The notes below the pieces were generated by a model that did not search any database, was not told the origin of the DNA, and saw only the letters and a program-made list of their open reading frames with translations. Shown here one piece after another: positions 1 through 64,000 of a stretch of DNA of 64,000 nucleotides. The position numbers and the translations under genes are program-made. This DNA is from an uncultured virus (IMG/VR IMGVR_UViG_2648501751_000004) (taxonomy: Duplodnaviria; Heunggongvirae; Uroviricota; Caudoviricetes), in the IMG/VR virus record IMGVR_UViG_2648501751_000004. The stretch is one strand, 5' to 3'. Each line of letters opens with the position of its first letter. The stretch's first letter is position 1.

Positions 1-1116
1 TCACGTCGTGACCCTTTTTTTTGCCTCTGTGGGCATTTTGTGCCCAAACCGGAATTTCACCACGGCCACGCCATCGGAATCCGGTCCTCTCTTCTCCGCG
101 ATCAGCTCCACCGCTTTCACCAGTTCAGCGACCTCCGCCCCCGAGTAGTGTGTGGTAACCGATCCGCGTTTGTGCCCCAGCAGCTCTGCCCGGGTTTCTT
201 CATTTACCCCTGCGGCCCTCAGCCTCCTGCCGAAGGTGTGCCGGAGATCGTGCCCGCGGACATGTGTGAGCCCTGCCTTCTTCCGCCCTTTCCTCCAGGC
301 GTTATTGAAGATAGAGGCCACCGGCCGGCTGCTGAAGGTAAACACCTGGTGTTCGTGCTTCCCTCGCTGGCGGTTTACCACTGCTCTCGCCGTTGCATTC
401 AGGACCACCAGCCGGTCACAACCGTTCTTCGTGGCGCTGGCGGGCAGGATGAACCCGAACCCCTTACCAGGTAACGACACCTCCCACTCCCACTTCAGAG
501 CGCAGATCTCGCTTTCCCGGCACCCGGTATGAACCGCGAACTCGGCCATATCCTTCAGGTGCTCCGGCAGCTCCTGGAAGAGCCTGCCCTGCTCTGCCCA
601 GGTCACCGGTGCCGGGTCCCGCTTGTCCTTCCAGTCCACATCCGGAATCATCGGGGCGGTTTCCAGCCAGGTCATCCCGTATTCGTCCCGCCACAGCTCC
701 GCGCATAGCCTGAGAATCCTCCGGGCCACGGCCAGCGATCGGTTAACCGTGCCAGCCTTCACCCCCTCTTTCCGGCGCATCTCAATGAAGCGTTGCAGCG
801 TTCCTGAGTGCACCTGGTTCAAGGGCATCTTCCCGATGTATGGATCCAGGGCCTTCAGATCCTGCACGTCCCGCTTTATACTCCGTTTGTGTGCAAACTC
901 CCGGGCGTACCTGAGAGCTGCCTCCCGCCAGATTCGGCTTGGCCGAACACCGTAGACCGAAGCCTGGCGGATTTCCTCGAGCCTTCGGACGAGGTACTGC
1001 TCTGCCTCTACCCGATCGCTCGTTCCAGTGCTTTCGCGAATCCTCCGTCCGTTAATTCGCTTCTCGATGTGCCATGTCCCGCCACGGAGGCGGAGACCGT
1101 TCCCACTTTTCGACAT
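1..1116 (-). CDS. int: Tyrosine recombinase / phage integrase
   Basis: HTGCRESE, ATKNG, HDLRHTFGRRL, LLGH..TTHY catalytic motifs; N-terminal arm-binding-like domain. Confidence 0.96.
   Translation of the reverse strand: MSKSGNGLRLRGGTWHIEKRINGRRIRESTGTSDRVEAEQYLVRRLEEIRQASVYGVRPSRIWREAALRYAREFAHKRSIKRDVQDLKALDPYIGKMPLNQVHSGTLQRFIEMRRKEGVKAGTVNRSLAVARRILRLCAELWRDEYGMTWLETAPMIPDVDWKDKRDPAPVTWAEQGRLFQELPEHLKDMAEFAVHTGCRESEICALKWEWEVSLPGKGFGFILPASATKNGCDRLVVLNATARAVVNRQRGKHEHQVFTFSSRPVASIFNNAWRKGRKKAGLTHVRGHDLRHTFGRRLRAAGVNEETRAELLGHKRGSVTTHYSGAEVAELVKAVELIAEKRGPDSDGVAVVKFRFGHKMPTEAKKRVTT
27..42. repeat. Putative integrase arm-type site CTGTGGGCATTTTGTG (left copy)
   Basis: Exact 16-bp match to 38645-38660 near attR. 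Confidence 0.7.
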
Positions 1117-1340
1117 GCTACTTCACTCCATTTTTGGGCCGGAGCACGCCCTCGCCGAGAAATATACTCGTCCAGGGCACTGTCCAAATCAAGGCGATCG
1201 AATCCCTTTCCGATCTCGCCTATCGGAATTTCAGTGAGATACGGCCGAATTTCTTTATTAAAAACTTCCCGCCCCATCCCGCAATAGTCCGGGGCCTGGC
1301 CTGCCCGAATGATCCGCGGCTGAATCATTACTTCCGTCAT
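1008..1340 (-). CDS. Putative excisionase / recombination directionality factor
   Basis: MTEVMIQPRIIRAGQAPDYCGMGREVF...FDRLDLD wHTH-like; directly upstream of and overlapping int. Confidence 0.65.
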   Translation of the reverse strand: MTEVMIQPRIIRAGQAPDYCGMGREVFNKEIRPYLTEIPIGEIGKGFDRLDLDSALDEYISRRGRAPAQKWSEVACRKVGTVSASVAGHGTSRSELTDGGFAKALERAIG

Positions 1341-1732
1341 GAAGGCACCCCCTCTGGCAGTGAATAGCGATACTGAAAGCCCCGATAGTTCCCCAGGTGC
1401 GGGGATGAACTCCCGAAGTAGACCGGCTCCGCATGAATCAGGCCCCGACTTGCCATCAGGTCCAGGTGCCGCGACAGGGTGCACCTATCAACTGGCAACC
1501 CGATCGCCTTGTCCATGTCATACCAATGAACAGTCCCGCCTCTTAGTACCTCTATCACCCGATCCATCAGCCAGAATAGAGTTGGCACCTCCAGAGTGAT
1601 AAGGCCATGCAGATCTTTGTACTTGGCCAGAAACTCCTCGGCTCGATAGGTCCGAGTTGCTGGCGGCATGTAGCCCCCATGCTCAAAAGTTGGTGCTGGC
1701 GGTTCAGAGGCAAACATTTCTATCTGGCTCAC
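1337..1732 (-). CDS. Hypothetical phage protein (possible wHTH)
   Basis: ORF coupled by 4-bp overlaps in the early-left operon. Confidence 0.7.
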   Translation of the reverse strand: MSQIEMFASEPPAPTFEHGGYMPPATRTYRAEEFLAKYKDLHGLITLEVPTLFWLMDRVIEVLRGGTVHWYDMDKAIGLPVDRCTLSRHLDLMASRGLIHAEPVYFGSSSPHLGNYRGFQYRYSLPEGVPS

Positions 1733-2055
1733 GCTGCGTCCTCCCGCTCTTCGGCACAGGTCTCGCAGTAGCCAGACTCCTCCAGCTCGTCAAACCAAAG
1801 TTCGCAGCCTTTGCAGGATGGCGGGCTGTCTATAACGTGAGGCTCGCCAGCTGCCAGCTTCTTCTGATCAGCAGCGCGTTCTTTTAGCCAGGCGTCGCGC
1901 CCGATTCGGTGCCCGCGAATATCGGTGTATTCGCAGCCATCGCAGACGCAAGACTGGTTGAAAGCCAGAACCTTTGCCTGCCGGAATGATTCGGCGAAAA
2001 CGAGAGCCGCTCCATCAATGGGTTCGCCAGCGTGCATCATGTAGGCTTTAAGCAT
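1729..2055 (-). CDS. Hypothetical Cys-rich phage protein
   Basis: RBS GGAG; CxxC pairs; coupled to neighbours. Confidence 0.7.
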   Translation of the reverse strand: MLKAYMMHAGEPIDGAALVFAESFRQAKVLAFNQSCVCDGCEYTDIRGHRIGRDAWLKERAADQKKLAAGEPHVIDSPPSCKGCELWFDELEESGYCETCAEEREDAA

Positions 2056-2064
2056 TTCTATCTC

Positions 2065-2427
2065 CTACCAGGCAAATTCAGGCCGCACTGGCGGAAGCCA
2101 CAAGTGCCGCATGTTTGCATCTTTGATCAGCCGGCTATCCTCCGGGAAAACCTCGAGGGCCAGCCACTAACCGAAACCGCATTCCTTCTTGATCTGCTGA
2201 AGCTCATCCCAGGTAATGCCGTCCTTCCACTTCCCGCCGGCCTTTCGCTTAACCCGGTTCACACTCAGCCGGCAATAGCCGCCCCGCTCTGCGAACACCT
2301 GGACCATGAACTTTTTGCTGACCAGAACCCGAATCGGTTTGTTGTTGCCCCGGTAAACGGGCCAGCGTTCTTCTGGAAGCTCGGTCAGCTGGCGGGGCAG
2401 CGGATCGAGTAACGTTTTTTGGCTCAT
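2065..2427 (-). pseudogene. Conserved-looking phage protein interrupted by an in-frame TAG at 2167-2169
   Basis: ITWDELQQIKKECGFG*WLALEVFPEDSRLIKDANMRHLWLPPVRPEFAW*; frame stays open to a TAG just before the next gene's RBS. Confidence 0.7.
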
Positions 2428-3653
2428 TGGTCACGCCCCGCCCTGTCGGCTTCGTCGGCTTGCTGGCGGAGTCGTTGGGCAACGTGAGCAGCTGCAGTGC
2501 CTATGATTTGTTTCTGAGAAGTCCAGGGGATCTGGAAGTCCTGAGCGTAGGTGACGTCGCCCCCGCAAACCTCGCAGTCATTGTCCGGCTCGTCGAAGTA
2601 GCAAGCGCTGCAAGTCATTTCCTCTGTGAATTTAAAGCTGCCCAGCATTTCAGCTTTCATTTCAGAAGTTGGCTTTATCGCCTCAACTGCCTCTGCCTGC
2701 TTCCGCAAAATAAATGGGTCGGGGTCGGCTCCGATGCCTTTCGTTATGAGCTCGTACATTTCCTTGCTCAAATTGCCCGCATCCTTCAGGGCCACGGCAA
2801 TGTTTTCCAGAACGTCAGATTGGACTGCAACCATTGCCTCGGCTGATTCGAGCTGACCTCTCAAAGCTTCAACTTCTCCCCCAGAAGCCACCTCAGCGCC
2901 TTTGGCTGATTGTGCTCGATTGTTCCAAAGCTCGACGGCATAGGCTGTATTTGCGTTTTGAACTGCAATCTCAGCAGGGCATCGATAACAGCCAACAGTG
3001 CCCCCAGCACCGCCAACATCAGAGGAACCGCAGAACGGGCATGGCAGAGGATCGGATTTAGGCTCAGTTTCTGGAGGCTTGGGATCGTCTTTAAGATGCT
3101 CATCATTGAGGCGCCGTTCTTCCTCCATTGCTCCGAGAGCATCTCCAATAGGTACATCAGGCCCCTCAAACAGCGGGTCAATGTCCCTCTCCGGAACAGG
3201 CTTGGTACCGCCATCAATGTCGGCACCATCCTCTGAGTCCGCTGGCTCATTGAATCCGCACTCGTTGCAGTACAAAGCATCGCAATATGGATCGGCTGGG
3301 TTCGCCTGAGTCATCTTTGCCCCGCAGTCTGGGCAGCTGTAATCAGAGGTATGTTCGGCTGGCGGATCTTCACCTTTATCGCTTTCCAGCCAGGTAACTC
3401 GGCCAAGGTCAGAGACCGCTGCCCAAGCTCCTGCCTCGTTCTTCACCAGCACGCCATGAACGGTAGCGCCCATCTGCTCGAGCTTCTTTTGTGCGATGCT
3501 GGACAGGCCGCCGCCGGCTGAAGCCATGGCCGATTGCAGCGCTTCGTATTCGTCCTGCCACAGCCGGAAGATTGCTCGGCCTTCCTCGTCTTTAGCGAAC
3601 TGGTCGAACTCGTGGTTTAGCACGAAGTCTCGGAATTCGTGGTGTTTGCTCAC
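2424..3653 (-). CDS. Mosaic phage protein with Lar-like restriction-alleviation zinc ribbon and other CxxC motifs
   Basis: PLPCPFCGS...GCYRC...AVELWNNRA motif; GTG start overlapping upstream stop. Confidence 0.65.
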   Translation of the reverse strand: MSKHHEFRDFVLNHEFDQFAKDEEGRAIFRLWQDEYEALQSAMASAGGGLSSIAQKKLEQMGATVHGVLVKNEAGAWAAVSDLGRVTWLESDKGEDPPAEHTSDYSCPDCGAKMTQANPADPYCDALYCNECGFNEPADSEDGADIDGGTKPVPERDIDPLFEGPDVPIGDALGAMEEERRLNDEHLKDDPKPPETEPKSDPLPCPFCGSSDVGGAGGTVGCYRCPAEIAVQNANTAYAVELWNNRAQSAKGAEVASGGEVEALRGQLESAEAMVAVQSDVLENIAVALKDAGNLSKEMYELITKGIGADPDPFILRKQAEAVEAIKPTSEMKAEMLGSFKFTEEMTCSACYFDEPDNDCEVCGGDVTYAQDFQIPWTSQKQIIGTAAAHVAQRLRQQADEADRAGRDQ

Positions 3654-3925
3654 AGCAACCTCTCCTGTATTGCAGTTCTCGGCTCCGGCCTGTTGGTCAC
3701 GTCCACCAGGTGAACGAACGGCTCCGGCTCGTGGCTGTTGCATATCTCGGTGGCGAACACCTCGGCGCCGTGCAGATCGCACCTGCCCCAGGGTGTGCGT
3801 GTTGGTTTTGGTGCGCTGGCGTAGCGGGCCTTGAAGGGGCAGTGCTTGTCCTCGTCCCACCCGACCGGCTTATAGTGTTCGCAGCTATCACAGGCCCGGG
3901 GCATCTGTATAAGTGACTGGCTCAC
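3650..3925 (-). CDS. Hypothetical Cys-rich phage protein
   Basis: ORF in operon; CDSCEH...C. Confidence 0.65.
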   Translation of the reverse strand: MSQSLIQMPRACDSCEHYKPVGWDEDKHCPFKARYASAPKPTRTPWGRCDLHGAEVFATEICNSHEPEPFVHLVDVTNRPEPRTAIQERLL

Positions 3926-3928
3926 GGC

Positions 3929-4288
3929 CTACTCCTTGAACCCGAAGGTGCATTGCTCTGCCGCAATGGCCCGGCGGATGTCCTCGTTGGTGTTGAAAGT
4001 CAGCACCAGGGCCCGGTAATAATTGTGCAGATCGCCAGCCTCGTTGATCTGAATGTTGCCCATGACCTCCAGTCCGGCATGTGGTAGCTTTGCCTCACTG
4101 GCCATCTCTGCCCGTGCAGCTTCTTTCCCGGCGTCATAGGCCTTGTGCGCCATCCAGTACACATACCGAAAGTTGGCCCCGCTGGTGCGGTTCATGAGTG
4201 CGTCGTCGCCATCCTTCTTCCACCATGCATCGAATTCCGCTGACGCCTTTGGTGCATCTGGGTTATACACTTCCTCGAAATCACTCAC
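3929..4288 (-). CDS. Hypothetical phage protein
   Basis: GTG start after GAGG; operon context. Confidence 0.6.
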   Translation of the reverse strand: MSDFEEVYNPDAPKASAEFDAWWKKDGDDALMNRTSGANFRYVYWMAHKAYDAGKEAARAEMASEAKLPHAGLEVMGNIQINEAGDLHNYYRALVLTFNTNEDIRRAIAAEQCTFGFKE

Positions 4289-4580
4289 TTTCCACCTCAT
4301 GTTCACGTGGCTTTCCGCGCAGGCACTTACCATCCGGACCCATATCGAACGGGCAGTTACAGTCGGGATAGCTGCACACATTTTCTTTTCGTGACATGTC
4401 ACGATCTTTGTAAACCAGTGCCAGGATGTACTCGGTCTGGTCGTCGAACTCCCGAAGCCGGGCCGCCTCCTCGATCGCCGCCCGTTCGTTGGCGGCCAAC
4501 TCCATCGTGAAAAGCTTCATGTCCAGGAACTTGTTCCGCTCACGCTGGCGGCGTTTACGTTCGGTTGGTGTCATGGCCAT
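4281..4580 (-). CDS. Hypothetical phage protein (possible DNA-binding)
   Basis: MAMTPTERKRRQRER N-terminus typical of small phage regulators. Confidence 0.7.
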   Translation of the reverse strand: MAMTPTERKRRQRERNKFLDMKLFTMELAANERAAIEEAARLREFDDQTEYILALVYKDRDMSRKENVCSYPDCNCPFDMGPDGKCLRGKPREHEVESE

Positions 4581-4808
4581 CTACATATCCCCCAGCACGT
4601 TGAGCGCCTTCCGGCCCGCCTTCATCAGGGCCTTTCTGTGGCTGATCTTCTGGATGCCGTTGGCGTTCATGTAGTGCAGCGTCTCGGCAACTTCAGTAAG
4701 TGTGCGGACCGGGCTGCTTCCGGCGTTCAACACCATGGACACCTCGCAATCATGGGCGGAAGAACCAATAATCATGGCCACCCTTTTCTTCTGTGCTTCC
4801 GTCAGCAT
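4581..4808 (-). CDS. Hypothetical phage protein
   Basis: Tightly packed ORF with RBS. Confidence 0.65.
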   Translation of the reverse strand: MLTEAQKKRVAMIIGSSAHDCEVSMVLNAGSSPVRTLTEVAETLHYMNANGIQKISHRKALMKAGRKALNVLGDM

Positions 4809-5002
4809 GCTTCCCTCTCCTCATTCTTCAGATGCTCCACCCACACTTGCCACTGCTCAGGCTGGAGCCATGTCCCGTCCTTCAGCACCACACAGCCGCT
4901 TGAATGGGCATAGGCCAGGCCGGTACTCTCGATGAGTTCGATAATCGCCTCAGCGCGATCCTCGTGGCTCAGATCAGTTACCTGCGTGTGCACGGCGTAC
5001 AA
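4802..5002 (-). CDS. Hypothetical phage protein (start uncertain)
   Basis: Fills the operon gap with overlapping ends. Confidence 0.5.
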   Translation of the reverse strand: MYAVHTQVTDLSHEDRAEAIIELIESTGLAYAHSSGCVVLKDGTWLQPEQWQVWVEHLKNEEREAC

Positions 5003-5234
5003 TCCTCGCTATCCGGCTCACGGTATGGCGGCAACTCTCTGCAGAGTCCGGGCGCTTGTGCATCGGCATCCGGCGATCGAGCAGGCAGACCAGGATTTCC
5101 CGCTTCATGTGCCGGAGAATCCGCAGTTCGTTCTTCATCTCGGCCAGTTCCAGGAGCGCTTCCCGCTTGCTGGCTTCTGCCTTGTCCCGCTGGTCGTTCA
5201 GGCTGAGGATGGTTCTGGCTGTAGTTCCGTCCAT
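4974..5234 (-). CDS. Hypothetical phage protein
   Basis: TGATG coupling with upstream gene. Confidence 0.6.
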   Translation of the reverse strand: MDGTTARTILSLNDQRDKAEASKREALLELAEMKNELRILRHMKREILVCLLDRRMPMHKRPDSAESCRHTVSRIARIVRRAHAGN

Positions 5235-5581
5235 CAGTGCACCCAACCTCTTCGAAATTCATCAACGAACCGGCCGGCCACATGTAGAAAATCCTGTTTG
5301 GTGTAGGCGCTCCATTTCTTGAGGTCTGCGATCACTTCCTGGAAGTAAGCCTTGCGGTTAATCAGCTGCCCGCCCGTGAGCGGCTTCGGTGAATCCAGGT
5401 AGTAAACCTCGCCAGCGCCCTTGCAGACCTCGCAGTCTTTATCCAGCTCGCTGTCGCAGCAGGGGCACACGGAGTAGAAGTGGCCAAATCCATCGCACTC
5501 CTCACAGGGAACAGCAGGGTTCTCCTCCTCGAGGACCTGCTTTTTCGCCTCGCGCCACTGCTCATAGCTTGCAATCAACAT
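5234..5581 (-). CDS. Hypothetical protein with DnaJ-like CxxCxGxG zinc motifs
   Basis: CEECDGFG, CEVCKGAG. Confidence 0.7.
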   Translation of the reverse strand: MLIASYEQWREAKKQVLEEENPAVPCEECDGFGHFYSVCPCCDSELDKDCEVCKGAGEVYYLDSPKPLTGGQLINRKAYFQEVIADLKKWSAYTKQDFLHVAGRFVDEFRRGWVH

Positions 5582-6198
5582 GTCAGCTCCCGTTTCCGTT
5601 TGTTCGCTGCCAGCTTGATCCTGGCCAGGTTGTGGAGAACATCGAAGCTCCCCTCTGGCGGGTTCTCCATGGCGAAGAACTTATTCAGGATCGCGTTCTC
5701 CGCCATGCTCACCAGCACCAGATTGTCCGGAGAGAAGTTCTGCTTATCACCATCCTTCAACCGCACAATGTGCTTTAGCGGTACCGGCCGGCCGTGGTAT
5801 TCCTCCCACTTCATGACGTGCACGAACTTCCAGTTCTTGCGGCTCATCCCTGGCGGCGCATCATCACGAACCTTTCGCTTCAGGTAGCCATCCTTGTCGA
5901 CCGTCTCGGTACCAACCGGCACGGTCGTTTGCGGCTTGTGCCCGGGCCTGAACTGATTCTCAGCAACACGCCCGCCTGGCTGATAGCTGACGCCCTTGTT
6001 CCAGCTTGTTTGTCCTGGCCGAAAGCACCCTGGCCTCTCTCGCTCCAGATATGCCGGAGACTTTTTCAGCCCCAACGTCTGCGCCCGATTCTTGATGGCG
6101 CTGTAGGAGCAGCCCATCACCTTGGCGATCGTCCTGTTATTGGTCTCCGGGTACAGCGATCGCAGCCAGTAATCCCGTTGCTCATTCCAGGCCGCCAT
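5575..6198 (-). CDS. HNH endonuclease family protein
   Basis: HVMKWEEYHG...HIVRLKDGDKQNFSPDNL...EN; N-terminal HTH. Confidence 0.85.
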   Translation of the reverse strand: MAAWNEQRDYWLRSLYPETNNRTIAKVMGCSYSAIKNRAQTLGLKKSPAYLERERPGCFRPGQTSWNKGVSYQPGGRVAENQFRPGHKPQTTVPVGTETVDKDGYLKRKVRDDAPPGMSRKNWKFVHVMKWEEYHGRPVPLKHIVRLKDGDKQNFSPDNLVLVSMAENAILNKFFAMENPPEGSFDVLHNLARIKLAANKRKRELTC

Positions 6199-6201
6199 GG
6201 T

Positions 6202-6423
6202 TCACTCCAGCATCTTCGGGCCGGTGGTCATGCCGTGCTCACGCTTGTACTTCTCGGCATCCAGGACAAGCCTCGCGTTGGAAACCACCTCTTTGCTGAC
6301 GCCGGTGATCGCCTTGCTCCGCTCGATCTCTTCCTCCAGAAGCTGGCCCTTCAGGTCTTCGTCACTCAGGCGTTCGAGCTGGGCAAAGAGGTGATCATTT
6401 AAATCAGACAGTTTGTTTTTCAC
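6202..6423 (-). CDS. Conserved hypothetical phage protein
   Basis: KNKLSDLNDHLFAQLERL...EIERSKAI; GTG start after GGAGG. Confidence 0.75.
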   Translation of the reverse strand: MKNKLSDLNDHLFAQLERLSDEDLKGQLLEEEIERSKAITGVSKEVVSNARLVLDAEKYKREHGMTTGPKMLE

Positions 6424-6427
6424 GGGG

Positions 6428-6637
6428 TCATTCCTCCCTGGTTTCGTTTTCAATCTGCTCGAGGAGCTCTCGCTCCGTGGATTCACGTTCGATCTGCTTC
6501 AGGAGCTCGTCAGAATTCCTGACTGCCGCTTGGTAGGTGTTCAGCGGCGCGGCCCCCATCTTTGCCAGGCCGGTTAGATCCTTGAGCACCTGGTACAGCT
6601 CAGGTGCGTACTTTTGCTTTACTGCCAGCTCAGGCAT
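6428..6637 (-). CDS. Hypothetical phage protein
   Basis: Coupled ORF. Confidence 0.6.
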   Translation of the reverse strand: MPELAVKQKYAPELYQVLKDLTGLAKMGAAPLNTYQAAVRNSDELLKQIERESTERELLEQIENETREE

Positions 6638-6818
6638 GAGCCTTCTCCCGTCTCTTGCGCAGGTGGATTTCCTCGCGATCGACAGAGACTTTCTGGCTGG
6701 CGATCACGCCCATACGCACCTGAGCCCCGCGGTTATCGATGACCACAACCTTGATGGTCTCGCCTGATTCCGTCTCCATAACCAGGGCTTCGCCGGGCCT
6801 TCGCGTCAATATCAGCAT
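6630..6818 (-). CDS. csrA: Phage-encoded CsrA/RsmA-family RNA-binding protein
   Basis: MLILTRRPGEAL...VRMGV.A...V.VDREEI matches the CsrA signature; RBS GAGGAGG. Confidence 0.9.
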   Translation of the reverse strand: MLILTRRPGEALVMETESGETIKVVVIDNRGAQVRMGVIASQKVSVDREEIHLRKRREKAHA

Positions 6819-6833
6819 CTGTACCTCCTCGAG

Positions 6834-7289
6834 TTATGCCGCGCCTGGGCCCGGCTGGGGAATTTCACGGATACGGGTCGGCATCCGGGCAACGTTGGAC
6901 TGGGTCTCGCCAACTAAAACCTCCCAGCGCATGGCGCCTTCATAGGCGTTACCGCCGGTAGCCACCCATTGCTTGCCGGTGTCGTCCAGTGCGATGCAGC
7001 CAGGCTCCCAGCCACTGGGATGATCCAGCCACCGCCACCAGGCAACGGCCTTGCCTTTGAAAAAGATCACGTAGCCGCCGCTATCAACCTTGTCGTACTG
7101 CTTCCGGAAGATGGTCGACTGTCGCTTCATCTGGCTCAGCGATGACCGCCGCACGGCTCGTTCCTTGGGAACCGCCGTGTAGTTGCGCCCATCCCGGGCA
7201 AGCCTGAGCTCGCAGCCAATGGACTCCAGCGCCTGCATCATCTGGCCCTGGGTTACCTGCTCCGGCAGTTCGATGGTGAGAGTTGCCAT
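6834..7289 (-). CDS. Hypothetical phage protein
   Basis: RBS AGGAG; operon context. Confidence 0.7.
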   Translation of the reverse strand: MATLTIELPEQVTQGQMMQALESIGCELRLARDGRNYTAVPKERAVRRSSLSQMKRQSTIFRKQYDKVDSGGYVIFFKGKAVAWWRWLDHPSGWEPGCIALDDTGKQWVATGGNAYEGAMRWEVLVGETQSNVARMPTRIREIPQPGPGAA

Positions 7290-7303
7290 GGTTGTTCTCC
7301 TGG

Positions 7304-7693
7304 TTAAGCGCGGTTTTCACGGATTGCGTTACGGCCAATCACATTGCGCACAGCTGGCGGCCGTGTGCCGGTCATCGGTGTGGGCCTGCTGCGCAGTGCG
7401 GGAAGTGTTGAGAAGGCCATGAGAGCCCATGCAAGCATCCGGGCCCGGAAAAGCCCCTGCATCCAGCCCTGGGAAATCAGATCCAGCCGCGTCAAGGCGT
7501 GAAACTGGTCCTTGGCCTCGTCCAGGTGCCACTCAACAGTGGCCGGGGAAATGCCCAGCTCCCTGGCAATCGCCTTGCTGCTCATGCCTCGGGCCGCCAG
7601 CTTCAAAACTTCAGCGCGGCGCGGTGGCAGCAGCGTGGTGTCCGCCAGCTCCACTTCCATTCGGGGGTAGGTTGGTTTTTGTCTTCTGCCCAT
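7304..7693 (-). CDS. LuxR/GerE-type HTH regulator, first gene after PL
   Basis: LPPRRAEVLKLAARGMSSKAIARELGISPATVEWHL. Confidence 0.85.
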   Translation of the reverse strand: MGRRQKPTYPRMEVELADTTLLPPRRAEVLKLAARGMSSKAIARELGISPATVEWHLDEAKDQFHALTRLDLISQGWMQGLFRARMLAWALMAFSTLPALRSRPTPMTGTRPPAVRNVIGRNAIRENRA

Positions 7694-7725
7694 GATGTTG
7701 TCTCCCTGATCAACGTTATGGCCAA

Positions 7726-7767
7726 ACAATAGCAACGCTATTATTAATATTCAATAGTAGCGCTATT
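7726..7767 (-). promoter_or_regulatory. PL promoter with two operators (OL)
   Basis: Minus strand TTGAAT-17-TATTGT; operators AATAGCAACGCTATT (7728-7742) and AATAGTAGCGCTATT (7753-7767). Confidence 0.8.
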
Positions 7768-7863
7768 ATTTTTTCAAACCTTTTTGCTGACGCCAGCAAA
7801 ATGGTAGCGCCGACCCTCCGGAAACTGCTTGCCGCCTTCACTTTCTGTATGCACAATAAGCTC

Positions 7864-8130
7864 ATGAACATTGACTTCGACCCCGCCAAGGATGCCGCCA
7901 ACCGTGAAAAGCACGGCGTGGCCCTATCCGAGGCCGAAAACATGGAATGGGACACGCTGTGGGCGTTCCCGGATGAACGGAAGCACTACGGGGAGGAGCG
8001 AATGGTGGGCTTTGCCTACATCGGGTTACGGCTTTACTGCGTGGTGTATACCGACAGGGCCGATGCCCGCAGGGTTATCAGCCTTCGCAAGGCCAATACG
8101 CGGGAGATGAAACGCTATGCCGAAGCTTAA
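7864..8130 (+). CDS. brnT: BrnT family toxin (ribonuclease)
   Basis: FDPAKDAANREKHGV...YGEER...VVYTDR...RVISLRKAN.RE. Confidence 0.92.
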   Translation: MNIDFDPAKDAANREKHGVALSEAENMEWDTLWAFPDERKHYGEERMVGFAYIGLRLYCVVYTDRADARRVISLRKANTREMKRYAEA

Positions 8131-8413
8131 ACGAGACATTATCTGGCCAACCGACGAAGAAGAGGCCGAAATCAACGCCGGCATTGCCGCCGATCCGGAC
8201 ACCTACGAGCTAACAGACGAAGAGTTCAAGCGGCTGCGCCCTATGGGGAGACCCAAGGCCGAGATCACTAAGGAGCGAATCACAATCCGCCTGTCGCCGG
8301 AGGTCGTGGAGACCTTCCGGGCCACGGGCAAGGGCTGGCAGTCGCGGATGGACAGAGCTCTGCGGGAGTACGTGCGGGAGCACAGCCAGTCAGACATTGA
8401 GCGGCTGGGATAG
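8117..8413 (+). CDS. brnA: BrnA family antitoxin
   Basis: GRPKAEITKERITIRLSPEVVETFRATGKGWQSRMDRALRE. Confidence 0.92.
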   Translation: MPKLKRDIIWPTDEEEAEINAGIAADPDTYELTDEEFKRLRPMGRPKAEITKERITIRLSPEVVETFRATGKGWQSRMDRALREYVREHSQSDIERLG

Positions 8414-8414
8414 C

Positions 8415-8804
8415 ATGCTGTTCCCGGTTTATGTACATACAGGCGACGACAACCACGCCCATGGCGCGGAAGTGCCGGACTTCCCCGGCTGCTTCTCTGC
8501 GGCGGACGGCTGGGACGAGCTGGCGGGCAACATCCAGGAGGCGGTAGAGCTGTACTGCGAGGATGAGGACATGGTGGTGCCCTCAGCGACCCCGCTGGAA
8601 AAGCTGATAAGCAATCCGGACTACCAGGGCGGAATCTGGATGATGGTAGATATCGACACCGGCAAGCTGAAAACTAAATCAGTTCGGCTGAACGTCAGCC
8701 TGCCGGAGGGGTTGTTGCGCCGGATTGATGACGAAGCAAAGAGCCGGCACATGAGCCGGTCGGCCTTTCTGGCGATGTCTGCACAGCGGGAGCTGGGCGC
8801 CTGA
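8415..8804 (+). CDS. hicB: HicB family antitoxin (no adjacent hicA)
   Basis: VPDFPGCFSAADGWDE...IQEAVELY; C-terminal RHH RLNVSLPEGLLRRID...SRSAFL. Confidence 0.9.
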   Translation: MLFPVYVHTGDDNHAHGAEVPDFPGCFSAADGWDELAGNIQEAVELYCEDEDMVVPSATPLEKLISNPDYQGGIWMMVDIDTGKLKTKSVRLNVSLPEGLLRRIDDEAKSRHMSRSAFLAMSAQRELGA

Positions 8805-9677
8805 CTAGGCGGCTTCACCATTGAGGATGTGTCGCACGGCGCCTTCCGGGCTCTGCACTCCGTGCACCCTCAGCTCCTGCTGATCTGCCTCTTCCACGAG
8901 CTCGTGGAACACTTCGTAAACCCGGTTGATGTCGCTCTCGCTGAAGCTGGGGTCGTTCTTGCCCGGTCGATACAGGATCAGCTCGAAGTTTTCGATCTGA
9001 AACAGTCCGGTATGGCCCTTATCCCTCAGGGAGATCAACTCCCACATCTTTGACTTGGCGGTTCGGTTATAGGTGGACAGTCCATTGCCTGGCACGATTC
9101 TGGAAAGCTGCGCCACGTAGTTTCCACCCACATAGTCAAACGTTGTGGGAGATCCGCCGGTGTAGAGCTGCAGTTTGCGGCTGAAATTGCGCACCAGTTC
9201 CGGGTGCTCCTGAGCCATCGCCTCTTTCACCTGGGTGAGCCATCGATCCGATACGGTCACCTCCACATCGTCATCGGCAGTGAAATCGGCCATACGACTG
9301 AGAAAGGCGCTGTTCCTCGCAGTTGTTCGAAGCATCATGGTCAGGTCTTCAACCCGCCCGGATCTGGCTTCGCCGGGATAAACTCCGGTCATAGGTGGTT
9401 GCCAGGTGCCCAGCACCGCTCCGGTTTTCAGGTGGTGCTCCAGACTGTTGACGACCAAGTTAATCATTTCCAGAAAGCCCGGTCCCGCGTGGCCCAGCAT
9501 GCACTTGGCTGTCGATTCCCGAATAACGGGCACCACTTTATAAGCCCGGTCAGCCCCTTGCGCTGCTACCGCGACGCACAGCCGTTCCCCTGAACCGGCT
9601 ATGGGCTCCATGAATACGGCCATACCCTCGGCCTGGTATTGTGGAAGCTCTGGGAATGGAGAGCTTTTGGCAGTCAT
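8805..9677 (-). CDS. Hypothetical partner of HipA-like kinase (DUF3037-like N-terminus suspected)
   Basis: ATGA-coupled to the kinase; EPIAGSGERLCVAV motif. Confidence 0.7.
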   Translation of the reverse strand: MTAKSSPFPELPQYQAEGMAVFMEPIAGSGERLCVAVAAQGADRAYKVVPVIRESTAKCMLGHAGPGFLEMINLVVNSLEHHLKTGAVLGTWQPPMTGVYPGEARSGRVEDLTMMLRTTARNSAFLSRMADFTADDDVEVTVSDRWLTQVKEAMAQEHPELVRNFSRKLQLYTGGSPTTFDYVGGNYVAQLSRIVPGNGLSTYNRTAKSKMWELISLRDKGHTGLFQIENFELILYRPGKNDPSFSESDINRVYEVFHELVEEADQQELRVHGVQSPEGAVRHILNGEAA

Positions 9678-10423
9678 GGCAGAAGACCCAGTTGGTTACC
9701 GTGCCTGGCAAGCAGTGCCGGCATCTTGGAAAGTCGCGTTTCCAATGATGATAGCGTATCCCGGCACCGTTCATACATCCCAATATATTCACTTTGCGAA
9801 GCAATCTGGATCTCTTCCGGGTCAATTTGCCGGCACCTGGCCGCGAATGGACCACTATTTCTATGCATTCGTGCCGGGCCCAGGTCGCCCTCCCAGTCTC
9901 TTATGCAGCCAGCGAGAATATTTTCGCACGGAAGGTCCGCCTTCGGCTCTTTGAGCGTCGACCACAGGGATAGCGCATGGTCGATCAGCACCCAGTTATC
10001 CTCTCCACCCCACAGAAGATTGCCGCCATGCCTGTCCGGGTTGGCTATCCACTCGTCAAACAATGCCACCTCATGAAGCTTGTCCCAGCTCGACAGCATC
10101 TGGACGACAACGGGGTCGTGGCGATTAAGCCACTGCTTGATGGAGGGTGCGCCAGCGTCCTCGCTCCCTGAGAAATAACCTCCGCCAAGCAGATCGCCCG
10201 GGTCGCGAACGATATACGCCCTACTCACCGGCAACCCCAGCTCTGTCGCCAGCAGGGACGCCAGGCATTCGGCCAAGATCTCCTCTTTGGTGGTTTTCTT
10301 GACGTACAGGCGCCGGTCACCCTCATGTGTAAGGGCGTCGGCAACCCATACCTCTGAAACATTATCCAGCCCTTCAAGGCGGCGTGGCTCGGTATACAGG
10401 GTCGCAAACCCAATAGGCTGCAT
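9674..10423 (-). CDS. HipA-like Ser/Thr kinase
   Basis: LYVKK...E..AE.LA..LA..LGLP, FDEWIANPDRHGGNLL, LIDHA; RBS AGGAG at end of cI. Confidence 0.85.
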   Translation of the reverse strand: MQPIGFATLYTEPRRLEGLDNVSEVWVADALTHEGDRRLYVKKTTKEEILAECLASLLATELGLPVSRAYIVRDPGDLLGGGYFSGSEDAGAPSIKQWLNRHDPVVVQMLSSWDKLHEVALFDEWIANPDRHGGNLLWGGEDNWVLIDHALSLWSTLKEPKADLPCENILAGCIRDWEGDLGPARMHRNSGPFAARCRQIDPEEIQIASQSEYIGMYERCRDTLSSLETRLSKMPALLARHGNQLGLLP

Positions 10424-10427
10424 AGCC

Positions 10428-10910
10428 TTACTCCTTTGCTGCGATCCTATTGGCGATCTGTGTGAGTAGATTAATGTCGGCATCAGTCAGCCGCCCATCC
10501 GCGGCCGCTTCGGCGATCTGCATCAGCTGCTTGTACGACCTGAGGGTGGCCTTTGATAAAAGCGCGGAAAATTCCGGCGGCACATTTGCTGGCGGATTAT
10601 CAGAACCAGGTGCGTAGGGTTGGCCAGTAAATTCAAAGTCGGCAATTCCGTGTTTCGAAAGCTCTGCAGCCAACCTGGGCGAGATATCGGAGGGGCTTAC
10701 GTCTAATGCGCGAGATATTTTAAGCAGAGCTGGGAGCCCAATCGGGATCTTCCCGTTCAGATATTGATTGAACGCACCCTGAGTTTTCCAGCCACAGCGA
10801 TATGCAACCTCTTCTTGTGAGATTTTCCCTTTAAATTCGAGCTCCCATAGGCGCTTAAGCCTCTTGGAATCGGCAATTTGTTCTTCGGACAAGTTCCGCT
10901 TGGTCTCCAT
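10428..10910 (-). CDS. cI: CI-like repressor (HTH, no S24 peptidase domain)
   Basis: LSEEQIADSKRLKRLW...SQEEVAYRCGWKTQGAFNQYLNGKIP resembles lambda CI N-domain; divergent from cro. Confidence 0.88.
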   Translation of the reverse strand: METKRNLSEEQIADSKRLKRLWELEFKGKISQEEVAYRCGWKTQGAFNQYLNGKIPIGLPALLKISRALDVSPSDISPRLAAELSKHGIADFEFTGQPYAPGSDNPPANVPPEFSALLSKATLRSYKQLMQIAEAAADGRLTDADINLLTQIANRIAAKE

Positions 10911-10920
10911 TACGGCATTG

Positions 10921-10987
10921 AATAGCAAAACTATTACCTCGCACAAATAGCAATACTATTGATCTCTGGTAATAGCATCACTAATAT
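10921..10987. promoter_or_regulatory. OR: three operators at 25-bp period, with PR
   Basis: AATAGCAAAACTATT 10921, AATAGCAATACTATT 10946, AATAGCATCACTAAT 10971; PR TTGATC(10959)-17-TAATAT(10982). Confidence 0.85.
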
Positions 10988-10995
10988 CTCAGATC

Positions 10996-11352
10996 ATGAA
11001 GACACTACGCGCATACATGGCCCGCAACCGGGTCACTCAACGGCAGCTTGCTGAGCACCTGAAGGTTACTCAGGGGCTGATCTATCAATGGCTTTCGGGG
11101 CATCGGAAGGTCTCCGCCGAAAAAGTTCTTTCGGTTTGCGAAGCCACCGACTGGCAAATCACCCCCCACGAACTTCGTCCGGACATCTACCCAAACCAAA
11201 CAGACGGCATTCCAATCGAGCTGTCTGCTGACTTTTGGGACCGCCGGAGGGCTGAGCGCCGGGCCGCTGAACGCCGAGACGGAGAACGACGCGATCACGA
11301 GCGCCGGGGGCCAGACTCTCCTGTCGATCACGGCCCGGAGGATGCCGCCTGA
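10996..11352 (+). CDS. cro: Cro/YdaS-family regulator with Arg-rich C-terminal repeats
   Basis: TQRQLAEHLKVTQGLIYQWLSG...ITPHELRPDIY. Confidence 0.88.
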   Translation: MKTLRAYMARNRVTQRQLAEHLKVTQGLIYQWLSGHRKVSAEKVLSVCEATDWQITPHELRPDIYPNQTDGIPIELSADFWDRRRAERRAAERRDGERRDHERRGPDSPVDHGPEDAA

Positions 11353-11374
11353 TGGTTTCCATTGAACCACTTAC

Positions 11375-11785
11375 GGGCTGGCGGGATACCCGTCTGACTG
11401 CGGGTGTATATCTGTACAGGGTTTGAGTGAAGCGCGAGCTGCAGCGCTATCAGAAGCAGCCGGTAAAGCTGGCCAGGCAGAGGATCGCCGAGGTGCCGAC
11501 ATTGCAGCCGGGGACAGGGTCCCGGCGATAGAACGCCAGCAGACTGAGGCAAAGGTTCCCACGACCACCGCCCTCGCTGATCAGTCCGACTGACTCCCGC
11601 AAGGAGTCCGTATCCCCAACTTGTAAGGATTTCTTACACGTTCGGGATGCGTAAAGGGTTGGGAGTTTCCCGGCCGACGCATAAACCGCAATGACATTGC
11701 GAACTTGTGGCTCCCACCGGTAGGGGGTCTGGGCTGCCTCCCTTCAAAAGGCATACGGCGGTGGTACCGGATAACCCGCCAGCTA
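11375..11785 (+). ncRNA. Candidate large structured non-coding RNA
   Basis: No credible ORF; terminal helix 11377-11385/11775-11783, long-range helix 11564-11572/11757-11765, many local hairpins; ends at the tRNA 5' end. Confidence 0.55.
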
Positions 11786-11862
11786 TGCAGGCATGGAGAA
11801 ACGGTGTCTCGCTGGGCTCATAACCCGGATATCGGAGGGTTCGACTCCCTCGCCTGCTACCA
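11786..11862 (+). tRNA. Phage tRNA-Met (CAT), initiator-type, slightly non-canonical
   Basis: Acceptor (T)GCAGGC/GCCTGC(T)-ACCA, D stem GAGA/TCTC, anticodon arm CTGGG-CTCATAA-CCCGG, T arm GAGGG-TTCGACT-CCCTC. Confidence 0.85.
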
Positions 11863-11882
11863 CCAAACAAAGGTTTTCGAAA

Positions 11883-12083
11883 ATGACACTGGAAGAGCTG
11901 CTGAGAACGAAGAAAAAGGGCATCAACGGCGTGAGCAAGCGGGAAGTAGAGGTGCCGCTCACTTTCGTTGTCGATATCGGCCAGGAGCGAGAGGACGGAG
12001 TCCACTTCTACATCCACCCAGCCGATGAAAATGGCGAGACCCTGGACTTCCTTGTGAAGGGCAATGAGCTCACACCGATTTAA
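11883..12083 (+). CDS. Hypothetical phage protein
   Basis: ORF after tRNA, overlaps next gene. Confidence 0.55.
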   Translation: MTLEELLRTKKKGINGVSKREVEVPLTFVVDIGQEREDGVHFYIHPADENGETLDFLVKGNELTPI

Positions 12084-12279
12084 GTCTCTCGGCGAGTGGA
12101 ATGCATACGTCGCCGCCGGCGCCGATCGGGAAGAGAGAAAGGCCAGGCTGGCGGAGTGTCCGGAGTCACTACGAGAAAACGTGACATGTCACGTTAAGAC
12201 AGTTTTTGAATTACGCAGTCGGAGCAGGCAATGCCAGAAAAACTCGAAATCATCCTTCCCTGGCCGCACAAGGCCCTGA
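12064..12279 (+). CDS. Hypothetical phage protein
   Basis: Operon context. Confidence 0.6.
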   Translation: MSSHRFKSLGEWNAYVAAGADREERKARLAECPESLRENVTCHVKTVFELRSRSRQCQKNSKSSFPGRTRP

Positions 12280-12641
12280 GCCCGAACTCAAGAGGTCATT
12301 GGGCGAAGAAGGCCCGGGCCGCAGAAGTCTATCGGTACACCTGCAAGATGATCTCCCTGGAAACCATCCAGGCTGGAAAGTGGGATCTACAGCCCCTGCG
12401 TGATCTGGTTGGCGCCGGCGGAGAGATTCATGTGTTCCTGGACTTCTATCCGCCCAACCGCCGGGCCCGGGATGACGACAACATTATTGCAGCGTTCAAG
12501 TCTGGCCGTGATGGGCTGGCGGACGCACTGAAGATCGATGACTGCCACTTCCGGACACATCCATTCCTGAAACGCGACGAAATCGTTAGGCCGGGCGGAG
12601 AGATTCGGGTGGTGGTTACGGGGAAAGGGCCAGAGGCCTAA
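12231..12641 (+). CDS. rusA: RusA-like Holliday junction resolvase
   Basis: LPWP...LSPN.R.HW; FYPPNRRARDDDNI...K...DGLADALKIDD. Confidence 0.85.
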   Translation: MPEKLEIILPWPHKALSPNSRGHWAKKARAAEVYRYTCKMISLETIQAGKWDLQPLRDLVGAGGEIHVFLDFYPPNRRARDDDNIIAAFKSGRDGLADALKIDDCHFRTHPFLKRDEIVRPGGEIRVVVTGKGPEA

Positions 12642-12733
12642 AAAACAAAACCCCGGGTCATGGGCTGGCAGGCCTACCGGGGTATTGCGGACGAGATAGG
12701 AGGAATTATGAATCAACTTGCGACCACAATCAA
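12640..12733 (-). ncRNA. Predicted ~60-nt antisense RNA with promoter and terminator opposite the rha leader
   Basis: Minus strand TTGATT(12733-12728)-17-CATAAT(12710-12705); hairpin 12650-12683 followed by a U-tract on the minus strand. Confidence 0.5.
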
Positions 12734-13454
12734 CGATGGCCATCTCACCATGAGCAGCCGGGAAATTGCTCAGGTTGTGGAGTCCCGGCACGACAAAGTA
12801 AAGCAATCCATTGAAAGGCTATCACAGCGAGGCCTTGTGAGTTTTACCCCAGTGGGGGAAAAGTCCGACACAGGGCGTCCGGGGGTGGTCTACCACGTCA
12901 GCAAGCGTGACAGCTATGTGATTGTGGCTCAGCTGTCGCCCGAGTTCACCGCCCGGCTTGTCGATCGGTGGCAGGAACTGGAAGCGCAAGCCTTGAATCT
13001 GCCTGACTTCAGCAATCCCGCGATAGCGGCCCGGGCCTGGGCCGATGAGGTGGAGAAGAGCCAAACCCTTCAGATTGAGAATCAGAAGCAAGCCGCACAG
13101 ATCGAGTCGCTGCAGAACCTGTTCGTGGACGGCATGACGCCCACGGAGTTCGCCAAGCGCCTGAACGGTGTGAACTGCCAGAAGGCCAACCAGGCTCTGG
13201 CCAACCGCAAATGGCTGTACCAAGACTTTGGTGGAGGCTGGCGTGTCAGCTCCTACGCTCGCGATCGCTACCTCACAGAGCGCCAGAGCAACATCCAACG
13301 CAATAGCGGACAGGTTGTTGTTTGCTGCACTCCCGTACTGCTGCGCAAGGGCGCCATTCAAATGCACAAATTTTACCTGGCGGGAGAGCTGCCAATGAAA
13401 CAGACCTGGAACGGGCAGTTCACCCACGACAAAGCCATGCAGGGGGCTGCATGA
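12708..13454 (+). CDS. Rha-family regulator / antirepressor-like protein
   Basis: TMSSREIAQVVESRHDKVKQSIERL...AQLSPEFTARLVDRWQELE; RBS AGGAGG. Confidence 0.85.
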   Translation: MNQLATTINDGHLTMSSREIAQVVESRHDKVKQSIERLSQRGLVSFTPVGEKSDTGRPGVVYHVSKRDSYVIVAQLSPEFTARLVDRWQELEAQALNLPDFSNPAIAARAWADEVEKSQTLQIENQKQAAQIESLQNLFVDGMTPTEFAKRLNGVNCQKANQALANRKWLYQDFGGGWRVSSYARDRYLTERQSNIQRNSGQVVVCCTPVLLRKGAIQMHKFYLAGELPMKQTWNGQFTHDKAMQGAA

Positions 13455-14731
13455 GCATTATCGAACTGATGGCCCGGCCGATAGCCTTCCAGCGTGCGTT
13501 CGTGGATCTCGGCGTGGGCATTGCCGGCGCCCTGATGTTGTCTCAATGCATCTACTGGGCCAAACGTGTCACCGATGAAGATGGCTGGTTCTACAAGTCC
13601 CAGCAGGACTGGGAGGAAGAGACCGGCATGAACCGCCGGGAGCAGGAACGGGCGCGGAAAGCGCTGAAGTCCATTGGCGTGCTTGAGGAGAAGCGCCGAG
13701 GTGTCCCGGCTAAGATGTACTTCCGTGTCAACGAACAAGCGCTGGAGAAGGCCCTGCTCGGATCGCCGCAGGCCCTGGAGCTTGAGGACGCACTGGAAAC
13801 CTACAGGTCCACTCTGAACGGCCTCTCGAAGACCGGCCTGATGCGTGCGAAGAAGCTGGGCGCGAAGGCCGAGTACGTCGATTACAGCGCCGTACTGAAG
13901 CGCGACGGCATGGTGTGCGGATGCTGCCAGAAGCCGATTGTGTACGGCCCGGGCCAACACGGAAAGGCGCTTTGCTTCGACCACAAGAAGCCACTGGCGG
14001 AAGGTGGCGACCATACCGAAGACAACATTCAGCCTGCCCACGTGGCCTGCAACGTGAGAAAGGGCGGCACGTCGCAATCCAGTATGTCTACACAAGACAA
14101 ACTGAGTATGTCTAGGGTAGAGCAGCCCAGTATGTCTACGGTAGACAAACAAGAGTGTCTACCCAAGGCAAACAAGTCTGCTTTGATCGAGCAAACTATT
14201 ACAGAGATTACTACAGAGACTACTCCAGAGATTACGGCAGAGAGAACGTCCGGACCTGACCGGCCGGACGACTCCTCGCCCCCTTCCGGCGAAACCAACC
14301 CCGAACCCGACCCGGAACCTAACCGGCCAGACGCCGCGATTCAGAACGGCCGCTTCTGGGGCAACCAGGACGACCTGGACCTGGCCGTGTGGATGTGGGA
14401 TCGGCTGGCGGAGCAGCTGGGGCAGGACAAGCCTCGCCAGCCCAACTTCTCCCGCTGGGCTAACACCATCCGGCTGATGCGGGAACAGGACAACCGCGAT
14501 CCCCGGCATATCCGGGTGCTCTACAACTGGTGCCGCCAGCACGATTTCTGGGCTGCCAACATCCAGAGCCCCGACAAGCTTCGGGATAAGTGGTCCCAGC
14601 TCGTCCTGCAGCGGAAAACTGAGCGCCGAAAGCCGGCAGCGGAATCCCGGGACGATCGCAATGCCGCACTTCAGAGAATTCACGAGCAGAGAAACTCAGG
14701 CCAATCGGGGGTGACCTATGAACACCAATGA
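13451..14731 (+). CDS. Replication initiator (O-like) with an internal HNH domain
   Basis: N-terminal LSQCIYW...GWFYKSQQDWEEETG wHTH; C-terminal WANTIRLMREQD...FWAANIQSPDKLRDKW; internal CGCCQ...FDHKKPLAEGG...NIQPAHVACNVRKG. Confidence 0.88.
   Translation: MSIIELMARPIAFQRAFVDLGVGIAGALMLSQCIYWAKRVTDEDGWFYKSQQDWEEETGMNRREQERARKALKSIGVLEEKRRGVPAKMYFRVNEQALEKALLGSPQALELEDALETYRSTLNGLSKTGLMRAKKLGAKAEYVDYSAVLKRDGMVCGCCQKPIVYGPGQHGKALCFDHKKPLAEGGDHTEDNIQPAHVACNVRKGGTSQSSMSTQDKLSMSRVEQPSMSTVDKQECLPKANKSALIEQTITEITTETTPEITAERTSGPDRPDDSSPPSGETNPEPDPEPNRPDAAIQNGRFWGNQDDLDLAVWMWDRLAEQLGQDKPRQPNFSRWANTIRLMREQDNRDPRHIRVLYNWCRQHDFWAANIQSPDKLRDKWSQLVLQRKTERRKPAAESRDDRNAALQRIHEQRNSGQSGVTYEHQ
14081..14245. 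repeat. Replication origin iterons inside the initiator gene
   Basis: AGTATGTCTA at 14081, 14105, 14129 (24-bp period), degenerate copy at 14152; then 12-bp-period CAGAGA repeats. Confidence 0.75.
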
Positions 14732-15392
14732 CATGGAAGCATTCGACCAGATCTGGAGTGAGGCTCACGAGGTCTATGGCAGGAAACCGGAGCCGCGGGT
14801 TGTGTACATGGTGTTCCAGGCACTGATCTCTTTCCCGCTTCAGGATATCGAGCGGGCGCTTTGCCGGCACCTAACCAACCCGGATACCGGTCAGTACCCA
14901 CCGAAGCCGGCAGACATCGTCCGCCTGATCCAGGGCAGCAGCCAGACCACCAGTGGCGAGGCCTGGGCAAAAGTCGATCGGGCCATCCGCTGTGTCGGCA
15001 ACTACCGCACCGTGGTCTTCGATGATCCCAAGATTCACGCAGCGATCGACCGCCTGGGTGGCTGGCAGAAGATCTCCATGACCGACGAGAAGGAATACCC
15101 GTTTCTCCGGAACAACTTTCTGAAGCTTTACCAGGGCTTCACCGTCCAGCCCCCGGAGACCTTCCCACGGAAACTGATCGGCACCTGTGAGCACGAGAAC
15201 AGCCAGCACGATTCGTTCATGCGGGGCAGATCAAAGAATGAGCCGGTAATGATTGGCGATCCGGAGCGGGCCCGGCTGGTTTACCAGGGCGGCGGTGACC
15301 AGGGCGTTGCCAAGATCCGCCAGCAAGGGACTCAGGAGTATCTTGAATCAGCGATCGACAACCAGGTAAAGCGCCTTGGGGGTGTTGCGTGA
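14718..15392 (+). CDS. Replication-associated protein (DUF6475-like, P position)
   Basis: GQYPPKPADIV...EAWAKV..AI..VG.Y.TVVFDDP.IH..I..LGGW. Confidence 0.75.
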   Translation: MNTNDMEAFDQIWSEAHEVYGRKPEPRVVYMVFQALISFPLQDIERALCRHLTNPDTGQYPPKPADIVRLIQGSSQTTSGEAWAKVDRAIRCVGNYRTVVFDDPKIHAAIDRLGGWQKISMTDEKEYPFLRNNFLKLYQGFTVQPPETFPRKLIGTCEHENSQHDSFMRGRSKNEPVMIGDPERARLVYQGGGDQGVAKIRQQGTQEYLESAIDNQVKRLGGVA

Positions 15393-15751
15393 GCATAAGC
15401 CGTTTTTCAAAAACGAGGGCGAGGCAGGCTGCCAAGGACTACATGCACGGCGCCAGCCTTCGGGCTGAGTCTGCCGAGCTGTCGGACAAGTGCCTTGCCG
15501 GGAAGTTTGCCTGCCATGTAACGACCATCAAGAAGGTCCGGGAGCACATGCCGGTTTCCGCTCTCGATCAGGATGACCAGGAGCTGATCCGGCAGTGTGC
15601 GGCTGAAAAGGCCCGCATTGATGTTCAGTTGCCCAGGCTCACCAAGGCGTTTCTCACCCGCCACTACGGAATCAGCACCGAAGCCCTCGATCTCGAGCTG
15701 GAGCTGGCGGGCTGGGATGGAAGCTCACGGGAAAAACGAGGTGCGGCTTGA
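15389..15751 (+). CDS. Hypothetical phage protein
   Basis: GTGA coupling. Confidence 0.65.
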   Translation: MSISRFSKTRARQAAKDYMHGASLRAESAELSDKCLAGKFACHVTTIKKVREHMPVSALDQDDQELIRQCAAEKARIDVQLPRLTKAFLTRHYGISTEALDLELELAGWDGSSREKRGAA

Positions 15752-15906
15752 TTATCCCTGATGATGTCATCGCCCACTGCCAGGCCCACCCAGGCTGTAA
15801 AGGATGTCCTCTTGGGACGTGTGAGGCCCCATTGGTGCCAATAACGGATCCACGCTGGGATAAATGGCTGGCGGACCGGATCAAAGCAGTGAGGGAGGCC
15901 AGGTGA
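15748..15906 (+). CDS. Small Cys-rich hypothetical protein (52 aa; not in the ORF track)
   Basis: TTG start and TGA stop both overlap neighbours by 4 bp; MIIPDDVIAHCQAHPGCKGCPLGTC... Confidence 0.55.
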   Translation: MIIPDDVIAHCQAHPGCKGCPLGTCEAPLVPITDPRWDKWLADRIKAVREAR

Positions 15907-16214
15907 AAAAGAGAAGTGGCCCGGCGTTCAACCAGGAGAAGCGCCCGCTCAAGCCCTGCCCGCAATGCCATGGCGCCGGCTTCATCAAGCCGATGTTCTA
16001 CCAGATGCCCTGCGATCGCTGCGAGGCATCGGGTGTTGTCTGCAAGGAAACCGGTGAAAGCCTCACAAAGGAAGACCTGGTGATTCAGCTCAGAATCCGG
16101 CTGACGGAACGTAACCAGGAGCTGGTGGAAGTCAGGAGGCAGATGGCGGCCATGAGGGCGGAGAGCAACGGCCGGGGCTACGGCGCTGGCGGATCCAGAT
16201 ACCACGGGGACTGA
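15903..16214 (+). CDS. Zinc-finger hypothetical protein
   Basis: CPQCHGAG...CDRCEASG; RBS GGAGG. Confidence 0.7.
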   Translation: MKKRSGPAFNQEKRPLKPCPQCHGAGFIKPMFYQMPCDRCEASGVVCKETGESLTKEDLVIQLRIRLTERNQELVEVRRQMAAMRAESNGRGYGAGGSRYHGD

Positions 16215-16215
16215 G

Positions 16216-16548
16216 ATGCTGCAGAAGACGACACCGATACACTCCAAGAAGATCAGGGACGCAGCCCGGAATCAGCCCTGCACCTTGCAGATAGTTGGCG
16301 TGTGCAACGGGGACTGGTCGACAACCGTTCTGGCTCACCTCCCGGACGAGAGCCACGGCATCGCCCGAAAGAGTGACGATCTGTCCGCCTGCTTTGCCTG
16401 CGATTCATGCCATAGCGTGATCGATGGCCGAATGAAGTGGCCACCCATGGAGCTGGAGCACAAAGACTGGTACTTCCGCCGTGCCCAGATCCGCACCTGG
16501 CGGGTTCTCTTCCAGGAAGACGTTTTCTCGATTAAAGGAGCTGCTTGA
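16216..16548 (+). CDS. DUF1364/YbcO-like nuclease-domain protein
   Basis: AARNQPCTLQIVGVCN...TTVLAH...KSDD...FACDSCH. Confidence 0.85.
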   Translation: MLQKTTPIHSKKIRDAARNQPCTLQIVGVCNGDWSTTVLAHLPDESHGIARKSDDLSACFACDSCHSVIDGRMKWPPMELEHKDWYFRRAQIRTWRVLFQEDVFSIKGAA

Positions 16549-17060
16549 TGGCCGAGCAAAACCGCAAGACGCCTTACCAGCGCCGGGCCCGGGAGGCAGC
16601 CCAGCGGGAAGTAGACCGCTTCATTGCCTACCTGCAAGGGCTGGATACCATCGACCAGCTGGCACACCAGGGCCGTAGCATCATGGGCATGTGGGCTGAG
16701 TTTGAGGGCAAGCCGCCCTCTGGATCAGGGTTCAATGGATTCTGCATGCTGGCGGACAAACTGGAGAAGATCCGGCTCCGCCAGATGCCTGAGGAGTTTG
16801 CCCGGGCCTACGATCGTTTGAGCCGAATGGCCAGCAGGGCACCAAAGCAGGTAGACGCCCTCTGTGTCGATCGCTTCTATCGTGGGCGTACCAAGGTGGC
16901 CATTGATCCGTTCACCGAGAAGCGCTATGAGATCCACTGGAACGACTCCGCGTGTGCGCAGCTGCTGGGTTGCTCCGTGAAGGTGTTCCAGCGGAGGGTG
17001 ACCAAGGGCTATGGCCAGCTTGAGTGGATGCTTGGATTTCGGGAATCTGCAGCCGCCTGA
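16548..17060 (+). CDS. Putative late-gene regulator (Q position)
   Basis: Last gene before late promoter/terminator; C-terminal HTH-like ACAQLLGCSVKVFQRRV. Confidence 0.55.
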   Translation: MAEQNRKTPYQRRAREAAQREVDRFIAYLQGLDTIDQLAHQGRSIMGMWAEFEGKPPSGSGFNGFCMLADKLEKIRLRQMPEEFARAYDRLSRMASRAPKQVDALCVDRFYRGRTKVAIDPFTEKRYEIHWNDSACAQLLGCSVKVFQRRVTKGYGQLEWMLGFRESAAA

Positions 17061-17069
17061 CACTAAATG

Positions 17070-17097
17070 TTGACTTCAGGGGTCCAACAGATACACT
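17070..17097 (+). promoter_or_regulatory. Putative late promoter (PR'-like)
   Basis: TTGACT-16-TACACT followed by a terminator. Confidence 0.5.
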
Positions 17098-17129
17098 ATT
17101 TGGTAGCTGGTCAAACTGACCTCAAACGA

Positions 17130-17163
17130 AACCGCCCTCCCCTCGGAGCTGGCGGTTTTTTTG
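17130..17163 (+). terminator. Intrinsic terminator (tR'-like)
   Basis: AACCGCC...GGCGGTT plus T tract. Confidence 0.75.
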
Positions 17164-17270
17164 TGCCCGAATCAGATACGACGTGCGGCCTGCTCGGGCA
17201 TATCCATAGCCGCTCGGTGAGATTGGCGCCCTCTTTGCAGTTCACCAGCCTCAACCAACCATGACTATTC

Positions 17271-17294
17271 GCCCGCCACTGAGCGGGCTTTTTT
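17271..17294 (+). terminator. Intrinsic terminator before the endolysin
   Basis: GCCCGC-CACTGA-GCGGGC-TTTTTT. Confidence 0.7.
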
Positions 17295-17300
17295 ATGCCT

Positions 17301-17717
17301 ATGAATCGCCAACTTCTCAGATCACAGCTGGAGCGCCACGAAGGCCTCCGCCTGAAGCCCTATCGCGACACTGTGGGCAAGCTGACCATCGGCTACGGCC
17401 GGAACTTGGAAGACGTGGGTATCAGTCACGATGAGGCTGACTTCATGCTCGACAACGATATCGACCAGGTTGAGCGCCAGCTGGAAACCGTGGACGAGTA
17501 CAACGAGCTGGACCCGGTGCGCCAGGCCGTGATTGCAAATATGGCGTTCAATCTTGGGTTTCACGGCCTGATGCAGTTCCGGAACATGTGGGCGGCTGTT
17601 GGTCGTCGGGACTGGGAATCTGCATCAGAGGAAATGATGCAATCGAAATGGGCCCGCCAAGTTGGCGTGAGAGCCGTTGAGCTGTCGGAAATCATGCGGA
17701 CTGGCGAGGTGCAGTAG
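17301..17717 (+). CDS. Endolysin (T4-like lysozyme)
   Basis: HEGLRLKPYRDTVGKLTIGYGRNL...NMAFNLG...SKWARQVG.RA. Confidence 0.92.
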   Translation: MNRQLLRSQLERHEGLRLKPYRDTVGKLTIGYGRNLEDVGISHDEADFMLDNDIDQVERQLETVDEYNELDPVRQAVIANMAFNLGFHGLMQFRNMWAAVGRRDWESASEEMMQSKWARQVGVRAVELSEIMRTGEVQ

Positions 17718-18007
17718 TGGATCAGATGGAATACGACCGGCGCCACTGGCACATCAGTAAGTCGATCAGCATTGGCCATATCATGACGACGTTGACCGCA
17801 TTGCTGGCGGCACTGTGGTTCTTCGCCCAACAGGATACGCGCATCAGCAACCTGGAGCTCAACGTTAAGCACCTGCAAGCCCAGAATGTTCTGGAGCGCG
17901 ACCGCACAAATCGTAAGTTTGACGAACTGAAGGCCGACCTGCAGCGGATAAACTCAAAGCTGGATCGCCTGATCGAAAGCATGCTGGACAACAAGCGGAG
18001 CAACTGA
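17717..18007 (+). CDS. Membrane protein with coiled coil (lysis cassette)
   Basis: One TM segment plus coiled coil; between endolysin and holin. Confidence 0.65.
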   Translation: MDQMEYDRRHWHISKSISIGHIMTTLTALLAALWFFAQQDTRISNLELNVKHLQAQNVLERDRTNRKFDELKADLQRINSKLDRLIESMLDNKRSN

Positions 18008-18438
18008 TGAGCCTGACCATCCCTGTAATCGACGGCCTGCTGGATATCGGCGGCAAGCTCATTGATCGGGTGTTCCCGGATCCAGAGCAAGCGGCCAAGG
18101 CCAAGGCCGAACTGGTCACCCTCCAACAGCGAGGAGAACTCAAGGAGCTTGAGACGCGGATGAGCGCGATCCTCGCCGAGGCCAACAGCTCAGACCCATG
18201 GACCAGCCGCGCCCGCCCCTCGTTCATGTATGTGATCTACCTGATGATTCTCGCGTCCATCCCCATGGGCATCCTGCATGCGGTAAACCCAGAGGCTGCC
18301 GTCAGTATTGCCGAGGGTATGAAGGCCTGGCTGGCAGCGATCCCAGACTCACTATGGACGCTGTTCGGCGTGGGCTATGTGGGCTATGCCACTGCCCGCA
18401 GTGTTGATAAGCGCAGCATACTCAAGGGTAAGGGCTGA
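18007..18438 (+). CDS. Holin (3TM/GTA-type family)
   Basis: KLIDRVFPDP...AEANSSDPWTSRARP...LWTLFGVGYVGY..ARSVDK. Confidence 0.85.
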   Translation: MSLTIPVIDGLLDIGGKLIDRVFPDPEQAAKAKAELVTLQQRGELKELETRMSAILAEANSSDPWTSRARPSFMYVIYLMILASIPMGILHAVNPEAAVSIAEGMKAWLAAIPDSLWTLFGVGYVGYATARSVDKRSILKGKG

Positions 18439-18822
18439 GTGCCTGCCCGTCCTCTCAAGCCCTGCTGCGCCCCTCAATGCAGTGAGCTGGTGCGAGGCCA
18501 GCGCTACTGCGACCGGCACCAACACCTGGCAAAGCAACGCGACCCGGTGAAGGATCGGGAGCGTGGCAGTAGCGCCAAGCGCGGCTATGGCAACAAGTGG
18601 AAGAAGGCCCGGCTGACCTTCCTGTCTTATCACCCGCTGTGTACGGAGTGCGACAGACAGGGCAGGACCACGGCCGCGACGGACGTTGACCATATCGTGC
18701 CTCACCGTGGCGATCCGAAACTGTTCTGGTCGCAATCCAACTGGCAGGCGCTCTGCCGGTCATGCCACTCGGCAAAGACAGCGCGTGAGGATGGTGGATT
18801 TGGCAACAGACGCGAGCGATAG
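18439..18822 (+). CDS. HNH endonuclease (HK97 gp74-like terminase accessory)
   Basis: HPLCTEC...VDHIVPHRGD..LFW..SNWQALCRSCH. Confidence 0.92.
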   Translation: MPARPLKPCCAPQCSELVRGQRYCDRHQHLAKQRDPVKDRERGSSAKRGYGNKWKKARLTFLSYHPLCTECDRQGRTTAATDVDHIVPHRGDPKLFWSQSNWQALCRSCHSAKTAREDGGFGNRRER

Positions 18823-18900
18823 GGGGGCGGGTCGAAACTCTACAGCCTTAAAAGGCTCGACCGCGTGCCTAACGCAAATTTTTACATCCGCAAAATCAAG
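18823..18900. other. Probable cos region
   Basis: Between gp74-like HNH and terS; GGTCGA...TCGACC inverted repeat followed by GCGTGCC. Confidence 0.45.
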
Positions 18901-18908
18901 GTTTTGAA

Positions 18909-19292
18909 ATGGCCCGGCCAAGAACCCCGACCAACGTCCTGGAAATGAAAGGCGCGTTCAAGAAAGATCCCCAGCGCGCCCGCCAGGACCCGGAGGTTTC
19001 CGGGAAACTGAAGGCCCCGCCGGAGCATCTCACCGAAGTCCAGAAGGCTATCTGGAAGGACATCGTGAAGGCCGCACCCAAAGGGGTGATCACTGAGTCT
19101 GACCGGTTCAGCCTTGAGATTTGCTGCATCCTTCTGGCGCAATTCCGGCTCGAACCATTGGAATTTCCGGCGGCAAAGCTGGTGCGGCTCGAGGCACTGC
19201 TCGGGAAGATGGGCATGACCCCGGCAGACCGGGCCAAAGTCGCGGGTCCGGCCCAGAAGAAACCCCAGGGCAACCCGTTTGCTGAGCTGTAA
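18909..19292 (+). CDS. terS: Terminase small subunit
   Basis: MARPRTPT...PPEHL...W...GMTPADR; position. Confidence 0.85.
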   Translation: MARPRTPTNVLEMKGAFKKDPQRARQDPEVSGKLKAPPEHLTEVQKAIWKDIVKAAPKGVITESDRFSLEICCILLAQFRLEPLEFPAAKLVRLEALLGKMGMTPADRAKVAGPAQKKPQGNPFAEL

Positions 19293-20992
19293 TGGCTGCC
19301 AAAAAACAGTACCTGCTGGTCAAGCAGGCCGAGGACTACGCCCGGGCCGTCATCGCCGGCAAGATTGTCGCCTGCAAGTGGATCCGCCTGGCCTGCAAGC
19401 GGCACCTGGCAGACAAGCGAGCCAGCCGGAAACGGGACTATCCCTATAAGTTCGACCCGGCCCTGGCGGAGAAGGTCGCCAAGTTCCTACAGCTGCTGCC
19501 CCACACCAAGGGCAAGTGGGCCAGCAAGCGGCAGACCATCAAGCTCGAACCCTGGCAGCTGTTCGCGGTGTGCGTCCCATTCGGGTGGATCCGCAAGAAG
19601 GACCGAACCCGCCGGTACCGGACGATCACCGTCTTCGTGCCCAGAAAGAACGGCAAGTCGATCATCGGCGGCGGCCTGGGGCTGTACATGTTCTCCGCGG
19701 ATGGCGAGTTCGGCGCAGAGATCTACTCCGGTGCCACCACCGAGAAGCAGGCCTGGGAGGTATTCCGGCCGGCCAAGCTGATGGCCGAGCGAACGCCACC
19801 GCTCCGGGAGCACTTCGGGATCGATGTGAATGCCTCGAGCATGATCCGGATGGAGGACGGCAGCCGGTTTGAACCGGTGATCGGCAAACCTGGCGACGGC
19901 TCCTCGCCCAGCTGCGCGATTGTGGATGAGTACCACGAGCACAACGACAGCACGCTCTTCGACACCATGGAAACCGGCATGGGCGCCCGGGAGCAACCGT
20001 TGATGCTGGTGATCACCACGGCCGGCTCCAGTATTGGCGGCCCCTGCCACCAGCTGATCCGCGATTGTGAGCGCATGCTCGAGGGCTCCATCCAGCGGGA
20101 CGACCTCTGGGCGATGCTCTACACCATCGACGAAGGCGACGACTGGACAAGCGAAGAGGTCCTGAAAAAGGCCAACCCGAATTACGGCGTCTCGATCAGC
20201 GGTGACTTCCTGGAAGCGCGGCAACGCGAGGCCATGCAGTCCACCGCCAAGCAGGCCACATTCCGAACCAAACACCTGAACCAGTGGGTGGGTGCCAAGG
20301 AAGCCTGGATGAACATGATCAAGTGGCAGCAGCAACCGGAGCGCAAAACGCTCAGTGAGCTGGAAGGCCGGCGCTGCATTATCGGCCTGGACCTGGCCAG
20401 CAAGATTGACGTGGCCGCCACCTTGCTGCTGTTCCCGCCGGCGGAGGGTGACCCGAACTGGCATCTGCACGGGCGCTACTACCTGCCCGAAGCGCGGGTG
20501 CTTGAGCACGTAGACAGCAACTCCAGCCGGTACATGGAGTTCAACGCCCTGGGCCTGATGTCACTGACGGACGGCGAGGTGATCGATTACGAAGTCATCA
20601 AGGACGACCTCCGAGAGTTCGCCGGGCGGTTCGATCTTGAGCAGGTGGCCTATGACCCATGGCAGGCCACCCAGCTGGCACAGGAGATGGAGGCCGAAGG
20701 GCTCACCATGGTTGAAGTCCGGCAGACCGTCCAGAACATCAGCGAGCCCATGAAGGAACTGGAGAAGCTGGTGCTTGAGAAGAAGCTGGCACACGGCAAC
20801 TGCCCGGTTCTCACCTGGATGGCATCCAACGTGGTGGCCAAGATCGATGCCAAGGACAACATCTACCCCAACAAGGAGCGGGCCGACAACAAAATCGATG
20901 GCATTGTCGGCGCCATCATGGCGATCAGCCGGGCGATTCGTACCGAGAAAGAGGACGAATACGTGGACACATCTTTCATAGGCCTACTTTGA
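19292..20992 (+). CDS. terL: Terminase large subunit
   Basis: VPRKNGKS Walker A, IVDEYHEH Walker B, GLDLAS, KIDG. Confidence 0.96.
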   Translation: MAAKKQYLLVKQAEDYARAVIAGKIVACKWIRLACKRHLADKRASRKRDYPYKFDPALAEKVAKFLQLLPHTKGKWASKRQTIKLEPWQLFAVCVPFGWIRKKDRTRRYRTITVFVPRKNGKSIIGGGLGLYMFSADGEFGAEIYSGATTEKQAWEVFRPAKLMAERTPPLREHFGIDVNASSMIRMEDGSRFEPVIGKPGDGSSPSCAIVDEYHEHNDSTLFDTMETGMGAREQPLMLVITTAGSSIGGPCHQLIRDCERMLEGSIQRDDLWAMLYTIDEGDDWTSEEVLKKANPNYGVSISGDFLEARQREAMQSTAKQATFRTKHLNQWVGAKEAWMNMIKWQQQPERKTLSELEGRRCIIGLDLASKIDVAATLLLFPPAEGDPNWHLHGRYYLPEARVLEHVDSNSSRYMEFNALGLMSLTDGEVIDYEVIKDDLREFAGRFDLEQVAYDPWQATQLAQEMEAEGLTMVEVRQTVQNISEPMKELEKLVLEKKLAHGNCPVLTWMASNVVAKIDAKDNIYPNKERADNKIDGIVGAIMAISRAIRTEKEDEYVDTSFIGLL

Positions 20993-22263
20993 TGCGATTT
21001 TTCAACCGGAAGCAGAACATGGAGCGCCTCGAGGCCGAGCTCGAGAACGCCAAGCATGATCTGCAGTCCATCAAGAACGAGACCCAGAACTGGTCCGCTG
21101 GCTGGGAATCCCTGCAGGACATGTTCCGTGCCAACGTTGGCCCGGCCGGGGTGCGGGTGGATGAGACCACGGCCATGCGAGTGTCTGCGGTCTATGCCTG
21201 CGTTCGGTTGATTGCCGGGGCCCTGGGTAGCCTGCCGCTGCAGATCTACCGGCGCACCGCTGAAGGCCGTGAGAAGGATGTCAAGCACCGGCTTTACCGC
21301 GTGCTGCACATGCAGCCAAACCCGGTTGTATCCGCCGTTGTGTTCTGGGAAACGGTGGTCACCCACCTGCTGCTGGCGGGCAACAGTTACAGCCTGATCG
21401 GCCGCACCCGCGGCGGCGAGCCCACCACCCTGACCCTGCTGAAACCCAGCCAGGTTGAGGTGCAGGAGAAAGGCGGGCGTCTCATCTACCTGGTGCTGTT
21501 CGACGATGGCAAGTGGGCGGCCTATGACCAGGACGACATCCTGCATGTGGCCGGTGTTGGCTGGGACGGCAAGAAAGGGATCAGCGTGATCCGTTCCGTT
21601 GGCCAGAACAGCATCGGCACCGCCCTCGCTGCAGACGAGTACAGCGGCCGGTTCTTCAGTAACGACGCCACGCCCCGGGGTTACATCAAGTTTCCCGAGG
21701 GCAAGAAGCTCAACGACGAGCAGGCCAAGATCATCCGGGATTACTGGTTTGAGAAACACCAGGGCCTGAGCAATAGCCACCTGCCGGCCGTGCTCCCTGA
21801 TGGCGGTGAGTTCAAGGAGATCACCATCTCCGCTGAAGACGCCCAGCTGATCGAAACCCGGCGCTTCCAGGTAAACGACATTGCGCGGATCTTCGGGGTA
21901 CCGCCGCACATGATCGGCGAAACCTCCGGCTCCACAAGCTGGGGCACGGGCATCGAGCAGCAGTCCATCGGCTTTGTGGTCTACACCCTGCGCCCTCACC
22001 TCACCCGCATCGAGCAGGAAGTGAACCGCAAGCTGTTCAGTGCGGGCACGCACTACGTGGAATTCAACGTGTCCGGACTGCTTCGGGGTGACACGAAAGC
22101 CCGCAACGAGGCTTACCAGATTGCCCTGGGCGGCAACCAGCTGCCGGGCTACATGACCGTCAACGAGATCCGCAAGCTTGAGAACCTCTCGCCGGTAGCC
22201 GGTGGGGACGACATTTACCGCCCGCTTACGGGAGCCACGAACAATGAAGAACCAACTGCTTAA
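20992..22263 (+). CDS. Portal protein (HK97 family)
   Basis: AVYACVRLIA...IARIFGVPPHMIG...TVNEIRKLENL. Confidence 0.95.
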   Translation: MRFFNRKQNMERLEAELENAKHDLQSIKNETQNWSAGWESLQDMFRANVGPAGVRVDETTAMRVSAVYACVRLIAGALGSLPLQIYRRTAEGREKDVKHRLYRVLHMQPNPVVSAVVFWETVVTHLLLAGNSYSLIGRTRGGEPTTLTLLKPSQVEVQEKGGRLIYLVLFDDGKWAAYDQDDILHVAGVGWDGKKGISVIRSVGQNSIGTALAADEYSGRFFSNDATPRGYIKFPEGKKLNDEQAKIIRDYWFEKHQGLSNSHLPAVLPDGGEFKEITISAEDAQLIETRRFQVNDIARIFGVPPHMIGETSGSTSWGTGIEQQSIGFVVYTLRPHLTRIEQEVNRKLFSAGTHYVEFNVSGLLRGDTKARNEAYQIALGGNQLPGYMTVNEIRKLENLSPVAGGDDIYRPLTGATNNEEPTA

Positions 22264-22951
22264 CCTGATCCGGGATAACGTCCAGGAGAAGCGCGACTTC
22301 CGCGTCAAGAACATGGGCGAAGAAGCCACCCTGTATCTCTACGATGTGATCGACGACATGTGGGGCATCTCTGCCGAGATGGTGGCCAGGGAGCTGGCGG
22401 ACATTACAGCCAGCACCATTCACCTCCGCATCAACAGCCCGGGTGGTGACGTATTCGCAGCGCGGGCCATTCAGACAGCGCTGGCCCAGCACCCCGCCAG
22501 GGTCATCGCCCACATCGATGGCGTGGCAGCCAGCGCGGCCACGTTCATAACTGCCGCTGCCGATGAGATCCGCATGACAGATGGCGGCTTTTACATGATC
22601 CACAAGGGCTGGACGATCACCATGGGCAACGCCGACGACATGCGATCCGTCGCCGGCTTGCTGGACCAGGTGGACGAAAGCATTGTCCGAACGCTCGTGG
22701 CGCGCACCGGCCAGAGCGACACCGACATCCTGCAATGGATGGCAGAGGAAACCTGGATGAGCGCGCAGGAAGCGAAAGACCGGGGCTTTATCGATGAGAT
22801 CGACGAGGTGTCCAAGGGCAGTGCGGCCCAGAACATGCGGCGCTTCGACCTCTCAGCCTACGAAAAGGCCCCCGAAATCCCCGAACCTGAACCCGACCAA
22901 CTGGCGGCCCGCGCCCACCTTGAGCGCCGCCTGAACCTACTTGGAGTTTAG
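22244..22951 (+). CDS. ClpP-type prohead protease
   Basis: LRINSPGGDVF, DGVAASAAT, MIHK, ETWMSAQEA. Confidence 0.93.
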   Translation: MKNQLLNLIRDNVQEKRDFRVKNMGEEATLYLYDVIDDMWGISAEMVARELADITASTIHLRINSPGGDVFAARAIQTALAQHPARVIAHIDGVAASAATFITAAADEIRMTDGGFYMIHKGWTITMGNADDMRSVAGLLDQVDESIVRTLVARTGQSDTDILQWMAEETWMSAQEAKDRGFIDEIDEVSKGSAAQNMRRFDLSAYEKAPEIPEPEPDQLAARAHLERRLNLLGV

Positions 22952-22975
22952 CGGGCACCGCTAAGCACCTTCACA

Positions 22976-22997
22976 GCCGCCTTCGGGCGGTTTTTTT
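22976..22997 (+). terminator. Hairpin/terminator between protease and capsid
   Basis: GCCGCC-TTCG-GGCGGT-TTTTTT. Confidence 0.65.
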
Positions 22998-23020
22998 ATG
23001 GGACCAGAGGAGAACAACCT

Positions 23021-24256
23021 ATGTCCATCCAAGCACTGCGCGAGAAGCGCACTGACCTGGCGGCTAACGCCCGCAAGCTGCTCGATGAGGTTAAGCCCGA
23101 CGACTGGAAGGCGGAACACAACGAGCGTTACGACAACCTGGTAAACGAGATCGACCAGCTCGACTCCCAGATCGACCGGCACCAGAAGCAGCTGGATATC
23201 GAAGCCTCCAACCGCCAGTCCATCCAGGACCGGGCCGAAGAGCGCGGGATCTCCACCGACGAAGCGAACCACATCGCCAACAAGGAAAAGGACATCTTCC
23301 TGACCTACATGCGCGGTGGCATCAACGCCCTGGACGATGAGCAGCGTAACCACGTGTTGGCCAAAGCCCGGGAAGTGCGCAACGCCATGTCCACCGGCAC
23401 CGGCTCCGAGGGTGGGTACCTGGTGCCGCGCGAATTCGCCGCCAGCATGCTGCAGGCGCTGAAGCAATACGGCGGCATGCGCGAAGTGGCCACCATCATC
23501 CAGACCGCCTCCGGCGCGGGCATGGACTGGCCGACCACAGACGCAACCTCGGAAGAGGGCGAGATCGTCGGCGAGAACGCTGCCGTCGCGCAGCAGGATG
23601 CCACCTTCGGAACCAAGGTGCTGGACACCTTCAAGTTCAGTTCCAAGTCCATTGCGGTTCCGTTCGAGCTGCTGCAGGACAGCGAGATCGACCTGGAAGC
23701 GCACATCCGTGAGCGCCTGCAGCAGCGCCTGGGCCGCATCACCAACCGCCTGTTCACCAACGGTTCTGGTACCGGCCAGCCCATGGGCATCGTGACCGCC
23801 TCCGGCGCGGGCAAGATTGCCGCCACTGGCCAGACCACCACGGTCACCTACGATGATCTTCTGGATCTCAAGCACAGCGTCGACCCGGCTTACCGGATGA
23901 ACGCCGCCTGGGCTTTCCACGACCAGACCCTGAAGGCGATCAAGAAGCTCAAGGACACGCAGGACCGCCCGCTGTGGGTGCCCGGCATTGCCATGGGTGA
24001 GCCCGACACCATCGACGGCGAGCGGTACGTGGTGAATCAGCACATCCCGCAGATGGCCGCTGGCGTGAAATCCATCCTCTACGGTGACATGAGCCGCTAC
24101 ATCATCCGCGATGTGATGCAGTTCATGCTGTTCCGGATGACCGACTCCAAGTACACGGAGAAAGGCCAGGTGGGCTTCCTCGCGTTCATGCGCTCCGGCG
24201 GCAACCTGATGGACGTTGGCGGTGCGGTGAAGGCGTACCAGAACTCCGCTACCTAA
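23021..24256 (+). CDS. Major capsid protein (HK97 fold)
   Basis: Coiled-coil delta domain, EGGYLVP, ELLQDS, QVGFLAFMR. Confidence 0.95.
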   Translation: MSIQALREKRTDLAANARKLLDEVKPDDWKAEHNERYDNLVNEIDQLDSQIDRHQKQLDIEASNRQSIQDRAEERGISTDEANHIANKEKDIFLTYMRGGINALDDEQRNHVLAKAREVRNAMSTGTGSEGGYLVPREFAASMLQALKQYGGMREVATIIQTASGAGMDWPTTDATSEEGEIVGENAAVAQQDATFGTKVLDTFKFSSKSIAVPFELLQDSEIDLEAHIRERLQQRLGRITNRLFTNGSGTGQPMGIVTASGAGKIAATGQTTTVTYDDLLDLKHSVDPAYRMNAAWAFHDQTLKAIKKLKDTQDRPLWVPGIAMGEPDTIDGERYVVNQHIPQMAAGVKSILYGDMSRYIIRDVMQFMLFRMTDSKYTEKGQVGFLAFMRSGGNLMDVGGAVKAYQNSAT

Positions 24257-24316
24257 TGAGGGGGAGGCTCCGGCCTCCCCCTCTCCCTGACCCATTGATT
24301 ACCCGAGGAGACAACC

Positions 24317-24505
24317 ATGGCAACGGCCAAGAAAAAAGCGCTCGTACTGGTGGACTACCATCCGCTGGGCCTGAACTGCGGCGATTACGTTGAACTGCCC
24401 GAGGGCCAGTTGAAAGAGCTGGAAGCGGAAGGCATCGTGGACACCAACGCCCCGGCTCCGAAAGCGCCCGAGAAGACCAAGGACGACGGTGAGCCCATCG
24501 AATGA
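24317..24505 (+). CDS. Small hypothetical head-region protein
   Basis: RBS GAGGAG; position after capsid. Confidence 0.7.
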   Translation: MATAKKKALVLVDYHPLGLNCGDYVELPEGQLKELEAEGIVDTNAPAPKAPEKTKDDGEPIE

Positions 24506-25029
24506 TCACCCTGCAGGAAGCAAAATCCCACCTGCGGATTGAGCCGGAATTTGTTGAAGAGGATGCGTTGATCGAGTCGTTGATCAGCGCAGCCATCCTC
24601 AGCCTGGAGCACCAGACCGGGCGAGCATTCCGGGACCGGGAAGAGACCCTGATCCTCGACCGGTGGGAACAGCCGGTCCGGCTTCCGTGGTGGCCCGTGC
24701 AGGCGATCAACGAGATCACCTATTTTGACGCAGACGGCGTGCAGCAAACCCTGCCGGGGTACTCGCTGGATCTGCGGACTATCCCTGCAACCCTGACACC
24801 CTATCCAAACGAGACCTGGCCGGAGGCGAAACAGCGCCCCCAGGCCATTACCATCAAGGTGCAGGTAGGGATGCAGGAACTGCCTGAGGATCTCAAGCGG
24901 GCCGCCCTGCTGTTGATCGGTAATCTCTACGAGAATCGTGAGGCGGTTGTGGTCGGAACCATCGTGGCCACTCTTCCCATGGCCGTGGACTTCCTGATCC
25001 AGCCCTACCGAATACTGAGGATTGCCTGA
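24502..25029 (+). CDS. Head-tail connector (gp6-like)
   Basis: ITLQEAKSHLRI...EDALIESLI...LLLIGNLYENRE. Confidence 0.9.
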   Translation: MITLQEAKSHLRIEPEFVEEDALIESLISAAILSLEHQTGRAFRDREETLILDRWEQPVRLPWWPVQAINEITYFDADGVQQTLPGYSLDLRTIPATLTPYPNETWPEAKQRPQAITIKVQVGMQELPEDLKRAALLLIGNLYENREAVVVGTIVATLPMAVDFLIQPYRILRIA

Positions 25030-25550
25030 TGCGCGCCGGCCTCATGTCGTCCCGCCTCCGTGTGCTAGATGCCGGTACCGAGATCGGCAAGCTCTGGGCG
25101 GACGTGCGCCCGCCTCTCGATGTAAGCGAGCAGACCAGCCTCAGAGAGAGCGGCCAAACCAAGATACTGGTGCGACCTCATTACACGCTCCGGCCTGGCA
25201 TGCTCCTCGAGGGCGGCGGCCAGCTGTACGTCATCGACGGCATGGCCGACCGCCTGGTCAAAAAGCAGGACATACACCTGAGCTGCACCCGCCTGCTCGG
25301 CCGGCCCGGGGTGTACCGACAGGCCAACACCACCGAGACTACGGCCCGCGTGTTCGTCGCCACCAGCACCCCCTATGTCGGGCTGGACGGCCAACTGATG
25401 CAGCACCGGTACCGGCTCGAGATTCCGAGCATTGACCGACCCGCGCCCTGGCACCCGGGAGACAAAATCATTGTCGATGGTGTGGAGTACCCGCTCACCG
25501 GCCTGGCCGAGGATGGCGACAACGGTCTGATCGTGGCGTACACCTCATGA
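25029..25550 (+). CDS. Head-closure/adaptor-like protein
   Basis: MRAG.M..RL N-terminus; position. Confidence 0.65.
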   Translation: MRAGLMSSRLRVLDAGTEIGKLWADVRPPLDVSEQTSLRESGQTKILVRPHYTLRPGMLLEGGGQLYVIDGMADRLVKKQDIHLSCTRLLGRPGVYRQANTTETTARVFVATSTPYVGLDGQLMQHRYRLEIPSIDRPAPWHPGDKIIVDGVEYPLTGLAEDGDNGLIVAYTS

Positions 25551-26101
25551 GCTACACCCTCCAGACCCAAGGCGCTGATCGCCTGGCCAGCCTGCTGGGT
25601 GCATTTGATAAAGAGACCGAGCGGGCCCAGAAGAACGCCCTCAACGCCGCCGCCTCGGAATTCAAGCGCGGCTTCGTCAATGACATTAGCGCCGGTACCG
25701 GGCTGAAAAAGAAGCTGGTTAGAGGCCGAATTCGAGTCAGTCGCGCCAAGGGCGCAGCCGGCGAAGCTCGGATAATCCCGGACAGCCAGGGCTTGCCCAT
25801 TACCGAATACACCTGGCGACCCGAACCTGCCGGCCATCCGACCCGGGCCCGGATTCTTATTCGCTGGTTTGGGGGCTGGAAAGTTGCGGCCGGGTTCATC
25901 AACCCCGAATCCGAACGGCCCCTGCCTTTGAAAACGATCACATCAAAAGGCCGCCGGCGGCGCCCTGTTCTGGCTCACGGCGTCAGCGTGGCTGCTGCTT
26001 TCAAGCATGTGCGGGACGACGGTCGACTGGATCGATACTCAGCGCGCCTGGCGGAAATATTTGAAGAAAAGCTCGAAGAGCAGATCAACCGGAGAGCCTG
26101 A
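25547..26101 (+). CDS. Tail completion protein (lambda Z-like)
   Basis: Basic protein; position. Confidence 0.65.
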   Translation: MSYTLQTQGADRLASLLGAFDKETERAQKNALNAAASEFKRGFVNDISAGTGLKKKLVRGRIRVSRAKGAAGEARIIPDSQGLPITEYTWRPEPAGHPTRARILIRWFGGWKVAAGFINPESERPLPLKTITSKGRRRRPVLAHGVSVAAAFKHVRDDGRLDRYSARLAEIFEEKLEEQINRRA

Positions 26102-26103
26102 CC

Positions 26104-26565
26104 ATGGCCGACCCCAAATCACTGAGGGTGATCAAGCACCTGCAGTCAGCGCTTGAGCAGATAAATACGCCCGACTACAGCACCGATGCAGGCACCCGAA
26201 TCAGCCGAGGCCGGAAGCGCATCAGCAACCAGGAGACATTTCCCCTTCTGATCATTCACGAGGGAGAGGAAGAAGTCGTCAAAACCGTTGGCATTGAGCA
26301 GGTACAAAACCGCTTGAACGTGACCATCGAAGGTTGGGTTCAGGCTGATCCGGTAAACCCGCTCGATGATGCGCATCTGCTGCTGGCAGACATCAAGAAG
26401 TCTTTGTTTCCGGCGCTCGAAAATCGCAGCAATCCCGGGCTGATCGTCAGGGTTTCATACCTGGGGCGCGTGATCGATCCGCCCGATGACGGCTCCCGTT
26501 CCTGTTCTGTCTCTGTCCTGCTCGCCATTGACTGGACAGAACATCTCACCGACCCCACGAAATAG
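26104..26565 (+). CDS. Tail terminator-like protein
   Basis: Position before tail tube; size. Confidence 0.65.
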   Translation: MADPKSLRVIKHLQSALEQINTPDYSTDAGTRISRGRKRISNQETFPLLIIHEGEEEVVKTVGIEQVQNRLNVTIEGWVQADPVNPLDDAHLLLADIKKSLFPALENRSNPGLIVRVSYLGRVIDPPDDGSRSCSVSVLLAIDWTEHLTDPTK

Positions 26566-26576
26566 AGGATCGAACT

Positions 26577-27311
26577 ATGGCTGAGCAAATCAACGAGGCG
26601 TATATCGGCTCCGGTATCGTCTACATCAACGGCCGCGACGTAGGCAACTGCTCGAACGTGAACTTCGCGATCGAACAGGAAACCCAATCGCAGCGTAATT
26701 ACCGGGGCGGTGGCGGCAACTTTGCCTCCGTTACGAATATCACCTCCGTCGCCCTCTCCATGGAGCTGGCAAACTTCAGCAACGCCAACCTGGCGCTTGC
26801 TCTTCGTGGTGTTGTGGATGTGGTTGCCGCAGGCTCCGTGGTTGCGGAGAACGTCACGGCCGTTGCCGGTGGCCTGGCCGAAACGGCCAAGATGATCGAT
26901 ATGACCGATCCGGCAACCACCGTCACCGTCAAGGATGAAACCGACACCACCACCTACGTTCAGGGCACGGACTACGAAGTAACGGCCGCCGGCCTCAAGA
27001 TTCTGAGTACCGGCTCGATTACCGACGGTGAAGTGCTTCACGTGGATTACGACAACAAAGGCACCAACGTTCTGGAAGCCCTGGTGGAATCCGGCTCGGA
27101 AGTTCGAGTGGTGCTGGATGGTATCAACGACGCTACCGGCAAGCCGGTGACGGTTAAGGTGCACCGCTGGAAGCCCTCCCCAACCAATGGCCTTGGCCTG
27201 ATCTCTGACAGCTTCGCGACCTTCAGCATCGAAGGTGAAGTACTGGCCGATGAGACCATCCAGGCTGCTGGCAAATCCAAGTTCTTCAGCCGGGCCGCTG
27301 CGACTGCCTGA
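26577..27311 (+). CDS. Major tail (tube) protein
   Basis: YIGSG.VY...DVGNCS...NLALAL; position. Confidence 0.8.
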   Translation: MAEQINEAYIGSGIVYINGRDVGNCSNVNFAIEQETQSQRNYRGGGGNFASVTNITSVALSMELANFSNANLALALRGVVDVVAAGSVVAENVTAVAGGLAETAKMIDMTDPATTVTVKDETDTTTYVQGTDYEVTAAGLKILSTGSITDGEVLHVDYDNKGTNVLEALVESGSEVRVVLDGINDATGKPVTVKVHRWKPSPTNGLGLISDSFATFSIEGEVLADETIQAAGKSKFFSRAAATA

Positions 27312-27386
27312 ACCATCACCAACCAGGTGGGGCCGACCGGCCCCGCCTGATCTCCCTCCCCGCATTGACCACCCCAGGACAACCCG

Positions 27387-30300
27387 ATGGCGCTGAAAGA
27401 CTCGATCATTAACCTGGTCCTCAAAGGCAAGGATCTGATTTCCCCGGCCACGGAATCCGCGTCTGAAAGTGTCAGCAAGCTGCAGGAACGCAGTACCGAA
27501 CTGAGCGCGGCTCTGGAAAAGCTCACCAATACCGAACGAAATATTTCTCAGTTCCGGCGTCTCGGACAAGAAACCGAGCGATTGAAGGCCAACTGGCAGG
27601 ATGCTGAATACGAACTGGAACAGCTGAAAGCAGGTTTTGAAGCGACTGAGAAGCCAACAAAGGCTATGGCTCGGGAGTTGCAGCAAGCCGAGAAAGCAGC
27701 CGAAGACTCCAAAATTGCCTGGGCCCGGAACAGGCAAGAACTGGACAAGCTCAGCCCTCAACTGAAGGCCGCCGGCGTTAACCTGGAGAACCTCGACCAA
27801 TCCCAGGACGACGTGCAGCAATCCGCCATGCGGTTGCGCTCTGACCTTACCGCCGTCAACACCCAGCTCAACCGGCAGGAGGCGGCCGCGAAAGAGGCGG
27901 CACAGGGCACCGAGGCTCTGGGCGATCAGGCCGACAAAACCTCCGGGGTACTGAGTAAGCTGGGTGCAGGCCTGCAAACCATTATCACTGGTGCGGCAGC
28001 ACTGGCGGCTGGTATCGGCGCATCCGTCGCCACTCTCACCCTGTTTTCCCGCAGCCAGGCCTCAGTGGCAGACGCCCTGACCAACACCTCAAACGCCATA
28101 GGCGTCAACCGCGAGGCTCTACAGGTCTGGCAGATCGCCGGCGAGCGCGTTGGCCTCACGGGTGAAAAGGTCACCGACATCCTGCGGGGTGTTACCGAGC
28201 GGCTGGGTGAATTTGCGGCTACCGGCGGGGGCGAAGCCGTCGATGTAATGGAGCGTTTGAATCTCAGCGTTGAGGATTTCCAGGGATTGCGGCCAGAAGG
28301 CCAGATGCTCCGGTTTGCCCAGGCCATTGAGGGCCTGCCGAAAGCCGAGCAGGTAGCCCTCCTGGAGATGCTGGCCAGCGACGCCAGCCAGCTCCAGCCC
28401 CTGCTGGAGAAGAACGCCGCGGGCCTCAAGGCCATTGCCGCCGAAGCCCGGCAGGCTGGCGCGATTTATTCCGAGGAAGAGCTGGACAAGCTCGTCCGCG
28501 CCAACGACATCTACAATACCATCACCACCAAGATCCAGGGCCTCACACGCCGAATCGGCATTGAGCTGGCTCCCGCGGTTGCTGATGCCAGTGACAAGCT
28601 GCTCGCGCTGTTCAACCAGAACGAGGGTGCCGACAAGCTCGTCGAGCTGTTCAAGCGGTTGATTACCTGGGCTGGGGAGATGGGAACGAGCCTGATCGAA
28701 AATGCCGACAGCATCGGCCGGGCCTTTGGCAAGCTGTGGGACACAATTCAGTCCGGCGCCAGTGGAGCGATGGCGGTGTTCCGTGGCCTGCAGACGGTGG
28801 TTGCCGGCTGGGCCACGGGGGTTGCGGGTAGCTTTGCCACTGTGCTCAGCATCGTTCAAGGTGTCGCATTTGCGCTGAATGAAGTTGGAGCGGTCAGTGA
28901 TCAGGCTTACAACAGCATCCGCGCAAAAGCAGAGGCTGCCAGGGCCACCACCCAGGCGTTGGCGGAGCAGACGGTCGAATACGGACGAAAAGCGATTGAA
29001 TCCGGGATAGGCGTTGTTACGGCCTTTGATGACGCCGCCAAGTCTGCTGACAAATTGGAGAAAGCCGTCAAGCGTGGGGTGGGCACGCTGGAAAAAATGC
29101 CGGACAAGATCAAACCGGTAAAGCAGGAAACCGATAACGCCACGGAATCAGCTGACAAACTCACTGAGGCGTACAAAACGCTGGGCGTCACCAGTCAGGC
29201 CGAGCTCAACAAAGCCGCCACCACGGCCCGCGATGCGTTCGCACAGATTTCAGAAAGCGGAACCGCCACCCAGGAGAAGGTGTCCAGCGCCTTTCAGGCC
29301 TATGCCCAGGCGGTCATTGAAACCGGCGATGCGGCGAAGATAAAAGCTCTCGAGACTGAGGCCGCGAATCTTGGACTGAGAGACGCGCTCAAAGAGGTCC
29401 AGACTCAGGCCGATAAAACAGGAACAACCGCTGCTGGCAACGCGCAGAAAACCGCCGACGAGACCGACAAGGCCGCCAAGTCCACCAAGGACCTGGCCGA
29501 TGAGACGAAAAAAGCCGCCGCCGAGGCTGAAGAAGCCCGGAACAAATTCAGGGAAACTTGGGGCGCAGCCTTTGCCAAGGCTATCTCCAACGCCCGCGAA
29601 CAGGTCACCGCCCTGTCAGCTGCTGCCCGCAACCTGTTCGAAATTAAGATCGGCGGCAACGCGTTTGTTGGTGAGACACGAACCGCCGCCGAAGCCCTCG
29701 AGCGCGCCACTCAACGGACGGAGGAACTGGCCAGCGCCAGACGCCGGCTGATGTCTAACAGCTTCGCTGCATGGTTTGCGGACACCGCATTGGCGGCGGC
29801 CCAGGTGGAAAAACAGTTCTACGCCCAGGCCGTAGCCCTGGAAAACCTCACTGAAAAGGTCAATTCCGGCTCGCTCTCTATGAGCCAGCTCTCCCGCCTC
29901 AGTGAAACCGCCTCCAACAAATTCAACCTGCTGGACCAGCAGCGCCTGAGCGGCCTCCAAAGCGCCATCGATGCCGCCAAGCAGAAGATGCAGAGCCTCA
30001 GCGATACGGCAGACAGCACCCTCAGCAGTCTGCGCCAGAGACTGGCGGACATCCAGGGCGACACCGAAGAGGCTCAGCGCATCCAGTTTGAACAGGAACG
30101 CAAGCGCCTGCAGGAGCAACTGGAGCAAGCTAGGGAAGCCGGTGCCGACGCTGCCGCCGCTGATTACCAGCAGTCCCTAGACACCCTGGAGAAGATCTAC
30201 CAGGTAGAACAACGCAACCGTCGGGAACAGGAGAACGCCCGGGAAAAGGCCGCAGCAGACAGAGCCCGGGAGCAACAGCTGGCAGAGTTGCAGCGGCAAA

Positions 30301-30470
30301 AGGCGGAACGATCGGCCAGTACAACCACCAACCGGCAGGACAGTGTGCAATCACGACCTACCCAGACCATCGTACTGCAGGGGCCGGGCGGGGCAAAAAC
30401 AGAAGTGCAGACCAGCGACCCGTCCGCCCTGCTCCAGGTACTTGAAGAAACCGGTCTACGGAGCTCATAA
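27387..30470 (+). CDS. Tail tape measure protein
   Basis: 1027 aa, Ala/Glu/Gln-rich helical; position. Confidence 0.92.
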   Translation: MALKDSIINLVLKGKDLISPATESASESVSKLQERSTELSAALEKLTNTERNISQFRRLGQETERLKANWQDAEYELEQLKAGFEATEKPTKAMARELQQAEKAAEDSKIAWARNRQELDKLSPQLKAAGVNLENLDQSQDDVQQSAMRLRSDLTAVNTQLNRQEAAAKEAAQGTEALGDQADKTSGVLSKLGAGLQTIITGAAALAAGIGASVATLTLFSRSQASVADALTNTSNAIGVNREALQVWQIAGERVGLTGEKVTDILRGVTERLGEFAATGGGEAVDVMERLNLSVEDFQGLRPEGQMLRFAQAIEGLPKAEQVALLEMLASDASQLQPLLEKNAAGLKAIAAEARQAGAIYSEEELDKLVRANDIYNTITTKIQGLTRRIGIELAPAVADASDKLLALFNQNEGADKLVELFKRLITWAGEMGTSLIENADSIGRAFGKLWDTIQSGASGAMAVFRGLQTVVAGWATGVAGSFATVLSIVQGVAFALNEVGAVSDQAYNSIRAKAEAARATTQALAEQTVEYGRKAIESGIGVVTAFDDAAKSADKLEKAVKRGVGTLEKMPDKIKPVKQETDNATESADKLTEAYKTLGVTSQAELNKAATTARDAFAQISESGTATQEKVSSAFQAYAQAVIETGDAAKIKALETEAANLGLRDALKEVQTQADKTGTTAAGNAQKTADETDKAAKSTKDLADETKKAAAEAEEARNKFRETWGAAFAKAISNAREQVTALSAAARNLFEIKIGGNAFVGETRTAAEALERATQRTEELASARRRLMSNSFAAWFADTALAAAQVEKQFYAQAVALENLTEKVNSGSLSMSQLSRLSETASNKFNLLDQQRLSGLQSAIDAAKQKMQSLSDTADSTLSSLRQRLADIQGDTEEAQRIQFEQERKRLQEQLEQAREAGADAAAADYQQSLDTLEKIYQVEQRNRREQENAREKAAADRAREQQLAELQRQKAERSASTTTNRQDSVQSRPTQTIVLQGPGGAKTEVQTSDPSALLQVLEETGLRSS

Positions 30471-30472
30471 CC

Positions 30473-30862
30473 ATGGATATCACCCTGAGCGATGGCACCA
30501 CCTCCCTCACCCTGCCACCCGATATGCAGTGGACAGACGAGTTTGGCTGGACCCCGGTGGAGCACAGCACCGACTACAGCGCCACCGGCAGCCTGATTGT
30601 GCAGGAGGGCGAGCGACAGGACGGCAGGCCAATCACCCTGGCCACCGGCGATGGCCGTGTGCTCACCCGGGCGGAGCTGCTCCAACTCTATGCGCTGGCC
30701 GCAATACCGAACCAGGTGCTGACGCTGACCCTCTGGGGCCGGACCTTCAGCGTTATGTTCCGTCGCCCGGCCCTCGAGGCACAGGAGCTTTACCGGCAGG
30801 CCAACCCCGGCACCGATCACCCCTATACCGTCACCATTAACCTGATGGAGATCACCCCATGA
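30473..30862 (+). CDS. Distal tail-like virion protein
   Basis: LPPDMQWTDEFGWTPV...GRPITL; follows tape measure. Confidence 0.75.
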   Translation: MDITLSDGTTSLTLPPDMQWTDEFGWTPVEHSTDYSATGSLIVQEGERQDGRPITLATGDGRVLTRAELLQLYALAAIPNQVLTLTLWGRTFSVMFRRPALEAQELYRQANPGTDHPYTVTINLMEITP

Positions 30863-32340
30863 CAATCACCAGCGACCAGATCGTCCTCTCGGAATCCGAG
30901 GTTATGGCCGATACGGATGATGGCGGCGGCCGCATGAGCGGGCGGATCGTCGTCTCCGGCCAGATCAACAACACGTTCCCGGATATCAGCCGGATCGACC
31001 GGGTATACGGCCGCGTGAACCTCCGCAAGTTGTACCTGTTCGTGAACGCCGCCAACCAGGACACCCTACTGGGCGCGCACACCATCCTTAGCGACCGGCC
31101 TGATGACCCGAACGTCCATGTGCTGCTGTTCAACACCGAGAGCCACACCGACCGCCGGATTGATGCGCAGGACAGAATCGAGAGCTACGTGGTCGCCAGC
31201 AACGAGGCGCCGGTCTGGCTGCGGGGACGGCAGCTTGCAGGTCAGCGGGCGATACAGGCCCTGGCCCGAACCAATAACCAGCAGGATCCGGAGCCCGGGC
31301 AGATCTATGTGCTAACAGACCTTGACGCCGGCAGCGAGCAGTACGTCCGCATCACCGGCGTCGAGATCAAGGAGCAGACGTTCACCATCGACCGTGGCAG
31401 CTATGGCTTCTACAACTTCCAGCTCAAGACCTACGTGATCGAACTGGCCCAGCCGCTGGAATATGACTTCGATGGCAGCGACCCGCACCCGACCGGCAAC
31501 CTCAAGGACAACATCAAGATCCTGAAAACCCAGGTGGCCGACGCCGCCAAGTATTTCGGCGCCTCCCCACTGGCCGCCCCTGCCGCAGTGGGCGATCGCG
31601 TCATCACCGTGCAAAGCACCTATTCCCCGCTGGTGCCCAGCGCCCAGAGCGAGAACGCCATCACCGACCAGGCCGCCGGCGCCCAAGCCGCCATCATCCA
31701 GCCGGCCAGCAACAACACCATCACCGTCAGCGCCGACGACGTAACCACCGACACCAACGGCGCTGGCATCTACTACACGGGGCGGGCCATTGTCCCGGGC
31801 ACTCTGGTGATCTCGGGCAGTAACGGCCAGTACACCGACCAAGGCGGCAAGCTGGTCTACACCGGGGGCAGCAACAACCTGGACACTGAAAACAGCGCGG
31901 TCGATTACATCAACGGCGAGATCCGGGCGTTTTACTCGGGCGGCAGCCGATTCAATTCGGTCACGCTCACCTTCCAGCCCGGGGCCGTGGTCAACCAGCA
32001 GACCAAGCAGGCCAGTCTGGAGGTCAACCAGCAAACCCGCAGCCTGACGTGGGTGCACCAGACCGAGCCCAAAGCCTCCCCGGCCACACTCACCGTGGAG
32101 TACCGGGCGCAGGGTAACTGGTATCTGCTGCGGGATTATGGCGCCGGCGAGCTCACCGGCGACGGCACAGGCACCATCGACTACGCCACCGGCACCGTCA
32201 ACTTCACCCTGGCCGCGCTGCCGGATGCCGGCACCAACATCATCATCGCCTGGGGTGAGAAGCAGGGCACGGTCATCGAGGCCGGCGCCACCATCCCGGA
32301 CGCCCCCACCATCCGATTTGAAGTCGGCGAAACCGTTTAA
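30859..32340 (+). CDS. Tail structural protein (part 1)
   Basis: DTDDGGGRMSG...FPDISRIDRVYGRVNLRK; G.IDY.TG repeats. Confidence 0.8.
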   Translation: MTITSDQIVLSESEVMADTDDGGGRMSGRIVVSGQINNTFPDISRIDRVYGRVNLRKLYLFVNAANQDTLLGAHTILSDRPDDPNVHVLLFNTESHTDRRIDAQDRIESYVVASNEAPVWLRGRQLAGQRAIQALARTNNQQDPEPGQIYVLTDLDAGSEQYVRITGVEIKEQTFTIDRGSYGFYNFQLKTYVIELAQPLEYDFDGSDPHPTGNLKDNIKILKTQVADAAKYFGASPLAAPAAVGDRVITVQSTYSPLVPSAQSENAITDQAAGAQAAIIQPASNNTITVSADDVTTDTNGAGIYYTGRAIVPGTLVISGSNGQYTDQGGKLVYTGGSNNLDTENSAVDYINGEIRAFYSGGSRFNSVTLTFQPGAVVNQQTKQASLEVNQQTRSLTWVHQTEPKASPATLTVEYRAQGNWYLLRDYGAGELTGDGTGTIDYATGTVNFTLAALPDAGTNIIIAWGEKQGTVIEAGATIPDAPTIRFEVGETV

Positions 32341-32352
32341 GGAGTTACCCGC

Positions 32353-34473
32353 ATGGGCATGGTCGCACAACCCTATACCTTCGCCAGCGCACAGATTAAG
32401 CGCAATCTGTCCGCCGGCAGCGTCGTCGTCAAATGGACGACCGGCGGTACACAGTACACCCTGACCGATGACGGCGCTGGCGGACTGACCGGCGCCGGCA
32501 CCGGTACCATCAGCTACTCAAACGGCCTGATCTTCATCAACCCGGACCCAGCCCCGAGCCCGGCAGGTGGCGACTACACCATTGAGTACGAGGACTGGCA
32601 GGGCACCACCAAGTTGACGGACAGCATCACCCTGGTCACCACTGCCGGGTCTGATACCACCTACAGCCCGGCAGTCGCTATGCGGCCCGGCTCAGTGGAT
32701 ATTCGGCTCAGCGTGCAAAGGATCGCAAAACGCTGGATCTATCTGCCAATATCCGGAAAGACGGACCGCATCGAGTACACCACCGATCAAGTGGCCATCA
32801 CTGACGACGGGAACGGAAACCTGCGCCGAGAAAAAGGCGGGCCTGTACTGGGCACCGTCAATTATGCAACCGGCGAAATCACCTTTGACGCCAGGCAGAG
32901 CTATGACTACAAGATTTATCCCGAAGCTTCCTTAATTGGTAGCGGAATCTATTGGAGAGTCGATACAGAATCGGCGATAGAGTCCTACAACGGAACCACC
33001 GCGACCATCGAATGGACAGATCCGGCCGACCCGGTTCAGGTTCGCAGCACCACGCGCCCTATCCCAGGGCTGACCATCGACCTGACGCCGACCAGCAGCC
33101 GCACCATCATTCCGAACAGCGTTCTGTTCCAGATCGGCAGCACCCTCTACCGCGACCAGGACGGCGCCATCGTCAAAGACTGGTCGCCTGTCACCAACAC
33201 CGGCACCGCCGTCGGCAGCATCGACTACGCCTCCGGACTGGCCACGTTGACTGACTACCCGGCGGACACCCCAACCAGCACCCCAGTCACGCTGCTGGCC
33301 TGCCTGACAACGCTCAACCAGGCCCCAGCGAACCGAACCATCTTCCGGACCGCCGGATCGCCGCTGCGGGAGGGAAGCCTGATCGTCAACGCCACCGACA
33401 TCGAGGGCAACCAGGTCACGCTGAACGCTGACACGGCGGGCAACCTCACCGGAGGTAGCATCGTCTCCGGGTTCGTGGATACGCAAACCGGGCTGGTCAC
33501 GATTCAGTGGTCGGACGACACCGCCTCAAGCGGTCCGCCCGTGGTGCCCAGCACCGTGCGTTACAGCGCCGTCAGCTATACATTCCTGCCGTTGGACGCC
33601 GATCTGGTTGGTCTCGATGCTACCCGCCTGCCCAGCGATGGCCGCGTCCCTCAGTTCAACCTGGGAGACGTGATCGTGGTCAGCAACACCCAGAGCACCG
33701 AGCTGGCCACCGTCACCGCCGGGCAGGTGGTGGACTTCGGCCGCGTCAATCAGGCCGAGGCCTGGGTGGAGGGTGCTAACGGCAACCGGCTGGATCCGGC
33801 ACAGTACACCCTCGACACCACCGCCGGCACCCTGACCTTTGCCGACCCGCTGGCGCTGGTCGATGTGGACGCCAACGCCGTCACCGAACCGCTCACCGTC
33901 TACAACCGCGTGGAAGACATGGGGTTGGCCACCGACGTACAGATCGGCGGGCAGATCGGCCTGAATATTCCGCTCTCCCAGGACTACACCGCCGGCGAAA
34001 CCATCGCCAGTGCAGCCGTGCTCTATGGCGACCTACGCGCCCGCACCTATAACGCCTTTCATCAGCAGGCATGGAGCGGCACCTGGTCCGATGATCTGGT
34101 CGGTAACAGCACTACCGCCAAGTACAACCTGGTGAGCAACCCCATCGAGATCACCAACCAGGGCGCGATCAAGGAACGCTGGGCAATCCGGTTTACCAGC
34201 AGCACCAGCTTTGAGGTAATCGGGGAGACCGTGGGCGTGGTCGCCACCGGGAACATCAGCGCCGACTTGGCGCCAACCAACCAGGCCACTGGCGCACCGT
34301 ACTTCACCATCCGATCCGCCGGCTGGGGCAGTGGCTGGGTAAGCGGCAACACCTTGCGTTTCAACACAGATGGCGGACAGGCACCCTTCTGGGTGGCGCG
34401 TACGATCGTGGCGGGGCGGGCCGTCGAAGAGACTGACCAATTCGCCACGCAGAACAGGGGGGATGCTGACTAA
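32353..34473 (+). CDS. Tail structural protein (part 2)
   Basis: Own RBS GGAG; G.(I/V).Y..G repeats; GLDATRLPSDGRVP. Confidence 0.8.
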   Translation: MGMVAQPYTFASAQIKRNLSAGSVVVKWTTGGTQYTLTDDGAGGLTGAGTGTISYSNGLIFINPDPAPSPAGGDYTIEYEDWQGTTKLTDSITLVTTAGSDTTYSPAVAMRPGSVDIRLSVQRIAKRWIYLPISGKTDRIEYTTDQVAITDDGNGNLRREKGGPVLGTVNYATGEITFDARQSYDYKIYPEASLIGSGIYWRVDTESAIESYNGTTATIEWTDPADPVQVRSTTRPIPGLTIDLTPTSSRTIIPNSVLFQIGSTLYRDQDGAIVKDWSPVTNTGTAVGSIDYASGLATLTDYPADTPTSTPVTLLACLTTLNQAPANRTIFRTAGSPLREGSLIVNATDIEGNQVTLNADTAGNLTGGSIVSGFVDTQTGLVTIQWSDDTASSGPPVVPSTVRYSAVSYTFLPLDADLVGLDATRLPSDGRVPQFNLGDVIVVSNTQSTELATVTAGQVVDFGRVNQAEAWVEGANGNRLDPAQYTLDTTAGTLTFADPLALVDVDANAVTEPLTVYNRVEDMGLATDVQIGGQIGLNIPLSQDYTAGETIASAAVLYGDLRARTYNAFHQQAWSGTWSDDLVGNSTTAKYNLVSNPIEITNQGAIKERWAIRFTSSTSFEVIGETVGVVATGNISADLAPTNQATGAPYFTIRSAGWGSGWVSGNTLRFNTDGGQAPFWVARTIVAGRAVEETDQFATQNRGDAD

Positions 34474-35399
34474 TGGCAGAGCAAGCAAGCAAAGTTTCAG
34501 GCGTCGTCCAAATTGACGGCAACCCGGCCCAGCGCACTGTCCGCGCATTCGGGTATAGCGCAACTAGCCACAACATCGATGGCCAAGCCGTTGACCTAAG
34601 CAGATCCCTTGGTCACGCCTACAGCGACCCAGACACCGGTGAGTACACCATCGATCTGCTGGCCGGCTACGGATACGAGGTTTTCGTAGTGGCCTTCGAC
34701 GACTACGGCCTAGACTTTGCCCCTGACCTCAACGTGGCCGTGGGCGACCGTGTTCATCCGACCACCCCGAACGGTTACGTTTGGGAATGCACAAGTTCCG
34801 GAACCTTGCCGACCGACGAGCCTACTTGGATTGTGGATACTGAGACATCTCAGATATACGGCACCTCCTCGATGATCGCCAAGCCATTCTACCGGCCAAT
34901 GGTGCATGGGCCAGTAAAGCCGGTAGTTATGGTGGTGGATACACCAACGGTAAATGTGTCGTCGTTCTGGCGCTTATACATAACTGAAAATAGCGGATCG
35001 GAAACCAGCTACACCGCAGCTATGGCAGAATTTAAGTTTTTCGATGCTAATGGAACGTATTTCCCGGCAACTTCTGGCGCAGTGTTGTTTAGCAGCCAAA
35101 ATAACACCACTTCTAATTCCGCAAGCAACGCCTTTGATGACGACGTATCGAACTACTGGTGTTCAAATGGCAGTGATCCGCTACCGCAATGGATTGGCTA
35201 CGAGTTTCCAGAGCCTTTAGAGGTTTCTGCAGTGACTCTAGAATCTGGCCCGACTTCCTTTTTCGTACAAAGGATGCCGATAACATTCGACATTCAGCGA
35301 TCAGATGATGGCGTGACATGGGAGACTGTAAAAAGCATCACTGCCGATCCGACATGGACGGAAAATGAAACTAGAACCTACTCGCTAACGGCGTCATGA
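34473..35399 (+). CDS. Putative receptor-binding protein with C-terminal discoidin/F5-8-like domain
   Basis: ASNAFDDDVSNYW...PQWIGYEF...F.IQ.SDDG.TW; AT-richer 3' half. Confidence 0.7.
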   Translation: MAEQASKVSGVVQIDGNPAQRTVRAFGYSATSHNIDGQAVDLSRSLGHAYSDPDTGEYTIDLLAGYGYEVFVVAFDDYGLDFAPDLNVAVGDRVHPTTPNGYVWECTSSGTLPTDEPTWIVDTETSQIYGTSSMIAKPFYRPMVHGPVKPVVMVVDTPTVNVSSFWRLYITENSGSETSYTAAMAEFKFFDANGTYFPATSGAVLFSSQNNTTSNSASNAFDDDVSNYWCSNGSDPLPQWIGYEFPEPLEVSAVTLESGPTSFFVQRMPITFDIQRSDDGVTWETVKSITADPTWTENETRTYSLTAS

Positions 35400-37294
35400 C
35401 CTACGCCCCGGAAACCGATCCGCTCTCCGTCGCACTAGACCTCGGCAGCCAGTACAGCCCGGTACTGGACCCGCTCGCGCTGGACTTCGATCTGGCCGAG
35501 TCGAGCGGCGGTTTCATCTATCGAAAGCCACCCCTGGCCGTGCCCCACGGCTACCTGAGCGCCCAGGCCAGTCAGCAGGCCAGCGACCGCCGGATTCAGG
35601 GGCACGCCCTCGCCAACCCCGAGGACGGCGCCGGCAGGCAGCACCGGAGCGAGCAGGCACGCGTTCTGGGCCTCGACGGCTACGCCAGCGGCTGGGATCG
35701 CGTACCACCAAGGGACAAGCGGCAAAACCCTTTCAGCGGCGACGAGGCCACCCCGCTCGATCTCAGGGCCGAACGTGCCCGCTGGGCCAAAGTGCCCGAG
35801 CGCGACGCCCCCGCCGGCTACGGCCGACAGGCGTGGGACGTTCAGACGCCGAAGGACCGGCGTGCCGATCAGGGCTTCAACGATCCGCGCGACCACAACG
35901 TCACCAGCACCGCCAGAGCTTACGATTCGATCCTGAACTGGCAGGTCCCGCCGCCGGAAGTGGTCAACCTGGAACATGACGAAACCCTGAATCTGGTGCG
36001 CTCTCCCTACACCCCGTCCGGGGCGCTGGTAGTCGATTTCGAGCTGGTACCGGAGGCCCTGCTGGTCGAGGTGAAACCCCCGACCCGATCCGTGGACAGT
36101 CAGCCCGACGTGCCCGGCTGGTCGCTTAAGGAAGCACTGGACGGGCGCACGATCCACCCGTGGGACAGAAAGCCCCGGCTCGGTACCGAGATCGAAATGC
36201 CAAGCGCGGTCATCCCGGACCCGCCAATCAACGAGCCGCCGCCCGCACCGGAAATCAAAAGGACCTACCGAATCATGAACAGCAGCAGCCTGCTCGAAGC
36301 CGTTACCGGTACGCCCCTGGAGTTTAAAGGCCTGACAATCGATCTGGACGCGGACAGCTTTGCATGGACCATGAGTTGCACCATCCTCAACCGAGCCAGC
36401 ATGGATCAGATCCGCCCCACCGTCGCCGGCCCTGCTGAGGTGATCGCGACCATCAACGGCCATGAGTGGCGGTTTGTCATCGAGCGATACAGCCTCAACA
36501 AGCAATTTGCCCGGGAGGCTTACACGGTCAAAGGGGTATCCCGTTCCCAGTTGCTGGCGGAGCCTTACGCGCCCAAGCGCACCGGCCGCATCGAGACCCA
36601 GACAACGATGATGCAAGCCATCGCCGACCAGCTCCAGTACACCGGCTTTACCGCACAGCTCCAGACCGGGCTCTATGATTACGTGATCCCGGCAGGCGCC
36701 TGGGGGTGGGAGGATAAAACCGCCATGCAGGTGATCACCGAACTGGCGGAGTCCATTGGCGCCGTGGTGGTGCCAGACCAGGAGCAGGACATCCTGCACA
36801 TCCGCCACCGGTACCGCCAAATCGGGCCCTGGAACTACGACACACTGACCGCCGGCGAGATCGACACCATCATCCAGGACGCCATGGTGATCAGTTACTC
36901 CGGCCAGTGGGAGCCGCAGCCGGAGTACAACTCGGTGTTTGTCAGCGGCGTCACCGACGGCGTCGCCATCGATGTCATCCGAACAAGCACCGCCGGAGAC
37001 AAGCCCGCCCCGGACATCTTTGCAGACCTCAACGTCGAGGCGGCACAGTGCCGGCTCCGTGGCCTGACCGCGATCGCCGCCAGCGGTAACCAGGAGATCG
37101 TGACCATCGAGACGGTATTGCCAACCAGCGGATCCCCTGGCCTCATTCAGCCAGCCATGCTGGCGGAGTACCGGGATTCAACAGAACCGGCCAACAATTG
37201 GCGCGGCAACGTCCTGGGCAACAGCATCAGCGTCAGCAACCCCGGTACTGGCCGCGTCACCCAGACCGTCAAACTTGAAAGGCACTATTACTGA
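35396..37294 (+). CDS. Tail tip/hub protein
   Basis: 632 aa; position; beta-rich C-terminal half. Confidence 0.7.
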   Translation: MTYAPETDPLSVALDLGSQYSPVLDPLALDFDLAESSGGFIYRKPPLAVPHGYLSAQASQQASDRRIQGHALANPEDGAGRQHRSEQARVLGLDGYASGWDRVPPRDKRQNPFSGDEATPLDLRAERARWAKVPERDAPAGYGRQAWDVQTPKDRRADQGFNDPRDHNVTSTARAYDSILNWQVPPPEVVNLEHDETLNLVRSPYTPSGALVVDFELVPEALLVEVKPPTRSVDSQPDVPGWSLKEALDGRTIHPWDRKPRLGTEIEMPSAVIPDPPINEPPPAPEIKRTYRIMNSSSLLEAVTGTPLEFKGLTIDLDADSFAWTMSCTILNRASMDQIRPTVAGPAEVIATINGHEWRFVIERYSLNKQFAREAYTVKGVSRSQLLAEPYAPKRTGRIETQTTMMQAIADQLQYTGFTAQLQTGLYDYVIPAGAWGWEDKTAMQVITELAESIGAVVVPDQEQDILHIRHRYRQIGPWNYDTLTAGEIDTIIQDAMVISYSGQWEPQPEYNSVFVSGVTDGVAIDVIRTSTAGDKPAPDIFADLNVEAAQCRLRGLTAIAASGNQEIVTIETVLPTSGSPGLIQPAMLAEYRDSTEPANNWRGNVLGNSISVSNPGTGRVTQTVKLERHYY

Positions 37295-37527
37295 TGGCAA
37301 CCGTTAACCCGTGGAAACGATTTCAGAGGCTGCTCCCGCGAGCCGGCCGATACACCGTCACCATCGACCAGGTAAACGCCGACGGCACAAGCCTGGCCAC
37401 CCGGCGGGACGGACAACGTGTAAGGCTGAAAGGTGGGCTGGTGTCGGCCGGAAAGAAGGCGTGGGTAGAGGGGGAGCAGATCATCGGCGAGGCACCGGAT
37501 CTGCCCAGCGCCACGCAGTATGTTTAA
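37294..37527 (+). CDS. Small conserved tail-associated protein
   Basis: MATVNPWKRFQRLLP; coupled. Confidence 0.75.
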   Translation: MATVNPWKRFQRLLPRAGRYTVTIDQVNADGTSLATRRDGQRVRLKGGLVSAGKKAWVEGEQIIGEAPDLPSATQYV

Positions 37528-38048
37528 CCCTTAGATAACACACCCTGAACTGCATCTGCATCCCAGCTGGCAGATCCATCCAGGGTCGGCATGGCTTCAG
37601 CTTTCAGCTCTTTGGCGATCTCATCCGGAGAAAGTCCGTCACCGCGGAGGCTTTTTATCAGATCTTTTATTGTCTCAGCCTGAGCGGAGCTGGCTTTTTT
37701 AGCGGGTTCCGGGCGCGGCTTAATGGGTGCCGGTGCTTTCGCTGGCGGAGCCTTTAGCTTATTTTCCTTGGCTTGCATGCTCACAAGCTCGCCGAGGTAT
37801 TCTGCGCTAAGCCTGGTGTTACTCTCGGAGTCCAGAAAAACCTGAATGATCTCCGCAACAGCTATAGACAAAATGACGAATGTAACCGCGCCAACGAACA
37901 TCCCCCCGGCAACGGCCGTGCTACCGTCATTCCATATCGTTACAATTGCAGAAACGACAAGAACAGCGCCTACCAAGTAACCAAAGGCTTTATACCAGGC
38001 AGCAATAATCCTTAGAGCCGGGTACTTTTCTTTATCTGAATTCGCCAT
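37524..38048 (-). CDS. Moron: two-TM membrane protein with C-terminal HTH-like segment
   Basis: KYPALRIIA; two hydrophobic helices; opposite strand, lower GC. Confidence 0.7.
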   Translation of the reverse strand: MANSDKEKYPALRIIAAWYKAFGYLVGAVLVVSAIVTIWNDGSTAVAGGMFVGAVTFVILSIAVAEIIQVFLDSESNTRLSAEYLGELVSMQAKENKLKAPPAKAPAPIKPRPEPAKKASSAQAETIKDLIKSLRGDGLSPDEIAKELKAEAMPTLDGSASWDADAVQGVLSKG

Positions 38049-38058
38049 AAATCATCCC

Positions 38059-38526
38059 TTAATACGTGCGGTAATATCCGCTCCAGTCTGAAACGCAACC
38101 GTGTTTGAAATAGACGTAGTTGGCAGAGCCACCTGGATAGTGGTAAGCCCACTGTATTGAGCTGCCACCTGTACGCACACTGCTGGGAGGTCCCCAGGAC
38201 CTGCGGACATCCGCCGGCTTCATACCCCGAGTGATCTTATTCTCGATCTGCAGGCGCCTCATCCGAGTGGAGTTGATATAAGGACATGGATCGCTGGTTG
38301 ATTCGCTGGCTCGCTTTTCTGGTTCGTAAAATTCTGCATCAGTACCAGTATCGAACCGGCCGCCGATAGCTGGGGCGGGCTGATGATCAAGCTTTTTAGC
38401 GTCTTCTCCGCAGGGCTCATCGGAGAACACGGCCTGACCATTGATCGTGCATTTATAGACTGCGGCGTTCGCCGCTGCTGGCATAGCCAACAGCATCGAT
38501 ATAGAAATGATGACTTCCTTGAGCAT
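38059..38526 (-). CDS. Moron: secreted DUF4124-like protein with SmpA/OmlA-like C-domain
   Basis: Signal peptide, AVYKCTINGQAVFSDEPC, GMKPADVRRSWGPP...W.Y...YVYFKHG.V. Confidence 0.75.
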   Translation of the reverse strand: MLKEVIISISMLLAMPAAANAAVYKCTINGQAVFSDEPCGEDAKKLDHQPAPAIGGRFDTGTDAEFYEPEKRASESTSDPCPYINSTRMRRLQIENKITRGMKPADVRRSWGPPSSVRTGGSSIQWAYHYPGGSANYVYFKHGCVSDWSGYYRTY

Positions 38527-38603
38527 ACTAACCTCCGTTCCGAACACCTTAGCTGAATCACCGGAAGGCGGTTGTTAAAAACTGCAAAATATAAGACAAA
38601 TAT

Positions 38604-38706
38604 TGTGGGCATACCCCGAAATTTAGGGGTGAATTTTGGAACCACTGTGGGCATTTTGTGGCCACACCATGAACATGGATGTGCATTTATAGGGGAATGT
38701 GGGCGA
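38604..38706. repeat. Putative integrase arm-type sites (TGTGGGC copies)
   Basis: TGTGGGC near 38605, 38646 and 38698; 16-mer at 38645-38660 identical to 27-42. Confidence 0.65.
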
Positions 38707-38753
38707 GGGCGTCCGGCATGACCTTAATTAAATCAGATAGTTATAATTGCTGG

Positions 38754-38803
38754 CAGCACTCATAATGCTGGGGTCGGCGGTTCGACTCCGCCCCTTGCTA
38801 CCA
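38754..38803 (+). pseudogene. attR: 3' half of an elongator-type tRNA-Met(CAT)
   Basis: CAGCA-CTCATAA-TGCTG, GGCGG-TTCGACT-CCGCC, CCTTGCT-ACCA; no 5' acceptor strand or D arm upstream. Confidence 0.85.
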
Positions 38804-38811
38804 GTATTCTG

Positions 38812-38844
38812 AAAAGCCCGACTCGAAAGAGCCGGGCTTTTTTG
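38812..38844 (+). terminator. Host tRNA intrinsic terminator
   Basis: AAAAGCCCG-ACTCGAAAGAGC-CGGGCTTTTTT. Confidence 0.85.
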
Positions 38845-38978
38845 TTGCTGAATCAATCCCGAAAAGTCCACCAAGTCTTCACTGCTTTTGATTCACCCTC
38901 CGGCACACCCAATTAACGTTACCAGCCCTGCTCCGGTTCCACCAGGTATGGCATACTCAATAGCCGAAACCCACAAAG

Positions 38979-39025
38979 TGTAAACGCGCGCCGGATTTGG
39001 CACCGAGTGGCGCCGGACTTGGCAC
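38979..39025. repeat. Mu-type end: TG plus two putative transposase-binding repeats
   Basis: GCGCCGGATTTGGCAC (38988) and GCGCCGGACTTGGCAC (39010), 22-bp period. Confidence 0.75.
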
Positions 39026-39042
39026 ACGCAAACCACGGTAAA

Positions 39043-39849
39043 TCACCGCTCAAATAGACCAGCCTGCCCCCTCGGGACCGGAGCCTTTTCCCAGCTTCCG
39101 TAAATGAGCTCAACGCAGCTTGAGGGCTTGTCTGAACCACCCACAGTGTACTGATAATCGACCTCTACAACGTGAAGGCCACTGAAGGCCGATCTGACAT
39201 CAGGATGGTCGTTGATGCTTATGATCATCTCACCATCGATTGACTTGGCGAGAGACGCCATAGACTCATATTCCTCGAACCCAAAAGGAACTCCGTATCC
39301 TTCGGTTTGCCAGTATGGTGGGTCTAGGTAAAACAGAGTGCCGGGGCGGTCGTACTTCTGGATTATCTTTTTCCAGTCGAGGTGCTCGATCGTTGTGCCC
39401 GAAAGCCGATAGTGGGCCTCGGCCAGGTCATGCTCAAGTGTGTAGATGTTCCACCGAGGACGGCTGGTGGCGCTTGTTCCAAAGCACTGACCATCGACCT
39501 TGCCACCGAACGCCTGCTTTTGCAGGTATAGGAAGCGCGCAGCCCGCTGGACGTCCGTCATGGTCTCAGGCGGGGTCTGGCTCATCCACTCCCAGTGCTG
39601 CCGACTCGATAGCAGCCACTTGAACTGTTTGTACAGCTCCTCCAGGTGGTACTTGACCACGCGGTAAAGGTTAACCAAGTCGCCATTCACATCATTCAAG
39701 ATCTCGACCTTGGAAGGATCCTTCATGAAAAACAGTGCAGCTGCGCCGCAGAATGGTTCTACGTAGCAGCTGTGGTCTGGGAACAGCGGGATAATGTGAT
39801 CAGCGAGTTTTCGTTTGCCGCCGATCCAGGGTACGAGAGGTTTTGCCAT
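39043..39849 (-). CDS. DNA adenine methyltransferase (D12/Dam class) in the mom position
   Basis: PWIGGKRKL, YVEPFCGAAA, LNDVN, FYLDPPY. Confidence 0.93.
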   Translation of the reverse strand: MAKPLVPWIGGKRKLADHIIPLFPDHSCYVEPFCGAAALFFMKDPSKVEILNDVNGDLVNLYRVVKYHLEELYKQFKWLLSSRQHWEWMSQTPPETMTDVQRAARFLYLQKQAFGGKVDGQCFGTSATSRPRWNIYTLEHDLAEAHYRLSGTTIEHLDWKKIIQKYDRPGTLFYLDPPYWQTEGYGVPFGFEEYESMASLAKSIDGEMIISINDHPDVRSAFSGLHVVEVDYQYTVGGSDKPSSCVELIYGSWEKAPVPRGQAGLFER

Positions 39850-39988
39850 GGGAGTACTTCACATCCTTTTCCATGGGACTCGCGGTCCTCTCGTTGATTT
39901 TCCCGCAGCGCGGGCATTTGATTTCTAGTTGTTCAAACAAACCCTTAGCGAGCAGCCTGTTGCAACTACCACAACGGATGTTATGCAT
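39800..39988 (-). CDS. com: Com-family zinc-finger translational regulator
   Basis: IRCGSCNRLLAK...IKCPRCGKIN; overlaps methylase start. Confidence 0.9.
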   Translation of the reverse strand: MHNIRCGSCNRLLAKGLFEQLEIKCPRCGKINERTASPMEKDVKYSHGKTSRTLDRRQTKTR

Positions 39989-40007
39989 GTGAACCTACCT
40001 TGTTTCT

Positions 40008-40125
40008 GGTAGGCTTTCTCGCGCCGTGACGTCGCGGTGAGAAAGCCTTGGCTGGTTCACAGCGCCTAGCTCGCTGTGTTCTGGTGGCCCTCTAGCGTGG
40101 CAGCGCTATTGGGTCGCTTTCTCTT
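40008..40125. ncRNA. Structured RNA element upstream of com
   Basis: Three consecutive hairpins 40011-40048, 40058-40078, 40084-40117. Confidence 0.45.
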
Positions 40126-40135
40126 TTCTTCAAAA

Positions 40136-40561
40136 TTAATCGATGGCTTCCAGCAGTGGAGACAATAGGATGTCGCGGGGGGTGACCCTCCATACCTTGT
40201 CGAAACGGAGCAACGGATGCCCGGCCTGTTGGAAAGCCCAGGCAATCAGCTCAGAACAAAACCAGGAGTCTTGCTCCTGCCAGTTACGGCGAAAGCCCCA
40301 TCCAAAGATGCCGGGCCAGTCGTAGGGCCGGCCAATCTGGCTGCGGGCGGCCTCAACAACCTCAGCAGGCGCAGCCACCTGGAAGCGAACAGACGCCTTA
40401 ACCGGCTCGGGATCTCGCACGGAGACACCGAAACGGGCCGTGGCGCCCAGCAGCCGGCCATCGTCCAGAACCAGGTCCACATGGCTGAACGGCGACCAGG
40501 TGGCCCAGCGGATCACCCGGTTGCCGATGCCTTTGGTGGTGGAGAATTGCAGGGTGATCAT
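40136..40561 (-). CDS. YiiX/YebB-like permuted papain-like NlpC/P60 enzyme
   Basis: SPFSHVDL, QIGRPYDW, WFCSELIA, VTP. Confidence 0.85.
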   Translation of the reverse strand: MITLQFSTTKGIGNRVIRWATWSPFSHVDLVLDDGRLLGATARFGVSVRDPEPVKASVRFQVAAPAEVVEAARSQIGRPYDWPGIFGWGFRRNWQEQDSWFCSELIAWAFQQAGHPLLRFDKVWRVTPRDILLSPLLEAID

Positions 40562-41136
40562 GGTTTCAGGGCTTCTAGCTGGTCTATATAAGGCTGGGCG
40601 ACCACCTCCATGTCATGTGCGGATGACTGGTCGGTGGCCGCGTCGACAGCGGCTTTCCCAGATAGGCGGATCTGGCGGATGTTACTGAGAACTTGTGTCC
40701 AGGCTGCGGCAGTAGCTTCGATGTTCTGGGCCGATTCCTCTGCAGAAATACCTGCAGCGTCTGCCCACACCTGAATATCTGCCGGCACCGAATTTGCCGG
40801 ACTGCCGGCCGCACGCCACTCTTTTGTGGCCTCCAGCGCCTGGCGATATTCCTGCTCCACCAGTTGGCCATCACTTACGTAGCGTTGGCGGGCTTGTCCC
40901 GCAGCCCGGTCGATGGCTTGCTTGGCTGATTTTCGCCGATCGGCCAAAACGGGTATCGGCTTCGACTCCAAGTACGGCCTGCCATCTGAATCAACCTTTA
41001 TCGTGCTTCCGTCCGCCTGCCCGTTGATCAATGTAGCGTGATCTTCATATGAAATCTCGACAACGTCGGCAGGCAGGTTGTCGTGAATGGCGTCATCGAA
41101 AAATCCACCGGCAGTCTTGCTAAAGTAAAGTGCCAT
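40558..41136 (-). CDS. Tail fibre assembly chaperone-like protein
   Basis: YFSKTAGGFFDDAIHDNLPADVVEIS; follows tail fibre. Confidence 0.75.
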   Translation of the reverse strand: MALYFSKTAGGFFDDAIHDNLPADVVEISYEDHATLINGQADGSTIKVDSDGRPYLESKPIPVLADRRKSAKQAIDRAAGQARQRYVSDGQLVEQEYRQALEATKEWRAAGSPANSVPADIQVWADAAGISAEESAQNIEATAAAWTQVLSNIRQIRLSGKAAVDAATDQSSAHDMEVVAQPYIDQLEALKP

Positions 41137-41145
41137 ATACGACTC

Positions 41146-42093
41146 CTAGTATCCGAAAGCGAAGTATTGAGCAGCCATCCCTGCCTGCTTGGAAGGGCCT
41201 GTAGGGTCGAGCCTGCGTCCCGCGCCTCGAATTTCCGTCAAAGTGCTATTACCGTTGGTTCCGTAAACAGTCGCGGTGTCCGTGTCCCAAAGTCCTCCAG
41301 TAGCTGAATCCGCATTTGCCTCAGTTAATACTGCGCCCAAGAACGCGTTTGGGAAGGCGATCGGAAAGAAAGCTGCTATGAAGCCCTGACTATCGGTAGC
41401 TGCTTTACCCCATTGAATGATCAGACCACCTGGAAGCCTCTGATAACCACTGTCCGCCAGATTCTGGTTCCCGCCTTTAAATGCTGCCAACAAAGCTGCG
41501 CCATCGATCAACCGTCCGGCGTCGAAGGCCTGAGCCTCGGCATCCGTCGCCACCAACACCGGCGCAGTCCAGTCGGTCACACCGTCCGCAATGAGCACTA
41601 AGCGCCGGGAAACGGTCAGGGACAGGCTGGCAGCACCCTCGATGGTGTCCGGGTTCGTGCCGTCCGGGGTCACCGTCACGGCGTTGGCGCTGCTGTCGGT
41701 GCGGGCGATTGTGTAGCCCAGGCCCTTATTGCCAGCAGAGGCCGGCAAATTCAGTGTCACATCGCCTGCACTAGCATCCACCAGCACCAGCCCGGCCTCG
41801 GCCACGGTCAGGGACTTCGGCGAGTCCGCACTGGTAACGGTCGTAACACCACGGGCAGAAAGCCGACTTACAGCTTCGACCACCTGTTGCAAGTCCGTGT
41901 GATCCGGTTGCTGGCCTGATTTCGAGACCAAGGCCACCAGGCTCTCCAGAATCATGTGGTACCAGTAAGCACCCGGAATTGTCGCGGGGATACCCTGCGC
42001 GGGGTTGCCATCGGTCGGATAACCTGCACTGGGCGTTTGTGGAGCCTGCGGCGCCGACTGCGTTGCATTGCGCTCATAAACTCTATCGACCAT
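41146..42093 (-). CDS. Tail fibre protein
   Basis: GYPTDGNP...ATIPGAYWY; SGYQRLPGGLIIQWG...FPIAFPN. Confidence 0.85.
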   Translation of the reverse strand: MVDRVYERNATQSAPQAPQTPSAGYPTDGNPAQGIPATIPGAYWYHMILESLVALVSKSGQQPDHTDLQQVVEAVSRLSARGVTTVTSADSPKSLTVAEAGLVLVDASAGDVTLNLPASAGNKGLGYTIARTDSSANAVTVTPDGTNPDTIEGAASLSLTVSRRLVLIADGVTDWTAPVLVATDAEAQAFDAGRLIDGAALLAAFKGGNQNLADSGYQRLPGGLIIQWGKAATDSQGFIAAFFPIAFPNAFLGAVLTEANADSATGGLWDTDTATVYGTNGNSTLTEIRGAGRRLDPTGPSKQAGMAAQYFAFGY

Positions 42094-42680
42094 CAGTCCT
42101 CTCCATAAGCAAATAGAACACGGGTATGCGCCGGCTTCAGGCGCTCAATAACACACTCCAAGCGGTCGTTGCCCCACGTGGCAAGGGCCTCGCCGACGTT
42201 GCCGATGACGGAGTGATAGATCACGGTTTCCTCGGCGCTGCGCACGGTGAAAGCCCATCGCCAGGCGATGCCATAGATCGGCTTGTCAACCGGGTCGCCA
42301 ACGGTATGCGCGGTGTAGTCTTCCACCGCAACGGCGTAACCGAGATCCGCCGCCAGTTCCTGAAAGTACTTGCGGCTGGCACCGCCGGTACTCGTGAACA
42401 CTCGCAACAGGGCCGCTCGACGCTCTGCGATGGTCTGCTCACGGTCGACACAAGGATCAGGCAAGCCGGCCACTCGCTCCCAGTCGCTGAGCAGCTCATA
42501 GGCGGTACGCGGATCCGCCTCGTTGATCAGCACATCCGCCCGACCGTCCAATCGTTCGAACGCGCCAGCCCGAGCAGCCAGAAGTTGCTGCCAAAGGCTC
42601 TCGGGCGCTTGCGGCAGAGCTGCCCCGGGCGGAGCCAGCTGATTCATCAGGTCTTTATACTGGTCACGGCTTAAAGCCAT
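42093..42680 (-). CDS. Baseplate protein (Mu gp48/YmfQ-like)
   Basis: EADPRTAYELLSDWERVAGLPD, LECVIERLKPAHT. Confidence 0.9.
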   Translation of the reverse strand: MALSRDQYKDLMNQLAPPGAALPQAPESLWQQLLAARAGAFERLDGRADVLINEADPRTAYELLSDWERVAGLPDPCVDREQTIAERRAALLRVFTSTGGASRKYFQELAADLGYAVAVEDYTAHTVGDPVDKPIYGIAWRWAFTVRSAEETVIYHSVIGNVGEALATWGNDRLECVIERLKPAHTRVLFAYGED

Positions 42681-43732
42681 GTCGGTGTCCCCAGAACGGC
42701 GATTTCGTTAATGGCATGCACCACATCCGTGTCAGGCATCACCAGTTCATGGCGGCTGTCTCCGGCGGCTACGTAGATGACACCGGATAGCTGCTCTCGA
42801 TATAGAGTGCCACCAGGCTTGGCCACATCGGTCAGAAAGTCCTTGAGTGCGGCACTTACCCGATCGCGGGCTTGCTGGGTGTCAGGCGTTAGACGGATGC
42901 TCGGATCTAACGGTTTGGCCACTGGTTTAACAGCATAAAACCCTCTGGCGGCCACCGGACGCTCCCCATCGATGTAGGTCTCGACCGCCTGTATGACGGC
43001 ATCGGTGGGAATAATGTTGGCCAGTTCGTCGCACACCAGGCGCAGGGACACCTCCCCTTCGTCCGGTTGATGCGGGTAAACCCAGGCCCGGGTCACATCC
43101 GGATGCGCCTCGAGGGCCCAGCCAATGTAATCCGCCTCGCTGCCCCCATGGGGCTGCCGGCGAATCCGCTCCAGCAGTCGCTCCCGGAGCCGCTCAATGT
43201 CCTCTTGATCGGCGCCGCCAGTGAGCCCCTCTGTATCTACTGTGGCCTCAGCATTCACGCCGCTTACCGGTTCCACAAAACGCAGCGTGGCGCCGGCATC
43301 CAGATTGCCGGAGGCACCAGGCTCTACAGCCGTGAGTTGCGCCACCGCATTGCCCTGAGCATCCAGAGTCACGGTGTCGTCCACCGTGTAGACCGCACCG
43401 CTGTCATGCTCAAGCTCTGTATCCTGCAACACCTGCGCGCCGGAGGTGCCGGTCAACAGCACCGGGCCAGTGGCAGACACCGCCTCTTCCCGCTCGATCC
43501 GCCAGATGCCTGCCCAGCGTTCCAGGTACTCCGCATCCGCAGTGTCGATCATCAGTTGCTTGGCCAGCCACGCCAGATAGCCATAAAGGCCATGAGCCAC
43601 ACCGGCATCCACATCGGCAATCACCCGCAGTAGCGACCGGCGCAACTCCGGACGTGCCGACGACACCCGACCCCGGATATCGGCCCGGACGCCTTCGGCC
43701 AGTTCGGTTAAGCTCGGCGAGTTCCAGGGCAT
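42671..43732 (-). CDS. Baseplate J-like protein (Mu gp47)
   Basis: GGADQEDIERLRERLL...PHGGSEADY..WA. Confidence 0.92.
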   Translation of the reverse strand: MPWNSPSLTELAEGVRADIRGRVSSARPELRRSLLRVIADVDAGVAHGLYGYLAWLAKQLMIDTADAEYLERWAGIWRIEREEAVSATGPVLLTGTSGAQVLQDTELEHDSGAVYTVDDTVTLDAQGNAVAQLTAVEPGASGNLDAGATLRFVEPVSGVNAEATVDTEGLTGGADQEDIERLRERLLERIRRQPHGGSEADYIGWALEAHPDVTRAWVYPHQPDEGEVSLRLVCDELANIIPTDAVIQAVETYIDGERPVAARGFYAVKPVAKPLDPSIRLTPDTQQARDRVSAALKDFLTDVAKPGGTLYREQLSGVIYVAAGDSRHELVMPDTDVVHAINEIAVLGTPTWL

Positions 43733-43735
43733 CGA

Positions 43736-44176
43736 TTACCTCCACACATAGTCAAATTGTTGCGCCAGGCGCGTGCCGTCACCACGGATCACAGCCACGT
43801 CGATCAGCAGCCGGTCACCACCCACCGTGCGCGCTTCCACTTCGATATCGGTGGCCACGCGGTCATCCAGCAACCATTGCAGCGCCTCCCGGGCGTAGCC
43901 CTCGGCACGCCGGCGAACTTCCTCCAGATCCTTCTCGCGGCTCAGCAGCCAGAGGCGCGAGCCAAACTGGTCACCCTGCCGATCGGCCAGGGCGTCGGCC
44001 CACCAGCCACGCCGGTCGGTGGTGCCGTCTGGCAAGGCGTCGTCCGCACGGGCGCGGCGATCGCTCAGGAGTGACAGCGCCACGGCCGTGCGCATGCCAT
44101 CGTCAGCCAGTAGGTCGCCGTTGGTACCAAGAGACACGTCCAGCTCCCCATTGAGTCCCTTTAGGCGCACATCCAT
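43736..44176 (-). CDS. Baseplate protein (Mu gp46)
   Basis: SLLSDRRA...RGWWAD...GSRLWLL.REK. Confidence 0.92.
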   Translation of the reverse strand: MDVRLKGLNGELDVSLGTNGDLLADDGMRTAVALSLLSDRRARADDALPDGTTDRRGWWADALADRQGDQFGSRLWLLSREKDLEEVRRRAEGYAREALQWLLDDRVATDIEVEARTVGGDRLLIDVAVIRGDGTRLAQQFDYVWR

Positions 44177-44802
44177 CAGATCATCCCCTGGTTGGGCGAA
44201 TCAGTCGGCCCACCGTTGTCGTTTTCATTGTGGGTATGGCTGTTGTAGGTACCGCGCATGTCACTCATGGTGCCTACGCCGTCCTGCACCTGGCCGGCCG
44301 CCACCATGTTGCCGCCGGCGTTGATGTTCTGCTCAACCACCAGGTTGCCGGTGGCCGTGGTCAGCGGCGTGTCCAGGGTGACGGACGTGCTGGCGATCAC
44401 CCGTACCTCCGGCGCCGTCACTTCCACCGCGTTACCGGCGTTCAGGCGCACCACGCGACCGCGCGCGAACACCAGCTCGTCGCCCTCATCGGTGTAAAGC
44501 GCCACCTCACCCTCGGCCAAGCCCTTGCGGCGGTACCGGCGGTCGCTGGCCACCAGCGCCACCAGGTGGCCACGGGCACCGCCCACGGCAGCGGCGATGG
44601 TCTCCGCGCCCTTCAGCGGTCGAGCCGTAAACCCGTACGGCTCCATGTGCTCCAGGTTGCGGGTTTCGCCCTTGAGCAGGCTCATCTGCAGGCGCTGCAG
44701 CCCTGCGCTGGATTCGGTACGGCCAACCACGCCCCGGCTGATCAGCAGGCGCAGGCGGCGCCACAGCGGCGACAGCAGTTTGTAAGCCTCGCGCGCATTC
44801 AC
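44176..44802 (-). CDS. Baseplate spike (Mu gp45/gpV)
   Basis: EPYGFTARP, GEVALY, C-terminal HTH(N)E iron-binding HxH motif. Confidence 0.9.
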   Translation of the reverse strand: MNAREAYKLLSPLWRRLRLLISRGVVGRTESSAGLQRLQMSLLKGETRNLEHMEPYGFTARPLKGAETIAAAVGGARGHLVALVASDRRYRRKGLAEGEVALYTDEGDELVFARGRVVRLNAGNAVEVTAPEVRVIASTSVTLDTPLTTATGNLVVEQNINAGGNMVAAGQVQDGVGTMSDMRGTYNSHTHNENDNGGPTDSPNQGMI

Positions 44803-45839
44803 CACACACTCTCCTCTTGCTCGGGCTCCGGCTGGGCCTGCAGGTCAAAGCTGCTGGGCGGGGCCACACGGATCTCGCTGCGTTCGCCGCGCTCATCGAG
44901 CAGCAGCTGCACCTCAGTGATCAGCCACTCCACGCCATCCAGCCCCAGCCAACGATCGCGCACTGGCACGATGTCCCCCGGCCGCCAGATGCCCTGGGCG
45001 TGCTGCCAGCCGGCCACCGTGTAAGTCACGCCCCGGGATTCACCCCAGCGCCGGCGCACTTCCCAATCCGCCCGTTGCTTACAGGAGCTGCGATCCACAC
45101 CGGTGTCACAAACCACCAACGTGGGGCGGTACCGACCAATACCAGTGTCCTTGGCCCGGCCCTCCGGCTCGCTGGCTGTTTCACCCCAGATGGCGTCGTC
45201 GGCCACGCTTTGGCCTTGGACAATCACTTCGCTGAACCGGTCCCGATCGCTGAAGCGGCCGCTGGCCGTGCGGATGTTCTCGCCCAGGGCCAGCTCCGTG
45301 CTCAAGCGCCCGCGCGGCGGCCGGGTGATCACCAGGCGGCCATCGGCATCCGGTACCAGAATGAGTGCGCGGTAACTGGCAATCTGGGCCAGGGCCTCGG
45401 CGTAGGTCTGGCCAGGCTCCACCTCCAGGCTACGAATCGGCCCGCCCACGTTGATCTCGGCCACCACCTCAATGCCAAAAGGCCGGGCCAGCTTGCGGGC
45501 GATCTGCAGCACGGTCTGGGACGTCTCAATCGGTTGGGCGGTACCGGAGGCATCCACCAGGTCTGCCGTTTTAGAACGGCCGCTAACCACCAGGCTGTGC
45601 GTGCGGGCGTCGTAACTAGGCAGCACGTCGTCGATGTAACCGGTAATCACGCGCTCGCCGTCAATCTCTACCGTCACCGACTGGCCCGGGCGCAGCGGCC
45701 GGGGCTCAGGTGAGTCCGCCCATTTCTCGGTCAGGCTTACCTCGAAGGTGTCCGCCATCTGTTTCAGGCTCCGGCGGATGGTCACGTTCTTCCAGCCGCC
45801 GTGGAGCTTTCCATCTACGCGCAACATCAGCTCACTCAC
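44799..45839 (-). CDS. Baseplate hub (Mu gp44/gpP)
   Basis: GWKNVTIRRS...VITGYID...GRSKTADLVD. Confidence 0.9.
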   Translation of the reverse strand: MSELMLRVDGKLHGGWKNVTIRRSLKQMADTFEVSLTEKWADSPEPRPLRPGQSVTVEIDGERVITGYIDDVLPSYDARTHSLVVSGRSKTADLVDASGTAQPIETSQTVLQIARKLARPFGIEVVAEINVGGPIRSLEVEPGQTYAEALAQIASYRALILVPDADGRLVITRPPRGRLSTELALGENIRTASGRFSDRDRFSEVIVQGQSVADDAIWGETASEPEGRAKDTGIGRYRPTLVVCDTGVDRSSCKQRADWEVRRRWGESRGVTYTVAGWQHAQGIWRPGDIVPVRDRWLGLDGVEWLITEVQLLLDERGERSEIRVAPPSSFDLQAQPEPEQEESVW

Positions 45840-46992
45840 TCAGCACCTCCAGCTCCGAACCACCGGGCACCGCACCTGGATGACGGACGCGGTTGCGGGC
45901 CACGATCTCCTCGCTGCGGGTGGCGTCGCCATACAGGCGATGGGCGATCACCAGCGCCGGCATGGCGCGGCGGGTGTTGAATACAGTCAGCTCTGGCAGG
46001 GCGGTACCGCGCCGGCGCAGGTCATCCACCACGGCCGCGCGCAGAGACACCAGGCGTTGAGTGGTTGCCGGTGTGGGTGGCTCCGTGGTGGAGAGCGGGT
46101 CGGTCAAGCCACGGTGGATGGTCTCCAGGCTTTGCTGGGCACTGTCGCGGGTGTTGTAGGTCCAGCTGGCAGAGGCACGGGCAGCCGCCACGGCTGAGCC
46201 ACGGCGAACCAGGTTAACGGCAGCGGTCTGCGCCTGGGCCTGCAGGCGGGTGTCCAGTGGAGCGGTTAGCGATGCGGACCGGGTCTCACCGGCACCGAAC
46301 AGCGCCTCATAGGAACGCAGTGCCCGCAATGGCTCGGCCAGCCGATCGGCAATGCCCACCAGGCTGTCTATGATGGCCACGCCCAATTCACCTGGCGTGC
46401 GGATTACGCGGGCAATGGTGCCGCCGATATCGCCGGCGATGCCTTCCGCGTCTTGAAGGGCATTCAGAATGGCGGTTTCCACCTCTTCCACCCGATCAGC
46501 GGCCAGGTCGACGATCTCGAACTGCTCCTCAAACTCCGCCTGCAGGGCATCGAAGGCGCTCTCGGCGCGGTCTTCCACCACCTTCTGGGTGTCTGCCACC
46601 GCACGCGGGTACCGGGGCTTGTCATCCGCCCGAACGACGGTAAGGGTTACCCGGGCCATGCCGCCTTCGCGGGTGGTTTCGGTGATGCGCGGCTCACCAA
46701 TCACCACCACCTGGTGTGTGCCGTAATAGCTGTGGCGCATCTCAAAGGCACCCGGCAGCTCCAGGGCATCCGCCAGGCGGTTGCGCTGTGCGTCGTAATC
46801 GTCACCCACCAGGTAGCCGGTGATCTGCCACTCCCGCGCCTTGCGGCCCAGGTCTTCGGCGTAGGGCTCATCGCGCAGGGGGTACTCGTGCACTTCCACA
46901 CGGCGACCAGGTGAGATGGAGCCGCGCTCCAGGTAAAGCACCACGCCCCGGAACTCGGCGGTGCCGTCTCCGATTCGATCTCTCCAGGTCAT
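45832..46992 (-). CDS. DNA circularisation protein (Mu gpN/gp43)
   Basis: AEFRGV...GRRVEVHEYPLRDEPYAEDLGR; PALVIAHRLYGD. Confidence 0.92.
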   Translation of the reverse strand: MTWRDRIGDGTAEFRGVVLYLERGSISPGRRVEVHEYPLRDEPYAEDLGRKAREWQITGYLVGDDYDAQRNRLADALELPGAFEMRHSYYGTHQVVVIGEPRITETTREGGMARVTLTVVRADDKPRYPRAVADTQKVVEDRAESAFDALQAEFEEQFEIVDLAADRVEEVETAILNALQDAEGIAGDIGGTIARVIRTPGELGVAIIDSLVGIADRLAEPLRALRSYEALFGAGETRSASLTAPLDTRLQAQAQTAAVNLVRRGSAVAAARASASWTYNTRDSAQQSLETIHRGLTDPLSTTEPPTPATTQRLVSLRAAVVDDLRRRGTALPELTVFNTRRAMPALVIAHRLYGDATRSEEIVARNRVRHPGAVPGGSELEVLSE

Positions 46993-47027
46993 TGGGCTAT
47001 GCTCCTCGGATAGATGGAGGGAGTGTA

Positions 47028-47900
47028 ATGATGAGCAATTGGATTCGAGTCCCGCTGGGAATGCTGGCCGGCCTGTTGATTTACATCGTGGTTTCTCAAG
47101 CCGGGGATGACCGCACCTTGGAGATGAAAATCAGCGCCGAACAGGCGACCCAAGAAGACATTCAAAAAGCTAAGGGCTACCTGGCCGGCTTTCTGGAGAC
47201 CTGCCCAACCCTCTTTAACAAATTCGAAGACCGCATTGTTGAAGGCCCCACTATTGAGTTGAAAAGCCCCATGCCGTATCGAGAAGACACCTACGGCTGG
47301 CCCCTGGAAGTGGAAGTCAGTCTCGTGGTTGCCCCTGATGGCGGCGTGGCCAGCGGTCACCACGTTTATTATTACCTGTGGGACGATGTATGGCTTACAC
47401 AGAAGCATCAGGGGGCTGAGTTTTGCGGCCGCCAAGGAAAAGCCGGCAGAGACACCGTCGTCTACACCAAAGGCGAGCCCAAAAGTAACGCCCCTATCGG
47501 CGTCACTATCGACCCGGCCGAGAAAGCCGAATCCGAAGCGATCGCCAGCAAGCTGGGACTCAGCCATGGAGAAAGGTACAGCTATCGCGAGTGGCGGCTG
47601 GACACCCTGGAAAGGTTCCGGTACCACCTGCCGGCCATTGGTGACTGCGGCACCTGGACCGAACCTAAGGACTGTGATCGGCAAGCCAGATATGAGGGCG
47701 TGGAACTCATCTACTGCTCTCACGGGAAAGACCGATACGGCGCTTGTGTCCGGCCCGGGGATGGCCCCTTTCTGGAGACCTACTACCTGACCGAGCACGA
47801 TGTGACCCTCCTGGCAGAGGAACACCTGACCGATGAGGGGAGCTACTTCAAGCTGCTGCAACTTGCTGAGGGACGCCAACCAGATATTTACAAAAACTGA
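47028..47900 (+). CDS. Moron: membrane-anchored/exported hypothetical protein
   Basis: Opposite strand; RBS GGAGG; N-terminal TM; several Cys. Confidence 0.75.
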   Translation: MMSNWIRVPLGMLAGLLIYIVVSQAGDDRTLEMKISAEQATQEDIQKAKGYLAGFLETCPTLFNKFEDRIVEGPTIELKSPMPYREDTYGWPLEVEVSLVVAPDGGVASGHHVYYYLWDDVWLTQKHQGAEFCGRQGKAGRDTVVYTKGEPKSNAPIGVTIDPAEKAESEAIASKLGLSHGERYSYREWRLDTLERFRYHLPAIGDCGTWTEPKDCDRQARYEGVELIYCSHGKDRYGACVRPGDGPFLETYYLTEHDVTLLAEEHLTDEGSYFKLLQLAEGRQPDIYKN

Positions 47901-47902
47901 GT

Positions 47903-49735
47903 TCACGGCCAGATCCCCCATGCCCCAGAGTCAACGTCCAGGTCCGGGCCACCCGGACCTTTCTCTGGGGTCGCCCCACGCACTCGACCATCCTGATCGA
48001 TCTGAATCCTCACAGTGCTCTCGCCACGGCCTTCGTTGTAGCGGATAGCCCGCTGCGCTTCATCGTTGCCGAACGCAGCCAATACGCGGGCCACGCTCTC
48101 GCCGATAGCCTCGCCAATGTTGCGGCCGGTCTCAGTGCCCAGCATCCCCTGATCGGTCAGCAACTTATTGCTGACGAGTGAGCCCACTCCATATCCAGCA
48201 GCGCCAGCAGCTCCCACTGCCAACCCTGCCGTACCCATCACGCCGAGCCCTGCGGTTGGCAACATTCTCAAAGACGGCGCACGGCGCGCCATGCGCCAGT
48301 TGCTGACACGGTTTGCACGGCGCCTGTTACCCCTGGAACCACCAGCCCCGCCACGAGCATCAGCGCCAGCACCAAACCCACCACCCGGCATGTTGACGAC
48401 ATAGACGGGTTGAACTCCGGACGCTTCCTCAAGAGCCTTGCCAACTGCAACACCGGTACCTAAGCCTCCGAAACGTTGCAGCAGCTTGCCGCCACCTTTG
48501 GCCAAAGCCAGACCGCCGGCCGCTGCCGCCAGCCCGCCGCCGATCATTTCCTTGCCGCTGAGATTCTGTTCATCCAGAAGATATTTGACTGCGTTTTCTA
48601 CGGCCTCATTGATTGGCTTTGCGAACTCATCTGCTGCACCAGAGAGAGCATTCTTGAGGCGGGCGACCTGATCAACCGAATTCGACAACGCCTCTTCGAG
48701 ATCCCTGCTGATCGTGCCAGCGCTGTTCAAAATGTCTCTGGTCTTGGTTCTGGCGCCGGCAATCGCATCCCCGGACAAAAGCGTTCTAAGACCCTTGATT
48801 GTGTCGAGGTCAGCATTGCCAAAAGCTGCTTCAATAGCGCCGGCCCTCTGCTGATCGGTCTCCAGCTCCTGATACCTGGATGCAATATCGTCCAGCACGT
48901 CGAAAGCTGCACGGCGGTCACCCTCGGCGTTATAGAAGCTAACCCCCGTCGCGTTTTGAGCACGCTCCATGTATTTGGAATTGGTGAATAACCGCAGAGT
49001 CGAATCAACTAAGGTAGCCAGACGTTCCGGGTTTCTCTCGATCATCGAGAGCTGCTCGATGAAGCCCAGGGTGTCCGCAAATTCGAGGCCCGCAGATTTG
49101 GCATTAACACCGACTCGGGCAAAAATGCTCGACAAATCCTCCAGCTCGGCATTACCCAGTCGTCCGGCTTTGGTCATTTGATCAATCAAGGCCAGCGCTG
49201 TTTTCGGGTTAGAAAGGTCAAACTTGAATGCCTCTCCAGCAACTCCAACAGCCGAGGCAAGCACTTCAGCGTTAGAACCGGTCACCGCCATGGCCGGGTT
49301 AATGGCCATAATCGTGGCCAGCGCCTGCTCCCAGCTCTGACCAGCCTGAATAAGGCTGTTAAAGCCGTTCAGCAAGGATCCGAGAGACTGGCCAGTCTCC
49401 TCACTCATCCGGTGCAGCTCGGCTCTGAGCAACTGAGACTGCTCTACGGTGGCGCCCGCAGTCTGTCGGATCTGGATAAGCTGCTTATCCAACTTGGCGG
49501 ACTCAACAGCCAGCCGGACACCCGCGTAACCGGCAGCGGCACCGCCGAGCATGGCGGTGTAGCGCCCGCCGAGGGACTCCAGGGTGCGCCCCAAACCACT
49601 GGTCACCCGCTGCAGGCGGCTCATGTGCCGGCTGCCGTTGGTGGCCAGCTGGCGCATGGAGCCTTCGTAACGCCTGGCGTTTCGTTCCAGGTTGCCCCGC
49701 AGGTTCATCACCACGCTGGCGCGCAATTCGCTCAT
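47903..49735 (-). CDS. Tape measure protein (Mu gp42-like)
   Basis: Ala/Gly-rich; VQPVYVVNMPGG; position. Confidence 0.9.
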   Translation of the reverse strand: MSELRASVVMNLRGNLERNARRYEGSMRQLATNGSRHMSRLQRVTSGLGRTLESLGGRYTAMLGGAAAGYAGVRLAVESAKLDKQLIQIRQTAGATVEQSQLLRAELHRMSEETGQSLGSLLNGFNSLIQAGQSWEQALATIMAINPAMAVTGSNAEVLASAVGVAGEAFKFDLSNPKTALALIDQMTKAGRLGNAELEDLSSIFARVGVNAKSAGLEFADTLGFIEQLSMIERNPERLATLVDSTLRLFTNSKYMERAQNATGVSFYNAEGDRRAAFDVLDDIASRYQELETDQQRAGAIEAAFGNADLDTIKGLRTLLSGDAIAGARTKTRDILNSAGTISRDLEEALSNSVDQVARLKNALSGAADEFAKPINEAVENAVKYLLDEQNLSGKEMIGGGLAAAAGGLALAKGGGKLLQRFGGLGTGVAVGKALEEASGVQPVYVVNMPGGGFGAGADARGGAGGSRGNRRRANRVSNWRMARRAPSLRMLPTAGLGVMGTAGLAVGAAGAAGYGVGSLVSNKLLTDQGMLGTETGRNIGEAIGESVARVLAAFGNDEAQRAIRYNEGRGESTVRIQIDQDGRVRGATPEKGPGGPDLDVDSGAWGIWP

Positions 49736-49881
49736 GCTGAGTCCTTCCGGGTTTGTTGGATGTATCGCATTAACTGGCGCGGTGTCATGCCGCGCTGCTC
49801 GGCCTCACTCCAGCCGGTGTGGGTGGCAACCCTCCAGATCGCTTTAGTCAGCGTCCGGACGGCCGCCTTCGCCTCGCCCCC
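49732..49881 (-). other. Programmed -2 frameshift site GGGGGCGA (49881-49874) and chaperone extension frame
   Basis: Shifted frame GEAKAAVRTLTKAIWRVATHTGWSEAEQRGMTPRQLMRYIQQTRKDSA* ends in an ATGA overlap with the tape measure gene. Confidence 0.8.
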
Positions 49882-50245
49882 GTTTCACCACCTCCTGCTG
49901 CACCTGGTTGATACTGCCGGCGTTGAGGTTGCCGGTCGTGGCCAGCAGCAGGTCGAGGTCTTCGGGGTCCAGCTTGCGCAGCAGCTTCATGTCCAGCGGG
50001 CCGCTGATGTCGCCCACGCTGACGATCTGCCGGCGCAGCACTTCCATGCTGCTGCGCGATGGGCTGCTCACCAGCATGGGCTCCACGCCACCGTCGCCGG
50101 TGGGCACCATCATCAGGCGCTCGGAGGCTTCCTGGGCGTCCAGAATGTCGCCGGCCGTGGGCTCACGCAGGGTCACTTCCTTGTGCACCTCCTCACCCAG
50201 GGCCAGGCCATGGATCAATGCAACGGTGATTCGTGCGCCCGCCAT
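49844..50245 (-). CDS. Tail assembly chaperone (Mu gp41)
   Basis: HKEVTLREPTAGDILDA...LRKLDPEDL; position. Confidence 0.88.
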   Translation of the reverse strand: MAGARITVALIHGLALGEEVHKEVTLREPTAGDILDAQEASERLMMVPTGDGGVEPMLVSSPSRSSMEVLRRQIVSVGDISGPLDMKLLRKLDPEDLDLLLATTGNLNAGSINQVQQEVVKRGRGEGGRPDAD

Positions 50246-50601
50246 CAGATCCGCTCCACGCCGTAACCGCTCCAGTTCAGCCGCACGCCGCCGTTGCCGC
50301 TGCTCAGCTCGACCGTGTCGGTTACGAACGCGCGGCGCAGCATGTAGCCATCCCCGGTGTCGGTCTCAAACAGCACGGTGGCACCGGTAATGCGGCCCAG
50401 GGCCAGCAGGTCGGTGTTTTCGGTGTGGCGCACCGTGGTGGTGAGCGTTGGGGCTTCCGGGGTTTCCCGGTGGCCCTGCACACCACGGGGCCCCATCACG
50501 GCCTCGCGGCTCACGCCGCCCACGTTCAGGGTGGCGTCCACGTCGGTGAGCAGCTCCTCGCCATCCACCTTGACGGTGGCTTTGCCGGTAATCTGGCTCA
50601 T
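50245..50601 (-). CDS. Tail tube protein
   Basis: ITGKATVKVDG...GGVSREAV.G; follows sheath. Confidence 0.9.
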   Translation of the reverse strand: MSQITGKATVKVDGEELLTDVDATLNVGGVSREAVMGPRGVQGHRETPEAPTLTTTVRHTENTDLLALGRITGATVLFETDTGDGYMLRRAFVTDTVELSSGNGGVRLNWSGYGVERI

Positions 50602-50642
50602 GTCTCTTTACTCCTGTCTCTCAATGCCAGGGGCGTCAGGCC

Positions 50643-52121
50643 TTACTGGCGGAACTGGGTCTGCATGGCGTGGATGCGGTACTGGCCAACCAGCTTGGGC
50701 GAGTCAATCACGTTCATGCGCTTGGGGTCGGCCGGGTCGATGTTGGCGGTCAGGCTCTCGGCGTAGCCGGCGTAGTCCTGGGCCCAGCCGCTGGTCATGA
50801 AGTCGCGGTACAGGTCCAGCAGCTCCGCCTTGATCACCCGGGGCGTCACGATCGGCTGGCCAGCGCCGTAGTTGCCGGCGTCGGCATCGCCGGCCAGCTT
50901 GTGGCGCGGGTACTTCGAGAGGATGCGGCTGATCTGCTCGTAGCGGATCCGCTCCAGGGTTTCCGGCACCTGGATGTCCAGGTAGGCATCGCTGGCCACG
51001 CCGGCGCTGTTGGTCTGGAAGGTGGTGATCTCCCGGTTGATCTGCACGGTGCCGTCGTTGGCCACGGTGAAGGTGGCAATGCCGTCGTACAGCAGCAGGT
51101 TGCGCTCGGCCTTGGTCCAGGCCAGAGAGGTACGCGGGCCGATCAGCCCTGGCAACGCCAGGTACTGGAGCGGCCGGGCCGGGTCGTTGCTCAGTGAGCC
51201 CGCCGACACCATGGCGTAGGTCACCGCCCACAACCAGGTTGGGCTGGCTGCCAGGTTGGTGCCCATCACGGTCAGGTGCGGGTTGTTGTGGCCGCTGCCA
51301 AAGGTGCCCGTCTCAGAGTGAGTGCCCCGGAACGCGGTGAACGCCCGGGCACCCTGCTGCACCATTGGGCCCCAGCGGCGGTCCAGCTCGTTCTTGAGCT
51401 CTCCCAGGTTGGCGGTGTCGTTGTAGGGGCAGGCGATGTAGTGGTACCACTGGTCACCCATGGCGGCGATCGCAGCGGCCAGATCCGGATTGGCGGCCCC
51501 GTTGGCCATCGCCCCAAAGGTCAGGGTGACGCCATTCGGGCTTACCTCGTCCTGGCGGTTGAGATCCAGATCGATGTCGTTGCCGGTCTCGCCAGCCCAG
51601 CGACAGGTGAGGTTCACTTTGGTGGTATCCACGCCGTCCACGGCCGCGGTCACCGGCAAACGATCGTCAGCGGTGATGGCCGCAACCATACTCTGGGCGA
51701 TATCGGCGGCCGCATCGGCGGCGTCAACCGCAACACGCACCCGGTAACCGGCGATGTACAGCGCCAGGGTACCCGGCACGGTGGCCGTGCCAGCCACGGT
51801 GATGCTCCCGGTAGCCTTCACGCCGGTACCGTCGTCATCCAGAGGGATGGCCCAGGTTTCCATGTAGGGGTCGATCTCCAGTGCCGCGCGGATCATCTCG
51901 GCGATCATGGAGCCGCGGCCGTAGAAGCGGTCGGCCTGTTCGGCGCTGGTGACCCGCTCAACCGAGAGGGCGGGCTTTTCAGCAGCCGCGCTGCGCTGGC
52001 CCAGCACCAGCAGGCGGGTCTGCCATACGCCACTGTTGGCCAGGCGGTCATCGAACTCGATGAACACGCCCGGAATGCGCAGCGCGCTGGGGATGTCATT
52101 GAATACACCGGCGGTAATCAT
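50643..52121 (-). CDS. Tail sheath protein
   Basis: LRIPGVFIEFD...DPARPLQ...ERNLLLYDGIAT. Confidence 0.95.
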   Translation of the reverse strand: MITAGVFNDIPSALRIPGVFIEFDDRLANSGVWQTRLLVLGQRSAAAEKPALSVERVTSAEQADRFYGRGSMIAEMIRAALEIDPYMETWAIPLDDDGTGVKATGSITVAGTATVPGTLALYIAGYRVRVAVDAADAAADIAQSMVAAITADDRLPVTAAVDGVDTTKVNLTCRWAGETGNDIDLDLNRQDEVSPNGVTLTFGAMANGAANPDLAAAIAAMGDQWYHYIACPYNDTANLGELKNELDRRWGPMVQQGARAFTAFRGTHSETGTFGSGHNNPHLTVMGTNLAASPTWLWAVTYAMVSAGSLSNDPARPLQYLALPGLIGPRTSLAWTKAERNLLLYDGIATFTVANDGTVQINREITTFQTNSAGVASDAYLDIQVPETLERIRYEQISRILSKYPRHKLAGDADAGNYGAGQPIVTPRVIKAELLDLYRDFMTSGWAQDYAGYAESLTANIDPADPKRMNVIDSPKLVGQYRIHAMQTQFRQ

Positions 52122-52124
52122 GGC

Positions 52125-52358
52125 TTACTCCTGGGTGTCAGTGGATTTGGCGGCGGTTTTGGCACTCGCCTTTTTCGGGGCGGTGGCCGTTACCAGGTCG
52201 CCATCGCGCAGGCGACGGCGGATGTACTGGCTGGGTTCTACCCAGGCGCCCTCGTCCGGGATCGGCGTGCCGTTCTCCCGGCGCACCTGCAGCACACCGG
52301 CGGCGGGTTTGGCCGGGTCACGCTGGCGAGGCTTCACGTAAATGCGTTCTTTGGCCAC
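52125..52358 (-). CDS. DUF2635-like small tail protein (Mu gp38-like)
   Basis: YVKP...G..V....YIRRRLRDGDLV. Confidence 0.8.
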   Translation of the reverse strand: MAKERIYVKPRQRDPAKPAAGVLQVRRENGTPIPDEGAWVEPSQYIRRRLRDGDLVTATAPKKASAKTAAKSTDTQE

Positions 52359-52370
52359 GGATCACTCCTC

Positions 52371-52928
52371 CTACTCTGGCTGGTTCAGATCTGCCCGGCT
52401 TTGCAGCTCGGGATCGTCCGCATCACCCACCTGATGGGTGCCGGTGTAAAGCTCAAAATCGTTCAAAGTGTTCACATCAAAGGCGGGCGGGAAGGTCAAC
52501 CGCAGCCGGTAGGCCAGGCCGTAGATCACCACGCCTTCCTTGTCGAACCGGTCGGAGTACAGGTTGTCGATGCTCTCCAGGCTCAGGCTGCCGATATTGT
52601 CCACCTTCAGCCCATGCACGGCAGGCGCCACGCGCTCCACCAATTCGTAAGCGCCCACCTGGCGGCTGTTGCCCCGGCGGCGTTCACGCTCGCCACTGGC
52701 GTGGGAGGTCACCACGTAAACCACGTATCGGGCATTGGTGGTGGCCTGGGTGTTGTCGCCACCGCCGCTGCTGCCACCCCAGGCCACGTAAACACCTGGT
52801 GTTCTTCGCAGCGCTGCGCGCAGGGTGGCCTCGCTCCAGCGCCCCGGCAGATCCTCCACCGTGCGCACGTGCGCACCCAGCACCGCCTGGCAGCGCTCGA
52901 TGATGGCGTCCTCAATGGTGGCCAGCAT
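52371..52928 (-). CDS. Tail terminator-like protein (Mu gp37/DUF1834)
   Basis: IEDAIIER; position. Confidence 0.8.
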   Translation of the reverse strand: MLATIEDAIIERCQAVLGAHVRTVEDLPGRWSEATLRAALRRTPGVYVAWGGSSGGGDNTQATTNARYVVYVVTSHASGERERRRGNSRQVGAYELVERVAPAVHGLKVDNIGSLSLESIDNLYSDRFDKEGVVIYGLAYRLRLTFPPAFDVNTLNDFELYTGTHQVGDADDPELQSRADLNQPE

Positions 52929-53335
52929 CAGAAGCCACCGCCGTTAAAGGTGCGCCGGCCGGTGTCGAACTGCGCGTCACCAACCGAGGATTCCGTCGGT
53001 ACCCGGGTGCCCAGCTTTACCTGGCCGCTGGCCACGGAGCGCAGGAACTTGACCGCGTCGTCGTAGCGCTTGGTCACCTGATCAGTTGCCCGGTTGTCGT
53101 AGAGCCGGTACCGGGCGATGTCCGTGCAGTAGGCGGTGACGATGCGCGGCACCGGGTCCATCGGCACCGGATAGCCACCGGCAGACACAAAGCCGTCGAT
53201 CTCGCCACTGGCGTCCTCAATGGCCTTGTCGACCACCGACTGGTCGATGACTGCCCCAGTGCTGTCAGGCACCAGATCCAGCAGCTCGTTCTCGCCGAAC
53301 CGCTCGATCAGGTCATCCAGGGTGCAGTAGGGCAT
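52928..53335 (-). CDS. Head-tail joining protein (Mu gp36/DUF1320)
   Basis: YCTLDDLIERFG...DIARYRLY...RYDDAVKFL. Confidence 0.9.
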   Translation of the reverse strand: MPYCTLDDLIERFGENELLDLVPDSTGAVIDQSVVDKAIEDASGEIDGFVSAGGYPVPMDPVPRIVTAYCTDIARYRLYDNRATDQVTKRYDDAVKFLRSVASGQVKLGTRVPTESSVGDAQFDTGRRTFNGGGF

Positions 53336-53341
53336 GATGGC

Positions 53342-53869
53342 TTACTCCTCGGACTCGGCCGGGTAGGTCACGTCCTCGACAATCAGTGCCGGGTCTTCCT
53401 TGATCGCTTTCACCTGCTCGTCGGTGAGGGACTCCAGGTCCACACCGATGGGCTCGCGGCCAAAGCGAATGCCGGCACGCCGGCGACTGCCCACACGGCG
53501 GCGGGTACGCACCCACAGCGCGGCCTTCTCGCCCTCGGGCGGGTTGTCGTTGTCGCCCTCCGGGTCTGGGGTCTGCTCGCCCTGGTCATTCTGGTTGCCG
53601 GTTTCCTGGGTGTTGTCACCCTGGGCGTCCTCGGGCTTGGCGTCGCCAGCCGGCTCTGCAACGTGCTGCCCAGCCTCGCCCGTGGCGCTCGCACTCTCTG
53701 GCGCTTGCGGTGCCTGGGCGTTATCGGTGGTGCCTTCCTTGGCGGCCTGGTCCTTGGCCGGCTCCGTTGCTTCGGTTTCCTTGGCGCCCTGGCCAGGTTG
53801 GGTATTCGGTTCCGCTGCCTTGGTGCTGGCGGCGGCCTTGGTTTTTGCGGTGCTCTTGCGTGCTGCCAT
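53342..53869 (-). CDS. HI1506-like (Mu gp35) protein with low-complexity N-terminus
   Basis: RRRAGIRF...LTDEQVKAIKEDPAL. Confidence 0.8.
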   Translation of the reverse strand: MAARKSTAKTKAAASTKAAEPNTQPGQGAKETEATEPAKDQAAKEGTTDNAQAPQAPESASATGEAGQHVAEPAGDAKPEDAQGDNTQETGNQNDQGEQTPDPEGDNDNPPEGEKAALWVRTRRRVGSRRRAGIRFGREPIGVDLESLTDEQVKAIKEDPALIVEDVTYPAESEE

Positions 53870-53882
53870 GATCGGTCTCCTG

Positions 53883-53913
53883 AAAAAACCCGCCCCACGC
53901 GAGGGCGGGTTTT
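53883..53913 (-). terminator. Intrinsic terminator downstream of the capsid gene
   Basis: Minus strand AAAACCCGCCC-TCGCGTG-GGGCGGGTTTTTT. Confidence 0.7.
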
Positions 53914-53940
53914 CTAACGCTTTACCGGGTGCCTACTGCC

Positions 53941-54843
53941 TTAGCTGCTGGGCAGCCAGGAGTTCATCACCAGGGTGGAGGTGTTGGCCCATTCGTTGGT
54001 CTCGCCGCCGGCGGCCAGGGCGTTCTGCAGCACCTTGCGCGCGGGGCCTTCCAGGTTGTTGGGCACCATGGTGTGGCTATGGCGCAACGCCAGCGGGCGG
54101 CCGTAGTCGCCTTTCAGCTCCTGCAGGCGTTTGCGGGCAGCCTCGTAGTTGGCCGCCGTGAAGTCCTGGCGGGACCGCACCACCAACTGCCACAGGCCGG
54201 GGCCTGCGTTCACCCGGGCATCCACGCCGAACAGGAACTTGTCCTTCATGAACACTTCGGAGTCCGTCAGGCTGGTAATCGAGCGGAAGTCATAGTCCCG
54301 GCGGCGCTGGAACACCAGCGGCTTGATCGCGCGGGTCAGGTCCATCACGTACCAGGCCGGGCCAACACCGCCCATGTCGTTGCTCACGGACTGTTCCGCG
54401 CCGTTCTCATCCAGCACCGGGTGGTCGGTGTCGAACAGCGGCTGGCCGTCGTAGCACTCGGGGTTAGCCGTGAGTACTTCCACCGCCAGTTCGTTCGGAT
54501 GCTCGCGGGAGCTGCGGCCGAACTCCTGGAACACCGGCCCATACAGACCGTAGGTGTCGTCCTCGATGCTGTCGCGGGGCACGCCCTCGGTCAGCTCGAA
54601 CTTGCGGTTCTTGATCGAGAAGTCCGCGCCCTCGAGGGAGTGGATAACCCGATCACCTACCCATTCGCGCAAACGCGGCAGGGTTTTGAGGAAGGGGTAC
54701 ACCTCCACGGCGGTGGTGCTGGGCACCACGGTACAGAAGCTCTCGTACAGGGAGCCCTGGTCGCCCAGCGAGGTCATGCCCTGCTGGAAGTTCATTCTGT
54801 AGGCCTGGAACAGCGCCTGCAGGCTTGCGTTGGTCAAATCCAT
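53941..54843 (-). CDS. Major capsid protein (Mu gpT)
   Basis: PRLREWVGDR...YDGQPLFDTDHPV...KPLVFQRR...FGVDAR.NAG. Confidence 0.95.
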   Translation of the reverse strand: MDLTNASLQALFQAYRMNFQQGMTSLGDQGSLYESFCTVVPSTTAVEVYPFLKTLPRLREWVGDRVIHSLEGADFSIKNRKFELTEGVPRDSIEDDTYGLYGPVFQEFGRSSREHPNELAVEVLTANPECYDGQPLFDTDHPVLDENGAEQSVSNDMGGVGPAWYVMDLTRAIKPLVFQRRRDYDFRSITSLTDSEVFMKDKFLFGVDARVNAGPGLWQLVVRSRQDFTAANYEAARKRLQELKGDYGRPLALRHSHTMVPNNLEGPARKVLQNALAAGGETNEWANTSTLVMNSWLPSS

Positions 54844-54865
54844 CGGATGGCTCCTAGGTTATCGG

Positions 54866-55297
54866 TTAGGCGTTCACGCCGTTGGTCGGGTCGATGTTTA
54901 CCCAGACGCCGGTGTCGTCGACGCCATCGACGATGCCTGCCACTGAGCGGGTGGCGGTGGCGTCGGTCTTGGCCACCGTCTGGTTGTCGACGATGTAACA
55001 GAGCTTGCCGATGTCGGCGCGCACAACCTCGTCAGCGCCGGCACTGTTGGCAAAATGAAAGCAACCACGGGAAATGGTCACTTCCTTGTCGCCGTCGGCA
55101 CCGCCTGAGTTATCCACAAACTCGTCGAATCGGCCCAGGGCGGTCAGCCCGGTGGCCGTGATGCCCGGCTCGGCAAAGCCGCCCGCGCCCATTACAGCGA
55201 TCGTGCCGGCGTAGGCAATCACGCCTGCCTTGACGGCGTGGCCCCGGCTGTAACCGGCGCGGGTCGGGGTGTTTCGGTTTTTGGTGGCCGCTACCAT
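54866..55297 (-). CDS. Head decoration-like protein
   Basis: ADIGKLCYIVDNQTVAKT...GVWV; between protease and capsid. Confidence 0.75.
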   Translation of the reverse strand: MVAATKNRNTPTRAGYSRGHAVKAGVIAYAGTIAVMGAGGFAEPGITATGLTALGRFDEFVDNSGGADGDKEVTISRGCFHFANSAGADEVVRADIGKLCYIVDNQTVAKTDATATRSVAGIVDGVDDTGVWVNIDPTNGVNA

Positions 55298-55335
55298 CAG
55301 GGTGTCCTCCCGTTATTCGGTCAGTGGTTCAACGC

Positions 55336-56457
55336 TCAGGCCTGGCTGGCCAGCGTCTCTTTGTAGGTCTTGGGGTCCAGGCCCATGTTCTTGCACACGG
55401 CCAGCTGCTCTTCGGTCAGCTCACCGTCGTTGTTGCCTTCAGGCTGCCGGCCGTTGGTCTGGGTGCCCTTGAGGGCGGCAATACCCGGGGCGTCCTTCAG
55501 GTGTGCCTTGAGCGCGGCCAGGCCCTGGCTCTTCAGCCATTCGGCGTGCGCCTTGCCGGCGATGCGGCCATCCTTGAGGCCTTCCTCCACCAGGTTGTTC
55601 AGCTCCTGCTGGTCACCGCCTTGCTTCAGGGCGGCCAGCTGCTGATTCACTTCGTTGTAAACCGCGCGGGGCACGTACTGGGTCAGGTCTGGTTCAGCGG
55701 CTTTGCCGGCCTTGCTCTTGAGCGCGGCCACGGCCTCGGCCGGCTTTTCGTCATCGCCCAGTTCCAGGGCCTGGCGCACTTCGTCTGCCTGGCTGGCTTT
55801 GGCTTTCAGGGCGGCCAGGTGCTGGTCGATCTGCTCGTCGGTGGCGTCGGCTTTGAGGCCCAGCGCCTTGATCAACTGTTCACGTTTCACGGAGTCTTCC
55901 TCCTCGTGTTCGGCTTCATGGGTTGCCATGCGGGCGGCGGCCAGCTCAGTGATGGCGCCGTCGTCGATGGCAGGCGTGTTGGTGAGTGCGAGATGCAACA
56001 GATCCAGCACCGCGCCAGTGCTGGCGTGGTACGGGAACACAGGGGAGAGGTAGCGGTACTCCCGGGCCTCAATGGCGGCGCGCGCCTTGTCGGTCCAGTC
56101 GATGCGGCCATACAGGCCGTCCTCCCGCCACTCCAGTGAGCGAGGGTCCACCCAACCGGCCGCCGGGGCCGGCTTGCCGTTGACCTCCGACAGCAGAATC
56201 TGGTGCTCGTAGTCGATGGCGATGTCGGTGCTGCGGCTGGACGCCTTGCGGATCACGGCCTGGGCGCCGGCTTCATCCAGCACCCACGGCCCCTGGCCCG
56301 CCATGGAGCCCCGGGGCGCATCAAAGCGGCCGGCAGGGATCAGCCGGGTCTTGTCGTCGGCCAGCCGCACTTCCAGGGCGCACACCGCAATGGGTTGGCG
56401 GGTGGTGGCCTGGCTGCAGGCTGCAAGGGTCTGGGTGTTCACTGCGTGTCGGTTCAT
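55336..56457 (-). CDS. Prohead protease I (Mu gpI); probable in-frame scaffold Z from GTG at 55890
   Basis: IDYEHQ, APAAGW, YRYLSPVF, ALTNTPA; internal GAGGA RBS before VKREQLIKALGL. Confidence 0.92.
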   Translation of the reverse strand: MNRHAVNTQTLAACSQATTRQPIAVCALEVRLADDKTRLIPAGRFDAPRGSMAGQGPWVLDEAGAQAVIRKASSRSTDIAIDYEHQILLSEVNGKPAPAAGWVDPRSLEWREDGLYGRIDWTDKARAAIEAREYRYLSPVFPYHASTGAVLDLLHLALTNTPAIDDGAITELAAARMATHEAEHEEEDSVKREQLIKALGLKADATDEQIDQHLAALKAKASQADEVRQALELGDDEKPAEAVAALKSKAGKAAEPDLTQYVPRAVYNEVNQQLAALKQGGDQQELNNLVEEGLKDGRIAGKAHAEWLKSQGLAALKAHLKDAPGIAALKGTQTNGRQPEGNNDGELTEEQLAVCKNMGLDPKTYKETLASQA

Positions 56458-56676
56458 GGGGCCAGATTGCCGGCCCCGGGGTGGAGTCAGGATATAAAGC
56501 GGTTTGGTAGTTTTTGAGGTGTGGGTGGGCGCTTCGCGCAACCGTGGGTCAGACTGTCGGATCGGATGGCCCGCTGGAGGAAATCTAACGCGGGTCTAAC
56601 GGGCCTTTCGGGGTTTTCTGGTGCCATCGCCCCGGGTGGGCTTTCTGAGTCGCTGTAGCGGCTCTGAGGGCGTTGC

Positions 56677-57126
56677 TTAATTCAAACCCAGGGGGTGGCC
56701 CATGAAATCGAGCAGGGTCTGCACGGCAGCACGCTCATCATCCGGTGACAGGCCCAGCCAGGGGCGGGCCGGAATACCGCGCTCATCGTCACCGAACTGG
56801 TGGGTAGCTGCGTACACCCGATCGCTGCCGTACTCGAGCTGGTCCGCATCGGCCCGGTAGCGCTGAGTGTCTCGCAGATAGGTGTTCAATACCAGGATCT
56901 CATCCTTGCGGCGCTTCTTCCGTTTGCGGTAGGCCTCGCTCAGGGGCTCCCACGGTTCGCCTTCCGGGCTCTCCTGGGCGTCGAACCGGTCGCGGTGGCT
57001 CAGCAGCAGGTCTTCGCCGATGGCCTCGAACGCGGGGCGGGCGTTGCCGCCCCGGTCGGCCAGCGCCTGCAGGGCTCGCTCCAGCCGCTCGGTCTCGATG
57101 CGCCATTGCAGGTTCACCCCGGCCAT
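56677..57126 (-). CDS. Virion morphogenesis protein (Mu gpG)
   Basis: PEGEPWEPLS...YAATHQFG...IPARPWLGLS. Confidence 0.92.
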   Translation of the reverse strand: MAGVNLQWRIETERLERALQALADRGGNARPAFEAIGEDLLLSHRDRFDAQESPEGEPWEPLSEAYRKRKKRRKDEILVLNTYLRDTQRYRADADQLEYGSDRVYAATHQFGDDERGIPARPWLGLSPDDERAAVQTLLDFMGHPLGLN

Positions 57127-58367
57127 CAGTCGTCCTCACCCCGGCGGTACAGCCGCACGCCCTGGCGCAGGCGCTGCAGCTCGGCGTTGTCTTCTCCGGT
57201 GGCGGTGGTACCCGCCCAGCCATCGCGGCCCCACTCAAAGATGGCCACGGCCACGCCCTCATCACCTGGCAGCGCAAAACGGGCCAGGTAACGCCGGCGC
57301 AACACCGCCCGCTGGTCATCGCCGGGCAGCTCGGCCGCCACCCAGATCTCGTCCGGATCGCGCAGCGCCTCGGCCAGCACGCCCAGGTATCGGCGGTCGG
57401 TGCCGGCCGGCAACTGCCAGGCATCGTCAGCGGCCTGGAACAGCGCCTCGCTGATGGGCAGAGGCTCACCAACGGCGTCATCAAAGCGCACGGGTTCACC
57501 ACCACGGCGGGCACCGAACACACCGAGGAATCGGTCCACGGCGGCCGTGTCGCTCTCCGCCTGGTCCGGCAGATCAACGCCAAAGCGGCGGGGCCCGGGC
57601 ATCGGGTCAGTCGCTGGCCGGGGCGGGAATGGCCCGCGTGTGCCGCGTAACGGGCCGTCCAGTTGCGGCGGGGTTACGCTGCGCACCCGATCGGCACCCG
57701 GGCGGTGCTCAAAGCCGGGGTCGATACCCTTCGGTACACGCACGGTGCGTGGGCTGGGGCCATTGGCCCCCACCACTTTCTCCTCCCACTCGATCTCCGG
57801 GCCCTGGTCCAGCACGGTGTAGCCCCGGCGCTCGGCCTCGGCCCGGCTGATCATGTACTTCTTGCAGGTGCAGCCCCAGCCATTCTTCGGGCTCCACACA
57901 CCCCACCAGGGATCGTCCAGCGGCACCACCTTGCCATCGTTGGCCAGGTGTTCCGGGCGGGGGTTCTCGCTGCCGCCGTGGCGGTAGAGCCCGAACGGCC
58001 GCAGGCGGCGCAGCTCCGGGTCCGCCATCTGCGCTTCACGTCCGGCGTTGTAGCTCTGCATCAGGTTGGTTTCGTAGATCACCCGCGTGCGCCAGCCCCG
58101 GGAGCCGTTGTAGCTCCAGCCGTGGCGCTCCACGATCTGGTCGAAGTCCTTGCGGAAGTCCTGCAGGGTGGTGCCGTTCTCGATGGCCTTGAGCACCGAG
58201 CGCTGGAAGTCCTCCACGATGGCCATGCGATTGGCACCAGCGACCATGAAGGCGTGATCGTTCTCGCGGCCGTAGATGTCGGTCCAGGCGCGGGTGGGCA
58301 CGGCCACCTTCTCGCGCAGGTACTCGATCTGTTCCCGGAACGGCAGGTTGCCATAGCGCACGGCCAT
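57126..58367 (-). CDS. Head morphogenesis protein (Mu gpF) with C-terminal extension
   Basis: FMVAGA...RVIYETN...P.NGWGC.C; C-terminal DPDEIW-containing domain. Confidence 0.9.
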   Translation of the reverse strand: MAVRYGNLPFREQIEYLREKVAVPTRAWTDIYGRENDHAFMVAGANRMAIVEDFQRSVLKAIENGTTLQDFRKDFDQIVERHGWSYNGSRGWRTRVIYETNLMQSYNAGREAQMADPELRRLRPFGLYRHGGSENPRPEHLANDGKVVPLDDPWWGVWSPKNGWGCTCKKYMISRAEAERRGYTVLDQGPEIEWEEKVVGANGPSPRTVRVPKGIDPGFEHRPGADRVRSVTPPQLDGPLRGTRGPFPPRPATDPMPGPRRFGVDLPDQAESDTAAVDRFLGVFGARRGGEPVRFDDAVGEPLPISEALFQAADDAWQLPAGTDRRYLGVLAEALRDPDEIWVAAELPGDDQRAVLRRRYLARFALPGDEGVAVAIFEWGRDGWAGTTATGEDNAELQRLRQGVRLYRRGEDD

Positions 58368-59995
58368 CAGCGCACCTCATCCAGCAGGTCGGCACGACCG
58401 GCCAGCTGGGCGGCGGCCAGGGCATCGCCCATCACCTCCGCCAGGTTGCCGATCGGCAGGCTCGCCGACAGCTCCACCAGGCGGTCGCGCAGGTCTTCCA
58501 GACTCTCGGCCTGTTCCACCGCCTGGCGAATGGCTTCCACCTGGGCGGTCTCGGCCTCGGCGGCGGCTTTGGCCAGAGTCTCCAACTGTGCGGCCTGCTC
58601 CTCGCCATCCAGGTTGGGCTCGTCCTGGCGCAGGGCTGCTATCGGTTGCGGGGTGTCGGGTTGGGCCGTCAGTGCCTGGCGCAGCACACTCAGGCCAGGG
58701 GCCTCCGGCTTCTGTTTCGGCTGCAGCACTTCGTCGTCGTCAGCCGCTCGGGGAATGCCGGTGCGCTCATGCAGCCACCAGGTGGGGATGCGCGCACCCA
58801 TGTCGACAAACACCGGCAATGACTCCGACAGCGTCTTGTAGTCCTCGGTCTCGCCCATGTCGAGGTAGAAGCGCGGGGCCCGGTTGACCTTCTCGATGCC
58901 GTAGTTCAGGCAGGCCATCGGCCACAGAATATCCCGGCGAATGGTGCCGGCGTACTGGCGCACGTCGGAACGGATCAGGCTGGCCTGGCCGCGCTCATGA
59001 ACATTACCCAGAGCATTGGTGTTGGTGCCTTCGCCCGTGCCGCTGGTGAGCGTGCCGCCCAGGATGGCCTTGGCCTTGGCGCGCTCGCACCAGTTCATCA
59101 TGGCCACGTACACATCGGCCCGGCCCTGGGCCGCTTCCAGGAAGTCGATGGCCATGCCTTCGGGGATGATGCCGGCAGCGTTCTGGCCCAGGGTGACCAC
59201 CGCCCGCAACAGGGTGGCTTTTTCCTTGTCGGAGGCGTTGCGGGGGTACTTGCCCACCCGCGCCGGCATGCCGTAGATCTCCAGCAGCTGGGCCAGGTCG
59301 CCCAGGGCGTAGTTCTGGAACAGGTACGGCCACACCAGCATGCGGTGCAGGCCGCTGCGGGCGATGTAGCCGGGCTTGGCCTTGTGCCGGTGCTGAACCC
59401 AGCCCAGTGGCCATAGTGGTGCACCGGTCAGGCTCATGTCACGCAGGGTGAGCTGGTTCTGGTCATCCGGGTGCAGGCGGAACCAAGACTGCGGCCGCAG
59501 CTGCGGCTGCTCGATGTAGCGCAGGCTGCCATCACGGCCCCAGGACAACTCCAAATTGGAAAAGCCATGGCCGATGGCGGAGCCCATGTCCAGGATCAGG
59601 TCTTCCACTTCCAGCGAGCTGAAAACCTCGGCGGCGTGCTCGGCGGCCTTACGCTCGGCGCTGCTCGCACCATCCGGCGGCACAATCTGCCACTCCAGTT
59701 CGGCGGCCAGCTGCCGGCGCTTGCCCAGATCCGCACCGATCTGGGGGTCTTTCTCTTCCATGTCCTCGAACAGTTCGTGCTGGGCCTTGGGATCGCCGTG
59801 CTCGGCGGCTTCCAGGATCTCGTACAGCCTGGCCGGGGTCAGCCCCTTGGTGGGGTGCTCCGCAAACTCCCGGCGCAGGATGCCCACGCGGGCCTCCTGG
59901 GTCTGCTGTTCTTCCAGGGCCTTGCCCAGGTCTTCCTTGCCTTCGCCGTCATCGCCAAACAGGCGGCCGGCCAGGCGTTTCAGTCCGTTCACCAT
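58367..59995 (-). CDS. Portal protein (Mu gp29/DUF935)
   Basis: LFEDMEEKD...EIYGMP.RVGKY...KAILGGTLT. Confidence 0.93.
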   Translation of the reverse strand: MVNGLKRLAGRLFGDDGEGKEDLGKALEEQQTQEARVGILRREFAEHPTKGLTPARLYEILEAAEHGDPKAQHELFEDMEEKDPQIGADLGKRRQLAAELEWQIVPPDGASSAERKAAEHAAEVFSSLEVEDLILDMGSAIGHGFSNLELSWGRDGSLRYIEQPQLRPQSWFRLHPDDQNQLTLRDMSLTGAPLWPLGWVQHRHKAKPGYIARSGLHRMLVWPYLFQNYALGDLAQLLEIYGMPARVGKYPRNASDKEKATLLRAVVTLGQNAAGIIPEGMAIDFLEAAQGRADVYVAMMNWCERAKAKAILGGTLTSGTGEGTNTNALGNVHERGQASLIRSDVRQYAGTIRRDILWPMACLNYGIEKVNRAPRFYLDMGETEDYKTLSESLPVFVDMGARIPTWWLHERTGIPRAADDDEVLQPKQKPEAPGLSVLRQALTAQPDTPQPIAALRQDEPNLDGEEQAAQLETLAKAAAEAETAQVEAIRQAVEQAESLEDLRDRLVELSASLPIGNLAEVMGDALAAAQLAGRADLLDEVR

Positions 59996-61533
59996 GCACC
60001 ACCTCCAATGCCAAAGCCGGATAGATTCAAATTGTCCCCGTCGTCATCGTTGTGGCTGCCCGGGCGGGGTGCCGGGGTGAATTCGATTTCCACGCCGTCC
60101 ATATCGGAGGCGCTGTCGGCCAGCACGATGGCCATGGCGGCGTCACCGTGGCGGGTGCCGGCCTTGTTGGTCTTGCCCTCCGGCAGTCGGGCCACACCGC
60201 GCACCAGGGTAAAGGCGCGGTAGTCTTCCAGCAGCTCGTCACTCTTAGGGATGGTAATGCCGCCATCCTCAAACCGGGCCTTGTGCTTGGGCATGCGCTC
60301 GCGGTACCAGTTTTCGGTGGCCATCACCTGGTCCACCAGTGAGCCCCACTCATCCCGGGCGGCCTCGCCCAGGTAACTGCCGTTGCCCCGGCTGTCGATG
60401 GCCACGCCGCACAGCCTGGGCAGGCCGTTGCCAACGGCGAACAGCACCTGTTCCTGCTGCTTGAACGGCACGTTGTGCATCTCCACCAGGAACGGCACCG
60501 TGCGGTGCAGGGTGGAGCCGATCTCCATGGGGGCAATCACCGACAGGTCACCGCTGCGGGCAAAGTCCTGGCCCAGGGCATGGCGGCGCTGCCGGTCCAG
60601 GGTGCGCAGCACGGGCTCCAGGTGCTCGCGGATCCAGTCGCCCATGGCGTCCCGGCGGGCAGGTTCCGGCAGGGCGTTGAACTCGCGGGTACCGTCAAAG
60701 CGCAGCACCGGGGCATCGGCCATGCAGGCCTCCACCTGTACCCGTGTCAGGTAGCTGCCGCCACCCAGGGCCGGAATGCAGAACAGCTCCTCGTCTTCGT
60801 TGGGCTTGTAGCGGTTGATCAGTTGCTGGCGCCACTGCACCTCCGCCTCGCGGGTCCAGGTCTGACCGGTGACCTGGCAGATGCGCCGGTACAGGCCATC
60901 GGCCAGGGCGTTGTCCAGGTCCACACGGTGCAGGCTGTAGTCGTAACGCCCGGCGCGGATGTCGTTGATCAGCGTATTGAACGGGTTGTCCTCGCCGTTG
61001 TGGGTGCTGATGATGCGGATCTGGCCGCCCCAGATGGTCATGGCCATGGCGGCCTTCAGCAGCTCCTCGATGTCGTCGACGAAGGCGGCCTCATCAATCA
61101 CCAGGCGCTCACCGGGCCGGCCCTTGGAGCGCAGGTTGCGCGGGTTGCTGGTGAACGCCTGGATCTGATGGCCGGAATCAAACTTGATAGTGTAGGTGAG
61201 GATCTGTTTGTCATCCGCTTCGATCACGGACTCCTCGATCTGGCTGGCAGCAGCCTGGTATGCCTTGGCCCAGCCGGCGCAGTCCTGGATAAACCCCTGG
61301 GTCATCTCCTTGTTGTAGGAGATGTAATAGACGTTGGCGCCCTCGTCGCTGGCCGCGTACAGAACATCGTCAGCCGCCTCGGCGTAGGACAGGCCGATCC
61401 GGCGGCTTTTCTCAATCACCTTTACAGCGCTGTTATCCGCCACCCACTTCTGCTGGTAACCCAGCAGGATGGCAGCGGTGCTGACCGGCTGGCTCGCGTC
61501 GGCCACAGCCTGGGCGAGGGGCTTCTGGTTCAT
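59989..61533 (-). CDS. Terminase large subunit (Mu gp28)
   Basis: EKSRRIGLS, VIDEAAF, IISTHNG, GQDFAR.GD, HGDAA. Confidence 0.93.
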   Translation of the reverse strand: MNQKPLAQAVADASQPVSTAAILLGYQQKWVADNSAVKVIEKSRRIGLSYAEAADDVLYAASDEGANVYYISYNKEMTQGFIQDCAGWAKAYQAAASQIEESVIEADDKQILTYTIKFDSGHQIQAFTSNPRNLRSKGRPGERLVIDEAAFVDDIEELLKAAMAMTIWGGQIRIISTHNGEDNPFNTLINDIRAGRYDYSLHRVDLDNALADGLYRRICQVTGQTWTREAEVQWRQQLINRYKPNEDEELFCIPALGGGSYLTRVQVEACMADAPVLRFDGTREFNALPEPARRDAMGDWIREHLEPVLRTLDRQRRHALGQDFARSGDLSVIAPMEIGSTLHRTVPFLVEMHNVPFKQQEQVLFAVGNGLPRLCGVAIDSRGNGSYLGEAARDEWGSLVDQVMATENWYRERMPKHKARFEDGGITIPKSDELLEDYRAFTLVRGVARLPEGKTNKAGTRHGDAAMAIVLADSASDMDGVEIEFTPAPRPGSHNDDDGDNLNLSGFGIGGGAW

Positions 61534-62114
61534 GCCATGCCCTCAAGAATGGCCGCACGCAGGGCGGCCACGCCCTCTTTGGACAGGCCCTGGGCCCGGG
61601 CGGCGCTCTCGGCGCTCGCAGCCGCTTCTTCCGCCGCGCGTTCACGTTCCTGTTTGCGGATCTCCGCCTCGCGCTTGACGTTCTCGGAGCTGGCCCGCTC
61701 CAGCCGGGTAACGGACAGGGACAGTTCCTTGACCATCTCAATCACCGCCGGCATGGACTCTTCAGTCAGCTCGCCCTCCTGGAGCTTCAGCGCCAGGTCA
61801 AAGGCCATGGAGCGGAGCATCTCGTTCACCAGGTTGCCGAGCTGGCCCTGAGGCTGTGCACCCAGCTTGGCAATCCACATCTCCGCCACTTCGCGGCTCT
61901 GGCGCAGTTTCTCACCCACCTGGTTCATGCGCACGGCGTAGCGGTTGACGGCGCTCTTGCTCAGGCGCTCTTCGTGCCCTTCCGCCTCCAGGATGTCGTT
62001 GATTCGCGCCGTGGCCTGCAACTGGGTAACGCGGGGGTCGCGCAGCAGCGCTTGCAGCTGCTCGCGCACGTCGTCCGGCAGGCGCTCAACACTGCCCGGT
62101 CTCACTCGGCCCAT
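61530..62114 (-). CDS. Mu gp27/DUF3486 (small terminase-like)
   Basis: SVERLPDDVRE...LSKSAVNRY. Confidence 0.88.
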   Translation of the reverse strand: MGRVRPGSVERLPDDVREQLQALLRDPRVTQLQATARINDILEAEGHEERLSKSAVNRYAVRMNQVGEKLRQSREVAEMWIAKLGAQPQGQLGNLVNEMLRSMAFDLALKLQEGELTEESMPAVIEMVKELSLSVTRLERASSENVKREAEIRKQERERAAEEAAASAESAARAQGLSKEGVAALRAAILEGMA

Positions 62115-62117
62115 GGT

Positions 62118-62414
62118 TCAGCCCTCCAGGCGCGGCCGCGCCACGCCGGGCACGCGGGCACGGCCCAGGGCCACGTCCTCGCCCCGGGCGGTCAGGCGCG
62201 CCACTTGAATGTCTCCGGCCTGTGTCAGCGTCACCAGTCCCTGTTCCTGAAGCCAGGCCAGCTCCGTGCGCAGCGCATCCCGGGACAGCTCATGCCCCAC
62301 ACTGCCCAGAACACCCCGCAATACCGCCTCGTTGTGGCTGTATCCGGGGTCTTCCTCCAGCGCCTGCAGGATTACCAGGCGTTGGTCTGCCGCTGTGTAC
62401 TGGCGGTAATTCAT
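62118..62414 (-). CDS. Mu gp26-like protein
   Basis: RLVILQAL...LAWLQEQGLV...LTARGEDVA.G...PGVARP. Confidence 0.88.
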   Translation of the reverse strand: MNYRQYTAADQRLVILQALEEDPGYSHNEAVLRGVLGSVGHELSRDALRTELAWLQEQGLVTLTQAGDIQVARLTARGEDVALGRARVPGVARPRLEG

Positions 62415-62827
62415 GTGTCACCCCGCTTCTCGTTTAACAGGTACTCATTGATCATGGCCAACTGCCGGTTCATGGCGACCATCTGGCCGCTCATGTTCTC
62501 CATTTGCTCAGCCACCCGGCTCATCCGTTTGTGGGTGATGGCCATGTCGTGGTGCGTGGGTACCACTGTCAGCTGGTGCTCCGCCACGTCCATCCGGCGC
62601 TCCAGGTGGCCAACCCGGCTTTCCAGGTGACCGCGCTTTTCGTCATCATCGTCTTCCTTGTCGTCCATGCGCTGGGTGAGCGCTGCCGAGACCTTCTCGA
62701 TGGCCCGGGCGTTCACCTTGCTGCGTTGGGTGATGTGGGTGTACACGGCCAGCAACACCAGCCCGATCAGCTGCAACAGATCCAGCCCGAGCTTGAGATA
62801 GCCGGGATCAACATCAAACCACCCCAT
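62411..62827 (-). CDS. Mu gp25/DUF2730-like membrane protein
   Basis: N-terminal TM plus coiled coil; position. Confidence 0.7.
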   Translation of the reverse strand: MGWFDVDPGYLKLGLDLLQLIGLVLLAVYTHITQRSKVNARAIEKVSAALTQRMDDKEDDDDEKRGHLESRVGHLERRMDVAEHQLTVVPTHHDMAITHKRMSRVAEQMENMSGQMVAMNRQLAMINEYLLNEKRGDT

Positions 62828-62836
62828 AACGTCCCC

Positions 62837-63091
62837 TTACTGCTGTGGCGTGTGTGTGCTCTGAATGATCGATTCCAGCAGCTCGGCGTAGTCGCGCCGT
62901 TGCCGGTCCCGGTTGACCAGTGCGGTGTAGGTTTCGTCGCTCAGGCACTGGAGCTGTTCGCCGCTGACGCTCGGGAGCTCCGGCCGGGGCGGCACTGGTA
63001 ACGGTGTGGTGACGTACTCAATGGCCGGCGTGGTGCAGCCGGTCAAAAGCACCACGAGAAATAACCACCAGCTCTTTACAAGTGTTCTCAC
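62837..63091 (-). CDS. Lipoprotein, probable o-spanin (Rz1-like)
   Basis: Lipobox LLTGC, Pro-rich. Confidence 0.7.
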   Translation of the reverse strand: MRTLVKSWWLFLVVLLTGCTTPAIEYVTTPLPVPPRPELPSVSGEQLQCLSDETYTALVNRDRQRRDYAELLESIIQSTHTPQQ

Positions 63092-63339
63092 CAGTGGCCC
63101 TCCAGGTCATCGCGTTTCTGCGTGTCCGGCTTTGTACGCTGCTCGCGCTGGCGTTTGCCGGTTCTGGCCATGGCCTGGGTGGCGCTGGCCTGGGCATCGC
63201 TGGCCGCCCGGTTGTGTTCGGCCCGTCGGGTTTCCGCCTGGCGGGTGGCCTTCTCAGCGTCGCCCCGTTTTTTGAAGGCGTAGCCCAGGGCACCCAAAAC
63301 CGCGATGGCGGCACCGATCAGCAGCTCAAGTATTCCCAC
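63088..63339 (-). CDS. Probable i-spanin (Rz-like)
   Basis: GTG after GGAGG; N-terminal TM plus helical tail. Confidence 0.65.
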   Translation of the reverse strand: MGILELLIGAAIAVLGALGYAFKKRGDAEKATRQAETRRAEHNRAASDAQASATQAMARTGKRQREQRTKPDTQKRDDLEGHW

Positions 63340-63562
63340 GGCTGGCCTCCATGCTTTTCTGTTTCCACTCACGCCCCACCCAGATGGCGAGGATCAGCGC
63401 CACAGCGCTGCCATAGACGCCGGCGTCCATTTGGGGCATCTCGCCCAGCGGGCCCAGGGTCATGCCGGCAATCAGGAATTTAACGGTGACCACCAGCCAA
63501 CTGATGGCCACGAAGGGCAGCGTGCGGCTGGGGGTACCTCGGGTGTCGGGCCAGGCAATCAT
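63326..63562 (-). CDS. Putative holin (two TM)
   Basis: Two hydrophobic helices; follows endolysin. Confidence 0.55.
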   Translation of the reverse strand: MIAWPDTRGTPSRTLPFVAISWLVVTVKFLIAGMTLGPLGEMPQMDAGVYGSAVALILAIWVGREWKQKSMEASRGNT

Positions 63563-63571
63563 GGCGTTCTC

Positions 63572-63928
63572 CTATCCGCGCCAACGGGCGGGGCCGTTGG
63601 TGCGGGTGTCGATGTGGGTGAAGGTGTCATAGCGGCCGATGCTGAGATCGGGGTAGGTTTTCTCCAGCCACTGGCTGACCAGTGGCGGATCCACGCCTTC
63701 CACCTGGATGTCAGCGGCACGGCCGCGCAGGTGCTGGCTGTTCGGGCTACCGCCAACATTGGCGTTATGGGATTCACAGCGACAGCCACTGGTGATCGTG
63801 ATCGGTGCGTTGAAGTGCTTGCGCACGTCCTGCACAACCCGCAGCAGCACGGCGTCTACGGTGTCAAAACCACACCCGCATTTGCAGGCAAACTCGGCGC
63901 GCTGGAAGTTCTTGCTGATCTGGCTCAT
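63572..63928 (-). CDS. Endolysin, peptidase M15 family
   Basis: EFACKCGCG...ITSGCRC..HNANVGG..NSQHLRGRAADI...FTHIDTR. Confidence 0.92.
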   Translation of the reverse strand: MSQISKNFQRAEFACKCGCGFDTVDAVLLRVVQDVRKHFNAPITITSGCRCESHNANVGGSPNSQHLRGRAADIQVEGVDPPLVSQWLEKTYPDLSIGRYDTFTHIDTRTNGPARWRG

Positions 63929-64000
63929 TGGCTCAGCTCCTTTTCGGTATCAATGAGGCGCCGGCCCAGTGCCATCAGCCGGCGCACCTCAGCCAGGTTG

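Follow-up and report, generated by a model that had tools for sequence, protein, structure and literature searches.

A modular, pseudoknot-rich RNA downstream of cro in a Marinobacter prophage, a candidate member of an uncatalogued family

In lambda and HK022, the early-right transcript carries a cis-acting antitermination RNA just 3' of cro, namely nutR (boxA/boxB) in the former and putR in the latter. Processive antitermination is also the function of EAR, the eps-associated RNA, while other RNAs are shaped by the nucleases that process them: the small antisense immunity RNAs c4 of P1 and CI of P4, ~80 nt in length, have ends processed by RNase P, an enzyme that cleaves at the 5' end of tRNAs, and the RNase III sites of T7 early mRNA have a stem-internal loop-stem form. 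To our knowledge, complex conserved folds have been described for only a small number of large RNAs from bacteria and phages, every one of which has led to new biology. Here, a stretch of 64,000 nucleotides (hereafter the window) from a Marinobacter prophage is found to include an element of ~360 nt (11428-11785) directly 3' of a cro-like gene. The element is non-coding, lies on the + strand, and has a fold (helices P1 to P9) that is conserved and covarying among relatives; on comparison of their sequences, it very probably represents a genuine structured RNA family. The fuller reading, that 11428-11785 is one member of an uncatalogued family of modular, pseudoknot-rich RNAs in the cro (early-right) transcript of lambdoid Marinobacter prophages, is put forward tentatively, at a little less than an even chance. 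The element combines strong comparative support with a fixed place in the heart of the early decision circuit of a temperate phage.

The order of features in the window is a cI-like HTH gene (- strand), a Cro/YdaS-like HTH gene (+ strand), a micro-ORF, the RNA, a tRNA, two small ORFs, and genes for a RusA-like resolvase, a Rha/antirepressor (ANT) and an HNH-domain protein (Table 1), an order that recurs in relatives. A preliminary description had assigned the RNA to the cII position, but it lies directly after cro, in a slot that we take to be the nutR/tR1 position of lambda and the home of that phage's early-transcription control signals. In the window and most relatives, the element directly follows the cro-like HTH gene, or that gene and the micro-ORF, and the same holds for the divergent loci L205 and L189. 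The Cro-like protein has an Arg-rich tail (amino acids 81-104). By eye, there are three repeats of the AATAGCAAnACTATT type in the spacer between cI and cro, and immediately 5' of the cro ATG a promoter can be read (TTGATC-17-TAATAT), again by eye only; a promoter and terminator scan called no promoter in this spacer and no sigma-70-like promoter or terminator near the element, and strong terminator-like sites on the + strand lie downstream, at 17271-88 and 22975-92.

What follows the element is less constant than what precedes it. Initiator tRNAs are marked by a 1:72 mismatch and by three G:C pairs at the base of the anticodon stem, and the tRNA-Met that abuts the RNA in the window looks like a bacterial initiator tRNA, as inspection of its ARAGORN-delimited sequence reveals a U1.U72 mismatch and G29-31:C39-41, together with A73 and an encoded CCA. 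A tRNA at the 3' end, as first described, is correct for this phage but is not a defining feature, because a tRNA follows the 3' domain (spacer 2 nt) in only 7 of the 30 loci scanned, three of which are repeats of other loci. A different tRNA-Met directly follows P5 in L003. Most relatives possess neither a tRNA nor a terminator after the element, and the next SD/ATG is found ~10-40 nt past the 3' pseudoknot, leading into a gene that varies from locus to locus (RusA-like, secreted protein, RdgC-like by our reading, small ORFs). In L012, L014, L031 and L092, genes of the opposite strand are interposed between micro-ORF and core, and a strong intrinsic terminator stands at the end of L189, L191 and L198; both arrangements are as compatible with an autonomous RNA as with a leader.

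The extent of the element differs from that originally proposed, in which a ~410-nt ORF-free unit was closed by a terminal helix. The absence of ORFs holds for 11428-11785, where no frame is open or conserved, but not for 11352-11426, which is occupied by a conserved micro-ORF; judging from the way in which the sequence varies, these first 75 nt are coding, with no RNA structure. The length of the micro-ORF, the position of its stop and similar residues (MVSIKPLRSWRNTRLTTGGYLYRV) are kept in 12 of 18 loci with a TGATG or TGAGGGTG junction, and its changes are codon-wise (CGT/CGC/CGG; TRLT, TRFS, TQFS or THFS). The frame is broken by a premature stop in L051 and by a frameshift in L070, a homologous SGSGYLYS segment resides inside a Cro-like ORF in G118, and the micro-ORF has no PHROG match.

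This coding sequence includes one strand of the proposed terminal helix, and so bears on the reading of 11375-11785 as a single ~410-nt domain with a closing helix (GCUGGCGGG/CCCGCCAGC, 11377-85/11775-83) and a nested long-range helix of 9 bp (11564-72/11757-65). In the window, each of the two helices is free of mismatches and belongs to the MFE fold. An end helix of at least 9 bp occurs in 13 of 2000 shuffles of the window sequence, a frequency to be read knowing that the ends of the region were set by that helix, and the 5' word lies ~150 nt upstream of the core anchor in 9 of the 13 distinct loci with the 3' word, is displaced ~430 nt by inserted genes in two, and is lost in two (L036, L079). 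However, the 5' strand, GCTGGCGGG, consists of the G-W-R codons of the micro-ORF (G/S-W-R in relatives), the 5' word is present and the 3' word absent in L003, L014, L035 and L091, the reverse of L036 and L079, and the word CTGGCGG recurs often among these loci. No double change is seen in the closing helix, the CCGCC of whose 3' strand pairs locally in P9, a rival pairing with two compensatory changes in L205. Variants of the nested helix (ACCUCCGCC) are, by our reading, uncompensated, its 3' strand also overlaps P9, and two or more perfect 9-bp inverted repeats arise in 10.5% of shuffles. Both long-range helices are thus unsupported, the unit begins at ~11428, after the micro-ORF, and a single closed domain is unlikely.

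Table 1. Positions of the RNA helices and flanking features in the window.
Feature	Position	Strand	Remarks
cI-like HTH gene, divergent	10428-10946	-	
Cro/YdaS-like HTH gene	10996-11352	+	Pfam YdaS_toxin 2.3e-14, HTH_3; PHROG phrog_35 repressor 8e-23
Micro-ORF, 24 codons	11352-11426	+	MVSIEPLTGWRDTRLTAGVYLYRV then stop; ATG overlaps cro stop (TGATG, 11350-54); TGA stop 11424-26
P1 hairpin	11432-11464	+	GCGCGAGCUGC / GCAGCCGGU; RNAalifold
P2 helix	11468-11540	+	GCUGGC 11468-73 / GCCAGC 11535-40; invariant
Inside P2: P2a, optional	11476-89	+	
Inside P2: strand GUGCCGACAUUGCAG	11493-507	+	
Inside P2: P2b	11508-25	+	
Inside P2: strand CGAUAGAAC	11526-34	+	
P3 helix	11541-11586	+	11541-49 / 11573-86; inner hairpin P3a 11553-69
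P4 hairpin	11592-11608	+	GACUCC-CGCAA-GGAGUC, GNRA-type loop
P5 arm	11609-11652	+	seg1 CGUAUCCCC (11609-17) / seg2 GGGAUGCG(U) (11644-52)
P6 helix	11646-11682	+	AUGCGU 11646-51 / ACGCAU 11677-82; encloses P6a
P6a	11657-75	+	GGUUGGGA-GUU-UCCCGGCC; tandem U.G pairs
P7 hairpin	11687-11708	+	CGCAAU-GAC-AUUGCG, then conserved strand GAACUUGU
3' terminal domain	11711-11783	+	P8, H-type pseudoknot, P9
P8	11711-27	+	CUCCC-ACCGGUA-GGGGG
Small H-type pseudoknot	11729-53	+	by eye
P9	11757-61 / 11776-80	+	GGCGG / CCGCC
tRNA-Met (CAU), initiator-like	11786-11862	+	2 nt 3' of RNA; ARAGORN; Rfam tRNA 39.1 bits

Within these limits, a core of ~225 nt leads to the variable arm P5 and then to a 3' domain made up of P6/P6a, P7, a small pseudoknot and two kissing hairpins. 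Every stem listed in the preliminary description is found where it was placed, and the local stems at 11508-26 (P2b), 11592-608 (P4), 11609-51 (P5), 11657-75 (P6a) and 11687-701 (P7) are kept in relatives. For the core, RNAalifold predicts 42 pairs. Across 25 aligned core sequences (alignment A2), 97.1% of cells are paired versus 88.4% in shuffles, and 14 pairs exhibit double changes, a number reached by 2 of 500 shuffles and to be set against 2-4 in slid controls. The covariation extends to 21 of the 42 pairs, with double changes in 132 cells, in a larger alignment (A4; 42 loci, 31 distinct sequences) that is model-fitted and so favours structure; none of 500 shuffles attains this, and slid controls give 3-7. 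The best-supported helices are P2b (double changes in 5/5 pairs), P3 (7/9), P3a (2/3) and P4 (3/4), with P3 and P3a changing, for example, among ACUGA/UCAGU, GCGA/UCGC and GUGG/CCAC, and P4 exchanging its loop among GUAA, GCAA, GAAA and GAAAGA. The junction strands are as invariant as P2 itself, and the optional hairpin P2a is missing in L004 and L015 and takes covarying GNRA forms elsewhere. P1 is weakly supported by the sequences, being invariant in type A, with the double changes in 4 of its 9 pairs (model-fitted alignment) all contributed by sequences of types B and C.

The strand from which such an RNA would be read can also be deduced from its variation. P3 and P3a contain many G.U pairs and few A.C, and the frequency of G.U and U.G pairs relative to the rarity of A.C shows that the RNA is read from the + strand, as is cro. 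The original claim of a structured RNA that is large, non-coding and transcribed in the direction of cro is thus borne out. The + strand also folds better than shuffled sequence, with an MFE of -177.4 kcal/mol versus -158.0 +/- 6.1 for 100 dinucleotide shuffles (z -3.2), one of which is as low; folding of the - strand is weaker (z -2.0). It could nonetheless be supposed that no RNA is involved, and that the region is either the decayed remnant of a protein gene (an analogue of cII, say) or an element that works as DNA, as an origin or a set of operators would. Frames of 34-62 codons are indeed open in single sequences, and in many loci the P1 region reads KRELQRYQKQPVKLA in the frame of the micro-ORF. 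That frame is not kept, however, being shifted in L003, and 4-nt indels alter the downstream peptide while the nucleotides remain conserved. In the 25 aligned cores, no frame is open or conserved, as all three carry stops or shift between subgroups; core indels (4, 1 and 2 nt in length) change the frame without loss of nucleotide conservation, and the P2 region includes 4-nt and other non-triplet indels. Compensatory changes and G.U pairs confined to one strand are a poor fit to sites in duplex DNA, and an explanation without RNA is accordingly very improbable.

Downstream of the core, the 3' modules are interchangeable. P7 keeps the loop motif (A/G)AUGACA on a covarying stem, with GCAAC/GUUGC in L010, CAGC/GCUG in L012 and GCGC/GCGC in L204. 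The hairpins P8 and P9 form kissing loops, by pairing of UACCGG (11765-70) in the P9 loop with CCGGUA in the P8 loop, and in an alignment of 15 sequences (A3) that includes P8, the loop-loop interaction and P9, 97.9% of cells are paired. All three positions of A3 that vary on both sides are compensated (CCGGUA/UACCGG to CCGGCA/UGCCGG; GGCGG/CCGCC to GUCAG/CUGAC), an outcome reached in none of 500 shuffles, and all three double changes derive from the single sequence L205. The inner pseudoknot, identified by eye, occurs in three sequence forms, GGG/CCC with GCCU/AGGC, CCGG/CCGG with UGGCA/UGCCA, and UGG/CCA with AACCU/AGGUU, and at other loci the terminal part has been swapped for unrelated sequences able to form the same H-type topology. 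P6, the 5' strand of which overlaps seg2 of P5, adopts the forms GAUGCGU/ACGCAUC, GGUGUGU/ACACGCC, GCGUAG/CUACGC and GUUGC/GCAAC, and its compensatory forms are spread over 25 distinct flank contexts, ~8 of which are chance or coding matches. Its seventh pair, which lies outside the overlap, is U-A in the main type, G-C in L010 and A-U in L011.

More dramatic differences among copies arise in P5, which is both a variable arm and an insertion hot spot. The arm ranges from ~40 nt in the window, where it is short, to ~190 nt among relatives, whose P5 ends in a branched tip of 60-190 nt. In place of such a tip, the window carries 11616-42, which matches an unrelated coding gene (…ATCKDFLQVQ…) over 26-27 nt at 93-96% in 8 other Marinobacter genomes; the 26/27 match to coding sequence indicates that the arm has been replaced and shortened in this copy. 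The P5 tip of L031 bears a tRNA-like insert (Rfam tRNA, 29.7 bits), P5 of L189 contains a perfect T-arm, CCUGGUUCAACUCCAGG, and loci of the L009 type have an insertion of ~370 nt that ends in a second P5 arm. The last had been considered a tandem second core, but homology to L016 is confined to the second P5/P6 part (83% over 116 nt) and is undetectable in the remaining ~200 nt.

Such modular growth, along with the size of the element, is what might be seen in an 'ornate' RNA like GOLLD or ROOL, stable and active in trans. Its release from the early transcript would fall to RNase P (at the tRNA), to a terminator or to further RNases, and it would have a part in lytic growth, perhaps one that bears on translation or the biology of tRNAs, or one played as a multimeric particle. 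This is the main rival to a role in cis. The P5 tip that expands from ~40 to ~190 nt and the L009-type insertion both speak for it, as do the GNRA loops, pseudoknots and kissing loops, the tRNA-like P5 inserts of L031 and L189, the tRNA that comes directly after the element in 7 of 30 loci and after P5 in L003, and the terminator-ended variants L189, L191 and L198. Set against these features, the element matches neither GOLLD nor ROOL nor anything else in Rfam, and most loci have no 3' tRNA or terminator and run into the next SD/ATG, so that an RNA of this kind is possible but doubtful. If it were a stable particle, it would add a proteobacterial example to the orphan 'ornate' RNAs.

The family is narrowly distributed. 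BLAST searches of 191 genomes of the genus (E<=1e-3) matched 22 genomes, comprising 13 genomes with real homologues (the window's own included), 8 with only the 26-27-nt hairpin-tip piece, and one chance 29-mer. A 16-mer scan of IMG/VR gave 63 loci, 17 real and 46 chance, and the equivalent scan with type-B 16-mers gave 70, of which one is real (L157). With one genome per species (GTDB), a composite pattern detected 12 loci, 10 of them confirmed by covariance model, and pattern loci L105 and L113 were dismissed as chance. Nine of the confirmed loci are from Marinobacter and the tenth is from a 'Legionellales' MAG, with a core score identical to that of a locus in a Marinobacter MAG. The core covariance model R1 found seven true matches in 151 genomes of the family, all within the genus; weak matches of 20-25 bits (L101, L102 and L103) involve a P1-like part only and were rejected, L101 lying inside a 484-aa ORF and L102 reading as coding. 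A viral scan with a P7 pattern that had one N too many yielded four loci, one of which (L189) was useful, and a phage GenBank collection (blastn, distant mode) returned 286 records, all Vibrio phages that match the tRNA part only. As far as these searches extend, the core family would appear to be a feature of Marinobacter prophages, with divergent cores of type B (L016, L100, L157) and type C (L189, L202).

The P6a hairpin has a wider distribution than the core: conservation of its sequence spans types A, B and C and reaches unrelated contigs as well. A metagenome scan for P6a recovered 27 loci, 15 with the core, and an IMG/VR scan recovered 16; several of the core-less loci keep P6/P6a, with P6 sequences that differ. 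In L204 and L208, P6/P6a is followed by a P7-like GCGC-AAUGAC-GCGC hairpin just 5' of an SD/ATG, and in L222 P6a has an SD/ATG ~50 nt downstream, such that in these three unrelated contigs the P6a (+P7) module is the 5' leader of a protein gene. The P6/P6a loci L191 and L198 end in a terminator, and L220 has a tRNA ~190 nt downstream. Conserved in core-less phage contigs where the surrounding sequence is otherwise unrelated, the P6a hairpin is thus a more widespread signal of early regions in phages, and it may be one that serves for recognition.

Alternatively, the main task of the element could be to direct processing and stability between early cistrons through RNase III or RNase E, with P6/P6a as a stem-internal loop-stem site of the T7 type and the rest as dispensable decoration. 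The element is intercistronic in a polycistronic early operon, and the succession of P6 (7 bp), asymmetric internal loop and P6a (8 bp) is kept where all else differs, both of which suit a cleavage site. Left unexplained are the ~225-nt covarying core, with its invariant junction strands, and the strict conservation of the P6a sequence, tandem U.G included, and processing as the chief function is improbable. As for transcripts themselves, the only public RNA runs with matches contain 0.25-0.38 of the sampled words, in Logan contigs of related prophages from libraries that also include contigs >100 kb; such contigs speak neither for nor against a transcript and do not reveal its ends.

The overlap of P5 and P6 raises the question of how both helices are accommodated. 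The six bases GAUGCG (11646-51) are at once the last of the P5 3' strand and the P6 5' strand, and their two partners, CGUAUC of seg1 (11609-14) and CGCAU[C/A] of seg3 (11677-82), are near-copies of each other. All three segments change together in L012 (GGUAUCU / AGAUGCC / GGCAUC), in L072 (CACACCC / GGGUGUG / GCACC) and in L189. This unusual three-way covariation, along with the compensatory forms of P6 and its covarying seventh pair, suggests, without amounting to proof, the pattern expected of a two-state element, in which GAUGCG would pair either with seg1, closing P5, or with seg3, closing P6/P6a. MFE folds close P5 in the window and in 15 of 16 relatives, and in those 15 seg3 is left free, while in L189 and L092 P5 and P6 lie side by side, so a switch is not forced. 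A two-state switch is accordingly a candidate that is rather more likely to be wrong than right. More speculative again, and improbable as a whole, is a bistable regulatory RNA that replaces N/nut of lambda, whereby the core would set GAUGCG in P5 or in P6, exposing or hiding a platform of seg3, P7 and the pseudoknot and so controlling early-right readthrough or translation of the delayed-early genes, either unaided by protein or through RNA binding by the Arg-rich tail of the adjacent Cro-like protein.

Regardless of whether it switches, the element may act in cis. The RNA would be transcribed from the cro promoter, right after cro and the coupled 24-codon micro-ORF, and would act on the early-right transcript at the place of lambda nutR/tR1, influencing readthrough, processing or translation of the next early gene. 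In the phage studied here, an RNase P cut at 11785/11786, the tRNA 5' end, would free the 3' end of the RNA, a release that presumably applies to this phage and is no trait of the family. A role in cis is favoured by the fixed place after cro, by most copies having no promoter or terminator of their own, by the variable next gene and by the use of P6a/P7 as a leader elsewhere; on these sequence comparisons, it is preferred over its alternatives, though it may well prove wrong.

The element is matched by no Rfam family. With Rfam 15, the whole window at the gathering threshold, and 11200-12000 at E<=10, returned the tRNA only, in agreement with the preliminary description, and ten relatives at E<=1 gave tRNA-type and chance matches only. 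The element does not reach threshold for GOLLD, ROOL, HEARO, C4, T-box, riboswitches or group I/II introns (Rfam 15). Several further candidates were discarded. RNase P RNA (RF00010) matches the host gene on contig 2 only, and that gene shares nothing beyond 7-8-mers with the element; there is no ARAGORN call of a tmRNA. A T-box suggested by GGUGGUACCG in the P9 loop has no Rfam match, and most relatives read GGUGAUACC. A SAM-I-like word, CCCGGCAACC, in the 3' variant of L010 and L011 is treated as chance, there being no Rfam match in L011, and several AAGG/GGA motifs reminiscent of a CsrA/RsmA sponge are not accompanied by repeated GGA-loop hairpins. A full-text literature search, in the portions of text that the sources make available, found no description of this RNA.

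Comparison with known systems is therefore one of kind and not of descent. With GOLLD and ROOL, large prophage RNAs of complex fold that sometimes lie beside tRNA genes (see also bioRxiv 10.1101/2024.12.08.627333), the element shares a covarying multi-helix fold, a prophage location and, in 7 of 30 loci, an adjacent tRNA; it thus resembles these ornate RNAs as a kind, not as a homologous family. It differs in being smaller (~360 nt), in having no sequence or structure match, in belonging to Gammaproteobacteria (Marinobacter), in occupying a fixed place after cro, and in running, in most copies, into a protein gene and not a tRNA. RNase P cleavage at the tRNA, 2 nt further 3', would leave an end chemically the same as the 3' ends of P1 c4 and P4 CI, but there is no Rfam match to C4 and most family members have no tRNA. 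Like EAR, the element is a structured RNA between cistrons of a long operon; it has no Rfam match and differs in phylum and fold, so a functional parallel can only be conjectured. The remaining comparison, to nutR and putR, is one of position. The element is many times larger than either and has no boxA consensus, and unlike nut and put, which come in paired copies, it has no second copy for the leftward operon in the 64 kb, where the core model, the P6a hairpin and the P7 motif each occur once. Its P7 loop, (U)GACA(A), recalls the boxB loop GACAA of P22, with a conserved single strand preceding the loop, and like nutR and putR the element is placed directly behind cro in the early transcript, ahead of the delayed-early genes. 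Were the element to control readthrough or translation of the early operon, it would accomplish by means of RNA what N/nut or put does in classical lambdoid phages.

The tip of the P5 hairpin, the variable arm of the RNA, matches at 26 of 27 nt (window 11616-11642) the coding sequence (…ATCKDFLQVQSEGG…) of a gene found in eight other genomes of the genus, and in the window it looks like a captured gene fragment that has taken the place of the usual P5 tip. In two relatives this arm contains tRNA-like sequence: at locus L031 it lies within the P5 arm at 1295-1421 (-), scoring 29.7 bits over 127 nt with the Rfam tRNA model, and at L189, which has a divergent core, the P5 tip holds a T-arm, CCUGGUUCAACUCCAGG. 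The phage tRNA-Met that follows the RNA (window 11786-11862) bears the hallmarks of an initiator: bases 1 and 72 are mismatched (U1.U72), the anticodon stem has three G:C pairs at its base, and the CCA end is encoded. The tRNA-Met of the related locus L003 is without these hallmarks.

The P6a hairpin, GGGUUGGGAG-NN-CCCGGCC, is found together with its closing, covarying helix in phage-like metagenome contigs (L204, L208, L222, L191/L226, L198 and L220) that are without the Marinobacter core, the conserved 5' part of the RNA. Downstream of these core-less hairpins, some contigs carry an AAUGAC-loop hairpin, an SD/ATG, a terminator or a tRNA.

Candidate regulatory signals and neighbouring genes of the prophage are listed in the table. 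The core of the palindrome, CGTGACA(C/T)GTCACG, is present at the equivalent position in nearly all related loci, and ACGTGACATGTCACGT probably acts as an operator, or as a promoter element, for the transcription unit that follows; the two terminator-like sites may lie where operons end or where antitermination is required. The AATAGCAAnACTATT-type repeats are likely operators. The promoter-like site beside them is a by-eye reading only and was not called by the promoter scan; from its position, the cro mRNA would be nearly leaderless. Beside the cI-like repressor, the HipA_2-like and phrog_21150 genes may form a prophage-borne toxin or defence pair.

Features of the prophage outside the RNA, in window coordinates
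Feature	Position	Strand	Location	Basis
HipA_2-like kinase gene	8805-10483 (region)	-	Adjoins cI-like repressor	Pfam HipA_2, 5.1e-10
phrog_21150 gene	8805-10483 (region)	-	Adjoins cI-like repressor	PHROG, 2.6e-41
Three AATAGCAAnACTATT-type inverted repeats	10920-10995		cI-cro spacer	By eye
TTGATC-17-TAATAT promoter-like site	within 10920-10995		cI-cro spacer, ending a few bases 5' of cro ATG	By eye
Arg-rich tail WDRRRAERRAAERRDGERRDHERR	11236-11307		C-terminus of Cro/YdaS-like protein	
ACGTGACATGTCACGT	12179-12194		~35 nt 5' of RusA-like gene	Perfect 16-bp palindrome
Strong intrinsic-terminator-like site	17271-17288	+	Downstream within prophage	GC-rich stem, then T6-7
Strong intrinsic-terminator-like site	22975-22992	+	Downstream within prophage	GC-rich stem, then T6-7

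The Arg-rich tail is missing from related prophages: their contigs skip 11192-11344, and the Cro of L009-type loci, those with a ~370-nt insertion and a second P5 arm, stops earlier and has no such tail; a similar tail is found in the relative G118. Phage lambda N carries an arginine-rich RNA-binding motif, of which the tail of the window's Cro/YdaS-like protein is reminiscent.
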